From Monocercomonoides exilis PA203 (taxonomy: Eukaryota > Protista > Preaxostyla), in contig LSRY02000032.1 of the NCBI GenBank assembly GCA_001643675.2, positions 310,001 to 374,000 of the forward strand: 64,000 nucleotides of DNA, written 5' to 3'. A model generated the notes under the pieces. The model was given only the letters and a program-made list of their open reading frames with translations. It was not told where the DNA came from and made no database searches. Positions 1-64,000 of this stretch are shown piece by piece. Position 1 is the stretch's first letter. Every line of letters begins with the position of its first letter. Position numbers and translations under genes: made by a program.

Positions 1-332
1 TCAGCTATTCCAGTAAATAATTTTTATTTTATTGATTTTAGTGAAAAGATCAGGAGTTTCTTATTTTATTTTTCGATCAAAGATTTGCTCATATTTCAAT
101 GAGCTTTTTGTTTTGAGATTTTTAAGTGTTGTTATTGTTATTGAACATAACTTCTTTATAATTTTGGTTATTTTTCATTGTTTAACACTTCATTTTTTTA
201 TTTCTTTTTCCATTTCACTAAATTTCGACAAATCGAAGAATACATTTGAATAAATGAGTTTTTTCGTTAATTTAAAAGAAAAAATATAGACCTGTGCGAC
301 ACGACAAGCGATTTTTTGTTGCTGTCGGTCAC

Positions 333-333
<1 letters not shown>

Positions 334-380
<47 letters not shown>
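334..380 (+). repeat. poly(A) tract, 47 nt
   Basis: Uninterrupted A run just upstream of the first recognisable kinesin codons. Confidence 0.95.
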
Positions 381-382
<2 letters not shown>

Positions 383-443
383 ACATGGGTAGCATTGAAA
401 ACAAATATCATTTCTGCATATCATTTTCGTTCAATATTAATAA

Positions 444-3083
444 TATGCATTTGCTAATGACGTTATATTTCCAACGGAGTTTGCTTCATCTGCTTTTGAT
501 ATTTTCAGTACTTTTTTCTTTTTTTCTCAGCACCGAGTAAAAACTTATTTACGAAAAATCTTACAAGGCAATTGTAGATGGAGTGATGAATGGATTTAAT
601 GGGTGTATATTTGCATACGGACAAACAGGAACAGGAAAAACATTTACAATGGCTGGAACCCCTGAACTGCCAGGCATCACACAACGTTCATTTGATCATA
701 TCTTTGCAGCAATAAATCAAGCAGACGATACAAAAAAATTTCTTGTTACAGTTTCGTACCTTGAAATTTACAATGAGCAAGTAAAGGATTTATTGTCGAA
801 AGCACCAGGATCAGATAACATAAAAATTCACGAATCGCCAGAACTTTAGATTCATGTTCCAGATTTGACAGCACTTTTATGCGAAAATTCCGCATCGATG
901 CAGCAAGTGATGGATCGTGGAGCAAAAAGACGAACAGTAGCAGCGACAAAGATGAACCAAGAGTCTTCTCGTTCGCATGGTATTTTCATTATTTCGATAG
1001 AATGTGCAGATGTGGCCATTTTGGATGCTGATGGGAAGCCTCTTGTGAAAGTGGGCAGGCTGAATCTTGTTGATCTGGCTGGTTCTGAGCGTCAGTCAAA
1101 AACAGATGCTTCAGGCAAGCAGCTTGTGGAAGCTGGTAACATCAACAAGTCGCTGTCAACACTGGGAGAGGTCATCAACAAGCTGACCAGAAAGAACCCA
1201 GAATTCATTCCCCATCGAAACAGCAAACTGACGCGACTTTTGCAGGACTCGCTTGGCGGGAACAGCCGAACAGTGATGATTGCAAACATCGGCCCAGCTG
1301 AATACAACTACGAAGAGACATCCTCAACGTTGAGGTATGCAAACAGGGCAAAGCAGATTAAGAACAATCCAGTGGTGAACTGTGCTCAGGATGCGATGGT
1401 GCTGAAGATGCAGGAGGAAATAGCGAAACTGAAGAAGATGCTGGAAGAGCGCAACACAGAGAAAATTGTGGTGGCTGACGAAGAAATCATCAAGAAGCTG
1501 CAGATTGAAATGGAAGAGAAAGCGAAGGAAAAAGAAAGTGCATTGGAGAGTGAGAAGGAGCGACTGGAAGAAGAACGGAAGAAGATTGAGCAAGAATTGA
1601 GAAGGAGAGAAGAAGAGGCAGCGAAGGAAAGAGCAGAGAGAGAGATAGCAGCGCGGAAGCTGAAGCACATGGAGGAGAAAGTGATCAAAGGAGGGACACA
1701 TCTGCAGGACATGCAAGCGAAGCACAAGAGGCAGATGGAAGAGATGAAGCGGAAGATGGAGGAGCAGAAGAAAGAGGAAGAGCGGAAGAGGGTGGAAATG
1801 GAGAAGGCGAAGGAAAGAGAGCTGGAGGAGGAGCGGAAGCGGCTGCTGGCAGACAAGGAGACGCTGGAGATTGACTTGCGGCGGACGCACCAGTCGTTGG
1901 AGGAGGAAGTGGCACACAAAAACAAACAGTTGGAGAAGATTCTGCAGTCGCACAAAGAGGCGAGGCGGCAGGTGCAGGTGATGGACGAGGAGATGAACCA
2001 GCTGAAGCAGCAGGCGGAAGACGAGATCAAACGCCTAGAAGACGAAAACGAGGAGCTGCAGACAGAGTTTGAGATGGAGCGCAACATGATGATCGACTCG
2101 ATTGCAGAGCCGCAGACGCAGATGAAGCGGCGCAGACGATCATCCAGCTGTTCATCCCGCCGCACGAAGTGGATAAGATCCGGGAGCGTGCGATGTGGAG
2201 CGAGGAGGACGAGGTGTGGGACATCCAAGGCGCAGAGCACTCAGGAAACGCGCTGCGTGCCATCCGAATGCCGTCGACGAGATGTTGATGCAGGTGCGTG
2301 CAGCATACTCATCAGACTCAGCCTCTTCTTCCTCCAATCCACCGGGTGGCTCCAACTCCTCCGTCGTCTTCATCCGCCTCGCCATTCCAGTCAGCATCTG
2401 CAGGCGATGGGGCACAAAGGAAAGCGCGCTCTTCGATGGGAGGCACCCGACGGCCGACGTCTTCTGGTGGAGCATCTGGCACAGGTGCACCTTCAATGGC
2501 ATCCACACAGCGCCATGCTGCTCCAATTGCACCGGCAGCTGTTGCTTCGAACGTGAAGAGGAGGAGAGAAGACGAGCGGTCGCTGATCCGTCCGTCGATG
2601 GAGATGCACCGAAAGACAACACAGGAGATGGGCTTCAGTGAGATAGAGACGAAGGAGCATATTTCGCGGCTGGAGGAGGAGACGCTGAATGTGCCAGAGG
2701 ACGATGAGCTGCTGTAGCCAGCTGAGTCGCTTCCTCGTGTCTTCTCAGGAGGAGGAGGTGTTGGCGGAGGAGGAGGAAGCGATGGAAGAGGAGGGATGAT
2801 GGGAGAGGACGAAGGGGATGAATATGAAGGAGAAGGAGACGGATATGGAGGGTATCCACAGGCAATGATGGATGGAAGGAGAGACTATCGAGGAGGAGGA
2901 GGAGGAGGAGGAGGAAGGCAGATGGAGGCGAGAATGGGGAGCAGAGAAGGTGCACAGGCACAGTCTGGGAATTCTGGTAGAATGCGACCGGAATCAGCAA
3001 CGAGAACGAAAGCAGATGTTGGAGGAGGAGTTAGTGAGATGGGAAGTGGGAGTGCTTGGAAAAGAAATTCCTTTAATTGTTGA
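444..3083 (+). pseudogene. Kinesin-2 (KIF3-like) motor gene, 5'-truncated with multiple lesions
   Basis: Motor motifs FAYGQTGTGKT, YLEIYNE, NQESSRSH, LVDLAGSER, HRNSKLTRLLQDSLGGNS; coiled coil; KIF3-like tail IIQLFIPPHEVDKIRERAMW in a shifted frame. Intron 479-530. In-frame TAA 538-540, TAG 847-849, frameshift ~2129, TGA 2286-2288, TAG 2715-2717. No N-terminal VxVxVRxRP exon seen. Assembly error cannot be excluded. Confidence 0.8.
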
Positions 3084-3530
3084 ATATGTTAAATGATTTC
3101 CATTTAATAATATGATGAAATATATCGTTGGATGAAATATAAAAGACTGTCTTCACCAAAAATAAAACCTAAAAAATAATTTGAAATGATACCAACACAA
3201 ATTCGAGTGTATATTAAAGGTCAAATATATCACCTAAAAATTGAATAAGTCATTAAATATCACTCTTCTTCATGCAAAGCATATAAAAAACAACTCTTTG
3301 AAAATGATTCTTAATCGATTAAAAAAAGACTCAATAAGTCATCTACAAAATATAATAAATATTGACAAATACAAATTTGCGATATAGATTTTTAAAATTA
3401 AACCAAAAACAAAACAAAACAATTTTGAAAAAAAATATGAAGAAAATACAATTATTATACATATTATGATCTTAACCATAGTTTTGTCATTTTCAATATA
3501 GTATAAAAGCAGAGTTAAAAAGAAAAAACT

Positions 3531-3684
3531 AACATACCTGGAGTTGAATGCAGGGCGATCAATAAGGCCCTGGTCCATGTATAAGCGCGTCATTGCACTC
3601 GGGCTGCGTTTATGCGTGTGATCTACCCCAGTGGTGGATTTCTGACTCATAGTTTTTTGATCTGTGAGGCATTCGTGCCTCGCC
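3531..3684 (+). ncRNA. U1: U1 spliceosomal snRNA with variant 5' arm ACAUACCUG
   Basis: 5' ACATACCTG 3532-3540; helix H GAGT 3541-3544 / ACTC 3645-3648; stem I CAGGGC/GCCCTG enclosing U1-70K-type loop GATCAATAAG 3557-3566; stem II with U1A site ATTGCAC 3592-3598; stem III ATCTACC/GGTGGAT; Sm-like site ATAGTTTTTTG 3649-3659; terminal stem GTGAGGCA-TTCG-TGCCTCGC 3664-3683. Order and spacing match U1. Confidence 0.93.
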
Positions 3685-4307
3685 TAATAATAGTTCTATC
3701 TGACTTTGATTGTGTTTTGAATGAATTTTGAAATGTTTAAATTTAAAATGTAAGTAGTAAATATTTGGAGTATATTAAAGATGAAATATATTTATTGTTG
3801 GTTGAATAAGCAAGTAAAAGTTATAAGTATGAAATTTAAGGATTGATTTGTTTATGGAAGGTTGTTTGACTGCTTGTTGATTGGGGTCACTGGAAAAGTA
3901 TAATAAGAAAACGATTAAGTTGTTGAGAAGAATCAACGTATTAACTTTTCATTCATTTGTTAAAAGTTTAAAGGGAACTTTTTCTTCAATTGCAATTAAA
4001 AGTTTAAAAATAGATTTATCATCATATTTTGTTATATTTTTTTTCGATAATGAAAACATAATTGTGTTATTGAGGTTAACATATTATTATTTAATTTTAT
4101 TTTTTATTTTTTATTTCTTATTTTTTCGCTTATATTGTGTGTTATATTGATTGATTACAAATGATTCAACATGTTTTGATTGATAATGACAAATTAACTT
4201 GCAATGTGATGATTTCTCGAAAATGAAACCTTGAACGTTGTCAATTATTCATTTTATGAAAATAGTAATGGGCAAATAACAAAATCTTATTTCATTTGTG
4301 AAGTACG

Positions 4308-7300
4308 ATGCCTTATACATCGTATTTGCCCCAAGGGAAAACCAGTTTTTTATTGAGAAGAGTTGCACAAACAATATTTGGTGGACCTCGTTTCTGCTGG
4401 AGGAGTTCAGTTCCTTTATCTGTTCATTTATTTACTTGGTTAACATTCCTTCTTCCACCATCTCTTTGTTTATTGCTTGTTTTGCTATCTCAATATGAAT
4501 GGATTTCTTTCTTTACGTGCGCACTCGCATCTGGAGGTTTAACAATTTTGAATAGTTTTTGGTTTTTGCTTTTATTCTTGTTTTTTTAGGAATATGTGCA
4601 TTATTTTTCTTTTTTGTTCGGCTTTATTACATCTTATGCTGTTGCATAACGAATAAGAAAAATGACAATCAAAGTTCTCCATTTAACGAAGATGGAGATG
4701 TATTTTTTGGCATTTTCACAAAACAAGCTGCTAAAACATTAGTGGAACCTCTTTCACCATTTTTTATGGAGTCAAAGTTAAAAATATTTATTGGAATACT
4801 GATTTATGTTATTGTACTGTTTTCCATGGGGCTGATGATGGCTTGTTTCCATTTTTCTGCAATTCTTCATCAAAACGATGCCTCAAAACTGAGTGTAGGA
4901 ACAGTTTTTCTCCACTTGTTTATGTGGGTAACATTTTATATTAGTTTATATCCTCTTATTTGCAAACCACCACCCGAGCCAAATCAGACAAGAGCGACAG
5001 AATCAATGAACTCTTTTTTACGTCCAACTTATTTCATAATTTTTGGAATTTTTGCTCTTGTTGATATGTGTAGAACTGATATTTTCCATACGCCGTTACC
5101 ATCTGCTTGTGAACTTGTTGAAAACGAACATTCCATGGATTGGCTTAGAAGCTTGGGATTATCTTTTCATATGTTGAAAACCAGACTTTCATTCATTCCT
5201 TGCATTCTATGTGCTTGCCTGCCTCTTCTCTTTTCCATCGGTTTCCTTCCCCAGCTTGACATTCTTCTTTTGTGGATTCTCCAGGAGTTTTGCATGTTCT
5301 TTTGTGGAGCGTCATCTTCCTTCAAAGGTTGGCGAACCGTTACTCATGCACTCACTGCTGTATTGTCTGCTGCTCTTGGAAGTGTTCTTCTCTGGCTGGG
5401 TTCTGGTGAATATGGCAATCAACTGATGCGTCCAGCTATTGATGCGAGCCAAGAGACTCGAGTTAGGCTGCAATGGGGGTGCGTCTTTGTGATGTGTGTC
5501 ACTTCCATTTTGCTGAGTCAAGATTACATTTCAGGCATAAGCAGATTCATGTCTTGGATAAAAGGACTGTTTGGAAAGAAATATGCGCGAAATTGTGAAG
5601 CTGCCAAGCAAAATCATGCTAATTGTGAAAAGTCAACAGTTAAAAATTCATGTGATTATGAAAGGCAAAAGCAAAAGAAAGCAGCAGAAGAAGAATTGAA
5701 CAATTCATTTTCATACGATTGCAATGAAAAAGATATGAATTCAACCATCTTTACTGAAAGGGAGATGCTTAATGAACGTAACATTGAGCCAAAGTTTCCT
5801 ATTGTCGAAGGCTTTCACGGCAGCAACTCATCTTCAATGACTTTTCCACATTCGAATAATACTGATTCAAACAGAAAGAACAAATTTACCAGACAAAAAC
5901 CTGCCAAGTCATCAACCTCGCACTTCCTGGCAGTCTTTACAGCCATCTTAGAGCTGTCCTTTCTTCTTCTGCTTCTTGTTGCTTTTCTCCTGTTAATCCT
6001 CATCAAAACCACTGGCAATGCTGCGCTATACAAAAACTCAACAAATGACTCGAGCAATGAAGCTGAATCTTCAAAGGCGCTTTTCCCATTGAGCCATCAT
6101 CCTTTCACAAAAAGGGGATTTTTCGTAGCTCGTCTCATTGTTGACTGCCTTGTATTTGTGTGTGTTGTCTGCATTCTCATTTTCGAAGAGAGCAAAAAAC
6201 CGCTCTGGTTTGGCCTGTTGAAGTTTGCTCATCTGAAGCCGATGGATGCTGACACACAGCTTTCAAAGGGATCAAAGACTTCTGAGAAGAATTCTGGTGA
6301 TAATCAGAATGAAACAGAAACGATATCACATTCACCATCACCTGCTTCATCATCATCTCCATCTCCATCTTCTTCTTCTTCTTCTTCTTCTTCTTCTTCT
6401 TCTTCTTCTTCTTCTTCTTCTTCTTCTTCTTCTTCTTCTTCTTCTTCTTCTTCTTCTTCTTCTTCTTCTTCTTCTTCTTCTTCTTCTTCTTCTTCTTCTT
6501 CTTCTTCTTCTTCTTCTTCTTCTTCTTCTTCTTCTTCTTCTTCTTCTTCTTCTTCTTCTTCTTCTTCATCCCCATCCTCTTCTTCTTCAAGTCAAACACA
6601 TTCTTCATTGAATACCATGAAACTAATGACTTCCTTCCGTCTCTTCCTCTCATTTGCGTTCATCCCTGTCTCAATCCTCGTCTTCTCCTCTTTCGAACTC
6701 TCTTTTTTTTCCACAATTCCAAATCTCTCAACTGACCCTCTAACAAACGAAGACATTCCAAATCCTTCTTTCTTCGTCTGCCTTTGCGGCTGCCTCCTGT
6801 TCATGCACGCGATCCGGCTGCCGATGCAGTTCCCTTTCTCTTACACTCCTTTGCTTTCCTATCTTCTTGCCTCTCTTCTCTGGCACATTGCACATAACCC
6901 CCTCTTCTACAGCGATGGCATCATATCCTCTGACACGTTTGACCCAGCTCTGCCACCTCAGTTCTCTTCGTTCTTGTTTCTCTTCTTCCTCTCTCATCTT
7001 TGCCTGTCCCGTCTGTTTCTGCTCGGCAAAATCGTTTTTATGCTCCCAACAAAGCTGATATCTCCCCTCGCAGTCATCAACTTAGCCCCACCTTTTTTTG
7101 ATGAATGGCCGCTGACGTGGCACAGAAGGCTGCTGCTGATTGTTCTGATGGTGTTTGTCTTTGTGCCAATCACTCTTCTCTCTGTGGGCATTGCAGTGGC
7201 GTGTGACGGGGCAGTGGTGAGTCCATTGGGATTTCCGTTTCTGATGCTCCCCGCACCGCTCGCACCGAAGATGTGGCTGGTTGCGGGGGGAGGATGTGGG

Positions 7301-10300
7301 CGTGGGTCAGGGAGAGAGAGGAAGAAGGAGAAGAAAGAGAAGGAAATGAAAGAAGATAGAAACATGAATGAATCGAAGAGAAATAAGAAGAAATCTTCTA
7401 AAAAGAAAGAAGAATTCCTCAAAAAAGACAGAAAACACAGCAAAACGAAGGATCAATCAATTCACTCTGTTATATCCCGCCACTCAGAAACATCGAGTCT
7501 TTTGAGCGAATCCACAAGACGGACGGCAGATGAGCTGACAGAGCCATTAATTGCGAATGAAGGCACTGGAAACACACAAACAGCATCTTCTTCTTCTTCT
7601 CCCTCTTCAGCTGAACAAGACTCCCTCCTTCCATTTTTGTTGAAATCGCCTTCAGTTCTAACACAAGGCGAAAACGTGCTGCAGATTTTAGATCGGTTGA
7701 AGGACGATCTGTCTTCTGTTGAGCCGACTTTGTCGCTTCTCGACAAATTCATTGAGAAAAGCGGAGATTTCATAAACACTGAAGCATTCATGCCACCTCC
7801 CTATTGTCCTTCTTCTTCTGATAAATCTTCTTCTTCTTCTTCTTTCTCTTCTTCTTTCTCTTCTTCTTTTTCTTCCTCCTCTTTTTCTTCCTCTGAAATT
7901 CCTTTATCTGTTGCTGCTCGGAGCAAGCCGTATAGCCATTCAGCGTATGCTGCCTCAGCTAAGGAAATTCTGGACTTTCTTATGAACTCATTCACTTCAT
8001 CATTCAACCAGACAACTCAAAATTCGACATTAAATTCATCATCATCATCATCTTCTTCTTCTTCATCTTTTGAATCATCTTCTTTTTCTTCCTCTTCCTC
8101 TTCTTCTTCCCTCAATCCCCCTTACATCCCCTTCCTCACCCCCTTCTCACTCTTCATGCTCCGCTCCTCATCCAACCAGGTCTTCCTCTTCTGTGTGGGC
8201 GAAGTGGGAAGAAATTACTGCGAAGCCAAAATGAAGGCGATCAACGCAGACAGCAGCGACGGGAAATTCCATCCGCTTGCTGTTGAAATGAGCTTTGCCG
8301 AAGATGTGTTTAATTCGTGCGACGAAGCGGAGGTGAGGGAGAAGGAGAGGATTGAGCTGGAGGAGGAAGAAAGGAGCGGGCGGGAGAGGCAGCTGGCGGT
8401 GCTGGAGGAAGAGGTGAGGAGGGAGAAGGCGCTGGTGAAGGAGGCGAAAAAGGAGATCGCACGGATGCAGGCTATGCAGGAGCAGTACAGAGAGCAGGAG
8501 AAGATGCTGGAGGAGTATATGCATTCACCTTCTTCTTCCGAATCTTCTTCTTCTGATTCATCATCATCATCATCATCTACTTCTTCTTCTTCTTCTTCTT
8601 CTTCTGACTCCTCCTCCTCATCTTCATCTTCCTCTTCCTCTTCCTCTCCTTTTTATTCATATCCATGCTATCAGTCAACCTCTTCATCCTCTTCTTCTGA
8701 AATGCCTCCGTATTTTGATACAGATTCTATATCATCATCGTCATCCTCCTCTTCTTCTTCTTCAGATGATCCAAACCAATTGCCTTCTTCGTTTGTTTCT
8801 TTGCCCTCTTCTCAGATAAAACTGTCAGAGACGCCAAAACCAGATATTCACAATGAAGATAAAGCAGAATCATTCAAAGAAAACTCTTCAGCTTCAGCTT
8901 CAGCTTCATCATCATCATCTTCTTCTTCTTCTTATTCTTATTCTTCAATGCCATCTTCTTCACAAAGCCAACAAAATGAAGATATTCACATGCAAATTCA
9001 GTCTTCATTAAGCTCTTCTGGCTCTGATACACTTATGAGCAACAATGAAAGAAATCGCAAAGAAATTGAAGGCGAAAGAAATAGCAAGACTTTTGAAGCG
9101 AAGGAAATTGATAAACAAAATGCGAATGATGAAATGATGAAAGCAGAAGGCAAATTGAATGAAGATAGCTCTCTTCATCATTCAGAAGCCTGCTCTGATT
9201 TCAATGCGACAAATTCTATTGCAAATAGCAATGGAAACAATGAACAGAAAATCTCTATGGAAAGTTCTGAGTATAACAACACATTCAAAGAAGAAGACAA
9301 AAAAGAAGAGGAAGAAAAAGAAGAAAAAAAAGACAACGATGATAACGATGATAGCGACTTCAATGAAAATGAATATGACGAGTCTCTTTTGTCTCGATTA
9401 AGAGAGCTTGAGGTGATGGTCGAGGTCCAAAAGCGGCGTGTTCAGAACACTCCCTTCTCTTTCTATACGCTTCTGACCAATCCTTACCCAAACATCGCTC
9501 TTTCTCCACTCACTTGCCTGTCTGCTGACTGTCTAATCCCTCAGTCATTCGACTTCGAAGAAGCATTCTTCAAAAGCACAGCGGCGTTGGAGGTCAGGGC
9601 GTGCTTTGCGTTTGCGCTGATATACGAGCTGCTGTTGTGTTCGCCGTTTGCCATGGCGGAAGAAGAGGAAGAGGAAGAAGGAGAGGAAGAAGAAGATGAA
9701 AAGGAAGAAGAGGAAGAGGAAGAGGAAGAAGGAGAGGAAGAAGAAAAAAATAAAGAAAACAATTTTTATTGTAAGGATAACAAAGATAATAATGAAAAAA
9801 GCAATGATAAATTAAAATCAGGAGAATCATTCGCATCGTCTGATGGATCAGATGGAGAAGATACAAATATGCACTTTACAAGCAATCCTGTCAGACGAAC
9901 AAATGAAGAATACCACCAGGAGAATGAATTGAATAATAACAGTACAGATTCAAATGAAGAAAAAATTAATAACAATAAATCTGCTTCTTTTTCATCTTCG
10001 TCTTCAATTTCAGCTTCTTCACAAGAATCAAATGCAAAAGAGCATAATAGCCAATTTTCTCATTCAGAACAATTTTCTTCTCCTCAAAGAAAATACACTG
10101 AAAATCCTACATCTCGTCACTCGTCTCATCTGCCTTTATCTTCTCTTATTTTACTTGACAGAAAGACAATTGAGCTTGTTGAACAGTCTTCACCTTCCCC
10201 TCCGCCTTCCCATTCGTCTAAGCCCCCTCTTTTGTTCTCTGCCACGTCAAGCACACAATTCGCTTCATTCACCAAAATGCATGCGGCTTTTGCGCTGCTC

Positions 10301-13300
10301 TGTGCTGAATGCTTTGCCACATCTAGTCAGATGAAGAGGCAAAGAAAAGCGATGAAGGCAAGAATAGATGAGGGTAGAAAAGGCAATAATGAAGGAGGAA
10401 AGGAGGAAAATGGTGAACACATAAAAGAAAATGATAACAAGAAAAAAGTGCTATCGTTGTACAACCCAAATTGGAAAGGAACAGAAAGCATGAAAATTGA
10501 AGCAAAAACACAGGAATCTTCATCAGCATCATCCTCTTCATGTGACAGCAGCGCAAATAACCAATTTAATCATTCAAACACAAAGCAAATGATACAGTCA
10601 AGGAAGAGGAAGATGATGCAATATTTGAGAAGATTGGATGCGCATCGATATTTTGCAAGTGATGAGTTTAATGGAATGGAAGAAAAAACTTCTGAGAAGC
10701 AATATCAAACTGTAATAACAACTTATGATTCCTTTGAAGAGGAAAAAGAACATACACAAGAACAGTCGTCATCATCATCTTCTTCACAGCAAATTGACAA
10801 CAGACATCAAAGTTCATCTTCTTCCTCTTCAAATAGCATTCATTCAGATTGCAATGAGCCTGAAGATCTGATCAGCCCAGTTCAGATGCAGCTGCTGCAC
10901 GAGATGGTTATCACTGGATTGTGTCTGGTTGACTCTGTTCTGTCACCTGATTTGAATCTGAAGGAAGTCATTTTGGAGAACTTGCTGCATCAGATGAAGA
11001 AGAGAAATGAAGAACAAAAGAAAGAAGACGAAATGATGAGCCAGCAGCTGTTGGCTAATTCTTCTTCATATTCATCATCTGCTTCTTCTTCTTCTTCCTC
11101 CTCTCCCTTTTCATCATTTCCTTCTTCCTCTCCCTTTTCATCACTTCTTTCTTCCTCTTCTCTTCTTTCCCAGTCATTAACTGTCCCTCCTCTTTACGGT
11201 ACAAGTGGAGCTGAAAGCCTTTCGTTTTCTGCTGTCTGCCTTCGCTGTTACGACCATCCGCTCTCTCAACATGGCAGAGTGTGCCAATGCCATTTGAGAC
11301 AGAAGAAAAGGAGTGGAAAGAACAGAATTGCTCAAAAAGATGAGGAAAAAGAACATGTTGGGAATGGACAAGCAATGCAAATAGAGATGGGTATTGAAAA
11401 AACAGATAAAAGAAAAGAAGACAAAGCGAATGAATCGATTCTGTGTGAAGAAGGACGATCAAATTCAAGCAACCAGTCAACATCATCAGCATTATCTCCT
11501 TTGTTCCACCGATCTGCAAACGTAGCTGACACATTGATATTCCACAAGAAACGAAGAACATCCGCCAGCACACCTTCTTATGTATCCCTTTCAATCAACT
11601 CGAGTGGCAGTTCTTCATCTCCTACACCTTCGCCTCCTTTCCCCCCAAGAAGCTCAGCCTCTGCCAGCAATCACTCCAAAAACTACCCCAGCCATGTCTC
11701 TCCTTCCTCACTCATGAAGATGTCTGCCGGTTTTTCCTCACACCCAACTCAAAGCGCATCTGATTCTGCTGATCAAAACGCTTCTCTTTCTCTTTCTCTT
11801 TCACTTTCCAATTCGCCTTCTCCTTCTCCTGTTCTGTCTCGCTGCACATCTGCCTCTTCTTCTCCTTCACCCGACTTGTTTAGCTCTCCCCCACCTTCTG
11901 AAGAACAAACCCGCCGCAGAATCAAAAGGCGTTCCATGTTTTGCACACAGTACACATACCAGGCACAGCATCTTCCGCCTTTCATTCGTCTTCCTGTTCC
12001 TTCTGCGAAGCATATTGCGTGTGTGTTTTGTGGAAGGCTGCCGGCAACCCCGCTGACTGTGGCATATTCAGCGGCTGTGGCAACACAAAGCAGGGCAACT
12101 CAGTTATTTGATGAGGAGGATGAGATATCGAGTGGAAATAATTGTGATTGTGAAGAAGGAGAAGAAGCAAGTTCTTGTAGGTTGAACTCGTACAAGCATG
12201 ACAGCATTGAATTGTCTTCTTCTTCATCTTCCTCTTTTTCTTCTTCCTCTTCCTTATCAAATCACTCGATGTGTTCAGCATTTCTGTCAATTGTGCTGAG
12301 TGCATATCGGAAGGCGGTGCGGATTGCCTATTCGACATCGAGCAGAAAGGAAATGTTTCAGTCAATGGGAATCTTCAATGAGTTTGTATCAAAAGGAGAA
12401 AATGGAACAAACACAATTATTGAAGAAGAAGAAGATGATGATGATGATGATGGAGAAGAAGAAGATAAGAACGAGATGAAGAGAAAATCACATAAAAATA
12501 CAGAAAATGAGAATAAACAGGAGAATGAAGAAAGAACAAAAGAATTTTCACCCAGAAAAGAGGAACAAGAGAAAGAAAAAGAAGAAACCAAAATCAAAGA
12601 TAAAGAAAAGGAGGAAAATCAAATTCAGAATCAAACAGAGATGGAAGAAGAAAGAAGTGAGGAAGTTGAATTGTCACAACCAGATTCAGAAGGGGAAGAA
12701 GAGAAAAAGATGGAAGAAATAGAAGAACTCGAGATGGAAGCTGAAGATCCAATGAAAATGAGCAGTCTTATTGAAATTGGTGAAGATTTACAAGGAAATA
12801 ATGATATTATGAGATCTACAGAAACCCTCAAAAAACAAAGTGAAGAGAAAGAAAAAGAGAAAGAGAATGAAGAAGATGTTGAACAGAATGGCAATGAACC
12901 AGCAGGAAAACAGGTTCAGCCAGTCATCCCGAGTGATGCGATTCAATTATCGCAATCGGAATCTACGCAAGGTCAAATACCAATTGAAGACAGCAATAAT
13001 CAACAACAAAAATCAGAAGATGAGTCTTTGATTAGAAAAAGCAAGTTAAGTTGTGATAATCAAGAAGAATCTTTATCTAAAAACACAAAGAGCATCTCAC
13101 CATCTTCTTCTTCCACAAGTTCCTCTTCTGATAGCTACCCACATCAGTCTCTTGAACAATCAAGCAATTCATTCAATTCCACAAGTCAATCTTCTTCCAA
13201 TTCTTCTCAAACTGAAGGCGACTCTCAAAAATTCCTTTCTCTTCAATTGAGTTATTCGCATCATCTGCTGAAGATGATGAGGACACTTACTCACATTCTC

Positions 13301-14215
13301 TCGTTTCCTCCACCACTTTCGTTGTCTGCTGTGTTGAATGCTCCGCTTTCATCTCCTCTTCTTCCTCTGGAGCCAACTTCTTCATCTTCATCAAAAAGCA
13401 ATTCCCACAAAACATCCTATCCCTGGCTGTCATTCAATAACTCTGATTTCTTGATGTCTTCTTTCCCCTCTGATTCTTTAGCATCTCCTCTGGACTGCTT
13501 CTGGGTGTCTGCGCCTGTGGGCTCACGTGAATGGGAGTATGCTGTTCAAAACAAGATGGCTCGTCTCTTTGGCATCGATGGAGATTCACTCATTTCTGCT
13601 CTCTCTGACTCCAGCAGCAGCGGAGGAGGAGGAGGAGGAGAAGCAGAGGCAGACAGGCAATCTGACCAGTCGCTACCGAGCTACACGAAGCAGAAGAAGG
13701 GATATTCAGTCTCTTTTGTTTCGCCACCAGAGTTCATGAGTTCTGATTCTTCTTCTTCTTCTTCTTCTTCACATTCATCATCTAAACATGGATCATCTCA
13801 CCATGTAATTCAATGTGTGAAGTGCCACTGGTCGCACGAGAAGTGGGCCGTGTGCGAGGTGGCCCCTTCAGCGCCTATGGAGTCCTTCACACAGACACAG
13901 GCGCAGATGGTGCTGTATTCCGAAGGCAGAAGCAAAATGACACGGAGAAAGAGGCACGTAGAGGCAGAAGGAAGTGAATGCTCCTTACAAGGGAGGCTTG
14001 ATACAGTTGGTGATAAGAGAATGATGAAGCACCTCTTCATGAACGATCCTTTCAATCGGCAGAGATTTGGCTGGAGTGATGCTTACGATGATGAACGCCC
14101 GCTTTATGTGAATGTCTCGAACCCTCTCCTTCTACATGAAATGACAAGAAGACTCATGTCTTATCCTTTTACTGATTTGCCTTTTGAAAGCGACACAGTT
14201 ATGTTAAACTTGTGA
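4308..14215 (+). CDS. Pecanex-like (PCNX4-type) multipass membrane protein, ~3290 aa; exons 4308-4554 and 4590-14215
   Basis: N-terminal KTSFLLRRVAQTIFGGPRF resembles the PCNX4 N-terminus; PPPEP..RPxYFIIF; many TM segments; pecanex C-terminal-like blocks (EWEYAVQNKMARLFGI, NPLLLHEMTRRLMSYP). A 35-nt GT-AG intron 4555-4589 joins the two ORFs in phase. Confidence 0.8.
6368..6565 (+). repeat. Perfect (TCT)66 microsatellite encoding poly-Ser inside pecanex
   Basis: Directly visible; in frame. Confidence 0.95.
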
Positions 14216-14508
14216 TGCATTAAATTTAATTAACTTCTTTCTTTTCTTTCATTTTGAGGTTCTTTGCTTTGGATAATTCCAAAAATGTTTTATTGATGAT
14301 AAAAGTGTTTGAGAAATTTGGATTATTTGTTAATCCCATTTATTTAAATATTTTTCACTATATTTTTTAATTTAAATAGAAAATTTCTTTTTATAGCACA
14401 GCAGTGAGAATTTCTTTATAGAAAATATCATTGAGAAAGTTTATTGATGAGTTTTCAAAAACATATAATATTTGTTGCTTATTATGGAAGCCGTGATCGA
14501 AAACAAAG

Positions 14509-17076
14509 ATGAGCGATAAATTATTGTTTCAGCCTTTTACATCTTCTCCAGATATATTGTTTTGGAAAGTTTTATCAGAGAAAAAGCTTGACGTTCTTAA
14601 ATTGAGTGATGACGCTGTTGGCATTGTTGGGCATTTTTGCAGCGGAACAGAATTCGAGAGAGCTCATTCACTTTTCTTTCTCGATGAAAATGCATTTGAG
14701 GCATCAAAAGCGTTTGAAGCAGTATTTTTTAAAGAAAGAGATAGCTTATCACGTTTATTTTTCGATTTGTCGGTTTTTTATTTCAAAAATATTTTAGGCC
14801 TCCAGAACATCATTACGCAGTCCCCGGAAGCTTAATCAATACAAATACAAAAGATGCTTTTTTGAAACTTAATTTTAAGCAGATCTTAGAAGACGCCGGC
14901 AAAAAAATTTTGAAAGGAATTGCTTCAAAAGAAATTCTCGAACATCCAGAAGAACTTTCCAGATTCACTTTGTGCTCATTTGCAGATTTGAAAGAATATT
15001 CATACATGTACTGGTTTGCTTTTCCAGTGCTTAACCATCCGCTTCTGAAGATGACTTCAAAGTTTGAATCAATCTCAAATTTCTATAAGGAAGATGAAAT
15101 TGAAAAATTGTTAAATCAAGTTAATGGAATCTCTTCTTGTTATGATCCTTCAACATTGGAAATATTCCCCATTTCTTCATTGCCCATGCTTATCGAAAGT
15201 GTTAAAAAAGGTGAAAGAAAAACCATCGGAATCGCTGTTAAAGATCCTGGCTCTTCAAATGCTTATCCTGGATGGAATTCTCGAAACTATTTGTATGCAC
15301 TTTCTTACTATGGATGGGAAAGCGGTCTGAAAGAGGTTCCTGTTGAGATTGCATTCATCAGAGAATGCGACCCACGAAAGGCAACTAACATCACGGCCGT
15401 GGCTTCATCTTCAGCCACACCTTCCTCTGAAAGTGATGAGTCTGCTAAAAACAGCCCCACTTTTCTTGTTCGTGGAGTTATTCCAGCTCTTGAAAGTGAT
15501 CCATGTGCTGAAGGAGCTGCTATCCAGTGCATCGGATGGGAGAAGAACCAACACGGCAAATTCAAAGCAAGAATGGTTAATTTGAGAGAACAATTTGACA
15601 GCCGTTCCATTGCTGATACCTCAGTCGATCTCAACTTGAAACTGATGAGATGGAGACTTGTTGAGTCGCTGGACTTAGAGGCTTTGAAGGAAACAAGATG
15701 CCTTCTGCTTGGCTCTGGCACTTTGGGTTGCTATGTTGGGCGTGCACTTGCTGCATGGGGCGTTCGCCACATAACATTTGTTGACAGAGGAAAAGTGTCC
15801 TTCTCAAATCCAGTCAGACAGCCTCTGTTCCAATTCGAGCATTGCTTGGGTGGAGGACAGCCAAAAGCAGAGACAGCTGCAGAGGAGATGAAGAAGATTC
15901 TACCAACAATTGACACAAAAGGCATCTCGATGACAATCCACATGCCAGGACATCCAGTGCAGCCAGGAAAAGAGGAAGAGGAATGCCGCCGCGATGTGCT
16001 GCAGCTGGAGAGGCTGATCCGCTCGCACGATGTGGTGTTTATGCTGACCGATTCGAGAGAGGCAAGATGGCTGCCAACGTTACTGTGCTCGTATTACGGC
16101 AAAGTCGCAATCAATTCTGCACTTGGGTTTGACACCCTGGTGACGATGAGGCACGGGCATGTCCGTGGTGCTGAGAGAATTACTGTGTCTCCTCTGGAAA
16201 AAGAAGAGGAAGGAGCACAGAAATGCACTGTGAATCCTGAAAGACTGCATCGGAAGCGCCGTCCACATCTCGGCTGCTACTTCTGCTCGGATGTTGTGGC
16301 GCCCCGCAACTCGCTGAGAGAGCGGACGTTGGATCAGCAATGCACAGTCACACGGCCTGGCATGGCACCAATTGCGTCTGCGGTGAGTGTGGAGATGATG
16401 GTGTGCCTGCTGCACTCGAGGAAGAAGAACATGGCTGAAGCTGGTGATGCACAAGAAGATGAAGATGAGATTGCAAAGAAATTGGAAGAACTGAAGATTT
16501 CGAAGGAAAGCGATGAGGCAAAGAAAGAAGGAGAAGATGAGGAATTGGTGGGAGATGAAGACATTATTGCAGAAGAAGACAAAGAAGAGCTGAAAAGAAA
16601 GGAAATTCTCAAAGCAGCAGATCAAGATGAAGATGAAGGCACGATGAAGTTTGTGCCTCATCAGTTCAGAATGTTTATGAACAAATTCCAGACTGGGCTG
16701 TATCACTTCTCTTCATTTGAGATGTGCACTGCTTGCTCTTCAAAGGTTTGATTCAAATAATTTTAACTCTAATTATCATTATTTCTTGAAATTACGGATA
16801 TTACACTTGAATGAATGAAATTTTATTTGTCTTGATATTTCTTTGATCATTGAATAATATTTGTGATTATTTTTTATTTTTGAATTTTTCTATAAATTTA
16901 TTTAGGTTCGTGCCGAATATGCAAAACGAGGATTTGACTTCTTGTTGCAAGCCTTTAATGATCCAGAATATTTGGAGCGTCTTGTTGGCATATCTCAAAT
17001 GATGAACGATGATGTGCAGGATGATGATGAAGATTCTGTCAGAGAAGTGAATGATGACGGATTTGAAATCGTGTAA
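14509..17076 (+). CDS. ATG7: ATG7 autophagy E1-like activating enzyme; exons 14509-14711, 14798-16745, 16906-17076
   Basis: FWxxLxxKKLDxxKL, FADLKxYxYxYWFAFP, PGWxxRNYL, DLNLKLMRWR, LLLGSGTLGC, VSFSNPVRQ, DSREARWLP, LGCYFCSD, catalytic DQQCTVTRPG, CTACS. Phase-compatible GT-AG introns 14712-14797 and 16746-16905. Confidence 0.95.
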
Positions 17077-18046
17077 AGTTGAGTAAATTGAATTTTAAAA
17101 CTTGTTTTAGTTATGAGTCTATTCTTTTCTTCATCCTTTTTTGGAATTTGGACTTGTTTCTGGATATAGCTTTCAAGATTGAGCTTTCTTGTTTCCTTTT
17201 CTCTTACTGTATCTATTGATTTCCACTGTCTAATCATTAATGTCTTTTATAATATTTTGTTATTTTTATTTTTGTTCTCTATGAGCTTCATAATACTTTT
17301 GATGTGAATACAAAAAGCCTTTTTTTAAAAAATCATGCTTTTGTTTTATTTGAAGAGTATTATCAAATTTATCTAAAGGCAAACGGGGTTAAGAAAACTG
17401 CAGTTAAACATGTTTAATATTGTTTCAATAAAAATGGAAATATGGAGTCAAATAAACAAATTCTATTTAACGAATTTTATTGTCAAAATTATAACTATGA
17501 CTGAATCTACAACTGTTGAAAATGCGAAAAACACTTGAAATGATTAATTGAATAAAACATTATCATCTCGTTGTAGTATTCGAAGAAGCGCTCCATCCAA
17601 TGTTTGTTGCTTGCACTGGCCGATGACAAACAGCCTTTTTCATACAAATGAAGTACAAAAATCATTACATCAATTTACAAATTAAGATTATTTCATTTAT
17701 TTGCAAAAAATATGCTCACAAATTCGTTCCAGTCAACATGAAAATGAATATTTATTGTTTAAAAAAGAAATAAAATATTTAACAGTCATTTCAGAAAAAA
17801 CAATGTGAATATTTCAAACAATGTTAAAAAGAAAATAAGACTAAAAAATGAACTTATTTTTTATAACCTCGTAATTCTCATCTACCCGATCTCTATCAAA
17901 TAATGTTAGAACTCAATAACAAAAAAATATTTCTTTTCATAATTGAAGAGATAAAATGCTATCTTTCACAGCATTCAAAGATGCAGAAGCTGAATGGACA
18001 TCAATAAGAGATAGTCTTGATGAAGATACCATGATGCTTCACTCAT

Positions 18047-20305
18047 TCAAGTTGAAGTGCTTGAGTCTGGAGAAAGCTGCCGAAGAAGCGTGTGCCTTTC
18101 CTTCATTCGGCGGATAAGATGTTGAGAGCTTTCATGCTTTGCCATTGGACGAGAATTTTGATTTTCGTTATCCTCGCTTTTTTGATTTAAACTATATGAA
18201 TTTTTTGATGAATCCAAAGATTCACCTTTCTTTTCTGTTGCAGCCATTTTTATTACTTCATTCATTTTGCTCGAATCAAAAATCTCTTTTCTTTTCTGTT
18301 CTTTTTTCGCAATTTTATCCATTTTAGCTTTTTCTTTTAACATTTCGTCATCCTCTTCATCTTTGAACCAGTCAATCTTCAGACCAGCAAACGCCTCTTC
18401 ATACGAAGGAGAAGGGCGAAGTGGATGATCAGTACAATACCTTTTTGCCCTGTTGACTGCTTCATACACTTCAATGCTTTTTGGACATCTTGTCAGGTGG
18501 AGAAGAAACTCTGGCAATGGACTGTCCATCGGAGGACATGCACGCGATATCTGCGCATATCGAGAGAGCGGGTCTGCATTCAGTTTGTCCTCATCTTTCT
18601 CTTCATTTTCGCTTCTTGTGTAACCTTCTCTTTTGCTTTTATCTGCTCTAGCTTTTGAAGATACTGCTTCAGATCCCTTCTCACTTTCTTTTTCTCCCCC
18701 CATCATAATCTCATTTGCTCTGTTTGTTTCATATCGTTTGACATCGTTTTTTTCTGGAAGAATATCATTCGTCGCTTTCCACGTTGCAACACCCAGCACA
18801 AGCGACTCAGGACTTGCCATGCCAATGTCTTCAATGGACATTCGAATTGCACGACGCGTGATGTATTTCCGCTGCTCACCGCCTTGCAGCTGCTGGGCCA
18901 AATAATACATGGAAGCGTTATCATCACCTCCTCTCACAGATTTGTGCAGAGCAGAAATGTAATCGTAGTGATATTCGCCGGTTCGATCGAAGTATGACAG
19001 CTGTGACTGCGTCAGAAGGATTCCTTCTCCAGATGCGCAACTCAAAGAAATGGTGAAATGATACGGTGAAGTGCATTTGTGAGGCTTTGATTCATCCTTT
19101 GAATTGGACGATGTTGAAGTGGTTGGAGAAGATTGAGTCAAGATTGGAGGCAGAAGGTTTGCAGGAAGAGGCCTCTTCACAACAGAATCCACAGCCCTGA
19201 TCTTTTTATCTTTTGTTGTGTTGTCCTGGATTACCTTTGCATCGTTTGCTGTTCTCTTTTGTTTTATTCCCTTCAGAATATTTTCCTCTTCAATTGTTGG
19301 CTCTTCCGATGCACAAGAAATGAAAAGATTTTTTGGCATGTCCAGTTGTTCGAGGAATTTTTGCTTTGCCTGCCACCATTTGTCGACAGTGTTGTGATGA
19401 TGCAGAAGTGCCTGATTCGCCATCTGCTCCAGCATTCCAAGTGCAGATCGGCAATCTCCATTGCATCTTTCAGCAACTGCTTGAAGCGTTGCATGGTTAC
19501 ATTCGTATTCGACACAATGACACTCTGGGCAGGCATAAAGCATTGGAAGAGAATCTTCAGATTCTTTAATGATATTCGGCAAGTCAAACAGTTTTTCTAA
19601 ATAGCATGAAATCTCGAATGGAACAACTTCCACAGTTGATTGTGCAACTTGTAAGCTACTGAGTATTTCTAATCCCCGATTGAGAACTTTAATGATATTA
19701 TCTCTACTAAGTTCATGCAAATGAAACACTTCGCAATGATTTAAAATCCTCGATTTTAAATGAAAAGAAGGATTTTCTGTTGTGGCGCCAATAATTGAAA
19801 TAATCCCTGATTGGAAAGGCTTGACAAGTTCATTTTGAAGCTTCGCATCAAGACGATGTATTTCATCAATAAACAAAATTGTTCCAACACCTGTTTCATT
19901 CAGCTCCTTTTGTGCATTTTGGCAAACAGATCGAAGTAAATCAAGAGTCATTTTGACTCCAGACAAAGTGACAAATATTTTCCTTGTATTCATCGCAATG
20001 ATATGAGCTAGAGTTGTTTTTCCAGTTCCTGGTGGGCCCCAAAAGATTACAGAAGGAACAGCATCACAATGGAGAAGTTGAGAAAATGTTTTCCCATCTC
20101 CAATAATTTCTTCTTGCCCAAAAAATTGTTGAAGGGTTTGGGGTCTCATTAAAGCAGCCTGAAATTTTATAAAGAATTTGCGATAAGTTTCAATTTGAAA
20201 TGTGATAGAAAAGAAAATTTTCAAATTCATGATAATTTGAAACATTTTTTTCTAATAGCAAAACAATCATACAAGAGGAGAATGTTTAGGGGCATTTAAT
20301 TCCAT
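18047..20305 (-). CDS. MGS1: MGS1/WRNIP1/RarA-family AAA+ ATPase; exons 20305-20273 and 20158-18047
   Basis: PL|AALMRPQTL across intron 20159-20272, FWGPPGTGKTT, LFIDEIHR, GATTENPSF, GDxR, YDYISALHKSVRG, EDIGMA, PKSIEVY. Confidence 0.9.
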
Positions 20306-20508
20306 TTGCTTGAAAAATTACCTGAATGCTGCTGTTTTTCCCCAGTTTAAAAATCATTGTTAACCCATAGCATTTTCTTAATGGTGCACTTTCTAAAAAT
20401 GAAAATATTTGTCAAACAAACATTATATATGCTGGAAAATGTTTTTTTAAGAATTCTTTAAGACTTGATTCTTGTTGTATTTATTAAGGGATATTGAAAT
20501 CCATATCA

Positions 20509-23500
20509 ATGGAAGAAATTGTTTGTTTAGAGTATTTTAGAGTTTTATAAACAAGTTGATGTTATTCGCAAATGTTTCTATCTTTTAATTGTTAACGTTT
20601 TAGAGAAGACTTCAAGAAGAACTAAAAAGAGTTCAACAACAAAAAGTTGTCAGTTTTCGACTTCTTCCAGCAAACCTTGTTGAAATTATAGATTCATTGA
20701 AAAAACTTGATATTCTTGATGTCATTCACACTTTAGATGGGAAAGAATACTTGACAAGAGCTCATCTGCGTAAAGAAGTTTTAAACGAACTTGAACGTCA
20801 ACAGGGAAGAGTTGATTCAAAATACCTTCCATCTCTACTTAATGTGGATCTTACATATGTATTAGAAGCGTGCAGAGCTGTTGTTGACAAAGACATACAA
20901 TTTGTCAATGGCGAGTTAATTTCAGATCATTACATAAAAAGGATGGCTGAAGAAATAAATGAAATTTTAAAAGATGTGGGGAAAATTAATGTTGTAGACC
21001 TCACTGTTCATTTTCAATTGAACTCCACAATTGTTAATCAAGCAATCAATAGGCATATTAATACTATTATTAAAGCGAAATTTGATGGTGAAATATTGAT
21101 TACACCTGAATATGAGGAAGAGATAAAGGCTGTGATAAGAGGTACTTTTGTTGGAATGACTGTTCCAGCCCACATTCAAGCACAAGTTGCACCACGACTT
21201 GGCCTTTCCGAGAGTGTTGTTACTTCAGTTGTTGAAACTTTGATAAGGGAAAACAGGATAAGTGGCAAAATAGTTAAGGGATCATTCCATCCCTCTTCAT
21301 ATTCAAAGGGGCAGCAAGATGTTCTGGAAAACTTCTTCCATCAAAACAGGTTCATGACATACAATCACTGCCGGAAGCTTGGGATGGGAGGAAGCGATAT
21401 TCCTGGCTTTCTGCTTAATCGATTTGGTTCAAGTACGTCAGACGAAGAGAACGACAAGAGAAAAGGCGGGCACAAAGGCAGCGGAGCGACGAACCTGCAC
21501 ACGATGGTGGTAGCGAGCGACGTGGTGCAGCAAGTGGACTCGACGTTGGAGGAAGGGATCTCCGAAGAGGGCTTCTCTGAGATCAGCAGCGAGTCTATGC
21601 AGATCCCGCTGACCGAAGAAGACACAATGGAGCTGATGAAACTGCTGTCGAGTGTCACTGGAGAATCACACGACGGTGACTATCTTGCAAAATCTGCCAG
21701 ATCCACCCCGCGCTCTTCTCCCTCTCGCAGTCCCAGCCGCGACTTCAGCGCGATGCCTTCGACTGTTCCAAATATGATCGTCTACAGCAAGCTCATCAAC
21801 ATCACCACACGCTCCACAACAACCGCTGCGTCCAACTCTGCCATTGCTGGGCTGACTTTGCTGACACAGCTCAATGAAGTGCCGAGCTTATCTCCTTCCT
21901 CCATCGATCTCTCCCTCCCTTCATTCACAGGGCCACTTGTCACCTCAGTCCTCACCCCTTCGTCGCTTGTGACGAGCACCCAGAAGCGCCTTGGTGTTCC
22001 GCTGAATGCGCTGCAGATGCTGCTTTCCTCGCCATCCACATCTTCTGTGACCGACAGAGCAGACAACTTGACCCCACCGCCATTTTTCACCTCGCCAGAA
22101 ATGGGCGAGCCGCTGGCAGCAACTGGATCGTCTGGCAAAGACACAAAGGGAAAAGGGAAAGGGAAAGGAAAGAAGAAAGGAAAAGATACTGAAGATTTCG
22201 ACGAAACAGAGGAAAACAAAGCGAATGAGGATTCTTTGCAAATGTCATCTGCTCAATCAGTATCAGCACTGCGCACGCCTGTTGACCCATCAGCCATTCA
22301 GCTGTGCCGCATTCCATTCTCATCGGCATACGGACTGCATTCACTGGACACCTCGCGGCCGCTCCCAGGCGATGCTACTGCGCTTTCTCTGTCATCCTAT
22401 TCGACTGCCAGCTCTTCTGCCTCAAGCTCTGTGGAGCTTCCGCTGCCTCCGACGCCTCCACAATATTCACTTGGACAGACACCCGCTCTGTCTGTGGCAC
22501 ACTCAGCTGCTTCGCGCAGCTCTGGCTCATCTTCAGCTTCAGACACGTCTACTGTCAGAATCAGCCCATCGAAGCTGGCCAACATGATTGAGTATTTCGG
22601 TTCGATACAGCCACTCGGAAAGCTGATGGCGTACAGAGAGAGTGTTCTCACAACAGCGTCTGCTTCTGGTGCTTCTGATAAGTCTGCGTTGGAATCTTCT
22701 TCTTCTGCTTCGTCTGGGAAAGGCAGAGGCAAAGGAAAGAGAAGAGGAAACGCTTACGATGATGACGACGATGACATAGCAAGCCGTCCTTTGTCGATGG
22801 TGCCTCTGTCTTCTATTCCACTTGACTCTGTTCCGATGGACTCGATCGATTATTCCCTATTCCGCCCGTCGTCTTTGCAGGATCCCGTAATCAGCAAATA
22901 CGCCGAGCTGACTGACAAGGAGTCGTCGAATGCGTCGATTGGGACAGAGACGCACTTCTTTGCGTCAGTCATGCTGGTTGAGAGGTGCCTAGCGGCTGCT
23001 GAGGCAGAGCTGCGTGTGGCGATGTGGCAGAACAGAGAGAAAGTGCTGTTTGGCGGGATGAATGAAGGGAATGGAAGAAAAGTACAGCCAAAGAAATGGG
23101 AGAAAGCGGAGGCGCTGAAGCCAAAAAGCAGGTTTGATGAGGAAAATGAGAGTGGCGATGAAGAGGAAGAGGAGAAAGAGAAGGGATTTGATGATGACGA
23201 TGATGAAGACGAAGAAGGAGGAGGAAGAGGAAAGAACGGAAAGAGAGGCAAAGACAAGAAGCAACAAAGAGGAAAAGGTGGAAGAGGAAAGAAGGGAAGA
23301 CGAGGAGCAGATGAAGATGAAGAAGAGGAGGAACTCGACGAAGAATATGAAGCACCAAGCAAAAAAGGGAAAGGAAGGAGAAGAAGCGGAGGGAAAGGAA
23401 AAGGAAAACAAAGGAAAGAAGAGGAGGAAGAGGAGGAATTCAATGAAGACAACGAGGATGAGGAAGGAATGGGCGACTCAGACGACGAAGGTGCCTTTGG

Positions 23501-25355
23501 TGGAGCCTCACAAAGCGGAAAAGGGCAGTCAAAAAGAGGATTTGGTGCTCAATCGTCGAAGCAAGGAAAGAGCGGGAGTGAAGGAGAAGTGCAAATGGAA
23601 GATGTGTTTCCTTTGTCAGCCGTTGTGCGCTGTGTGCAGAAGGCAGCGTGTTCGAGAGAGTTGTGGAACGAACAGCTGGCACAGCTGAGGAACCTGCAAC
23701 AATATTTGAACATCTCTTCATCGTCGTTTGCTTTGTCCACAGGCATGACAGACGCAGATGGCTCAAAGCAAGCCTCGCATTCACAGTCAGCTTCTGCTTC
23801 TGCTTCTTCTTCTGCTTCTTCTTCTGCTTCTGATTCATTAATATCAGCGCCAACCTCAGCCTCTTCAATCACTGTTGACTCTGCGCTGGTTGATCAGATC
23901 GTAGCGCGTATTCTGCCTCAGCTGCGGTGCACTTTCCGGCGTGTCATAGATGGCGTGACGGGGTCAGGCAAGCAGCAGCGAGAGGACACGAAGCAGCACA
24001 AGGAGACGCTGGTGGCTGAGTACCCGTCGGCACACCATCATTTTGTGCTGTTTGCTAACGGTATTATCACGCTTGTTGGGGATGTGAGCAGCAGAGAGAA
24101 GGAGAGAGAGAGAGAGAGAGAGGAAGAGAAGGAGAAAGAGAGGGAGAGGGAGAAGGAGTCAGCAAGAGAAAGTGGAAGAAGAATTGGGAACAAAAAGACT
24201 TCAAAGCCGAGCAAAGAGAAGAGCGAGAAGAACGAAAAAGAAGAGAATGAAAAAGATGAGGCATTGGAGTTGAGGGACGGGCTTGCTCGCTCGCTGATGC
24301 GAACAGAAGGTGCTACGCTTGCTCTGAGGTTGGGATCGATTGCAGCAGTGGATGCTGGTTTGTGTTCTTCTTTTTTATTTTTATTTATTTATTTATTTTT
24401 TTTCCAAATGATGTTTTTGAATATCTATGTGAAAATTATATATGCTTATATTTCTCTTTGAATAACAACTTCACTTTTTTTATAACATATATTGAATGCC
24501 ATATTTCTCCATCCAGATATTTCTCCCCCACCGATTGTATCTGACCGTCCGGACACAATGATATCCTCCTTCCGCTCGCTTGTGAACCAGCTTCCGCCGT
24601 CAAACGCACTTTCTCCTCTGCGCCAGATGCTTTCTTTGCTTTCATCCAACAGCACAGACACTGCTCCTTTTATTGAAGCAGCGCAGGAGGCAGCTGAAGC
24701 GCTGAGCATCCACATTGGCCTGCTCGACAGGAAGAAGGAGAAAGAGCTGCTGCGCTCGTTCAAAGAGAACCTTACACAGCGGCTGCGCACATTCAGATAC
24801 CAGACACAACAGGAAGAAGGAGAAGAAGGAGCAGAAGGAGAGGAAAAGGAAAAGACAAAGGCAGAGGAAGAAGGGAAAGGAGCAAAAGACGGGAGCAGGC
24901 TTCCGTCAGCTGTGGAGTCTGAGTCGCTGTTTGATGTGGCGCTGCAGCTTGCGTGTTTGCAGACGATCAGAGCAGTAATACCTTCTCCTCCACACAAACA
25001 CATGGGCGCTGCGATTGCTTGTCTGTGCAAGAACTTTTTGATTGACTCGTCTTCGTCGCCTTCTGCGTCGGCTGGCAGCGAGAAAAGCGAAGGCAAAGAG
25101 AAAGGAAAGAAAAAAGGATCTGCAAGTGAGAGTGAAGGCAAAACAGAGGAAAAGACGTCTGCAGACAGCAAGCCTAATCTATCGACTCTTCTGCTGACTT
25201 CGCATTCGCGGTTGATTCAAGTGGTGACAGAAGAGAACGGGCTGAAGCAGGGCAAAGAAGGGATCAGCGCGGATAGCGTGGTTGAGCGGAAGAAGGCGTT
25301 CGCAGAGACGTTTGCACAATTGAAGAATGCTTTGATTGGAGATGAAGACGATTAG
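20509..25355 (+). CDS. UFL1: E3 UFM1-protein ligase 1; exons 20509-20520, 20604-24357, 24517-25355
   Basis: Spliced N-terminus MEEI|RRLQEELKRVQ...NLVEII...VIHTLDGKEYLT...GRV..L..LLNVD matches UFL1; GKG/KK-rich basic region. Introns 20521-20603 and 24358-24516 are in phase. Confidence 0.85.
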
Positions 25356-26102
25356 TAAGGAGGAAGTATTTTTAGTGGTTTTTTAATTATTGTTATTCTT
25401 ATTCTTATTCATTTTCCCTGTTTGGATATTTAATGAATGGATTATTGAGTGTTAATAAAATAGGGAGATTTTCAAAGCTTTTAACATGTATTTTTCAATG
25501 GAAATTTTATTGTGAGTATCTTTGACTATTTGTTAGAAAATCGAATGAAAAAAAAAATCATTCGAAAAAATGCAACATTTGTCACCAGCTGAAACAGAAA
25601 AGTTCAGAATATTATAGAAGGAGAATCATAAACATTATTTTCTTAGAGAAAAAAGAAATTATTAAGTGCTTTTAGATGCGATAATTTTTCAGTTTTTGAG
25701 ATGAAAGAGAAAAAATCACATGAAGAAAGTTATAAAAAGAAATTGTGCTGTGAGCAAAACAGATAAAAATAGAAGAAAATTATAAGATAAGAGTCACTTT
25801 ATCATCAAAATCTTTCTTTCTTTCCAAAAAAAGAACAATTCTAATCATAAAATAACAACAATCACATATTGGAAAAAAAATTGTGCAAACAATCCAAAAA
25901 TTGATTTGCAACCGAAATAAAAAGCTTCTTCAAAAGGAAAGAAATGTTGATTTAAGATGACCAGTTGAATCTACCGAAGCAAAAAAGTGAAAGATAAATC
26001 GAAGAAGCAGAAGTGATGAAGAAAAAGCTCGCAATTAAAAAAAATAAATTAAAAGATGATGAAAGTTTTTTATAAAAGCAATCATCTTTAACACAAATGC
26101 AA

Positions 26103-27374
26103 TCAAGAAGAAGCAGGTGAGGATTCAGGATTCGAAGAAGGAGACTCTGCTGAAGCTGCTTTCTCGGCCTCTGCAGCATCTCGCTTCTCTTCAAGCTTCG
26201 TCAATGGATTATCAAGTTTCTCCTCCAGGCCCATGTTTGTCTTGTCATCCACTTTGCGTACAACTTTTCTCAAAAAGCCTGGAACCTTCTCGTTTCCTTC
26301 CTCTCCTTCTTCTTCGCCTGTCTGTTCTTGTTCAGCAGGAGCTTCTTGAGAAGCCTCACCTGACTGCTGGGGTTGCTGCCCTTCTTCGTTTTCTCCATTT
26401 TGTTTTTCTTCGTCTTTCTTTTCCTCTTTCTCTTCATCCGCCGTTGGATCAACTTCTCCCTCCTGAGGACTATCGTCTTGTTTCCCGCCTCTTGTTTCGC
26501 TTTCTGCTTGTCTTGTTGATTCCATTCTTTTCGTTTGTCTTCCTCGTGGAACGCTTTTGCTTCGTCCTCCTCTTGATTGACTTAGTCCACGCTTGCTTTT
26601 TTGTGTTCCTCGTAAACTTCCTCTTGTTCCTCCCATTGATCTTCTTGTTCCTGACATCCCTTGAGTTTTGCTCAAAACAAATGGATACTCGCAAATTCTA
26701 TCGATCATCTGTTCTGTACCTTTCCAATCTTCGTCCCATTTCGTATGATCAAAATCTCCTTTTCTTTCTCGAATTCTGTTAACAATGGACTGTAAGTGAA
26801 TATGGCAATATATAAATGAATTGATAAAATGGTTTAAATATTTTATGATATATGGACCAAAAAGCATTAACGAATCAAAAGTTCACAGTTTATCAAATTA
26901 AATGCATGAAAAAAAATCATAAATAATATTTGCAAGCCTGGTTCTCGCTTTGTATTTTACTCTGTTCCATTGTGCGAACATAAATATTCATAGAATATTT
27001 GTTGTATCTGTCAGGTTCTTTTGCATCAATTTCTCCTTTTCCTCGTGAAATTGAAGACATTTTTGCGAGAAGCAAAGCATTATCTCTCTCAATTTCACAA
27101 TATCGTTCTAAAAAATTTTTCAAGCAATAAAATAATAATAATAATAAATATAAATGAAATTAAAAAAATATAATTCCCATCAAAACGCATAGAATTGTAA
27201 ACCTTCATCCATTTGCATCTTTTTGCTTTTTGTGCGCAAATGTGTCCAATTTGCTTTATTGTGACAATCAATGGAAGATTTTATTGTCCTCAGTTTATCT
27301 AAATGAATTTTTCTCTCATTCTCTATCCTACGCCTTTCCAAACTTTTCTTAAGAATTGGCTGAGCACGATCCAT
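26103..27374 (-). CDS. CFAP97/hemingway (KIAA1430) domain flagellar protein; exons 27374-27203, 27107-26938, 26789-26103
   Basis: HLDKLRTIKSSID, KKMQMDE|ERYCEIERDNALLLAKM, KIQSENQ|SIVNRI, KWDEDW...ICEYP fit the CFAP97D pattern. The second intron needs a GC donor. Confidence 0.8.
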
Positions 27375-27489
27375 TTAAATTTATTATGGATCTCACATAA
27401 ACGGTTTGATCCAACGCAATGTTTATTTGACTTATGGGCATTTTCATTTCAATTTTCTTTCGGTTCTTATATTTCAAATAATTTGAAAT

Positions 27490-30400
27490 ATGAGTAAAGA
27501 AAAGAAAAAAACTGAGGTGAAAGAAGAAGAAAATAAATGGTGGCTTTCAACTGGAACGAGTAAGAAAGAAGAACGATGGAAAACTTTGGAACATAATGGA
27601 GTTATTTTGCCTCCTCCATATGAGCCTCATGGCATTAAAATGCTATATGATGGGAAACCTGTAACTTTGACGCCAAAGCAAGAAGAAATCGCAACTTATT
27701 ATGCTCAGGTTATGGAAAGAGAATCTTCAAAAAAACCGATCTTTCAAAAAAATTTCTTCAATGAATTTCGCAAAGTTCTTGGAAAGGCATCAAATATTTG
27801 AAATTATTTGATCATGTTTATTATTTTTGATGACTTTTTACAATTTTAGGATCATGTTATTCAGGAATTTGGTCGCTGTGATTTTTCACCAATCTATGAA
27901 CATTTACAGTCTATCATAGATGCTCGAAACAGACTTTCTCCTGAAGAAAAGAAGGTTGCGCTAGAAATGAATTATTTTCTAACAATTGCTAAATTTCTAT
28001 TTTTAGGCACTTCGTGAAGCGAACAAAAAAGAAACAGAAAAATATCAATATGCTTTGGTTGATGGCCAAAAAGAAAAGGTTGGAAACTTTAAAATTGAGC
28101 CACCTGGACTCTTTCAGGGAAGAGGATCTCATCCAAAAGCTGGAAAATTGAAGGTTTCTTTTTATTTTTTAAATTATTATTACATTTTTTTATGGAATCT
28201 TTCATTCATTTATTTCGATATATGTAGGGAAGAGTTGAACCAGAAGACATAATTATTAATATCGGAGAAGGAGCAAAAGTTCCAGAACCCCCTGCAGGAA
28301 GACATTGGAAAGATGTTATTCATGATCATTCAGTATGAAATAAAGCAACTAATAAGTGATTACTTGAAAATCATTAATTTTCAACAGGTGACGTGGTTGG
28401 CAACATGGAAAGATACGCTCAACAATCATCCGAAATATGTTTTTCTTGCTGCAACAAGTAGATTTCGAGGTGAAAGTGATATGAAGAAGTTTCAAAAAGC
28501 ACGATGCTTGCATCTGCACATCGATAAAGTTCGATCTGATTACTGGAAGAAAATCAAAAGTCGCGATAGAGAAGAAAAGCAGTTGGGTGTTGCAGTATAT
28601 GTATGACCTTTTCTCTTTTTTGTCTTTTGGATGATGATATTTTAAATGTATTTATTTCATTTTTGAAATATTGAATACCATGATGAAATTTTATGTTAAT
28701 TCAATTATAATTATAATTATAGCTCATTGATAAATTAGCAATTAGAGCTGGAAATGAAAAGCCTGATGACACAGCTGATACAGTTGGTTGTTGCACGCTG
28801 AAAGTTGGGAATGTTACATTTGAAGATGAAACAAAGGTTCATTTTGATTTTTTGGGTAAAGATTCTATCAGATATGATAGAGTTGTTGAACTTGATAAAG
28901 AGGTACAAGCAACAATGCGCACATTTTGCTACGTTGAAGATAAAAAGAAACGAAAGAAAGATGAAGACTTGCTATTTGAAAAGTTTGCTATTTTCAAATT
29001 TTATAATTTTTTTTTATTTTTTATTTTAAAAAATAATATTAATATTGTTTATTATGCTTGCTTTGAACATATCAATTGTAATGAAACTTAATATTTTGAA
29101 ATTAACTTTCAGAATAAACACCACGAAGTTAAACAAATATCTGCATCAATTTCTTCACGGACTTACAGCTAAGAACTTCCGTACATACAACGCCTGCATC
29201 ACCCTCCAGCAGCAACTCGATGAAACGCCTGCAAAGCTAAAAGGAGATCAGCCAGCTCTTCTTCAATTTTACAACCGAGCTAATTTTGAAGTGGCGAGGT
29301 TGTGTAATCATCAACGGGCAATTCCAAAAGGATTTCAACACACTCAATGGATATCTGAAGCTAAAATAAAGGCGCTTGAAAATGAACGAGATTATGTGCG
29401 TGCGCTGTTGGCACTTAGGCAAGGAGGAAGAAAAGGCGACAGTGAAAAAAGTTCGAAAAAGGCTGCACCAAAAAAACCGAAAAAATCGAAAAAAGATAAT
29501 GATGAAGAAGACGAAGAAGAGGAAGAGGAAGAGGAAGAAGCCAAAAAGCCAAAAAGAAAAACCAAAAAGAAGAGCGCAAAAGGAGAGGATGATGAAGAGG
29601 ATGATGATAGTGACGAAGATTTTGGATCATCGAAGAAGAAAAAGGCAAAGGCAAAACCTAAAGCTAATTCAAAGACAAAGGGAGCAAAGAAAACCAAAAA
29701 GTCAACAAAAAAGACTTCAGATTCAGATGAATCAGACATTGATTCTGATGATATGAATCAGATGGCGCAAAAATCATCAGCTAAAAAGACAAGGAAGACC
29801 AAAAAGGATACCAAGTCTTCTTCTGCTTTTGATGATCTTGATGAGCTGAAGCCGTTCGAAGCTTCTTCGTCGACATCTCCTTCATCAGATTCTCAGTCAC
29901 GAATGCCTGCATTGTACACATTACCGCCAATTACTGCTTCTGCTGCATCACTTCTTGAAGGATCAGCTGAATGGTTGAAAAAGGAGATAGAAGATGTTAA
30001 TAAGCAGCTGGTTACAATAAAGGAAGAAGTGTCAAAATATACATTGATCAAAGATGAGAAAATGGAAGATGATCTTTTGAGCAAAGACTTCGACGAAAAG
30101 AAAGTGGAAAAAAAGAAAAAGAAGGTGAAATCCAAAAAAGAGGAAGAGGATGAAGATGATGACAAAAGTGAGGAAGAAGCAACAAAATCAACGAAAAAAG
30201 AGACATCTAAAACAAAAACTACTTTAACGAAAGTTAAAAAAGAAGAGGACGATGCTTTGATTGAATTTGTCACCACCGAAAATACAACATCAACGGAATC
30301 TTCTTCTGCATCAGCATCATCACAGTCAGTTACAACTTCATTGTCGCAAAGTATGAAACTAAGTGCAGATGAGCTTGTTGAAATGAACAGGAAGCGCAAA

Positions 30401-31276
30401 GAAAAAACGGAGGAACAGAAAAAAATTGAAGCGAAACAGAAGCTTTTGGAGAAGCTGCAGTCAGCATGCGAAGAGTGGCGCGATAAGTATGAGCATCGCA
30501 ATGAAGAGCAGTTGGAACGAAATGCTGTCCAGTTAAGTGAGAGAGTGAGGAAACTTCAAATTGAGAGGCAAAACCGATTGGAAGGAGCTGAATTTGCATT
30601 GTCAACTTCAAGATTGAATTATCTTGATCCACGTGTGTCCATTGCCTGGTGCAAGAAATGGGGTCTGGACATTGCGAAAATATTTTCAAAGGGGCTCAGA
30701 GACAAGTTCCCGTGGGCTTTGGATGTTCCTGAAGACTGGAGATTTGATTCAATGAGCAAAGAAGATGAAGCGGCAGTTTTGAACCAAGAGAAGAAGGATA
30801 AAAAAGAAAAAAGAAAGGAAAAAGGCAAGAAAGGAAAAGGAAAAAGAAAGGCAAGAAAAACAAATAGTAAAAAGAGAGCGACAACAAAAAGAAGAAAAGT
30901 GGAATCTGAAAGTGAAGAAGAAGATGAAGAAGAAGAAGATTTTGATGACGACGATGAAAGCGATTCAGATGAAGATGACGATGAGAGCAGCAGTGACAGT
31001 AGCAGTGAAAGCAGTGATGATGACGATGATTCAGATTCTTCAAGTGAGTCTGAAGAAAAGCCATCATCTTCAAAAAAGCCGAATTCAGCGGATAAAAGAA
31101 AGACTTCACCCACATCTCCAGCGAAGCCATCACGTATTACAAAAAAACAAACGAAAGAGCAAACAAAACCAAAACCAAAACCAAGAAAATCTCAAAGTAA
31201 GTTATCTTTAGGAGATGACGAAGATGAGGAAGAAAGCAGCGAAGATGACGAAGATGATAGTGATTATGATGAGTAG
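27490..31276 (+). CDS. TOP1: DNA topoisomerase IB; exons ~27490-27786, 27850-27954, 28007-28153, 28228-28332, 28388-28600, 28723-28982, 29113-31276
   Basis: WKTLEHNGV, [19 protein letters not shown], [37 protein letters not shown], GLTAKxFRTYNA, LCNHQR, catalytic [11 protein letters not shown]. Six phase-compatible introns. Confidence 0.96.
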
Positions 31277-31626
31277 TTAATATAAATGTGAAGACACTTC
31301 ATATCATTTCGGTTGTTACGATTCGTTTTTGAAAGTAGTTTTTATGAGTATTTTGAAGTTTATGAGTATTGTCGAATATTTTTTTAACATTAAATAGAAT
31401 CAAAAGACAAATATTTTGTGATGAATAGCAAATACTTAAGAATTCAAACTAAACTATAAAAATGATTATTGATGAACAACATTCATAATTTCATTTGCAT
31501 CAGAATTAATTTGACAACAAAATTTATTTTGTACAGCAACGGATGAATGATTTGAAAAGCATGACAATATTTCTTGATAATAAAATTTTCCAGGAAATAA
31601 AGGAGAAAAATAGTGAAAATACAAAG

Positions 31627-31628
<2 letters not shown>

Positions 31629-31669
<41 letters not shown>

Positions 31670-31689
31670 TTGTTGTTGTTGTTGTTGTT
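31629..31689 (-). repeat. T40 followed by (GTT)7, i.e. (AAC)7-poly(A) on the minus strand
   Basis: Directly visible. Confidence 0.9.
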
Positions 31690-31780
31690 GGAAATTCTTC
31701 ACAAAAACATTTTTTTTCACTTGCTAGAACTATTTTTATCATTCACGTATATAAAAAAAAACTTATTGAAACATATTAAA

Positions 31781-31992
31781 GTTGATCCTTTTTAAAAGCA
31801 CTCTTTCATTCGAGTTTTAGTCAATTTTTCATAATCAATGGGATTTTTTTTTTTTTGATAATTTTGTTTATTCATTTACAACATAATGAACAATATGTAT
31901 TGACAGTTGAAGTTCAATTTTTTTTGAAATCCCATTGATGTTGAAAAATTGATCAAAACTCGAACGAAAGAATAATTTCAAAAATGATCAAC
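31781..31992. repeat. Degenerate inverted repeat, ~65-bp arms (MITE-like)
   Basis: GTTGATC...TTCGAGTTTT...TCAATTTTTCA...ATCAATGGGATTT (31781-31846) mirrored by AAATCCCATTGAT...TGAAAAATTGA...AAAACTCGAA...GATCAAC (31927-31992). Confidence 0.75.
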
Positions 31993-32315
31993 AATATAGA
32001 AAAATCATTAAAATAGAAATATTTGTGTGATTATTTTTGAAATCCTTTCTTTTTTCGGGATGTTGATAATTCAAAGGTTGTTCCTCTTTGACTGGAAATG
32101 ATATTTTTTTATGAAAAATGTTTAACATTTCTTTCATGTGCCAATGTTTGAGATTTGTTCATTGCTAAATTTTCAACAAATGTGTTATTGACTTAAGGCG
32201 TTCATTTATTTGTATTCAATTCAAATATTCTTTCCATAAATATTGATCGAAATAATATGATTTCAAAAATCATTGTCAATATTTTGCAATAATATTTTCA
32301 TTTCAAGGATTGTGA

Positions 32316-33384
32316 TACCATCGTTCTAAAACACGGGAATTTTTCTAAAACCCGGACTTTTTCATAAAATTCATATTTTTCAACAACTTTCAAAAATAAA
32401 ATTATGATAATTCACATAATTATTCATCGGTATATAACACATATAATCATGTACAAATTTTTGTTTATTGTACTGTATTTATGAAGAAATAAATAATTTT
32501 TATTTTTGAAAATCTGACTTTTAATGAATTTTTCTATTTTAATAAAACGATTCAGTTCATCTTTTATATATAAAACTTATTTTTTCTTTGTTGCAAACTG
32601 TTCTGGTTATTTTTTATTTCCGGCAATTTGCTCCTTCTGATGAAAACAAAAACTATCATTTTTGAAAAATCATTGTCAATGGGATAACTAAAAAAATATT
32701 TTTTGCAAAACACAAAAACATCCAAGTGCATTTTACACATGCTTTGATAAATATGACAGTTATTTAAAATTTCTTTATTGATGAAATTCAAAATGATTCA
32801 GTAAGTATTTCAGAAAACACAATTTGGTAGATTATTCATTGAAAATGATCATTATTAATCATCAATTCTGAGAATAATCTTGAATTATGAAATACTAACT
32901 GAATCATTTTGAATTTCATCAATAAAGAAATTTTAAATAACTGTCATATTTATCAAAGCATGTGTAAAATGCACTTGGATGTTTTTGTGTTTTGCAAAAA
33001 ATATTTTTTTAGTTATCCCATTGACTATGATTTTTTGAAAATGACAGATTTTCCTTCCGCTAGAAATAGCAAATTGCCGAAAATGAGAAATAACCAGAAC
33101 AGTTTGCAACAAAGAAAAAATAAGTTTTATATATAAAAGATGAACTGAATCGTTTTATTAAAATAGAAAAATTCATTAAAAGTCAGATTTTCAAAAATAA
33201 AAATTATTTATTTCTTCATAAATACAGTACAATAAACAAAAATTTGTACATGATTATATGTGTTATATACCGATGAATAATTATGTGAATTATCATAATT
33301 TTATTTTTGAAAGTTGTTGAAAAATATGAATTTTATGAAAAAGTCCGGGTTTTAGAAAAATTCCCGTGTTTTCGAACGATGGTA
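32316..33384. mobile_element. Foldback / large MITE: ~497-bp inverted arms with a 75-bp spacer, TA at both ends
   Basis: Arms 32316-32812 and 32888-33384 are near-perfect reverse complements; ends TA-CCATCGTTC...GAACGATGG-TA. No credible coding capacity. Confidence 0.85.
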
Positions 33385-33995
33385 CTCTTCATGAAAAAAT
33401 GATAAATGGGCAAATGTGTATGATACGACCAGTGAAAAACTCATATCATAACGATTTCTTTATCATATTCCTACCAGATAATCATTAGTTCAATGAAGAT
33501 ATAGTCAATTTTTATCATCAATTTCTTCAAAGAAAGAAATTTTTAATTATTTCAATTTATGAATTGTGATAAAAAATTATCTTCGTATAAAAGCCCTAAA
33601 ATTTTTATAAATGAAGTTAAAATGAAGTATTCTTTAGGGCTGGCCCTAATTCATAGAATTCTATTGTTTAAATTTGTTAATAGGGAAAAAAAAAAAAACC
33701 TAAAAGAAAATGTGATTAAATAAAATGATGGGGCTGATCAAAGATTTTTGTCTCTTTAAGATTTATAATGTTGGTCGATAATTTAATTTTTGAATAAAAT
33801 TTAATAACTGATCTTTATTAATGAGTTCGATAAGCTCAGTTTCGATACAGTTTAAGGTATTTTCAAGAAAAAAATCATTACTGGCCGTATAATCCCCTTT
33901 TGCCGATAAATGTGATTAAAAAATAGTGAAGATGATCAAATTTTGTATGAATTATCTGTTGTTGATGACTGTGTTTATTTTCATTCCGATTCAAA

Positions 33996-34029
<34 letters not shown>

Positions 34030-34264
34030 GATAAAAATCTTTGAAAGGACTGTGAGGAACAAAATACGTAAAGCAAAATATTTTGTCCCATATAGATTAT
34101 TGTTTGATAATAATTCCTTTGGGATTGATCGATCAGATGACATGATCTTCTATCTTTCATAATTATTAGAACAAACAAACGATAATACATCATATTTTAA
34201 ATTAAAAAATTAAATGATAAAAAAGTGTTCCATAATAAATAATGTTTTTTATAACCCCAAAAAG

Positions 34265-37200
34265 ATGATTTTGATATTTTCCTTCTTGGTGCTTGGTGGT
34301 GTTCGCAGTAGCGAGAGCACTGGGCTTTGCTTGGGGGATGACGCATCGGACAAAATGGGCTTGAAGAAAGTACGGATTGCGAAGATGAGATTGAAACACT
34401 CTCTCGAGAATGAAGGAACCAAAAACAAAAAATGGTTGTGTGCATTGGGAGATACAGGGAACAGGAAGCAGTTTGATGTGTACCGGAAAAATGATCTTTC
34501 TGGTTTGATGTCAGAGGTTGAAGGCACATGGAGGGCGCGAAATTCCTCGAGTATGCTTGTTGGAATGGTTTTCGTGCAGCAGAAGACAAGAAGCCTTTTC
34601 ATCGTTGAAAAATATTCGGTTGTTAGTATTTGCTCGAGTATTTTGGTGAGAGATGCCAACCCTCCAATTTCTTTTGAAAATCGAGAATCTGTTCTCCGCT
34701 TTGCCAATTTGACGCTTGAGCACGAATCGCAGAACGAGGCTGTGCAGTCCATCTGCTTTGCTGAAGGGAAAGAGTCGTCAACCTCAATGGATAATTGCTT
34801 GGTCAGCGATTTGAGATTCTGTGGAAGTGGGCTGATTTGTGGGATTGACAGCCACTCTATTTCCATCAAAAACACAATCATACGCAACATCACCAGAGAA
34901 GGAAAGCTGTTGCAAACGGACAAGCCCAGTGCCATTGGAAGAAAAACGGAGGAAAGCTCCATTGAAAACTGCCTGTTGATTTCAACAGAAAATGCATTTT
35001 TTGGCTCTGCAATTTATGGTCTGAAAGGTACAGTCCGTTTTCATTGCAAAAATACATCTGTAATCAGCAACAGAGATCGCAATGATGGATACACAAGCCA
35101 AAGCAGGATCAACACTTCAGATTCTGTGTCATTGAGTAATTCTGAATGGATTGATTGCAATTCAACAACTAATGGAGGCGCCATTCATATAACAGGGAAC
35201 ACTGCATCCATCCTCACTCTTTCAAATTGCTATTTTCAAGGAAATATTGCACAAAGCGGACGGGGAGGCGCAATATACGCAGAATCTATTTCTCAGATTT
35301 CCATTTGTGACTCTATTTTTTTGAACTGCCAAGCACCGGGTAGTCTCAACGAAGCTGGCGGCGCAATTTGCATCACAAGTCCTCAGACAACATACATTGT
35401 TAGAAATAATTCATTCAGAAATTGTTATGTTGGCAATGATGGTGGCGGGCTGTCAATTGATAGAAAAACTTCAGTTACAACAGGAGATATCATATCAGAT
35501 TGCTTGTTTTACAACTGCACAACGTCAAATGTTTCTACACCAACAGGTGGTGGAATTCAAATGTGGGAAATGCAAGTGCCTCCAGAGGTTAGTGGCTGCG
35601 CATTTCTTAATAATTTCGCTTTAAAGGGTGGTGGAGGGTTTTCACTTTATGTTCCAAAACAAATCACAAATACAGTGTTGTATTTTTGCTTTTTTCACAA
35701 TAATAGCCAAGGTGCAGGACGAACTGGCGGATGCGATATTCTCTTACAAAATCAAAACAACAATGCGATAGACACAAATTGCTATTCAACTCGTCAGATT
35801 GGAATTCGTGTAGGAACAAACGATGGCTCTATTGTTGATCGAAGTGAATGGCTAAGGAATGATGGAGGAAGAGTCAGGTTTGTTTCTTCGACTGAAACGC
35901 AACCTCATGCAATGGATGCATTTGTATGTGGAATTAATGAATCTTATCCGTGTTGCACCATCAGCCATTGTTTGACTCAACTGATTCCAGAATTTGTGAA
36001 GGATATCAAAGTACTCACAGGAACAATAATCGTGACAAAAAATGTGGATTGTGGAGCAGATGGTTTATCAATTTATGGCGAAAGTGATTTGAGTTCAAAA
36101 ATCCAAACAGAATTAGAATCAGCTGGCTTGTCTCTTTTTTCTGCCTCAACAGGCACATTGACAGTGAGTGACATTTCCCTTGTTCATGACTCGGCATATG
36201 CAAATAATCGTGGTTCAAAGCTGTTTGTAATTACAAAAGCAGGGGAAATGCATATTGGCAGATTAAATATATCTGCTGGAAGCGGACACTCAGCTCAAAC
36301 AACATTTTCTACAGAGCTGATAAACATTCAGAGTGGAATGCTGCAGATGGAAAGTGTGAACTGGGCAAAAATAATTTCTGCAAATTCATTGTTTTCGCTT
36401 TCTTTAACAAATGAAATATCATTGGCATTTTCTGAGTGTTCCTTCAGTGGAATCGAAAGAACAACCAGCGGATCAGCGGTGATGTCGTTTTCCAACGATA
36501 AGGCAAACATTGAACTGAATTCTTGTTCATTTTTTGGATGTGGAAGCACAACATCGACTGATGGAGGCTCGATGATGCTGTGCGTGGGAGAGGCGAATGA
36601 AGTGAAAGTTGAAGGCGGGACCTTTGATGGTTGCTTTTGTTCTTCTTCCAATGGTCTTGGCGGAGGAATCCTTCTTCAATTGCTGGATGAAAATCCAGAT
36701 TTCCTGATTTCTTCCTCCTTTAGCTCAAACACAGCCAAATGGGGAAGAGATATCTTTGTCCTTTCACCAAATCTGGAAAAAACAGCAAAGTCACAAAAAA
36801 TCACATGCGTAACAGCATCATCAGATTCTGCTGACAGAGTGCGAGGATTCGACAACGGAAATACAACTTTGGCTATTCCTCTGTGCATCTATCTCCTTCC
36901 CACACCAGCAGAAATATATGTGAGAAACGCTGAGGCATCTGATCATTTACGTTGCGGAATTGCTCAATTCCCTTGTTTGACTTTGAAGCACTCATTCACA
37001 CGTCAAACAGAAGAAAAGAAAGTTGTTGTGAAGGGAACAATTCCTGTTTGTGATGAATTTGTTTTATCCAGCCAGAAGCATGTTATTCGAGGAAATGATG
37101 ATCAAAGTGGATGGACAGTTTCTGATGCAAGCACAACATCCAATTCAGCGTTGTTAACAGCAACCATTGAAACTGAATTATCAAAGCTCATCTTCTCTCT

Positions 37201-40200
37201 CCCATCTTCCCTTCCTCTTCATTCCACTTTCATTTCTTCTTCATCATCTTCGCTGACTCTATCTCAATGTTCTCTTTCCCTTCAAAATCCATCATCAGTA
37301 TTGGAATGCCTATTCTTGTCTGTTAATTCAGGAATCCTGATAATCGACAATTTCTCTGCTTCATCGATTGATTTGAGTGATTATCCATTGATCTCATTGT
37401 CTGGCAGTGATTCAAAGGAGGTGTTAATGAATACTCCCTGGTTGAACATGATGAACAGCAATTTCACAAAAATCGAAAGAGCAACTGGAAGTGGAGGGTG
37501 TGTGAGCATTGACAACAGCGATGATGAAAATACGAACACACAAATAAATATTGAAGAATGTGAATTTGATGGATGCTCTGTGCTTGCTGACGAAAGCAGT
37601 GGAGGTGCTGTTTTCGTGCAGATGAAGATGAACTCTCAATTGAATATTATTTCATGTTCATTCACAGGTTGCACAGCTCCAGTAGGAGAAGATAAAACTG
37701 GCTTTGGAGGAGGGATGGCACTGAAGCTGATTGATGACGATCCTTCGTTTGTGATATCATCCCCCATTTTTGACATTGAAAAGCCAAATGCTGCAAGATA
37801 TGGAAATGACCTGTTTGTTGAATCGTCCGACTTGACAAAGAGCATCACAAATACCTCTCTTCCATTTGTATCTGAGCATCTGGATGATATTTCCTTGGAT
37901 TCTCTGAGAGGCTTTGATGGAAGTGACACAACAGATGCAATTCCACTGGTGTACTTTTGGCTCTCACTTGGCTTAGAGATATTTGTTAGAGGTGATGGGA
38001 AAGATATACGTGCTTGTGGATTTTCAGATTATCCTTGTCTGTCAATTGATTATTCTTTAAATCGATTTTCTGAAGGAAATGAAAGAATGATCAGCATCAT
38101 TGGAAAAGGTATCCTTCAGAAATGTGTTGAACTCGGTGGAATTTCAATAAAATCGAATGACGGTGAAACTTGCTCTTTGGAATGCAGCTCTTCGATTGAA
38201 GGAGCAGAAGGTGCAGCAATGAAGATTAATGGCAATACCAATTTCGAACTGATAAACTTTGTGATTCCATCTTCATTCACAAGCGGAATCAACTATTTGA
38301 TGCATATAGGATCAAGCGAAGGACTGTTGAAGCTGAAAGATTGTTCGTTCGCTAAAAAAGAAGACAATAAAGAAGAAATGATTAACTTTGGGCTGATCAA
38401 AGCAGATGAAGGTGCTGTTTTGTTGAATTTTGTATCTATCCAATCATTGCGCTTTGAAAAAGATGTTATTTCTGTGCTATCATCAACGATTCTGAATATC
38501 AAAAATCTGACAATGAAGGATATTCAACTGGAAGGTTCAAGTGGATTGAGTATTGAAAAGAGCTCAAGAATAAAAAATGAAGTTAAACATGATATTGTTA
38601 TTGAGTGGAGTTCATTTGAAGAAGTCATCCAGAATACAACAGAAAATATCTCAATCATTCGAAACGCAAATGATCAGCCAACAAAAATTGTGATACGAAA
38701 CACAACGATGAGGAGATGTGGCGGATCGAAATGTGAAAAGGGAGGTGCGATGTTTCATGTGTTGAATGAAGGAGGAAAGTTTGACTGCTCATTTTGCACA
38801 GTATCTGAGTGTTTCTGCTCAACCACTGGAAGAGGTGGGTGGATGTTTCTCGGATGCACTTCAACAGTTGAACAACCACTGAATTTTGTGTTGTCGAATA
38901 TCACGTTCAGAGACAACTCTGCATTCAGAGGAAGAGACGTGTATGTGAGGTGTCGCTCAATAGAAAATCAAATAGCAGATGAACAATTCTTGCTGGATTT
39001 CAGAGCGCCATTTGTGAAGGGGCTCGCAATATGGGGTTGCACAGCAGACACATTTTTGGATGAAGAGGATCTTTTGTTGAGGGTTGTGAAATATCAGAGC
39101 GAGACGATATTTGTGTCTTCTGTTGCCGATAATCATTCAGACAGCAAGCAATGTGGAGAGTTCAGCATGCCATGCAAATCATTGAATGATGGAGTTCAAC
39201 ACATCATTCCATCTCTATTCTCACAGCTGTTGATCTTAGGGGAAACAGATATCGTTGAGGAATGTGATGTTCATGATGTGACCATTCGCTCATTGCAATC
39301 TCCTTCAACCGCTTTGGTGCATCTGAACTCAACAATTGCAGAAGAGGAAAGTCTAATCACAACCTCAGGGAATGTTCGGATTGAGAGATTGAATTTCAAC
39401 TTTGGTCAGCCATTTTCTTATTCAGGAAGTTCTATCATTCATCAAGCAAGTGGGGAACTTTCTCTTTCATTTGTTGATTTTTCTTCAGTTGGAGAGTCAG
39501 AAAGCGTTGAAGCTGTTGTTCTTTATTCCACGTTGCTGAGCATAGAAAATGGAATTTTACATATTGACAACTGCTCAATCTCATTCCTTTCATTCAATAA
39601 GCCTTCTTTTCTGTTGAGTGGAGATCACATTTCGTTGGCAAATGTGAAATTGAAACATATTGAAGCTTCAGAAAATGTATTTGAGCTTGGAGACTGCAAA
39701 AATGTTGCATTTGACAGAGTATCTGTTGATGGAGCGAATCTATCTGAAGGCTGCATCTTTTCAATAAACGATATAACTTTGGAAACAATATCTCTTGTGA
39801 GCACTTCATTCAAGAATTGCACTCGCAACTCGCCAGATGCCTCCATTCTCTCAGTGTCTCTTTCATCTTTCACTCGTGCAACGCTTTCAAATTGTTCTTG
39901 TGAATCTTGCGTTTCCACAGCAGATAAAGGGAGCATTATAAATGTCTGTGATTCGGAAAACATTTCGTTGAGCTCATGCAGTTTTTCAGGAGTGCTAACA
40001 AATCAACAAGAGTTTGGAAATAATATTGCTGCTGATGGAATATGCGAATGGAATGGATCTCTTGTGCACATTGAAAATTCTCATCTTCAGTCAAAAGAAA
40101 TAATGATAGAGAATTCATCGAAAGGAGGAATAACTATAAAAGGAGGAAGAATATTTATCGAAATGGGAATGCTGGCAAATAATAATCCTTTCATTGAAAA

Positions 40201-42082
40201 ATATCCCTCTCTTCGCCGAAACATCATCTGCTCTGATTCTGCCTCAATAACAATTTCCAGCTTGAAAGGTGGAGATGGACTGAAGGACAACTCTTCACTT
40301 TGGATTCTGAATGATGGATGCACACTTGGTGGAATAGCAGGAGAGAGAGAATCGCCTTTCTTCATTCCCAAACTGGAATCTGCCCTGGTTGTGGGATCAG
40401 AAGCTGAAGAATACAACAAAATCAGGTTCAAAGGATCATTGTTTCTGCCATGTGGTCTGTCTTTCGGGTTGACATACACAACAGGCGATGAGGAGCTGAT
40501 TGAGAAGTATGATTTTAATGAAGACGGATTCATCTCGGAAGGAGAAGTCGAAGGTGTAATTCATAGCAGTAATTTGACATCTGCGCTTGCGGAGACAGAA
40601 ATATCCGTGAGCATTCTGTTTGGAAATCCATCGTTTCCATCAAAAACAGAATCGTTCATATTGAAGAATAGAAGCGAGCCCAAATCAAATGGAGATGAAA
40701 AATCTGTTGAAAGTGGAAAAGGAGTCAATTCATTGTGGATTATAATTGTCGTTTCTTGCATTGTATTTATCATCTTGTTGTTGATAATTGTTGCTGTGAC
40801 TGTTAGGTGGAGAAAGCAAAAGAGGAGGACAGAAGAGCTGGAAGTGATTGTGAATGACACAGTGAAGAAGGATCCGAAGGCATTCGAGATGGTGACGATG
40901 GAGATGTCACCCGAGGAGCAGTGGCGGAGAGCTGAGAGGGAGGCAGAGAAGAAGAATGAGGAAAGGATGAAGAAGAGGGTGTATGAGAAAAGCTTGGGAC
41001 ATTCAGAGTCATCTGAGCATCTTCTGTCTGAGAGTGGATCAACTGAATACATCCTTGGAAGGGATTCAGACAAGATTCCTGATTGGGTGTTGGAAAAATT
41101 GGAAGAGGAAGAAGATGATGTTTCGAGAAAGAGAACTCCATCACCATCCATCTCATCCACCTCAACCACAGACACATCAGACACAGAATCCACTTTTGTT
41201 CGTGGGGAGGATCTGTGTCCAACCACTTCATCGATGTCGAATCTGGTGGATGCAATGGCCTGCTCCTCGCCACACGAGAAGCTGATTGTGGACTTGAGGG
41301 ATTCGCTGTTCATGTTGTTGCATGGAAGGAACAAGACAAAGGAGATGGCAATCGGATCCTTGAAAGAGAGGGAGATGACAGCTGCACAGATCCTGTTCTG
41401 GGTGGCTAATCTCGCACTCCATTCATTTGACGAGATGGAAAATCCTCTTCAGTCATTATCCAATCTGAGTCCGCATATTGTTCTCTTCTCAGAACACATG
41501 GTGATCTGCATTGTGATGCATTCAGACTTATTGTCCGATGATGACTCAGATTCATCATCCATCTCTTCGTCAACTGTTGTCACATCTGCAAGCGACGAAG
41601 ACGATGATGGTGATAGAGACTCACTTCCATCATCCGCCTTTGAGGAAGAGGATGATTTCAAAAAAGAGTGTCTGAGGTGGAAGGCGCCAGAGCTGCTGAT
41701 CAACAAGAAGATGGGAGCAACAAAGAAGACAGTTGTGTTCTCGATTGGGATGATGCTGTGGGAGAGTCTGACGCTGGATATTCCGTTTGGCGAGTATGAG
41801 GCAGTAATAGCTGGAGACAAAATTACGAAAGGAGAAAGGCCAAAATTGGACGTTGTCCAATGTTCTGCTTTCTATAGCCTTGTGAAGAATTGCGTGTCAC
41901 AATCGCCGTCCGCACGCCCTTCTCTTTTTGAGCTCAAAAGAGACTTTATAACTCATTTCCCGTCTGGTGCTGCGATCCTCACAGTTACAGATGCAATTGG
42001 CTTTGAGAATGCCACAGACAATGCCGATGGAAGCGAGACGCTCATCGATTCGGAAATCAGAAGCACCCAAACAGAAACGTGA
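34265..42082 (+). CDS. Large single-pass surface protein: signal peptide, Pmp/beta-helix-like GGA(I/V) repeats, TM helix, degenerate TKL-like kinase C-lobe
   Basis: MILIFSFLVLGGVRS at the likely start 34265; repeated GGAI/FxxC motifs and CG.....PC modules; TM LWIIIVVSCIVFIILLLIIVAVTV followed by RWRKQK; RWKAPE, VFSIGMMLWE, IPF, RPS present but no GxGxxG, HRD or DFG. No intron needed. Confidence 0.85.
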   Translation: MILIFSFLVLGGVRSSESTGLCLGDDASDKMGLKKVRIAKMRLKHSLENEGTKNKKWLCALGDTGNRKQFDVYRKNDLSGLMSEVEGTWRARNSSSMLVGMVFVQQKTRSLFIVEKYSVVSICSSILVRDANPPISFENRESVLRFANLTLEHESQNEAVQSICFAEGKESSTSMDNCLVSDLRFCGSGLICGIDSHSISIKNTIIRNITREGKLLQTDKPSAIGRKTEESSIENCLLISTENAFFGSAIYGLKGTVRFHCKNTSVISNRDRNDGYTSQSRINTSDSVSLSNSEWIDCNSTTNGGAIHITGNTASILTLSNCYFQGNIAQSGRGGAIYAESISQISICDSIFLNCQAPGSLNEAGGAICITSPQTTYIVRNNSFRNCYVGNDGGGLSIDRKTSVTTGDIISDCLFYNCTTSNVSTPTGGGIQMWEMQVPPEVSGCAFLNNFALKGGGGFSLYVPKQITNTVLYFCFFHNNSQGAGRTGGCDILLQNQNNNAIDTNCYSTRQIGIRVGTNDGSIVDRSEWLRNDGGRVRFVSSTETQPHAMDAFVCGINESYPCCTISHCLTQLIPEFVKDIKVLTGTIIVTKNVDCGADGLSIYGESDLSSKIQTELESAGLSLFSASTGTLTVSDISLVHDSAYANNRGSKLFVITKAGEMHIGRLNISAGSGHSAQTTFSTELINIQSGMLQMESVNWAKIISANSLFSLSLTNEISLAFSECSFSGIERTTSGSAVMSFSNDKANIELNSCSFFGCGSTTSTDGGSMMLCVGEANEVKVEGGTFDGCFCSSSNGLGGGILLQLLDENPDFLISSSFSSNTAKWGRDIFVLSPNLEKTAKSQKITCVTASSDSADRVRGFDNGNTTLAIPLCIYLLPTPAEIYVRNAEASDHLRCGIAQFPCLTLKHSFTRQTEEKKVVVKGTIPVCDEFVLSSQKHVIRGNDDQSGWTVSDASTTSNSALLTATIETELSKLIFSLPSSLPLHSTFISSSSSSLTLSQCSLSLQNPSSVLECLFLSVNSGILIIDNFSASSIDLSDYPLISLSGSDSKEVLMNTPWLNMMNSNFTKIERATGSGGCVSIDNSDDENTNTQINIEECEFDGCSVLADESSGGAVFVQMKMNSQLNIISCSFTGCTAPVGEDKTGFGGGMALKLIDDDPSFVISSPIFDIEKPNAARYGNDLFVESSDLTKSITNTSLPFVSEHLDDISLDSLRGFDGSDTTDAIPLVYFWLSLGLEIFVRGDGKDIRACGFSDYPCLSIDYSLNRFSEGNERMISIIGKGILQKCVELGGISIKSNDGETCSLECSSSIEGAEGAAMKINGNTNFELINFVIPSSFTSGINYLMHIGSSEGLLKLKDCSFAKKEDNKEEMINFGLIKADEGAVLLNFVSIQSLRFEKDVISVLSSTILNIKNLTMKDIQLEGSSGLSIEKSSRIKNEVKHDIVIEWSSFEEVIQNTTENISIIRNANDQPTKIVIRNTTMRRCGGSKCEKGGAMFHVLNEGGKFDCSFCTVSECFCSTTGRGGWMFLGCTSTVEQPLNFVLSNITFRDNSAFRGRDVYVRCRSIENQIADEQFLLDFRAPFVKGLAIWGCTADTFLDEEDLLLRVVKYQSETIFVSSVADNHSDSKQCGEFSMPCKSLNDGVQHIIPSLFSQLLILGETDIVEECDVHDVTIRSLQSPSTALVHLNSTIAEEESLITTSGNVRIERLNFNFGQPFSYSGSSIIHQASGELSLSFVDFSSVGESESVEAVVLYSTLLSIENGILHIDNCSISFLSFNKPSFLLSGDHISLANVKLKHIEASENVFELGDCKNVAFDRVSVDGANLSEGCIFSINDITLETISLVSTSFKNCTRNSPDASILSVSLSSFTRATLSNCSCESCVSTADKGSIINVCDSENISLSSCSFSGVLTNQQEFGNNIAADGICEWNGSLVHIENSHLQSKEIMIENSSKGGITIKGGRIFIEMGMLANNNPFIEKYPSLRRNIICSDSASITISSLKGGDGLKDNSSLWILNDGCTLGGIAGERESPFFIPKLESALVVGSEAEEYNKIRFKGSLFLPCGLSFGLTYTTGDEELIEKYDFNEDGFISEGEVEGVIHSSNLTSALAETEISVSILFGNPSFPSKTESFILKNRSEPKSNGDEKSVESGKGVNSLWIIIVVSCIVFIILLLIIVAVTVRWRKQKRRTEELEVIVNDTVKKDPKAFEMVTMEMSPEEQWRRAEREAEKKNEERMKKRVYEKSLGHSESSEHLLSESGSTEYILGRDSDKIPDWVLEKLEEEEDDVSRKRTPSPSISSTSTTDTSDTESTFVRGEDLCPTTSSMSNLVDAMACSSPHEKLIVDLRDSLFMLLHGRNKTKEMAIGSLKEREMTAAQILFWVANLALHSFDEMENPLQSLSNLSPHIVLFSEHMVICIVMHSDLLSDDDSDSSSISSSTVVTSASDEDDDGDRDSLPSSAFEEEDDFKKECLRWKAPELLINKKMGATKKTVVFSIGMMLWESLTLDIPFGEYEAVIAGDKITKGERPKLDVVQCSAFYSLVKNCVSQSPSARPSLFELKRDFITHFPSGAAILTVTDAIGFENATDNADGSETLIDSEIRSTQTET

Positions 42083-42329
42083 AATCTATCTTTTGTACCT
42101 TATTCATTTCATCTGATAGAGTATTCAATCATTTAGCATATGTTATGCTTCCATTTTCTTTCTTGCCTTCAATTTTTCGTGTTTCACTTGTCGTTTTCAC
42201 TCATTTTCCGTTCATTTCAATCTCAGAATCTCAGCTGTTCTCAACGATAGAACTCCGCATATATCCTTGCTTTTCAATTTGATTATTGCAAGAAAAATCT
42301 TGCAATGAAGAAAAAAAAATATCGTTCGA

Positions 42330-43060
42330 TTTTCAAAATGTACATTTTTCCGATTCCTTTTTGGCGTTTGGATGTGAGCATTCACATGCGTTCATCTAAA
42401 TTTATTGGTGATATGGAGCGAGCTGTCAGAGAATGAAATGCTTTTCCAAAGATAAATGAATGCGTTTTCCAATCAAGCAGCACAATCTTTTCGATTATCT
42501 CCTGCCTTTCTCATCAAAACAATAAATTTTTAGCAAATCCTTCTCGGATGTCTCTTCATTTTTCATATGGTTCTTGTCGTGAACCCTGTAAATGCGCCAG
42601 TAAATCAAAGTTAACCTTGCTCTGCAAATCGTGAGTTTTGCTCGAGTCGAAATCTGCTCTTCTGCCAGCCAGGAAAAATCGCAAAAGCAGCCCAGCCCAT
42701 GAAAACGCATTATTTGCAATCTGTTTTTGTTTTGATCCTCCGATTCTCAACACTCACATGGAAAAGTGAACCAACACTGAAGAATTGTATCTTCCCCAAC
42801 TTCGTGGAATCCTTGCTCATTTCGTTCAAAATGCATTCCTCCAAGCAAAATAAATTAAGAAAATTCATCGTTGCGCATGGTGGCATGATCCTGCTTCCAA
42901 GCTCAAAAAAAGTGTTGAATATTCCGTTTATTGTTTCTTCACTTTTCCTCTCCAAAAAAATCGCCTGAACGTGTTCCTAACAGATTGATAATCTCCCACT
43001 TTCAGATCTTATCCGTAGCAACGGTAACAATGAGATGCATGTTTGAAAGCGCGTGGAAGG
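42330..43060 (-). pseudogene. Decayed coding fragment, unidentified
   Basis: Less AT-rich stretch with overlapping short protein-like ORFs in different frames (42710-42955, 42556-42753). Confidence 0.3.
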
Positions 43061-43962
43061 AGCAGAACAAGTAAATAATAATGAACAGAACTGAAGTCAT
43101 TTTCAACCAAGAAAAATCTTACCTCAACAATTACAATAATTTTTACTGCAACGCCTCTGCTGCGAAATAAGTCTATTATTCATCTTCAAGTCACAGAGCG
43201 CGGGATTTTTCATTTTCATTCACCCAACATTACCTTTTTATCACAAAATATTTATTCAAAAATCTCTTCAAAAGAAAGTCAATGAAAATATAAAGTGAAA
43301 CTTTGAAAAATACGGTGATATGTTTTAACATATTCAGTTTTGACATTTGGACATTTATTTGTTTTCTTGTATTTTTTTTTTCTTTTTTGATTAAAAATTA
43401 TAAAGATAAATGTTAGATGGACTGGATTTCTGAACTTAGAGAGAAACAATTATTTGGAATTCAAATAATTATTCCAACTGTTGTCAATTGAACTATTTTT
43501 TTATCCTGCACCATTTCTCAAAACAGGAATTATTGAATGATTCGATTTTATATGAATGATTCAAATTTGAGTTTTCGGTTTCTTTTTAATTCAATAAGTT
43601 CTTTCTTCAATTTGATTCAAATTTTTGCGAAAAATCACAAACAGTATATATCTTTTCTTCAAACATTAAAATGTGAATTGCCTTTTGAAAAATGAATAAA
43701 TAAAATAATCAAAAATAAAATAAAAATCCCAAAAAATTATTGTGTTCTCTCAAAAAATAACTTATTGATCAAAACACGATTAAAGAAAAGTTTTGATTTT
43801 CTTAATAAGAAGCCAAATCATCTGACATTGTTTGCTTTTGATTTTTTGCTTCATAAAAGAATCATTCATTAAGTGTTTATCAAGTTTATTATCTTTTATA
43901 TCAGGGCAAACAAAAAAGAAAAAATATCTTCTTATTTTTCCGAATTAAATAAAGAGTTACAA

Positions 43963-45388
43963 ATGATACAATCGATAGAAAAGTTTGAAGGTACGAAATG
44001 AGATTTTTCTTTGATTATTTTCCTTTGCTCCGTTTTTTTTAAGAGTTGCTTGCAATGCTTGAAAAAAGTTCTGAAAATGAACAAAAACGTGTAATCGAGG
44101 AAATGAATATAATCATTGAAAAAATGGATAGCAATGAACTATTTTCGGTTTTGACAGAAAAAATGCTCAACAGAGTCGATGGAATGATTGAAGAAAAGAT
44201 ATTTTCTTTTGAAAATACAATTTTGTTTCTGAGCCAGATGGGATATTTCAAAACGTTGAAAGACAGACAGGGACGATATTTTAATTATTCTTTGTTGTGC
44301 AATAGAATCAGAAAGATGATTATTTATGAAGGGCAGAAGAAAGATGAAAAGAACGAAAAGTTACTTGTTGATCTTTGCGAATGCTATCTGTTTTTTAACG
44401 AAGTTTATTCATCTGAATTGTTTTTCATCTGTGTGCCTTGTCTTTTGAAAGCTTCGCTGAACAAAGAGGAAAGCGAGGAAGCACAAAGGAAAGTGGAAAT
44501 GGCGTTGGTGGCTTTAGATAATATAAGTCAATATAAAGTGTGAACGATATTTCATTATTCTTCTTTATAAATTTTTTTTTTCATATTTTAAATTTTTAAT
44601 TTTTTTATAAATTTCTACAGAAAATCGAGAAAGGATTATATTTGAATGAAATTAAAGAAATCCTTAAATATCATCAGGAGCATCGCAATTTGACACGACT
44701 TGCATATCAGTCTGCTTGGAAATTTTTGATAAATAGACTTTACAATGATGAAAGCTTGGAAGAGATGAGCGCGAATGAACTGCATTTTGCGAGAGAAGCA
44801 TCAAGAGAATTGGATGAGCTATCGAAATGTGTTGATTGGAAGAGGAAAGAAGAGAAAGGGAAGAAGGGAAGAGATTGGAAAGACATGACTATCATAAAGA
44901 ATTGGCTCCAAAAATTGAACGAGTTCTTTTTGCTTTTCCCCACATGGAAAGAAGAATGCGATGAAGTGATTCGGTGTGTTGTTGGGATTTGCAGAGCAGC
45001 GAGAGAGAGTGAAAATGAAATATATGAAGAGGGCCTTTCTCTTTTGCACACAATTATAAATATGGAGAATGTTCGTACTGTTGTCTTTTTGAATGGAGGT
45101 GTGTTTAATCTAATTATGGAGGAGATGCAGCAGCCAACATTGATCAGCAATTTGTTATTGAGACACTTGAAATTCTGCTTGATATTTACATTCAGATTGA
45201 AAAGAAAGGCAGAAAGTGAAATTGAAGAAGCGAATAGAAGGCCAGCAAAGATGAAGTTATTTGAAGAGCTGGAAGAAGAAGGATATGAAGATATCATCAC
45301 AAGCCTTTATAGAATTATTCTTAAATTAGACAGTATGTTTTATTTCCGAGTATCATTGGACATAGTTGATTATTTCGTAAATATTTAA
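43963..45388 (+). CDS. Helical (ARM-like) protein of a lineage-expanded hypothetical family; exons 43963-43990, 44044-44537, 44621-45388
   Basis: Two phase-compatible GT-AG introns join the ORFs. Motifs LLVDLCECY, ICVPCLLK, VEMALxAL, EHRNLTRLAYQSAWxFL, EEEGYED recall an oxymonad multicopy family (from memory). Confidence 0.75.
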
Positions 45389-45809
45389 ATAACAAAATAG
45401 ATTTCGTTTCATAACTCAAGATTTATTTTGCGTATTTTTTTTAACAATTCATATCGCAATTCAACAACATTTTTCAGAAGATTATTCAAAGTTTTCTTGT
45501 ATTTTTTGATCCAAATATTGCTTTCTTTTTGAAAATAAAAGCCATTTCCTCTGCAGAATATCCTTCTGTCTTTTCATTAAAGAAAAATCAAAAGAAAAAT
45601 ATTGCATGAGATTTATGTTTTCCATTTGCTAAAAAATAAAATGGAAAATGAAGAAAATAAAATTTAAGAAGCCTTCTTTACTGATCAAAAATTACAATAA
45701 CAGAAAGAAAGACACAGGAAAAACAAAATTAAAAATAGAATATCATTATGTATTATTTCAAACATCTAAAAACAAAATCTATCAATAAAAATATTCTGGC
45801 AATTCATTA

Positions 45810-47080
45810 AAAGGTACAACCAAACATCGATGTAATCTGCATCAAACTGCTATTTCAGTGCATTTCTACAAATTCATCGGAAAGCTTCTCTTCAAGCAAT
45901 GGCTTCTTCACTTTAAACAGTGAATACAAAGCAATCGAGAACCCATATTTTTCACTTGGCACAGCGATCAATACAGAATTTGGAAAACGAAATAAACAAC
46001 TCTTGAGCTGTTTTCCGAAATGAAATTTGCACAAATTTTTTTATTCATGTCAATCTCCAATGAAACTGCACATGCAATATTTAGAAATTCACAAGCTACG
46101 TCATGGCTTTCGAAACGAAGAATATTTTCATCAAACTTTGCACTTGTCCCGCCAAGTTGATTGATTCAATTATTTTGTAAAATTATAAAAGCCTCAATCA
46201 AAGCAGCTCCAATTTTAAAATTCGATCTATCGCAACGAACACTCTATGTGCAACGCCAAACTCCTTCTCGAATGGTAAACGATGACAAAAGAATCCATAC
46301 GATGTCAGAAATCCATAACACTTGAGCCATTCCATTCTCATTCCAGATGAACATGCAATGGTAGCACATCCCATGACTCCACAAGTTCTTCCACTAAAAA
46401 CAAAAAGATAATCTTTCTTATCCTCTAAGCGGATAGATTTAACATCGTCTCCCACGCAAGCTTTTGAAGTTATTTCCAATCTTTTGAATCGACATAAACC
46501 AAAAAGGCTTTCATTTTTGATTGAATCCTCTTGAATTGTCAATGTGCCAGATTCTGGTGACTTATGTTCTTCTATCTTTAATGTTGGTGGTCTGCTTTGT
46601 TTCAATTCATCTGAGCCCTCAGCCACGCTAATTCCATAAATGCTCTTTTCCACAGAAAAATGACATTCATTTGGATCGTATCCTTCGTTCATTTGATCCA
46701 AAAAGTTTCAGCTGAATTCTCAACTGAAGTTGGAGTGTTACGCAATTTAACAGAAGGCTTGACGTATCGTAAACGATCAAAACTTGCTCCGTTAGTCATT
46801 GACATAAGCAAAAGATTCGTCGAGCGACTTTTGCTCCTTTTGGTGCTGAAAAAAAAACATATGTGCACAACTGGCATTTTGTTGATCTTTCTTCTGCACT
46901 TTAAGCTGAGAAACATTTTTGTAAAATCTGAAAAGTGCCAGCAATTTGTTGCATTTTGTCATCTCGGTTTTCTTCTACAAGCATTCTTTTCTTATGTTGG
47001 ATGGCAATAATTTTCCATATTTTGTAGACTTTTTAAAAAATCAAAATTCGCATTGTCATTCGAAAATCCATCCAATGGAT
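45810..47080 (-). pseudogene. Disrupted gene of unknown family
   Basis: Consecutive protein-like ORFs 46916-46689 and 46701-46198 in different frames, continuing with stops to ~45810. Confidence 0.4.
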
Positions 47081-47541
47081 AAAGAGTCTGCAGTTTTTGT
47101 TGAAATCTCCATTCATTATATTGAAAATAGATTATCTTTAAGGAGAAGAATTTTTTGTTGCAAAAAGACTCGCTGTAAATGTAATTTTTTAATGATGTCT
47201 TGCATCCCTTTCACAATAAATTTCAAATGCTCTATATCAACTGAAAACTAAATATAATCAGTAATTTTTCCCAAATAAATAACAATTACAAAATGCTGAA
47301 CAACAAAAGAATTCAGCGCAATATTGATAAATAAAGTGCTATATACTAATGTCCAACTAATTTCTATCTAATGCATCTATATTCATTAAAATACAAGCTA
47401 TGCTCTTTATGTACAAAAGGTTTTTTAAAATTTCATGATCAAACAATTCCCAATATAATTTAATTTTTCATCATGTGATTATGGGAAAGATTTTTGAAAA
47501 AATATTGTATCGTGCTTTTGTTTAATTTGAAAATATAAAAT

Positions 47542-49017
47542 GGTGAATGGGAACATAACGTACTTTTAAAAAAGGCTTTCATTTTGAAATCTTCTAAAAG
47601 AAATACCAATAATACGTTATTATAAAACTATTTATGTGGTGAATGAAGAGATTTAAAAGTGTTTGAGAAAATAAAAATTCACAAAAAAATTATTTTTAAA
47701 AGACAATTGTGGGACAAAAATTTCTATGAATCCTCATACTCAGATGCAGATAAGCCATCTCCTGCTCCAAAACTGCTGCTGCTGCTGTCAGAATCAGTGT
47801 CATCCACTAGTGGGGTCATTGAATCATCATCTTCATCAGCATCACTTGATTCATCATCGTCTCCTTTATCAACTGTGGGAAGTGTGTTCATTATTTCTTT
47901 GACAAATTTTTTGAAAGTGTAATTCTTTGATGAATGAAACATGAAATTAGCAATGAAATCATCAATGAATTTGTCTTTTGCACCAGTTCTAGGCAAAAAC
48001 GCACGAAACCTTGACCACAAACCCTCTATTCCATTTGTACAAACACCTGTAATTGGGTCAACAAAATGATATTTGTGACACACAGTCATATGAGTGAAGT
48101 TGAAATCATTTAGACAGTTGTAAGCACACCATTCATCACTATAAATTGTTGTCTTTGGTTTTATATTAGCTAAAATGACAGGCAATAAGGTTCTTCTGCT
48201 TCTGTTCTTCACGCGAATAATAAAAAATCTTCCTCCTCCATCTTCACGCTTTCTTTCTATTCCTCCAAAAAGCCAGACTTGTGCCTTTTTCCTTCCTTTA
48301 TGAAATTTTCTTTTTCTCAATATAGCTTCGTCGACTTCCACGATATGACCCTCTCCCCCAATAGGTTCGAAATTTTCCATTATAATTTTTGAAGAAATAG
48401 ATCTGCAATGTGAATACCAGAATCCAACTGTCTTTCTGTTAACATTAAGTAAAATGCTTGATTGAGATATGCACAATATTTGAGAAAAATACAGAAAAAT
48501 ATGAAGAAGTTTGTTAACTGGAATCTTTGAATATCGGAACGAAGTTCCATCAAAAATGCTTGTTGCCTTTCCACATTTATAACATCTAAATTGCCTCATT
48601 GTCTCCGATCTTGTATATATACGCATTTAATTTTTCATTTTAAACATCTTTTGAACTTATTTTGAAGAATGTTTTCAATAAGCCAATCGAAAGAACAAGA
48701 AAGTCTAAAGAAAGTCTTATTCATTTTGCTTATTTCTACGCTTGAATCATTCAAACAGGATGTCATAATGATGGAAATATTCAAAAAATAAAAAATTCAT
48801 GATTTATATATATAACAAATACATCCAAAATGAAAATTTTTGTGCACAAAAAAATAAATTAAATTGTGGGTGTGATCAATTTTTATTTAAATTTCGGCAT
48901 TTTTAAATCTCTTCATTCACCACATAAATAGTTTTATAATAACGTATTATTGATATTTCTTTTAGAAGATTTCAAAATGAAAGCCTTTTTTAAAAGTACG
49001 TTATGTTCCCTCTTACC
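47542..49017 (-). mobile_element. Merlin (IS1016/IS1595-like) DNA transposon, 1476 bp
   Basis: 110-bp inverted repeats 47549-47658 and 48901-49010 (one mismatch) plus 7 imperfect outer bases starting GGT; identical 8-bp flanks TATAAAAT at 47534-47541 and 49018-49025. Confidence 0.93.
47724..48626 (-). CDS. Merlin/ISXO2-like DDE transposase with disrupted N-terminus
   Basis: VEVDEA, WLFGGIER, TLLPVI..NIKPKTTIYSDEWxAY, HxTVxHxxxFVDPxTGVCTNxIEGLW; one CxxC pair; acidic tail. Confidence 0.92.
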   Translation of the reverse strand: MRIYTRSETMRQFRCYKCGKATSIFDGTSFRYSKIPVNKLLHIFLYFSQILCISQSSILLNVNRKTVGFWYSHCRSISSKIIMENFEPIGGEGHIVEVDEAILRKRKFHKGRKKAQVWLFGGIERKREDGGGRFFIIRVKNRSRRTLLPVILANIKPKTTIYSDEWCAYNCLNDFNFTHMTVCHKYHFVDPITGVCTNGIEGLWSRFRAFLPRTGAKDKFIDDFIANFMFHSSKNYTFKKFVKEIMNTLPTVDKGDDDESSDADEDDDSMTPLVDDTDSDSSSSSFGAGDGLSASEYEDS

Positions 49018-49989
49018 TATAAAATATTTAAATAATCATGTTTTGAAATAATTTGTGGGTGGTCATTGAAATTTAAATTCTTTTGGAGTGTTGGCTGAAA
49101 AATTGTTCAAGTGAAAAAAAAAATATATTTTTTTTTCTCAAAGAGAAAATAAATCCGAAAGGTATCTGTTGATTAATATAAAATATTTATGTTGGAATTA
49201 TTGAAATTGTAATTTTTATCACAAATAAATCACACTTGTTCATTTTTAGAAATTCATTTCAAAAACAATAATCTGTTTTGATTTTAGAAAATAAAAGAAC
49301 TCGAATTACAAATCATTCTTACAAAATCATTTCGATACAAATGAACAATGAGACTTTGTTTGAACAGAAAAGCGGATGAATACAATAAAGCCGTTACCGA
49401 GGGTAGGATTGAGAAGAAAATTTAATCCACCAAGTGTGCTGGTTAATTTTTTTTTCTCATGTCGATTAATATATTGCATTCATCATGAAGGGAAATTGGA
49501 CACGGTACCAATCCCTGTCGAAGAATATGAAGTAAGGAAGCGGCCGTGATTGCTGGTGCCTGCTGCGCAGGAGGAGCCTCTGAGTTTTGAACTGGTTCAC
49601 TCTCAGGCTCCTCAGCCAGTTAATATTTAAAAAAAGGGAGGAGGAAAAGGATTCGGCTGGTACTTCCCAATTGAAGGAAATGCAAAACACATTGCCATCG
49701 GATGACGACGTCAACGAAACAACTGAACTTGATGTCAGTTCTGACTCAGACGAAGTGTCTCTGATGTCTGACAGTGACGATGAAGGTTTGCAATAAGATT
49801 TGTTTTTTTGAATATTGTTCAGGGACATATTTCTTTTGTAGTGGATATAGAAGAACATCAAAAGGAAGATTCATCTGATTTGGATGATCTGTTCGAGTTA
49901 GACGGGGACCCTTATGACATTGACCCGTTGGTTGAAAAAACCAAAAAGTCACTTCCTTCCTTATAAAAAGGAAAGGAAAATCGTAGTAA

Positions 49990-50931
49990 ATGACAATTTG
50001 GAGAACAGCTTCGATTCTCAATTTTTTTAAAGACGAGGAGGAATACTTGTATATTCAAAAATTGAAGGACGATCGTTTTCATCTGCATTGTCGTGAAGCG
50101 AAGACGATGAAGTTTCTTTTCATTATGAAAGAAGCTTCGGATGAAGACTCTCCAAAGGACAGTCTTATGAACATAGCAACCAGGCTGTATGTTCAAGCGA
50201 AAAGGGATTAGAAATTGCATGTTTCGGTGACTTTGGGATTTGAAGAATCCCATTTTGTCCGATTCTTAACTGAATCGGCAAGTAGTCTTGAAAGTTTGAA
50301 ATCTCCAAGTGGTTTTTCATTCAACTTTATTTTAGAAAATACGAAAGAATGGTGGGTGCGGTTCATGAAAGATGCAAATGAGAACGCTTGAAGTGGTGAT
50401 AAATGTGGCTTTTCGGAGCATAACAATCCCTTGCATGCTCGAATAGATTATGAAAAGGATGAAAGTTGGAAAAAGCCTGAACAAAAGCCCCTAACTAATG
50501 AATTCAATTTCGTAGAAATACATTGTATAATGGCAAACTTTCTTACAGGCTCAAGAAGCATGTACACGTGGGTTAAGCACGGAAATGAATTCTTTATCAA
50601 AACAAATCTTGTTGGAACAAAAACAGTAGGAAAGGATAAACGCAGTGTTTATCCTCAGATTTCTGTGCAATGTGTTGTCGGCTGCAATTGGAATGTCGCT
50701 GTTCATCATCTGGCAAGGAGATGGATGAACATGGGAGAGAAGATCCCACCTGGCTTTGAAGTGAACCATCTGGATAGTGATTCAACAGCCCTTTATCTCA
50801 CAATTGAAACACACGAAGAAAACGAACCACGAAAAAGATGTCATCGCTTTGCCAGACTAGGGGACAAAATGGAAGAGCCTCTTATATGTCCGCATTTAAG
50901 TTGTCCGTGTACATGGGAAGTAAAGCGCTAA
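49990..50931 (+). pseudogene. His-Me finger (His-Cys box/HNH-like) endonuclease-domain gene with two in-frame stops
   Basis: One frame 49990-50931 broken only by TAG 50209-50211 and TGA 50389-50391. C-terminal YPQI..VHHLA..EVNHL..LTIETHEENxxRKxC..CPH..PC resembles the I-PpoI-like zinc-binding-loop domain. Confidence 0.7.
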
Positions 50932-52261
50932 GCAGGGATAAACAAATCAAACGGGAATAACAGAGTATTCAGTGCTTATTGAATAACTATTATTTTTTAA
51001 ATTTGATTTTTTTATTTTCTTTAATTGGTGTTTCATATTTTTTATTGAACTTCTTTTTGTCACATCACTTGAGAATTTAAGACTGATGTATGAGGAATAA
51101 ATATTATGATTTGGATGTTTTTGTATTTTAAGAAAAATTACACAAATATAGAAAAATAAAATATATAGTAACTATGTATTTTCATTGGGCTGAAGTGTTT
51201 CTGAGATGTAACATTTATGCTTTATGGAATATTGTGTCATATATGAAGAATTATATTGGCATAATTGATAAAGTGTAAATGTTACTGACAGGATACATTT
51301 GTGTTTTGTGAATATATGATAATATTATATACTTATATTTTTGATAGTCAAAAAAAATGTCCATCCAAATTATTTTTTTCTATATCAAAAGTGTGTATGG
51401 GCTATAAGGAGAAATGTTTGCGATCAGTAACATTTCCGCCCAAGGAATGCCTTCTTAATATATAAGTGACTGAATTGGTTATATTGACAGAGTCACATGT
51501 TGGAATAGCTTCACATATGATCGAGATGTTCTTTTGAGCAGTAATCGCCAAGTGTGTGTGAAAGTGTTCTTGGTCCATTTTTTTGTGTTGCTTTGCAGAC
51601 AAAAAAATCTATTGTGGAACATTTATCTGTGGCGACATGTTGTGTGTGTTGTGTGTGTTGTGTTTCCCAAAGAGGGACAGATTCTCCTATTTATCCCAGG
51701 TATGTGTTGAAAAATTCGGGAAGGGTGGAAACCTTCAGTCAATCAGAATAACACATTTGGTAACACGTAATGGAGTGTTCGTACCAGGCCTTTCACCAAG
51801 AACACGGAGTGGATGTTGTGTAATGTCCATAGGAGTGAATGTTACCGGGTGGTAACATTTTTGCACCATGGACAAGAAAATTATTTGGGATAACTGTTTG
51901 GGGGAAAAAAGGAAAAAAACTTTGGCATGATCTCAAACAGTGTTAAATGCAGTCAAATCAAATGAATATTTGTAAACTTTTCTACAGACTGGAAAATTCT
52001 TCATATGCTGTTGAGAAGCAAAAAATTTGAAATGGGTTGTAATTATTGAAATCAGAACATTTTTCGGGGTTATTATTTTGAAAGATTGTCTGTCAATAGA
52101 AAGACATTTTGCAATTAAATGCAAAAATCATCTCCATCGTTTAAAAAACAAATTGTTTTACAAAATAAAATATAAATGATGATATATTTTATTAGCCTTT
52201 TCACTTTTGTGTGTAAATTTATTTTATATTCAAATGTCATTTTTGGTTTGAAGTTTTTGCA

Positions 52262-52638
52262 CAGATTTCACATAAAATACCGGACATCGCACAAAATACC
52301 GGACAAGATCGATATCTCAATAACAGCAAGAAGAAAAACTCTGACAAATTTCCTCAAAATACATCTCATCAATACAAACTCACATGTCATACAAGACTTT
52401 TAAAATCGCTTCATTTGTACTCAAAAAAAATTATTTTTGAAATCTCGGAGAAATTTGATTTTGAATTTCTCCGGGAAATTAATAATAATTTTTTTTGAGT
52501 ACAAATGAAGCGATTTTAAAAGTCTTGTATGACATGTGAGTTTGTATTGATGAGATGTATTTTGAGGAAATTTGTCAGAGTTTTTCTTCTTGCTGTTATT
52601 GAGATATCGATCTTGTCCGGTATTTTGTGCGATATCTG
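52262..52638. mobile_element. Palindromic MITE, ~150-bp arms, CAG...CTG termini, internal secondary hairpin
   Basis: Arms 52286-52435 and 52484-52633; nested hairpin CGGAGAAATT/AATTTCTCCG 52446-52473; left end has a ~20-bp duplication containing AAAATACCGGACA; flanks CA and TA. Confidence 0.8.
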
Positions 52639-52725
52639 TATTTATCAATTATGTTTCAAAAATATTTTCACATATTGAAAAAAATTATAGACATGAAATA
52701 ATAATTCAAGCTGATTAAAAATTTC

Positions 52726-52769
<44 letters not shown>

Positions 52770-54486
52770 TTTTATTTTTTATTTTTTTGTTAAGAAAAAT
52801 TGGGCAAATAAAGATAATTAAGCTGTTTAATAAAAATATTTTTCCCACAGAATTCATGCACCTCTTTTTATCGAAATTTGAGTCGACCATAAATTCAAAA
52901 ATAACAACTTTAGCCAATAAAACATATGGGACAGAATTTTTCCATTTACGAAAAATTCCGTGTTTTGTTCCAAACTTCTTCCACTTATATATCACAATGA
53001 ATGTTACATTATAATGCAATAAAAGAATTTTTGTGTTATCCATAATTAAAATATTATTCGAGTTTTATGAACGAACATCATATTTGTGGAAATAATAGGA
53101 GAGCATTTAAGAAAGGAGCGATAAGGATCACAGCATTATTAAAAAAATACGAAGAGAAAGGAAACAAACGAAATTGAATTGTTTTTACTGCTGATGAAAG
53201 TTAGTAATTATCTGTGAAATTGTGAACACTGTTATGACTAACATTGATGAAAAATGAATCATTCAAAAGGACATCAAAAGACGAACATACACTCTTGAGG
53301 AGCATAGAATTCTATCATTATTGATGATATATGAAAAAGAAAAAGAAGTTACGAAAGATAATAAAGAAGAAAGAAGAAATAACCTTATGAGCTGAATGAA
53401 AAATAAGGACAAAATATTGCATTGAGCATTTATATCGCATTAATCATTTAAGGACCGTTTTTGAAGACCAACCGCTAACATTTCGCGATGTTTAGGAGAG
53501 AGAAAGCTGACGGCTGAGATCGATTGCTTCAGAAAGAGAAAACATAGATGTTTTGCATTGGACATTTCGCACGTGCAAAGTTAGAAATTTTCATTCGGAC
53601 ATATGAATCTTGCAAAGCATTGATTAGTTCAATTTTAAGAAATCAGGCTAAATCTCATTCTTCAATAGTTACTCTATCTTCTTCTCTCTTTTTTGTTAAT
53701 TCGATATCAATTTCGAAATTGACACAAGTGGAATCTGAAACGGAGATTTTCCCTCATTTTCTTGTGTAAATTTGTCTCCGTAATATCCATCTTAGAAGGA
53801 GAAGAGATACGGGCTCCGCATCTGGCGTCTCTTTTTGATATGCACGTGGAAGAAATTCCAAGCTTAGCAATGAGACAGAAGGCAGACATTTGGACGTGTG
53901 ACGTGTGACATTTGCGCTGGCGAAAGGGTGAGTTCTGTTTCCTGGGACGACAAACAAAGAGATGCTGAAGCTGATTCAACATTCAAAGTGAGAATAACAG
54001 TGTAAGCTGAGGAGAGAAAGCTGCGAGTATCAGGCTAACAGATGCATTGACAAAACTGAGAAGTTATTGAGCATATTAATTGTTCCAGTTGCCAAAGTGA
54101 AGACAAAAAAGGTGATTATCTTTTCGTACAGATTGATACAAATTCACAAAATGCTGTTTGATAACGTTGTGTTTTCCTCTGTTCTATCAACTGGGTGTGT
54201 AGCGAACGCATTCGCAGAAGCGAGTTGTCCGAAATGAGAAGCCGAGTACTGCTGAGCGACCTATCATCGCTCGCTGACTGATTCCACATGCTCAACTCGC
54301 ATATACTCTTGGGTGCCGAAAAGGAAGTGCATCACCCATTTCTGAACATGAGTGTGACAAAGCATATAACTGAAAAGAAAGCTCAGCAAAAAACGGAAAA
54401 AAAGAAGATTTTTGGAACTGCATATGCTTCTGCACCACATATTTTGCCAACTGTTTTTATCATTACCATTATCTTCTTCTTCTTGC

Positions 54487-54562
54487 TCCTCCTCCTCCTC
54501 CTCCTCCTCCTCCTCCTCCTCCTCCTCCTCCTCCTTCTTCTTCTTCTTCTTCTTCTTCTTCT

Positions 54563-54597
<35 letters not shown>
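54487..54597. repeat. Compound microsatellite (CTC)n-(TTC)n-poly(T)
   Basis: Directly visible; source of the poly-L/F/E/K ORFs in the track. Confidence 0.9.
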
Positions 54598-56732
54598 CTT
54601 CTTTGTCTTCTTCTTCTTCTTCTCTTTCTTCTCATCCAAAAGTTTCAAACAGATTATTTTCTACTCCTTTTAAACCTGAAAACAATATTTCTCTTCCTCC
54701 TCTCCCAAAAACTTGTTCATCTTCTTTTTCTTCTTCCTCTTCCTCTTCCTCCTCCTCCTCTTCTTCTTCTTCTCATTCTCCTTCTCCTTCTTCTTCCTCT
54801 TCCTCTTTTATCTCTTCAGCCAACACAGATAAATCAAATTTAAGTGAGTCTTCTATCTCTTTTATCGCTTCTGTCGAATCTTCTTCTTCTCATTCTTCTC
54901 CTTCTCACTCTTTTTGTTTTCCTTCTTCTTCTTCTTCTTCTTATAAAACTGCTCACATTCTGACATATGTGTGCATGCAAACAGAGGAATTTTTCATTGT
55001 GCGCATTCCAATCCATCTCATGAATGGATTGTTTGATAGAGATGAATTATATGAACATAACATCTCATTACTCCACTGTGAGGTCACTTTTGAATAATGC
55101 ATTCGAAGTGATCAAGAGCAAATGATGGTAATTAAATTAGAGAAAAAAACATCCAATGAAACGAATGCAAAGATGATTACGTTGCACAGCGCTTCATAAG
55201 CAGAACGCAATGCACAACAAAACAAGCAAGCCGCACAAAGCGGTTTCTGCCTTCTCAACTTTCAATAGCCTCATTCACCATTCTCTCCTCCTCAATTAAG
55301 ATGATATGTGTTTTGAGAGGTGTTACTGCAGAAAGCTCATCAACAGGCAACAAACGGATTTTGTAACAGGATTCTTCAATAGAATATAAATTCTTTCCAT
55401 ATTCTTGGAGAGTTGAAGAGCCATAGCGAGGTTGGTGCAAAAATTATCTGGTCACTTTCTCTTTGGATAGAACTCAAAGGATATTAGATATTAAGTCACA
55501 GAAGTGTGTTCAGACAGATACAGTATTTGATGAAGCATCGATGCTACTCAACGCTTCAAAAATTATGAAATAACATTTTGATATAGCAGAAAAGAAATTA
55601 AATTGGATGAGATTGGAATGCAATATCAGTAGTAACTCTTCAAATTATGCAAATGCATCTTATAAAATGAAATACCAAAGATAAAGTGAGAAGGTTGAAA
55701 ATAGAGAAGGAAATGAGGAAGAGAGATAGAAAAAGAAACTGTTTAAGCGGCTAATCCTTTTGATGGACAAATAGAAGAAGAAAGAGAAGAAAAGCTTCAG
55801 CAACTTCTGGGAAGAGCAAAATGCAACGGGGAATTCATTTCTTCTCCTGATGGAGTGGTTGTGCTGTGGAATACAAACTACTTATTTGCGAATAACAATT
55901 TCATGGTATGAAAGAATCGTCTGAGGAAAGGCATGGATGAGAAGAAGATGGAGACAATAAGAGAATGAGAAAGAGAAAACAAAAGGAAATAGAGATCTAT
56001 GAATTTTTGATGACGGTTGTTCGGTAGCAGGATGAATGACAGCAAACGAGGAAGATGAAGAGAAATGCAAAGAAGACAATTCGAACGAAGCACTGCTCTA
56101 AGAGAAAGAAAATGAGCGCATTTCATTTGAAGAGAATGTTAAAGAAGAAAAGTGAGAAAAGGAGAAAGAAAAGCTACTCAGTTTCACTTTCTCAATACTC
56201 TGAACAAAATGAAATGTCTCTCATCGTCTTTCTTAATGTCCATTACAGTTACAAAATTGCAGCTTTTGATGGAACAAATTATTCTTTCAGTCACATTTGG
56301 AATGATGAAAGAAACATATGCTCGTATTTTTCTATTTAACATGGGCCCTTTCAGGTTTCCGAGTATGAGAAATGAAAAGAAAAAGCAATTGCTTTTAATT
56401 CTATCAATGTTTAAGATTTTGTTTTAATATCCACAATAACAAGTGAAGCGAACAATTTTGAGTCACTATTGTCTCTTTTGACTTGACAATGCTTCACATT
56501 CTTATATAAATACTGCTTTTATTGGATGTCTTACAGATTCTCTACTGTTTTGAAAAGATAAAAATCAGAAAATGTTCATTATTTTATCAATTTTTGTATT
56601 TTAAAACCATTTGACTGTATCAATTATTTCCTTAAAAAAAACTTATGATTTGATTTTGGCACATTTTGTTTGATATCTGATACCCTTTATTCGTTTCTTT
56701 AATCCCATGATTAATTGCCAATCCAAATAATA

Positions 56733-59649
56733 ATGAATTGTTATGCTGAAAAAGCGCGGTCGACGAAAAGTCGCCACGCGAGTCAAATTGACGATTATCT
56801 TCGTCAAATTGCTCCTGTGGATGCTGAAGGGTGTTTGTTTTCATTTTTATTTCACAGTTAAAAAGGAAAACCCTACCAATCAAAAATTGAGACTCATTTG
56901 AAAGGTTTGCTCAAAATTTTTATTCAAAAGATGTTAATACTTTGTGTATTAATTTACTGTTAATTATGTTTTCTGTTAATTTTTTTAATTGCAATGGGGA
57001 ATTGTGAGCAAATTTGTTGTTGTGTTATTTTCTTCTTTAAACTTTTTTTCTATGATCATCAATCAATATTTTTGAATTCTTTATTTAACTCATTATTCTT
57101 TCAAGTCATTATTATTCAACAGTTGAAATATAAAAAATTTTTTGCAGTTAATAAATTTTTATCTTTATTTCATTGATACTTAAATGTTAAAAAATACATG
57201 ATTTTTGTAATTGAATTACGATTTTTTCCAAATCCTTGTTTTCCATATTTTTTCACAATTTTCATTGATAATAATCAATTTTTTTATATTTTATAATTTT
57301 TCGTAAATTTTCCATTTATTTAACCCATTGCAATTAAAAAAAATTACAGAAACTGATTAACGTATATTATTCCTCATTTCAGACAAGTTAAGAAATATTT
57401 TGAAAAATCTGTCTCAACTCTACGCTTTGCTTGGTCGAAACGATAGAGTTTCTCTTCTCTCTGCGATTTCTTCTGAAATTCAACTTACAGAACTCAGAGA
57501 GAATGGCTGGCTGGTAACAAAAAATGAATATTATTACTCAAAAAATAAGCAAGCCAATAAAAGAAATGAGTCCCTGGCAGATATAGAGAGAAAAAAAAAG
57601 TTAATGATAAAAGTGTGCAAAATTTCTTTAATTATGTTTTTGTGTTTTGTTTTGACATATTAATATCTAGAAAAAGAACAATTTGAAAAGATAGAAGAAT
57701 GGCTGGTAAAAAACAGCTCTGCCAGTTGCGAAAATGGAAGACAGCGAAAAAAAGGTTTATTTTTCGGAAATAATTATAATTTGTTTCATCTTTTGATAAT
57801 TATGATTTTTTTTCAACAAATTATCAATCTATAAAAGGATTAAACCGTTCAAAAATGGCTCCTGCTGCTTCTTCCATTCATCCACAGCCTCAATTAATTG
57901 GAGGAGATGATTCGCCGATCGGTATTATCCAAAGCGAGCGGAGTGAGAAAGAAAATACTTCTTCATCTGAGCATTTCTTGGAGCATGGAGTTCTTCAACA
58001 CTCCAACTCTTTCGAAAATAACAAAGATAAAAAAAAAATAATTAATGAATCAAAATTCAACAATATCAACAGAAAAATAAATAATAATTACAAAAACAAT
58101 CAAAAAAAAGAAATTCAAATTCAAAAAATACATAATCACATCACTTTCACGTCTTCTTCCAATAATGAAAACACCTGCTTCGTTCAATCGCATTCTGGAA
58201 TTCAAAAGGTTTGTGAAAAAGCAAATGTTGAAAAAAAAGAAAACGAAAATAGTAATTTTCTTTCAAAAAGAATATTTTCTTTAAATGAAAGGAGAATTAT
58301 TGATAAAACGAAAAAAGAATTATTTGAAAACATGAATAAAGAAATTGATGTCAAAATGTCGAATTCGACATTTTGCAAAAAAACAAGAAATTTTATTAAA
58401 TCAAAGAAAAGAACAGATTTGTGCGAAATCTGTGAAAGTGGAAAACATTTAGAAAAGAAAAAATTAGAAACAGAAAGAAACGGAAAAGAAATAGGCCAAA
58501 AAGAAAATGATGAATTGAATTTAATAATTCAGCATAAAAAAATGGCCCAACATCAAAGAAATTATTTTTATGAAAAGAAAGAAAAGCTGAAAAAAGATGA
58601 AGTGATTATTATCATGGATTTTAAAGAAAATTGGAGCTTGCCAATTTCAAATAATGAAACTGGTAAATCTTTCTTTAATAAAAAACAAATCTCTCATTTA
58701 TGTTTTGTTGTTTATTATGTTGATTGTTTTGGAGCTTTACAAAAATGTTGTTTCAATTTTTTTTCTGAAATTTTATCTCATGATTATCGTTTTGTTTTGG
58801 AGTGTTTGAATAAGTTATTACGTTTCGATATTTTTTCGAATATTTTTTCTTTTCATTTTTTCTGTGATAATGGTCCTCATTTTCGTAATTCACAAATTTT
58901 TCATTCACTATTTTCTCCTAATTCTTTATTGTTTTTAAATAAACACTGCTCACTTTCATTCTTTGCCGAACACCATGGTAAGAATGATTGTGACAGTGAA
59001 TTTGGTTATTTAACACAGTTATTGAACAATAATCTAGGAGATCGTACTTTAAATAATGTGTACGATCTAATAGATTTTTTTTGCTCACAGTGTAATTCTT
59101 ATCTTTTTGGTGTTCATGATTCTAATTCTCCAATTTTTGTCTCTTCTTTTATATCTGATATATCTGATAATAATTCTATAGGGCGAATGGATGAAGTTTC
59201 AGATTCAAGCGAGCAGAAAGAAAAACAGAACAAGACAAAGCACTTCTTTTTGATGTTTGATCTTTAATTTTTATTTTTTTTTCCTAATGATTTTAATTGA
59301 ACTTTTTTCTTAAATGTTTTCTTTTTCATTTTCTAGGCATGAAGAGTTACCGAATAAATGTTGGAATAAATTAATTATTAATGGAATGAAACAATACTTA
59401 TTTTTCGAATCGAATGGCTTCAAAGTGCTTGCATCGCCGCTGAGTTGCAACGAAAAGGTTTGTATGAAAGAGTTATCATTCAAAATTGAAATGAATTTGG
59501 ACGAGAAGAAAAGAAAAGTTTATAAAAGAGAGATTGAAAATAACAATGAATTTGAAGAAAATGAAAGTTTATATTTAAAGAAAAGGGTTAGAAATGTTCT
59601 GGAAAAAAGATTAGAGTTAATAAATACTTTTTCTTCATTGATTTTTTAA
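56733..59649 (+). mobile_element. Intron-containing Sola-like (DDD) transposase gene
   Basis: Core ORF 57855-59267: RTDLCEICE, IIMDFKENW, SEILSHD, FCDNGPHFRN, FFAEHHGKNDCDSEFG. In-phase intron 59255-59336 links ORF 59314-59649. Upstream exons (56733-, 57383-, 57671-) are tentative. TIRs not found. Confidence 0.7.
56969..57352. repeat. Short-TIR element with ~30-bp inverted ends inside a putative transposase intron
   Basis: TTTCTG..AATTTTTTTAATTGCAATGGG (~56970-56998) mirrored by CCCATTGCAATTAAAAAAAATTACAGAAAC (57324-57352). Confidence 0.6.
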
Positions 59650-59940
59650 GAAATTTACAGAAACTGGCAGGTATGCTTTTTTTTCAGAACTCTTTTGTTA
59701 TTTTAGTTAAATTTTCGATTTTTTAATTTTTTTTTTTTTTTCAATCGTTGAATCTTGAATTGTGAAAGAATTAGTTTATTCTTGCTTATCCGATGAAATT
59801 TGGAATCCAAATTGAGGACAAGACTGAATCCATCCTGTTATTGCTTTTATTGAACGATTATTGCAATAACTTGCAGGCTTTGGGTCCAGATTCAGTTTCC
59901 CAGGAGAATAAGCAATTTTTTCACTTTTTTAAAAGGTATG

Positions 59941-59971
<31 letters not shown>

Positions 59972-60134
59972 CTTTTTGGAAATTATTTGAATTCTAGAAT
60001 TTGAGAAAGGATTCAAACCGGAATTATTCAGAAAAATTGTTGAATGTGGAAAAATATTCAAAAATGTTGGGTGGAACAATATTCTTAAAGCAAAAAATTT
60101 TGTCCCACATCTTTGCTTTGACCCACAATAGTTT

Positions 60135-63100
60135 ATGTCATCAAGAAGAACTGGCCGTGAGACAATTCAGCAAGCTTGTGACAGATGCAGAACAAAGTTT
60201 TTCTACTTTGATTAAATTATTGAATGATTTTACGAATTTACACATTGATTGTTAAATTGTCAAATAGAAAAATAAAATGTGACGGGTTTGGTTTTTTCCT
60301 TTTGTGTTATTTGCGCTTATAATGCTCGTAAAACTGCACTATCATGTTTAAATAGTAAACTTCCTTGTATGAGCTGCTCAAATAGAGGGTTGGAATGTTC
60401 ATACAACATGCCAACAAGAAAACGAGGACCATTGAGAAGACGTCTGCAAATAGATAGAATTTTTGAAAAGAAAATATCTTTAATTTTGATTTTTAAACAG
60501 CAATAGCTCCAGGAGTTTCACGTACTGGATCACATATTGGCAATCAGGTTTCAGTTCAAAATGATTTCAAGGAAAAGCAAGATGCAAAAATACCATTCCC
60601 CACTGGCTTGCCTTTACCATTTCTTGGGCCTCATCCCCTTGGACCAAGGCCATTATTTGTGCCTCAGAATGTAATCCAACCTACCACCAAATTTTCAGAG
60701 GCTTTCAGACAATCAAGTTCTTTATCACAATTAAATTATGCATCATTCGTGCCTCTGCATCCAGCTTCAAATGATTTCATAACATCTCCTCAACGACAAT
60801 TTTCATCACTTCGGTTTGGTGAAATCGCCCCTAAGGATCGTGTGGATGTCACTTTGCCACAATCCTTCCAAAGTCAAATAGTTTCATCCCAGCCAATTAG
60901 TCATGAAATTTCTCATTTGATACAATCGCCTCCTGATCCATTGCCAGCATTTTCCGTTCCGTCGATTGCTCATGGTAATTCGAGCAAAGATCCTTCATCA
61001 ATGACATCAATCAATATTCAAAACTTTTCTTATAATCCTTCAGCATTGCAACTCTCAACATATCCATGCACTCCTGGTACACCCATCAACACAAACGCAC
61101 AACCACTTTCGCAGAATGCTTCATCAAATCATAAGATTCACTCAGAGAGTATCCTTCCCCAGTCATACTCTTTTTCTTCGCTCGCTGCATACACTATCAC
61201 AATTCCTTTTGTGGCGATCGGTCCAAACAAAAGATTCTATCTTGAATTGTACAACAGATTTGTAAGCCCATTCCTCGGGATGCACGGCGAGGACCTATCA
61301 CTTTTTCAGCTTTTTCCGTTCAAACCACGAGAAGTGCTGATGGAAGCAAAGAGGCAGCATCTGGCGAAAGGGGCAGGAACTTCTTCAGCCTCATCATCTT
61401 CTTCTTTTCCTTCGTTGTCTCACATTTCCTCTTCACCAATTGATTCCAACTCCGGGCGAGCACGCGACAGTGCTTCTATGCGGCTGTCGCGGTTGGAGCA
61501 TCTTGCGCTGCACTATCTGGATGCACTCCACATCCAGTTCTATGTGATGGTCGGGTATGCAGCCGCACTAGCAGGACACGAGCACACCGCTGCAGTGTGT
61601 CTGAGGCAGGCGCGTGTGCTGGCTGCTGCGCTGAGCGACATGATAGGCAACATCCGCGACAACAAGACGTCGATCGCGGGGAGGATCATTGCCAACATGA
61701 ACATTATCAAAGAAATAGGGGAGATGATGCAGAAGCTGATGCTGATGGACAAGAAGGATGAGGAGAAAGGAAGTAGAGCATCTGGTACAAATGATGGTTA
61801 TTCAATAAAACAAAACAATTCCGAAAAGACACAAACAGAGAACAAAGGAGGAAGCACTGCCTCAGCAGATGCCTTTCAATCGCCTTTAGATGCTCACACA
61901 ACAAACCAACATGTTGCAGCAGATGATCAATCACTACCGTCGTCATTGAACAATTCTTCATTCAAAATTCCACAGCAATCTGCTTCACAAGGGAGAATAA
62001 TGGAAGACGATTCACAACAAGCAAACCCTTCACAGTTGCCTAGTTCTGCATCCAACTGCCCGTCCATTCCGTTCTCTCTCCCGTCGAGCTTCGAAGTGCT
62101 TGGGTGTGTGATGCAGACGCCAGTGCTGGACTCACTGACAGCCTCCCTTTCGATGCTTTTTTCGGTGTCCAGGGCTGTTCCGCTTTCTGTGTGCGATGCG
62201 ATGGAAGGGTGCTTTGTGCTGGAGTACATGAAAGGGATATATCTGCTCTCCCGGTTTTTCCTCATGCGCAAGTGCCGGCGCAGCATGCAGCTGAACCGCG
62301 TGCTGGCAGACCTGCTCGAGTCGGTTTATGTGCAGAACTTGCTCTTCACTGAGTTCACACCGTTTCATCGGCTTGTCGTTCATCCAGGGTTGTGTTTGGG
62401 GTCACATGCAAAAAGAAGAAGAAAAGAAAAAGTTGATCGAAGTGAAAAAGAAAAAAGATTCAAGCAAATAAACAAAGATAGTACTGAGGATTCTCGTCAT
62501 TCACCTAATATTGACATTGAAATTGATGCAGATACCGCTTCCGATGATTCCAACAACTCAGAAAATAAAGAAGAGAAAATGGATGAAAACGGAAACAGTA
62601 ACAATGAGGCTGCTGAACGAGGAAGCGCAGACACGGACAGTGAAAGTTGCAGTTCCGATGAAGGAAGCGCAATTAGCGAGAAGGAAGACACGTGCTCCCT
62701 AATCTGCGCAGAAAAAGTGGCTGAAGAGCTGAAGGCGATGGGAAAGCAGCTCTCGTTCTACGGACGACTGAGAGAAATAGAAGCGATAAAGAACAGGGAA
62801 GGAGAAGGTACACAAAGGAATGAAATGAATGAAAAGAAAAGCAGTCGCACCAGTGGGAAAGTTGAACCTTCAGCCGTCAAGAAGATCCTGGATTCTGTTC
62901 GAGACGGTGTTCGGATGGCGTTTCAAAGCAAAACAGGGAATAATCTTCTGCCTCGAGAATCTTTCCCTCCCAATAGTGCTCCATTCCAGCCGTTCCGCAT
63001 AATCTCATCTTCCTCCTCCAATCCAGCAGCGGCAGCTGTTGCCCCATCTCCTTCTTCATCTGCCTCTTCCGCAACTGCTCTGATCACCACTCGCTCCGCC

Positions 63101-64000
63101 CCACCCACATCCTTCACCATCATCACAGGATACACAAGCATCGTTCTGCAGGAGCCCCACTCCGCACTCGACTTGGCGGTGCGTATTTCGCGTGCAGTGT
63201 CCCGCTTCCGCTGCAGCCTCTGCGCCAAAAGCGATGAGAGCAACAGACAAAACGGAGATGAGCATCAGTCACAGAATCACACTTGCCACAAGGGAACAAC
63301 AGCTAAAGAACAAAGAAGCAAAAGTGGATTTTCCTCAAAGGGACAGCCATTGTCTTCTTCTTCTTCTTCGAACTCTTCTTCCTCCTCTTCCTCTCCTTTA
63401 AATCTTTCTGCGCCTCTCTTTCGCAATCATTTATCTTCTTCTCTTTCCTCTCTTTCGTCGACTTCTTTTTCTTATTTTCCGTCTTCGATTTTGAGTACAT
63501 TTGGCGGCAACTGGATGTTTGGCTCTGAAGAAAACGCACCTTATGACGATCTCCTCTTATACGGACACTGCAGTGCTGCAGATGAAACAGAGAAGTCAAT
63601 GAACTCTATGAGAACTTGGCATTTTTCAAGCACTTCAACCTTTTCTAATAATTCTTCTTCAGATGTTTCACAGTCTGCTCCTTCTGTCAACTTTTCTTCA
63701 TCACCAGCTGAAGGCCATTCGATAGACTATCCAACGATTTCTCCTGTTTCTAGAAACAAGGCTGTATCATCTCTGATGAAGATGGCGGAGAATGTGGAGT
63801 TTGTGCAGCTGATGAATGCGCTCGGGATGCACGCGTCGTCGGCGCTGCTGATGGACCTGTCTGTCTGGTTTGACAAGGCTGTCTCTGTGAAGCAGAAGGG
63901 AAGCTCAAGAAAGGAGGAGGAGAAAGAGAAAGAGAGTGAGAAAGAGAAAGACGGAGAGGCTTCTTTGAATGAAAACGCTGTTCCACTGGCTGATGAGCTG
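60135..64000 (+). CDS. Zn(II)2Cys6 (GAL4-type) transcription factor, 3'-partial; exons 60135-60196, 60268-60285, 60356-60441, 60501->64000
   Basis: Splicing gives ACDRCRTKKIKCDGKLPCMSCSNRGLECSYNMPTRKRGP, a canonical C-x2-C-x6-C-x5-C-x2-C-x6-C. The last exon appears open to the window end, so it is missing from the ORF track. Confidence 0.88.

Follow-up and report, generated by a model that had tools for sequence, protein, structure and literature searches.

A single-copy U1 snRNA with an altered splice-site arm and its predicted pairing with +4U donors in Monocercomonoides exilis

The 5' arm of U1 snRNA is among the most conserved RNA sequences of eukaryotes. In Entamoeba, Roy & Bowser 2022 described a U1 starting with AACAAAC together with GUUUGU(U) donors, and in Mastigamoeba balamuthi an ACGUAC arm together with GUGCGC donors (bioRxiv 10.1101/2022.06.08.495308). 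For Physarum polycephalum, the account cited in the same paper gives an ACAUAC arm with GUAUGU donors and a mixture of standard and modified U1 copies. Yeasts, Giardia and Trichomonas were reported there not to have compensated: Trichomonas keeps ACUUAC with GUAUGU donors (bioRxiv 10.1101/2022.06.08.495308), and in Giardia donors of the form [G/A/C]UAUGUU meet U1 1-ACUUAC-6 with an acknowledged U-U pair (PMC3510501). Parker et al. 2023 found ACUUACC to be invariant in 236 genomes and named a change of pseudouridine 5 to A as a conceivable compensation (PMC10581693). Both Parker et al. 2023 and Roy & Bowser 2022 ask why the U1 arm is almost never adjusted in lineages with GUAUGU-type donors.

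Monocercomonoides exilis is a culturable, intron-rich metamonad, and its relatives Giardia and Trichomonas are without the change reported here. Candidates for its snRNAs were mentioned by Hudson et al. only as 'data not shown' (PMC6679479), and a search of the literature, in which incomplete coverage keeps absence from being proof, returned no description of its U1 arm. We found that the M. exilis U1 carries exactly the pseudouridine-5-to-A change that had been proposed hypothetically as compensation (PMC10581693). This is a new case, and the first in a metamonad, of the rare co-adaptation of U1 and splice sites known from Entamoeba and relatives, here with a single-copy U1 in an intron-rich genome. 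The initial annotation of the locus had set it beside budding yeast, which prefers +4U yet keeps ACUUAC, and had proposed a comparison with diplomonads and parabasalids; the statement on yeast agrees with the literature (PMC10581693), and Giardia and Trichomonas are both reported with ACUUAC (PMC3510501; bioRxiv 10.1101/2022.06.08.495308).

The U1 gene and its copy number

The window, i.e., the whole stretch of 64 kb at C28:310001-374000, was scanned against Rfam using cmscan, and U1 was the single family matched. Positions 3530-3684 of the plus strand form a full-length U1 snRNA (RF00003, model positions 1-166) with a score of 83.6 bits, compared with a gathering threshold of 69.5, and an E-value of 3.3e-19. 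The features of the gene and its upstream region (window coordinates), and the gene for one U1 protein, are the following.

3464..3481, plus strand: candidate proximal sequence element TTATGATCTTAACCATAG, with a putative promoter function, containing a motif common to the U6 upstream region
3499..3509, plus strand: TATA-type promoter element TAGTATAAAAG, ~30 nt upstream of the U1 start (-32)
3531..3684, plus strand: U1 snRNA gene, matching the full RF00003 model, single copy in the genome
3531..3541, plus strand: 5' splice-site-pairing arm AACAUACCUGG, from the sequence and its Rfam alignment to AUACUUACCUGG, unpaired in the predicted fold
3557..3566, plus strand: stem-loop I loop GAUCAAUAAG, a U1-70K-type binding loop, aligned to the consensus GAUCAaGAAG
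3591..3598, plus strand: stem-loop II loop CAUUGCAC, a U1A/SNF-type binding motif, identical to the Rfam consensus
3649..3660, plus strand: Sm-site-like single-stranded AUAGUUUUUUGA, aligned to AUAAUUUgUGg, unpaired between the junction and stem-loop IV
3664..3683, plus strand: stem-loop IV with a UUCG loop, from the Rfam alignment and the predicted fold
C39:357002-357220, elsewhere in the genome: gene with a U1-70K N-terminal domain

The arm reads AACAUACCUG, with the core ACAUAC in place of ACUUAC. In the DNA the gene starts at ...AAAAAACT|AACATACCTGG..., with ...aaaaaacu preceding AACAUACCUGG. A3534 aligns to U1 model position 5, a U in the consensus AUACUUACCUG, and position 2 of the arm is likewise A for a consensus U in the Rfam alignment. 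When the arm is set against NNACUUACCUG, 10 of the 11 positions are alignable, with U-to-A changes at positions 5 and 2. The U at position 5 of U1 is a pseudouridine in model organisms. A3534 is the partner of intron position +4, and the neighboring U3535 is U1 position 6, the partner of +3. As predicted by RNAfold, the RNA forms a U1 cloverleaf (z = -3.2), in which the 5' arm is free, SL1-SL3 join in a four-way junction, AUAGUUUUUUGA is single-stranded and the molecule ends in a hairpin. The initial annotation had pointed out a complete U1 fold at 3531-3684 and an A at 3534 in the splice-site arm, and both are borne out, the former by the full model score and the cloverleaf fold and the latter in the assembly sequence.

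Genes for zf-U1 (U1C-type) zinc-finger proteins are also present in the M. exilis genome, and together with the U1-70K gene they lead us to expect a U1 snRNP. In two U1C-type loci, C7:67368-67568 and C1:1498141-1498341, the 38-residue domain is divided between two exons at the same point, near profile position 18, a resemblance that suggests a recent duplication.

The upstream regions of U1 and U6 share two motifs. The 11-mer TAGTATAAAAG recurs at -37 of the single U6 gene, and TTATGATC is found upstream of both snRNA genes, at -67 in U1 and at -77 in U6. The distance between TTATGATC and TAGTATAAAAG is 5 bp greater in U6, which lies on the minus strand, than in U1. These motifs fit a shared snRNA-type promoter, and may represent a candidate oxymonad snRNA promoter consisting of a PSE plus a TATA element. 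Judging from sequence, the locus is in all probability the functional, single-copy U1 snRNA gene of M. exilis, and is presumably expressed, for which the promoter motifs in common with U6 are indirect support.

The M. exilis PA203 genome that was searched comprises 82.3 Mb (82,301,135 bp) in 101 contigs. A covariance-model search, in which the best candidates were scored, gave one U1 locus, and blastn with the U1 gene itself over the whole genome gave the same single locus. The pattern ACNNACCTG...ATCANNAAG...ATTGCAC, which is blind to arm positions 5 and 6, had one genomic match, again the U1 locus. No second U1, canonical or altered, was found in the 82.3 Mb by the covariance model, blastn or the arm-agnostic pattern; the sole U1 found in the genome bears the altered arm, and is apparently the genome's single U1. 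A search for all copies with the Rfam U1 model, which had been proposed with the initial annotation, was among these and found no canonical ACUUAC copy in the assembly.

It could be argued that A3534 is an assembly error, or that the locus is a variant or a pseudogene and that a canonical ACUUACCUG-initiated copy missing from the assembly is the working U1, as in the mixed copies of Physarum and of uncultured eukaryotes. Several metagenomic contigs do have canonical and ACAUAC copies side by side, and the covariance-model search of the genome scores best candidates only; but three different searches, one of them arm-blind, agree on exactly one U1, and the assembly of 101 contigs includes ten complete chromosomes and was polished with Illumina reads (PMC8767320). 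The substitution also lies outside any homopolymer, and the locus has every U1 protein-binding motif as well as promoter motifs in common with U6. We thus consider an artefact or a minor copy to be very improbable.

JGI metagenome contigs were scanned for ACATACCTG followed by both U1 loops, which gave 23 loci, and all of the 20 that were Rfam-scanned hold a U1 above the Rfam threshold. In L067, L069, L071, L073, L074, L081 and L086, from uncultured eukaryotes, the contig holds a canonical ACUUAC copy beside the ACAUAC U1, and in L081 an ACUCAC copy as well, indicating that ACAUAC occurs repeatedly in nature as a variant isoform. A marine group (L076-L080, L082, L083, L085 and L088, the last not Rfam-scanned) has an ACAUAC U1 and no canonical copy on those contigs. 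In most of the scanned members of this group the U1 is found inside dense small-RNA clusters, with U2, U4, U5, U6, 5S, SRP RNA and many tRNAs in varying combinations. The ACAUAC contigs vary in coding content, one carrying many overlapping ORFs and another hardly any. No metagenomic U1 among those retrieved resembles the M. exilis U1 in sequence. M. exilis stands out in that the ACAUAC copy is the only U1 found.

The gene beside U1 (566-2859, plus strand) is a kinesin that is ~98% identical to the annotated 'kinesin 2' (P0003), the gene for which is on the same contig at a distance of ~388 kb. The window copy is without the first ~78 codons, has an in-frame TAG at 847-849 inside the motor domain and shows scattered single-residue differences, and a ~50-nt poly(A) run lies upstream of it at 330-380; it is probably a degenerating duplicate. 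Synteny offers no route to the U1 genes of other oxymonads, the upstream neighbor being this degenerate kinesin 2 duplicate and the downstream neighbor a giant ORF with M. exilis paralogues only.

Donor sites of M. exilis introns

Introns of M. exilis were inferred without recourse to intron positions +3 to +8. For the first set (a), we used thirty kinesin and thirty Ras-family loci on many contigs, in which profiles built from intron-free paralogues served to locate exon pieces. Junctions were chosen among all frame-compatible GT/GC...AG pairs solely by the profile score of the joined peptide, and calls were retained if their margin and coordinate fit were good. The 32 distinct introns obtained have U (n = 28) or A (n = 4) at +4, and U (n = 23), G (n = 5) or A (n = 4) at +3; G is found at +5 in 25 and at -1 in 24 of them, and four have GC donors. 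U at +4 in 28/32 corresponds to a binomial p = 2e-7 versus a 43% U background, the background of U at +4 among candidate GT sites being 34-43%.

The second set (b) was obtained by exact mapping of published M. exilis protein models and includes nine introns, six of TOP1 and three of kinesin 2. An ORF in the window is 100% identical to the published M. exilis TOP1, a topoisomerase IB (P0001), and exact spliced mapping of P0001 placed its introns as follows (window coordinates).

27787..27849, plus strand: TOP1 intron 1, donor GCATCA
27955..28006, plus strand: TOP1 intron 2, donor GTTGCG
28154..28227, plus strand: TOP1 intron 3, donor GTTTCT
28333..28387, plus strand: TOP1 intron 4, donor GTATGA
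28601..28722, plus strand: TOP1 intron 5, donor GTATGA
28983..29112, plus strand: TOP1 intron 6, donor GTTTGC

The kinesin 2 gene at C28:~698 kb has the donors GTACGA, GTTTGC and GTTTGC. Seven of the nine introns of this set have +4U and none has +4A. Transcript contigs encoding M. exilis TOP1 were sought in databases, and none was found.

Taken together, sets (a) and (b) provide 41 donors from more than 25 contigs. The base at +4 is U in 35 (~85%), A in 4, C in 1 and G in 1, that at +3 is U in 28 (68%), A in 8 and G in 5, and +5 is G in 31. A (n = 17) and U (n = 15) are about equally frequent at +6, and the consensus of the 41 donors is AG|GUUUGA. The observation of a +4U preference is confirmed as real and statistically solid for this available sample. 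The initial annotation had listed 20 donors, with +4U in 18, A at +4 in none and U at +3 in 13. Its strong +4U bias and its mostly U +3 position reappear here (35/41 and 28/41, respectively), and its exclusion of A at +4 proves slightly too strong, given +4A in 4/41 (~10%). Nine of its 20 donors were reproduced, i.e., all six of TOP1 plus GTACGA, GTGTGA and GTTTGC.

As support only, a third set (c) was generated by a donor-blind de novo EM caller that combines coding potential with an acceptor model, applied to ~310 kb with window positions 4078-4128 masked. CCT loci were used only in this de novo set, their single-sequence profile being too weak for placing junctions. The 56 confident calls have +4 U in 39 and A in 9, and +3 U in 38; in the window, the caller found GTACGA, GTGTGA and GTTTGC. 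It is noisy, since among the 21 junctions in common with the homology-guided set the donors coincide in 14 and differ in 7. The donor sample overall amounts to between 41 and ~100 of the roughly 35,000 introns.

Whole-genome k-mer counts (82.3 Mb) gave 9,651 occurrences of AGGTTTG, 7,512 of AGGTTAG and 1,007 of AGGTAAG, the last compared with about 10,000 expected from base composition, though a local Markov model attributes a large part of the shortfall to low GTA and TAA-context frequencies. Given that AGGTAAG occurs only 1,007 times genome-wide, at most ~3% of the ~35,000 introns have the classical AG|GUAAG. Other k-mer contrasts were rejected as donor evidence: reversing the pattern does not provide a fair null, the AGGTTAG count is raised by telomere-like arrays, and a large part of the differences follows from a second-order Markov model. 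The upper bound alone is firm. The dense, irregularly spaced AGGTTAG at C1:2709321-2712129 looks like a telomere-like TTAGG/TTAGGG-type array that inflates the 7-mer count.

GC-AG introns are unusually common in M. exilis (5/41 donors, 12%), with donors such as GCTTGA, GCTTGT and GCATGA (loci L024, L026, L046 and L052, and position 27787 of the window). Two near-identical paralogues differ at one donor, GTATGA versus GCATGA, and the published TOP1 model includes the GC donor GCATCA. In practice, gene prediction and splice-site modelling in oxymonads should be based on AG|GUUUGW and permit ~10% GC-AG donors.

Pairing of the U1 arm with the donors

U1 position 5 faces intron position +4 in the standard register (PMC10581693), as the initial annotation had it for the base at 3534. 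With A at this position and donors that are strongly +4U, a Watson-Crick pair forms at +4, and A5 faces +4U in 35 of the 41 donors. RNAduplex was run on the 32 homology-guided donors, for which the mean duplex energy was -6.16 kcal/mol with the M. exilis A5 arm versus -4.72 kcal/mol with the same arm carrying U5. The A5 arm gave the better duplex with 22 donors and the U5 arm with 3, and the two arms tied for 7 (Wilcoxon p = 7e-4).

The match is a partial one. ACAUAC is the exact complement of GUAUGU, and the consensus of M. exilis is GUUUGA. Complementarity to the consensus donor is interrupted within +1 to +6, with +3U (28/41) opposite the U at U1 position 6, and the nearly even A and U at +6 (17 vs 15 of 41) face U1 A3. 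An Entamoeba-type ACAAAC arm would pair better than the M. exilis arm with 23 of the 32 donors, as predicted by RNAduplex. The initial annotation had proposed a compensatory change amounting to a re-specified 5' splice-site code. The predicted pairing gain at +4 (22/32 donors) agrees with the first half of this claim; as +3 is mostly U and still mismatched, and the consensus is GUUUGA and not GUAUGU, a one-base partial match does not warrant the terms 're-specified' or 'rewritten'. We conclude that one base of the arm is retuned, partially, and that the splice code is not rewritten.

During early spliceosome assembly, the U1 arm would pair with the 5' splice site in the usual register. The predicted contacts for AG|GUUUGA would be -2A/U10, -1G/C9, +1G/C8 and +2U/A7, followed by the mismatch of +3U with the U at U1 position 6, the Watson-Crick pair +4U/A5, which would be new to the M. 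exilis U1, and +5G/C4. A5 would reduce a two-nucleotide internal mismatch (+3, +4) to a single mismatch, adding ~1.4 kcal/mol of mean predicted duplex stability. An extra U1-donor base pair at +4 is the best-supported reading of these data, and we regard it as the probable one; the substitution would, we infer, have been selected as compensation and not merely tolerated.

The main rival is a neutral substitution that pairs fortuitously. It holds that +4U is set by U6 pairing, U5, Prp8 or U1C, and that at a relaxed position 5 a U-to-A change was fixed by drift in a single-copy gene, its pairing being immaterial to splice-site choice. More than 230 yeasts, Giardia and Trichomonas have +4U with an unaltered ACUUAC arm (PMC10581693; PMC3510501; bioRxiv 10.1101/2022.06.08.495308); since so many +4U lineages keep ACUUAC, compensation is not required, and the change could be neutral. 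The neighboring +3, left mismatched in most M. exilis introns, points the same way, as do the U1C-type and U1-70K genes, the products of which stabilise imperfect duplexes in model organisms. However, drift would have had to act on one of the most invariant RNA sequences known, which is invariant in 236 fungal genomes (PMC10581693), and the few known exceptions in the arm all match the local donor consensus (bioRxiv 10.1101/2022.06.08.495308). A is the only one of three possible substitutions that is complementary to the dominant +4 base, and the predicted duplex gain is significant over the donors (p = 7e-4). On balance, we consider neutral fixation unlikely.

The +4U preference might also reflect loss of U6 m6A, as in Saccharomycotina, with the U1 change incidental, and loss of METTL16 is indeed associated with +4U in yeasts (PMC10581693). 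The M. exilis genome has a Methyltransf_10 (METTL16/RlmF family, PF05971) gene at C7:1081343-1082784 (minus strand), matched in three exons, the CNPPFF catalytic motif (NPPF motif) being intact. The single U6 gene at C50:204981-205091 (88.6 bits) has the canonical GAUACAGAGAAGAUUAGCAUGG with its ACAGAGA box unchanged, and SNRNP27 has a marginal match. These were the two inspections, of the U6 box and of METTL16, that the initial annotation had suggested. On gene content, a canonical ACAGAGA box together with a METTL16-like gene with an intact motif means that METTL16 loss does not explain +4U, and we give this account very little credence. The coexistence of +4U with a METTL16-family gene is relevant to the link that has been proposed between U6 m6A and the +4 preference. 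The METTL16-like gene (L064-L066, C7:1079843-1084284, minus strand) is interrupted and trailed by very long low-complexity tracts rich in Ser, Glu and Lys, and an open frame of >830 aa follows the catalytic exon.

Relatives and known systems

The TOP1 locus of Blattamonas nauphoetae (L102, JARBJD010000162.1) has ten uniquely solvable introns, with U (n = 8), C (n = 2) and no A at +4, and U at +3 in 6. Donors such as GTTTGT, GTTTGC and GTATGG show a +4 pyrimidine and +3U bias, as in M. exilis; these introns are very short, most of the solvable ones measuring 31-52 nt. Streblomastix donors have A, U and G at +3 to +5 (PMC1501061). With +4U in Giardia, Trichomonas, Streblomastix and Blattamonas, parsimony suggests that +4U is older than the U1 change in the M. 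exilis lineage. In this likely order of events, +4U would be old in metamonads and U1 would have been altered later in the M. exilis lineage to match, after which +3 may have drifted, or may still be drifting, to U. After the hand-over from U1, +3U/+4U/+5G could pair with the G-A-C of U6 ACAGAGA (U-G wobble, U-A and G-C), and such pairing might explain the drift toward GUUUG.

A wider reading is that the whole 5' splice-site read-out shifted to +4U, with Watson-Crick pairing at both steps (U1 A5, then the central A of U6 ACAGAGA) and a METTL16-type enzyme kept. Oxymonads would then be an intermediate from ACUUAC to ACAAAC, and U1 re-specification a repeatable route. We offer it tentatively, as conceivable more than probable. 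If true, repeatable U1 re-specification would be feasible even with ~35,000 substrates, and not solely after massive intron loss. The contrast within the supergroup bears on when +4 base-pairing matters, and on whether the co-evolution of splice signals and snRNAs needs prior intron loss.

Among the described systems, Entamoeba resembles M. exilis in having a single U1 per genome with an altered arm that pairs with an atypical +4U donor, and shares with it the AAC 5' context and a near-identical donor consensus, GUUUG. It differs in that positions 5 and 6 are both altered (ACAAAC), giving full complementarity, whereas in M. exilis position 5 alone is altered and the +3 mismatch stays. Entamoeba is also an intron-poor amoebozoan, and M. 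exilis is a metamonad with about 35,000 introns. Mastigamoeba is, like M. exilis, intron-rich, with U1 position 5 alone altered to match the local +4 base; there, however, G5 pairs with +4C, and the organism belongs to another supergroup.

Physarum, according to the account cited for it, has the identical ACAUAC arm and a +4U preference. In that account standard and modified U1 copies are reported, compared with one detectable U1 in M. exilis, and the GUAUGU donors fit ACAUAC perfectly, whereas those of M. exilis are mostly GUUUG. The uncultured-contig U1s of L067, L069, L071, L073, L074 and L086 have, like M. exilis, the ACAUACCUG arm on otherwise normal U1 genes above the Rfam threshold, but their variant is one isoform beside canonical copies, and in M. 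exilis it is the sole U1. Giardia, Trichomonas and Saccharomycotina share +4U donors (GUAUGU) with M. exilis, and the first two are also Metamonada; all three keep ACUUAC and tolerate U-U (pseudouridine-U) at +4, and M. exilis does not (PMC3510501; PMC10581693).
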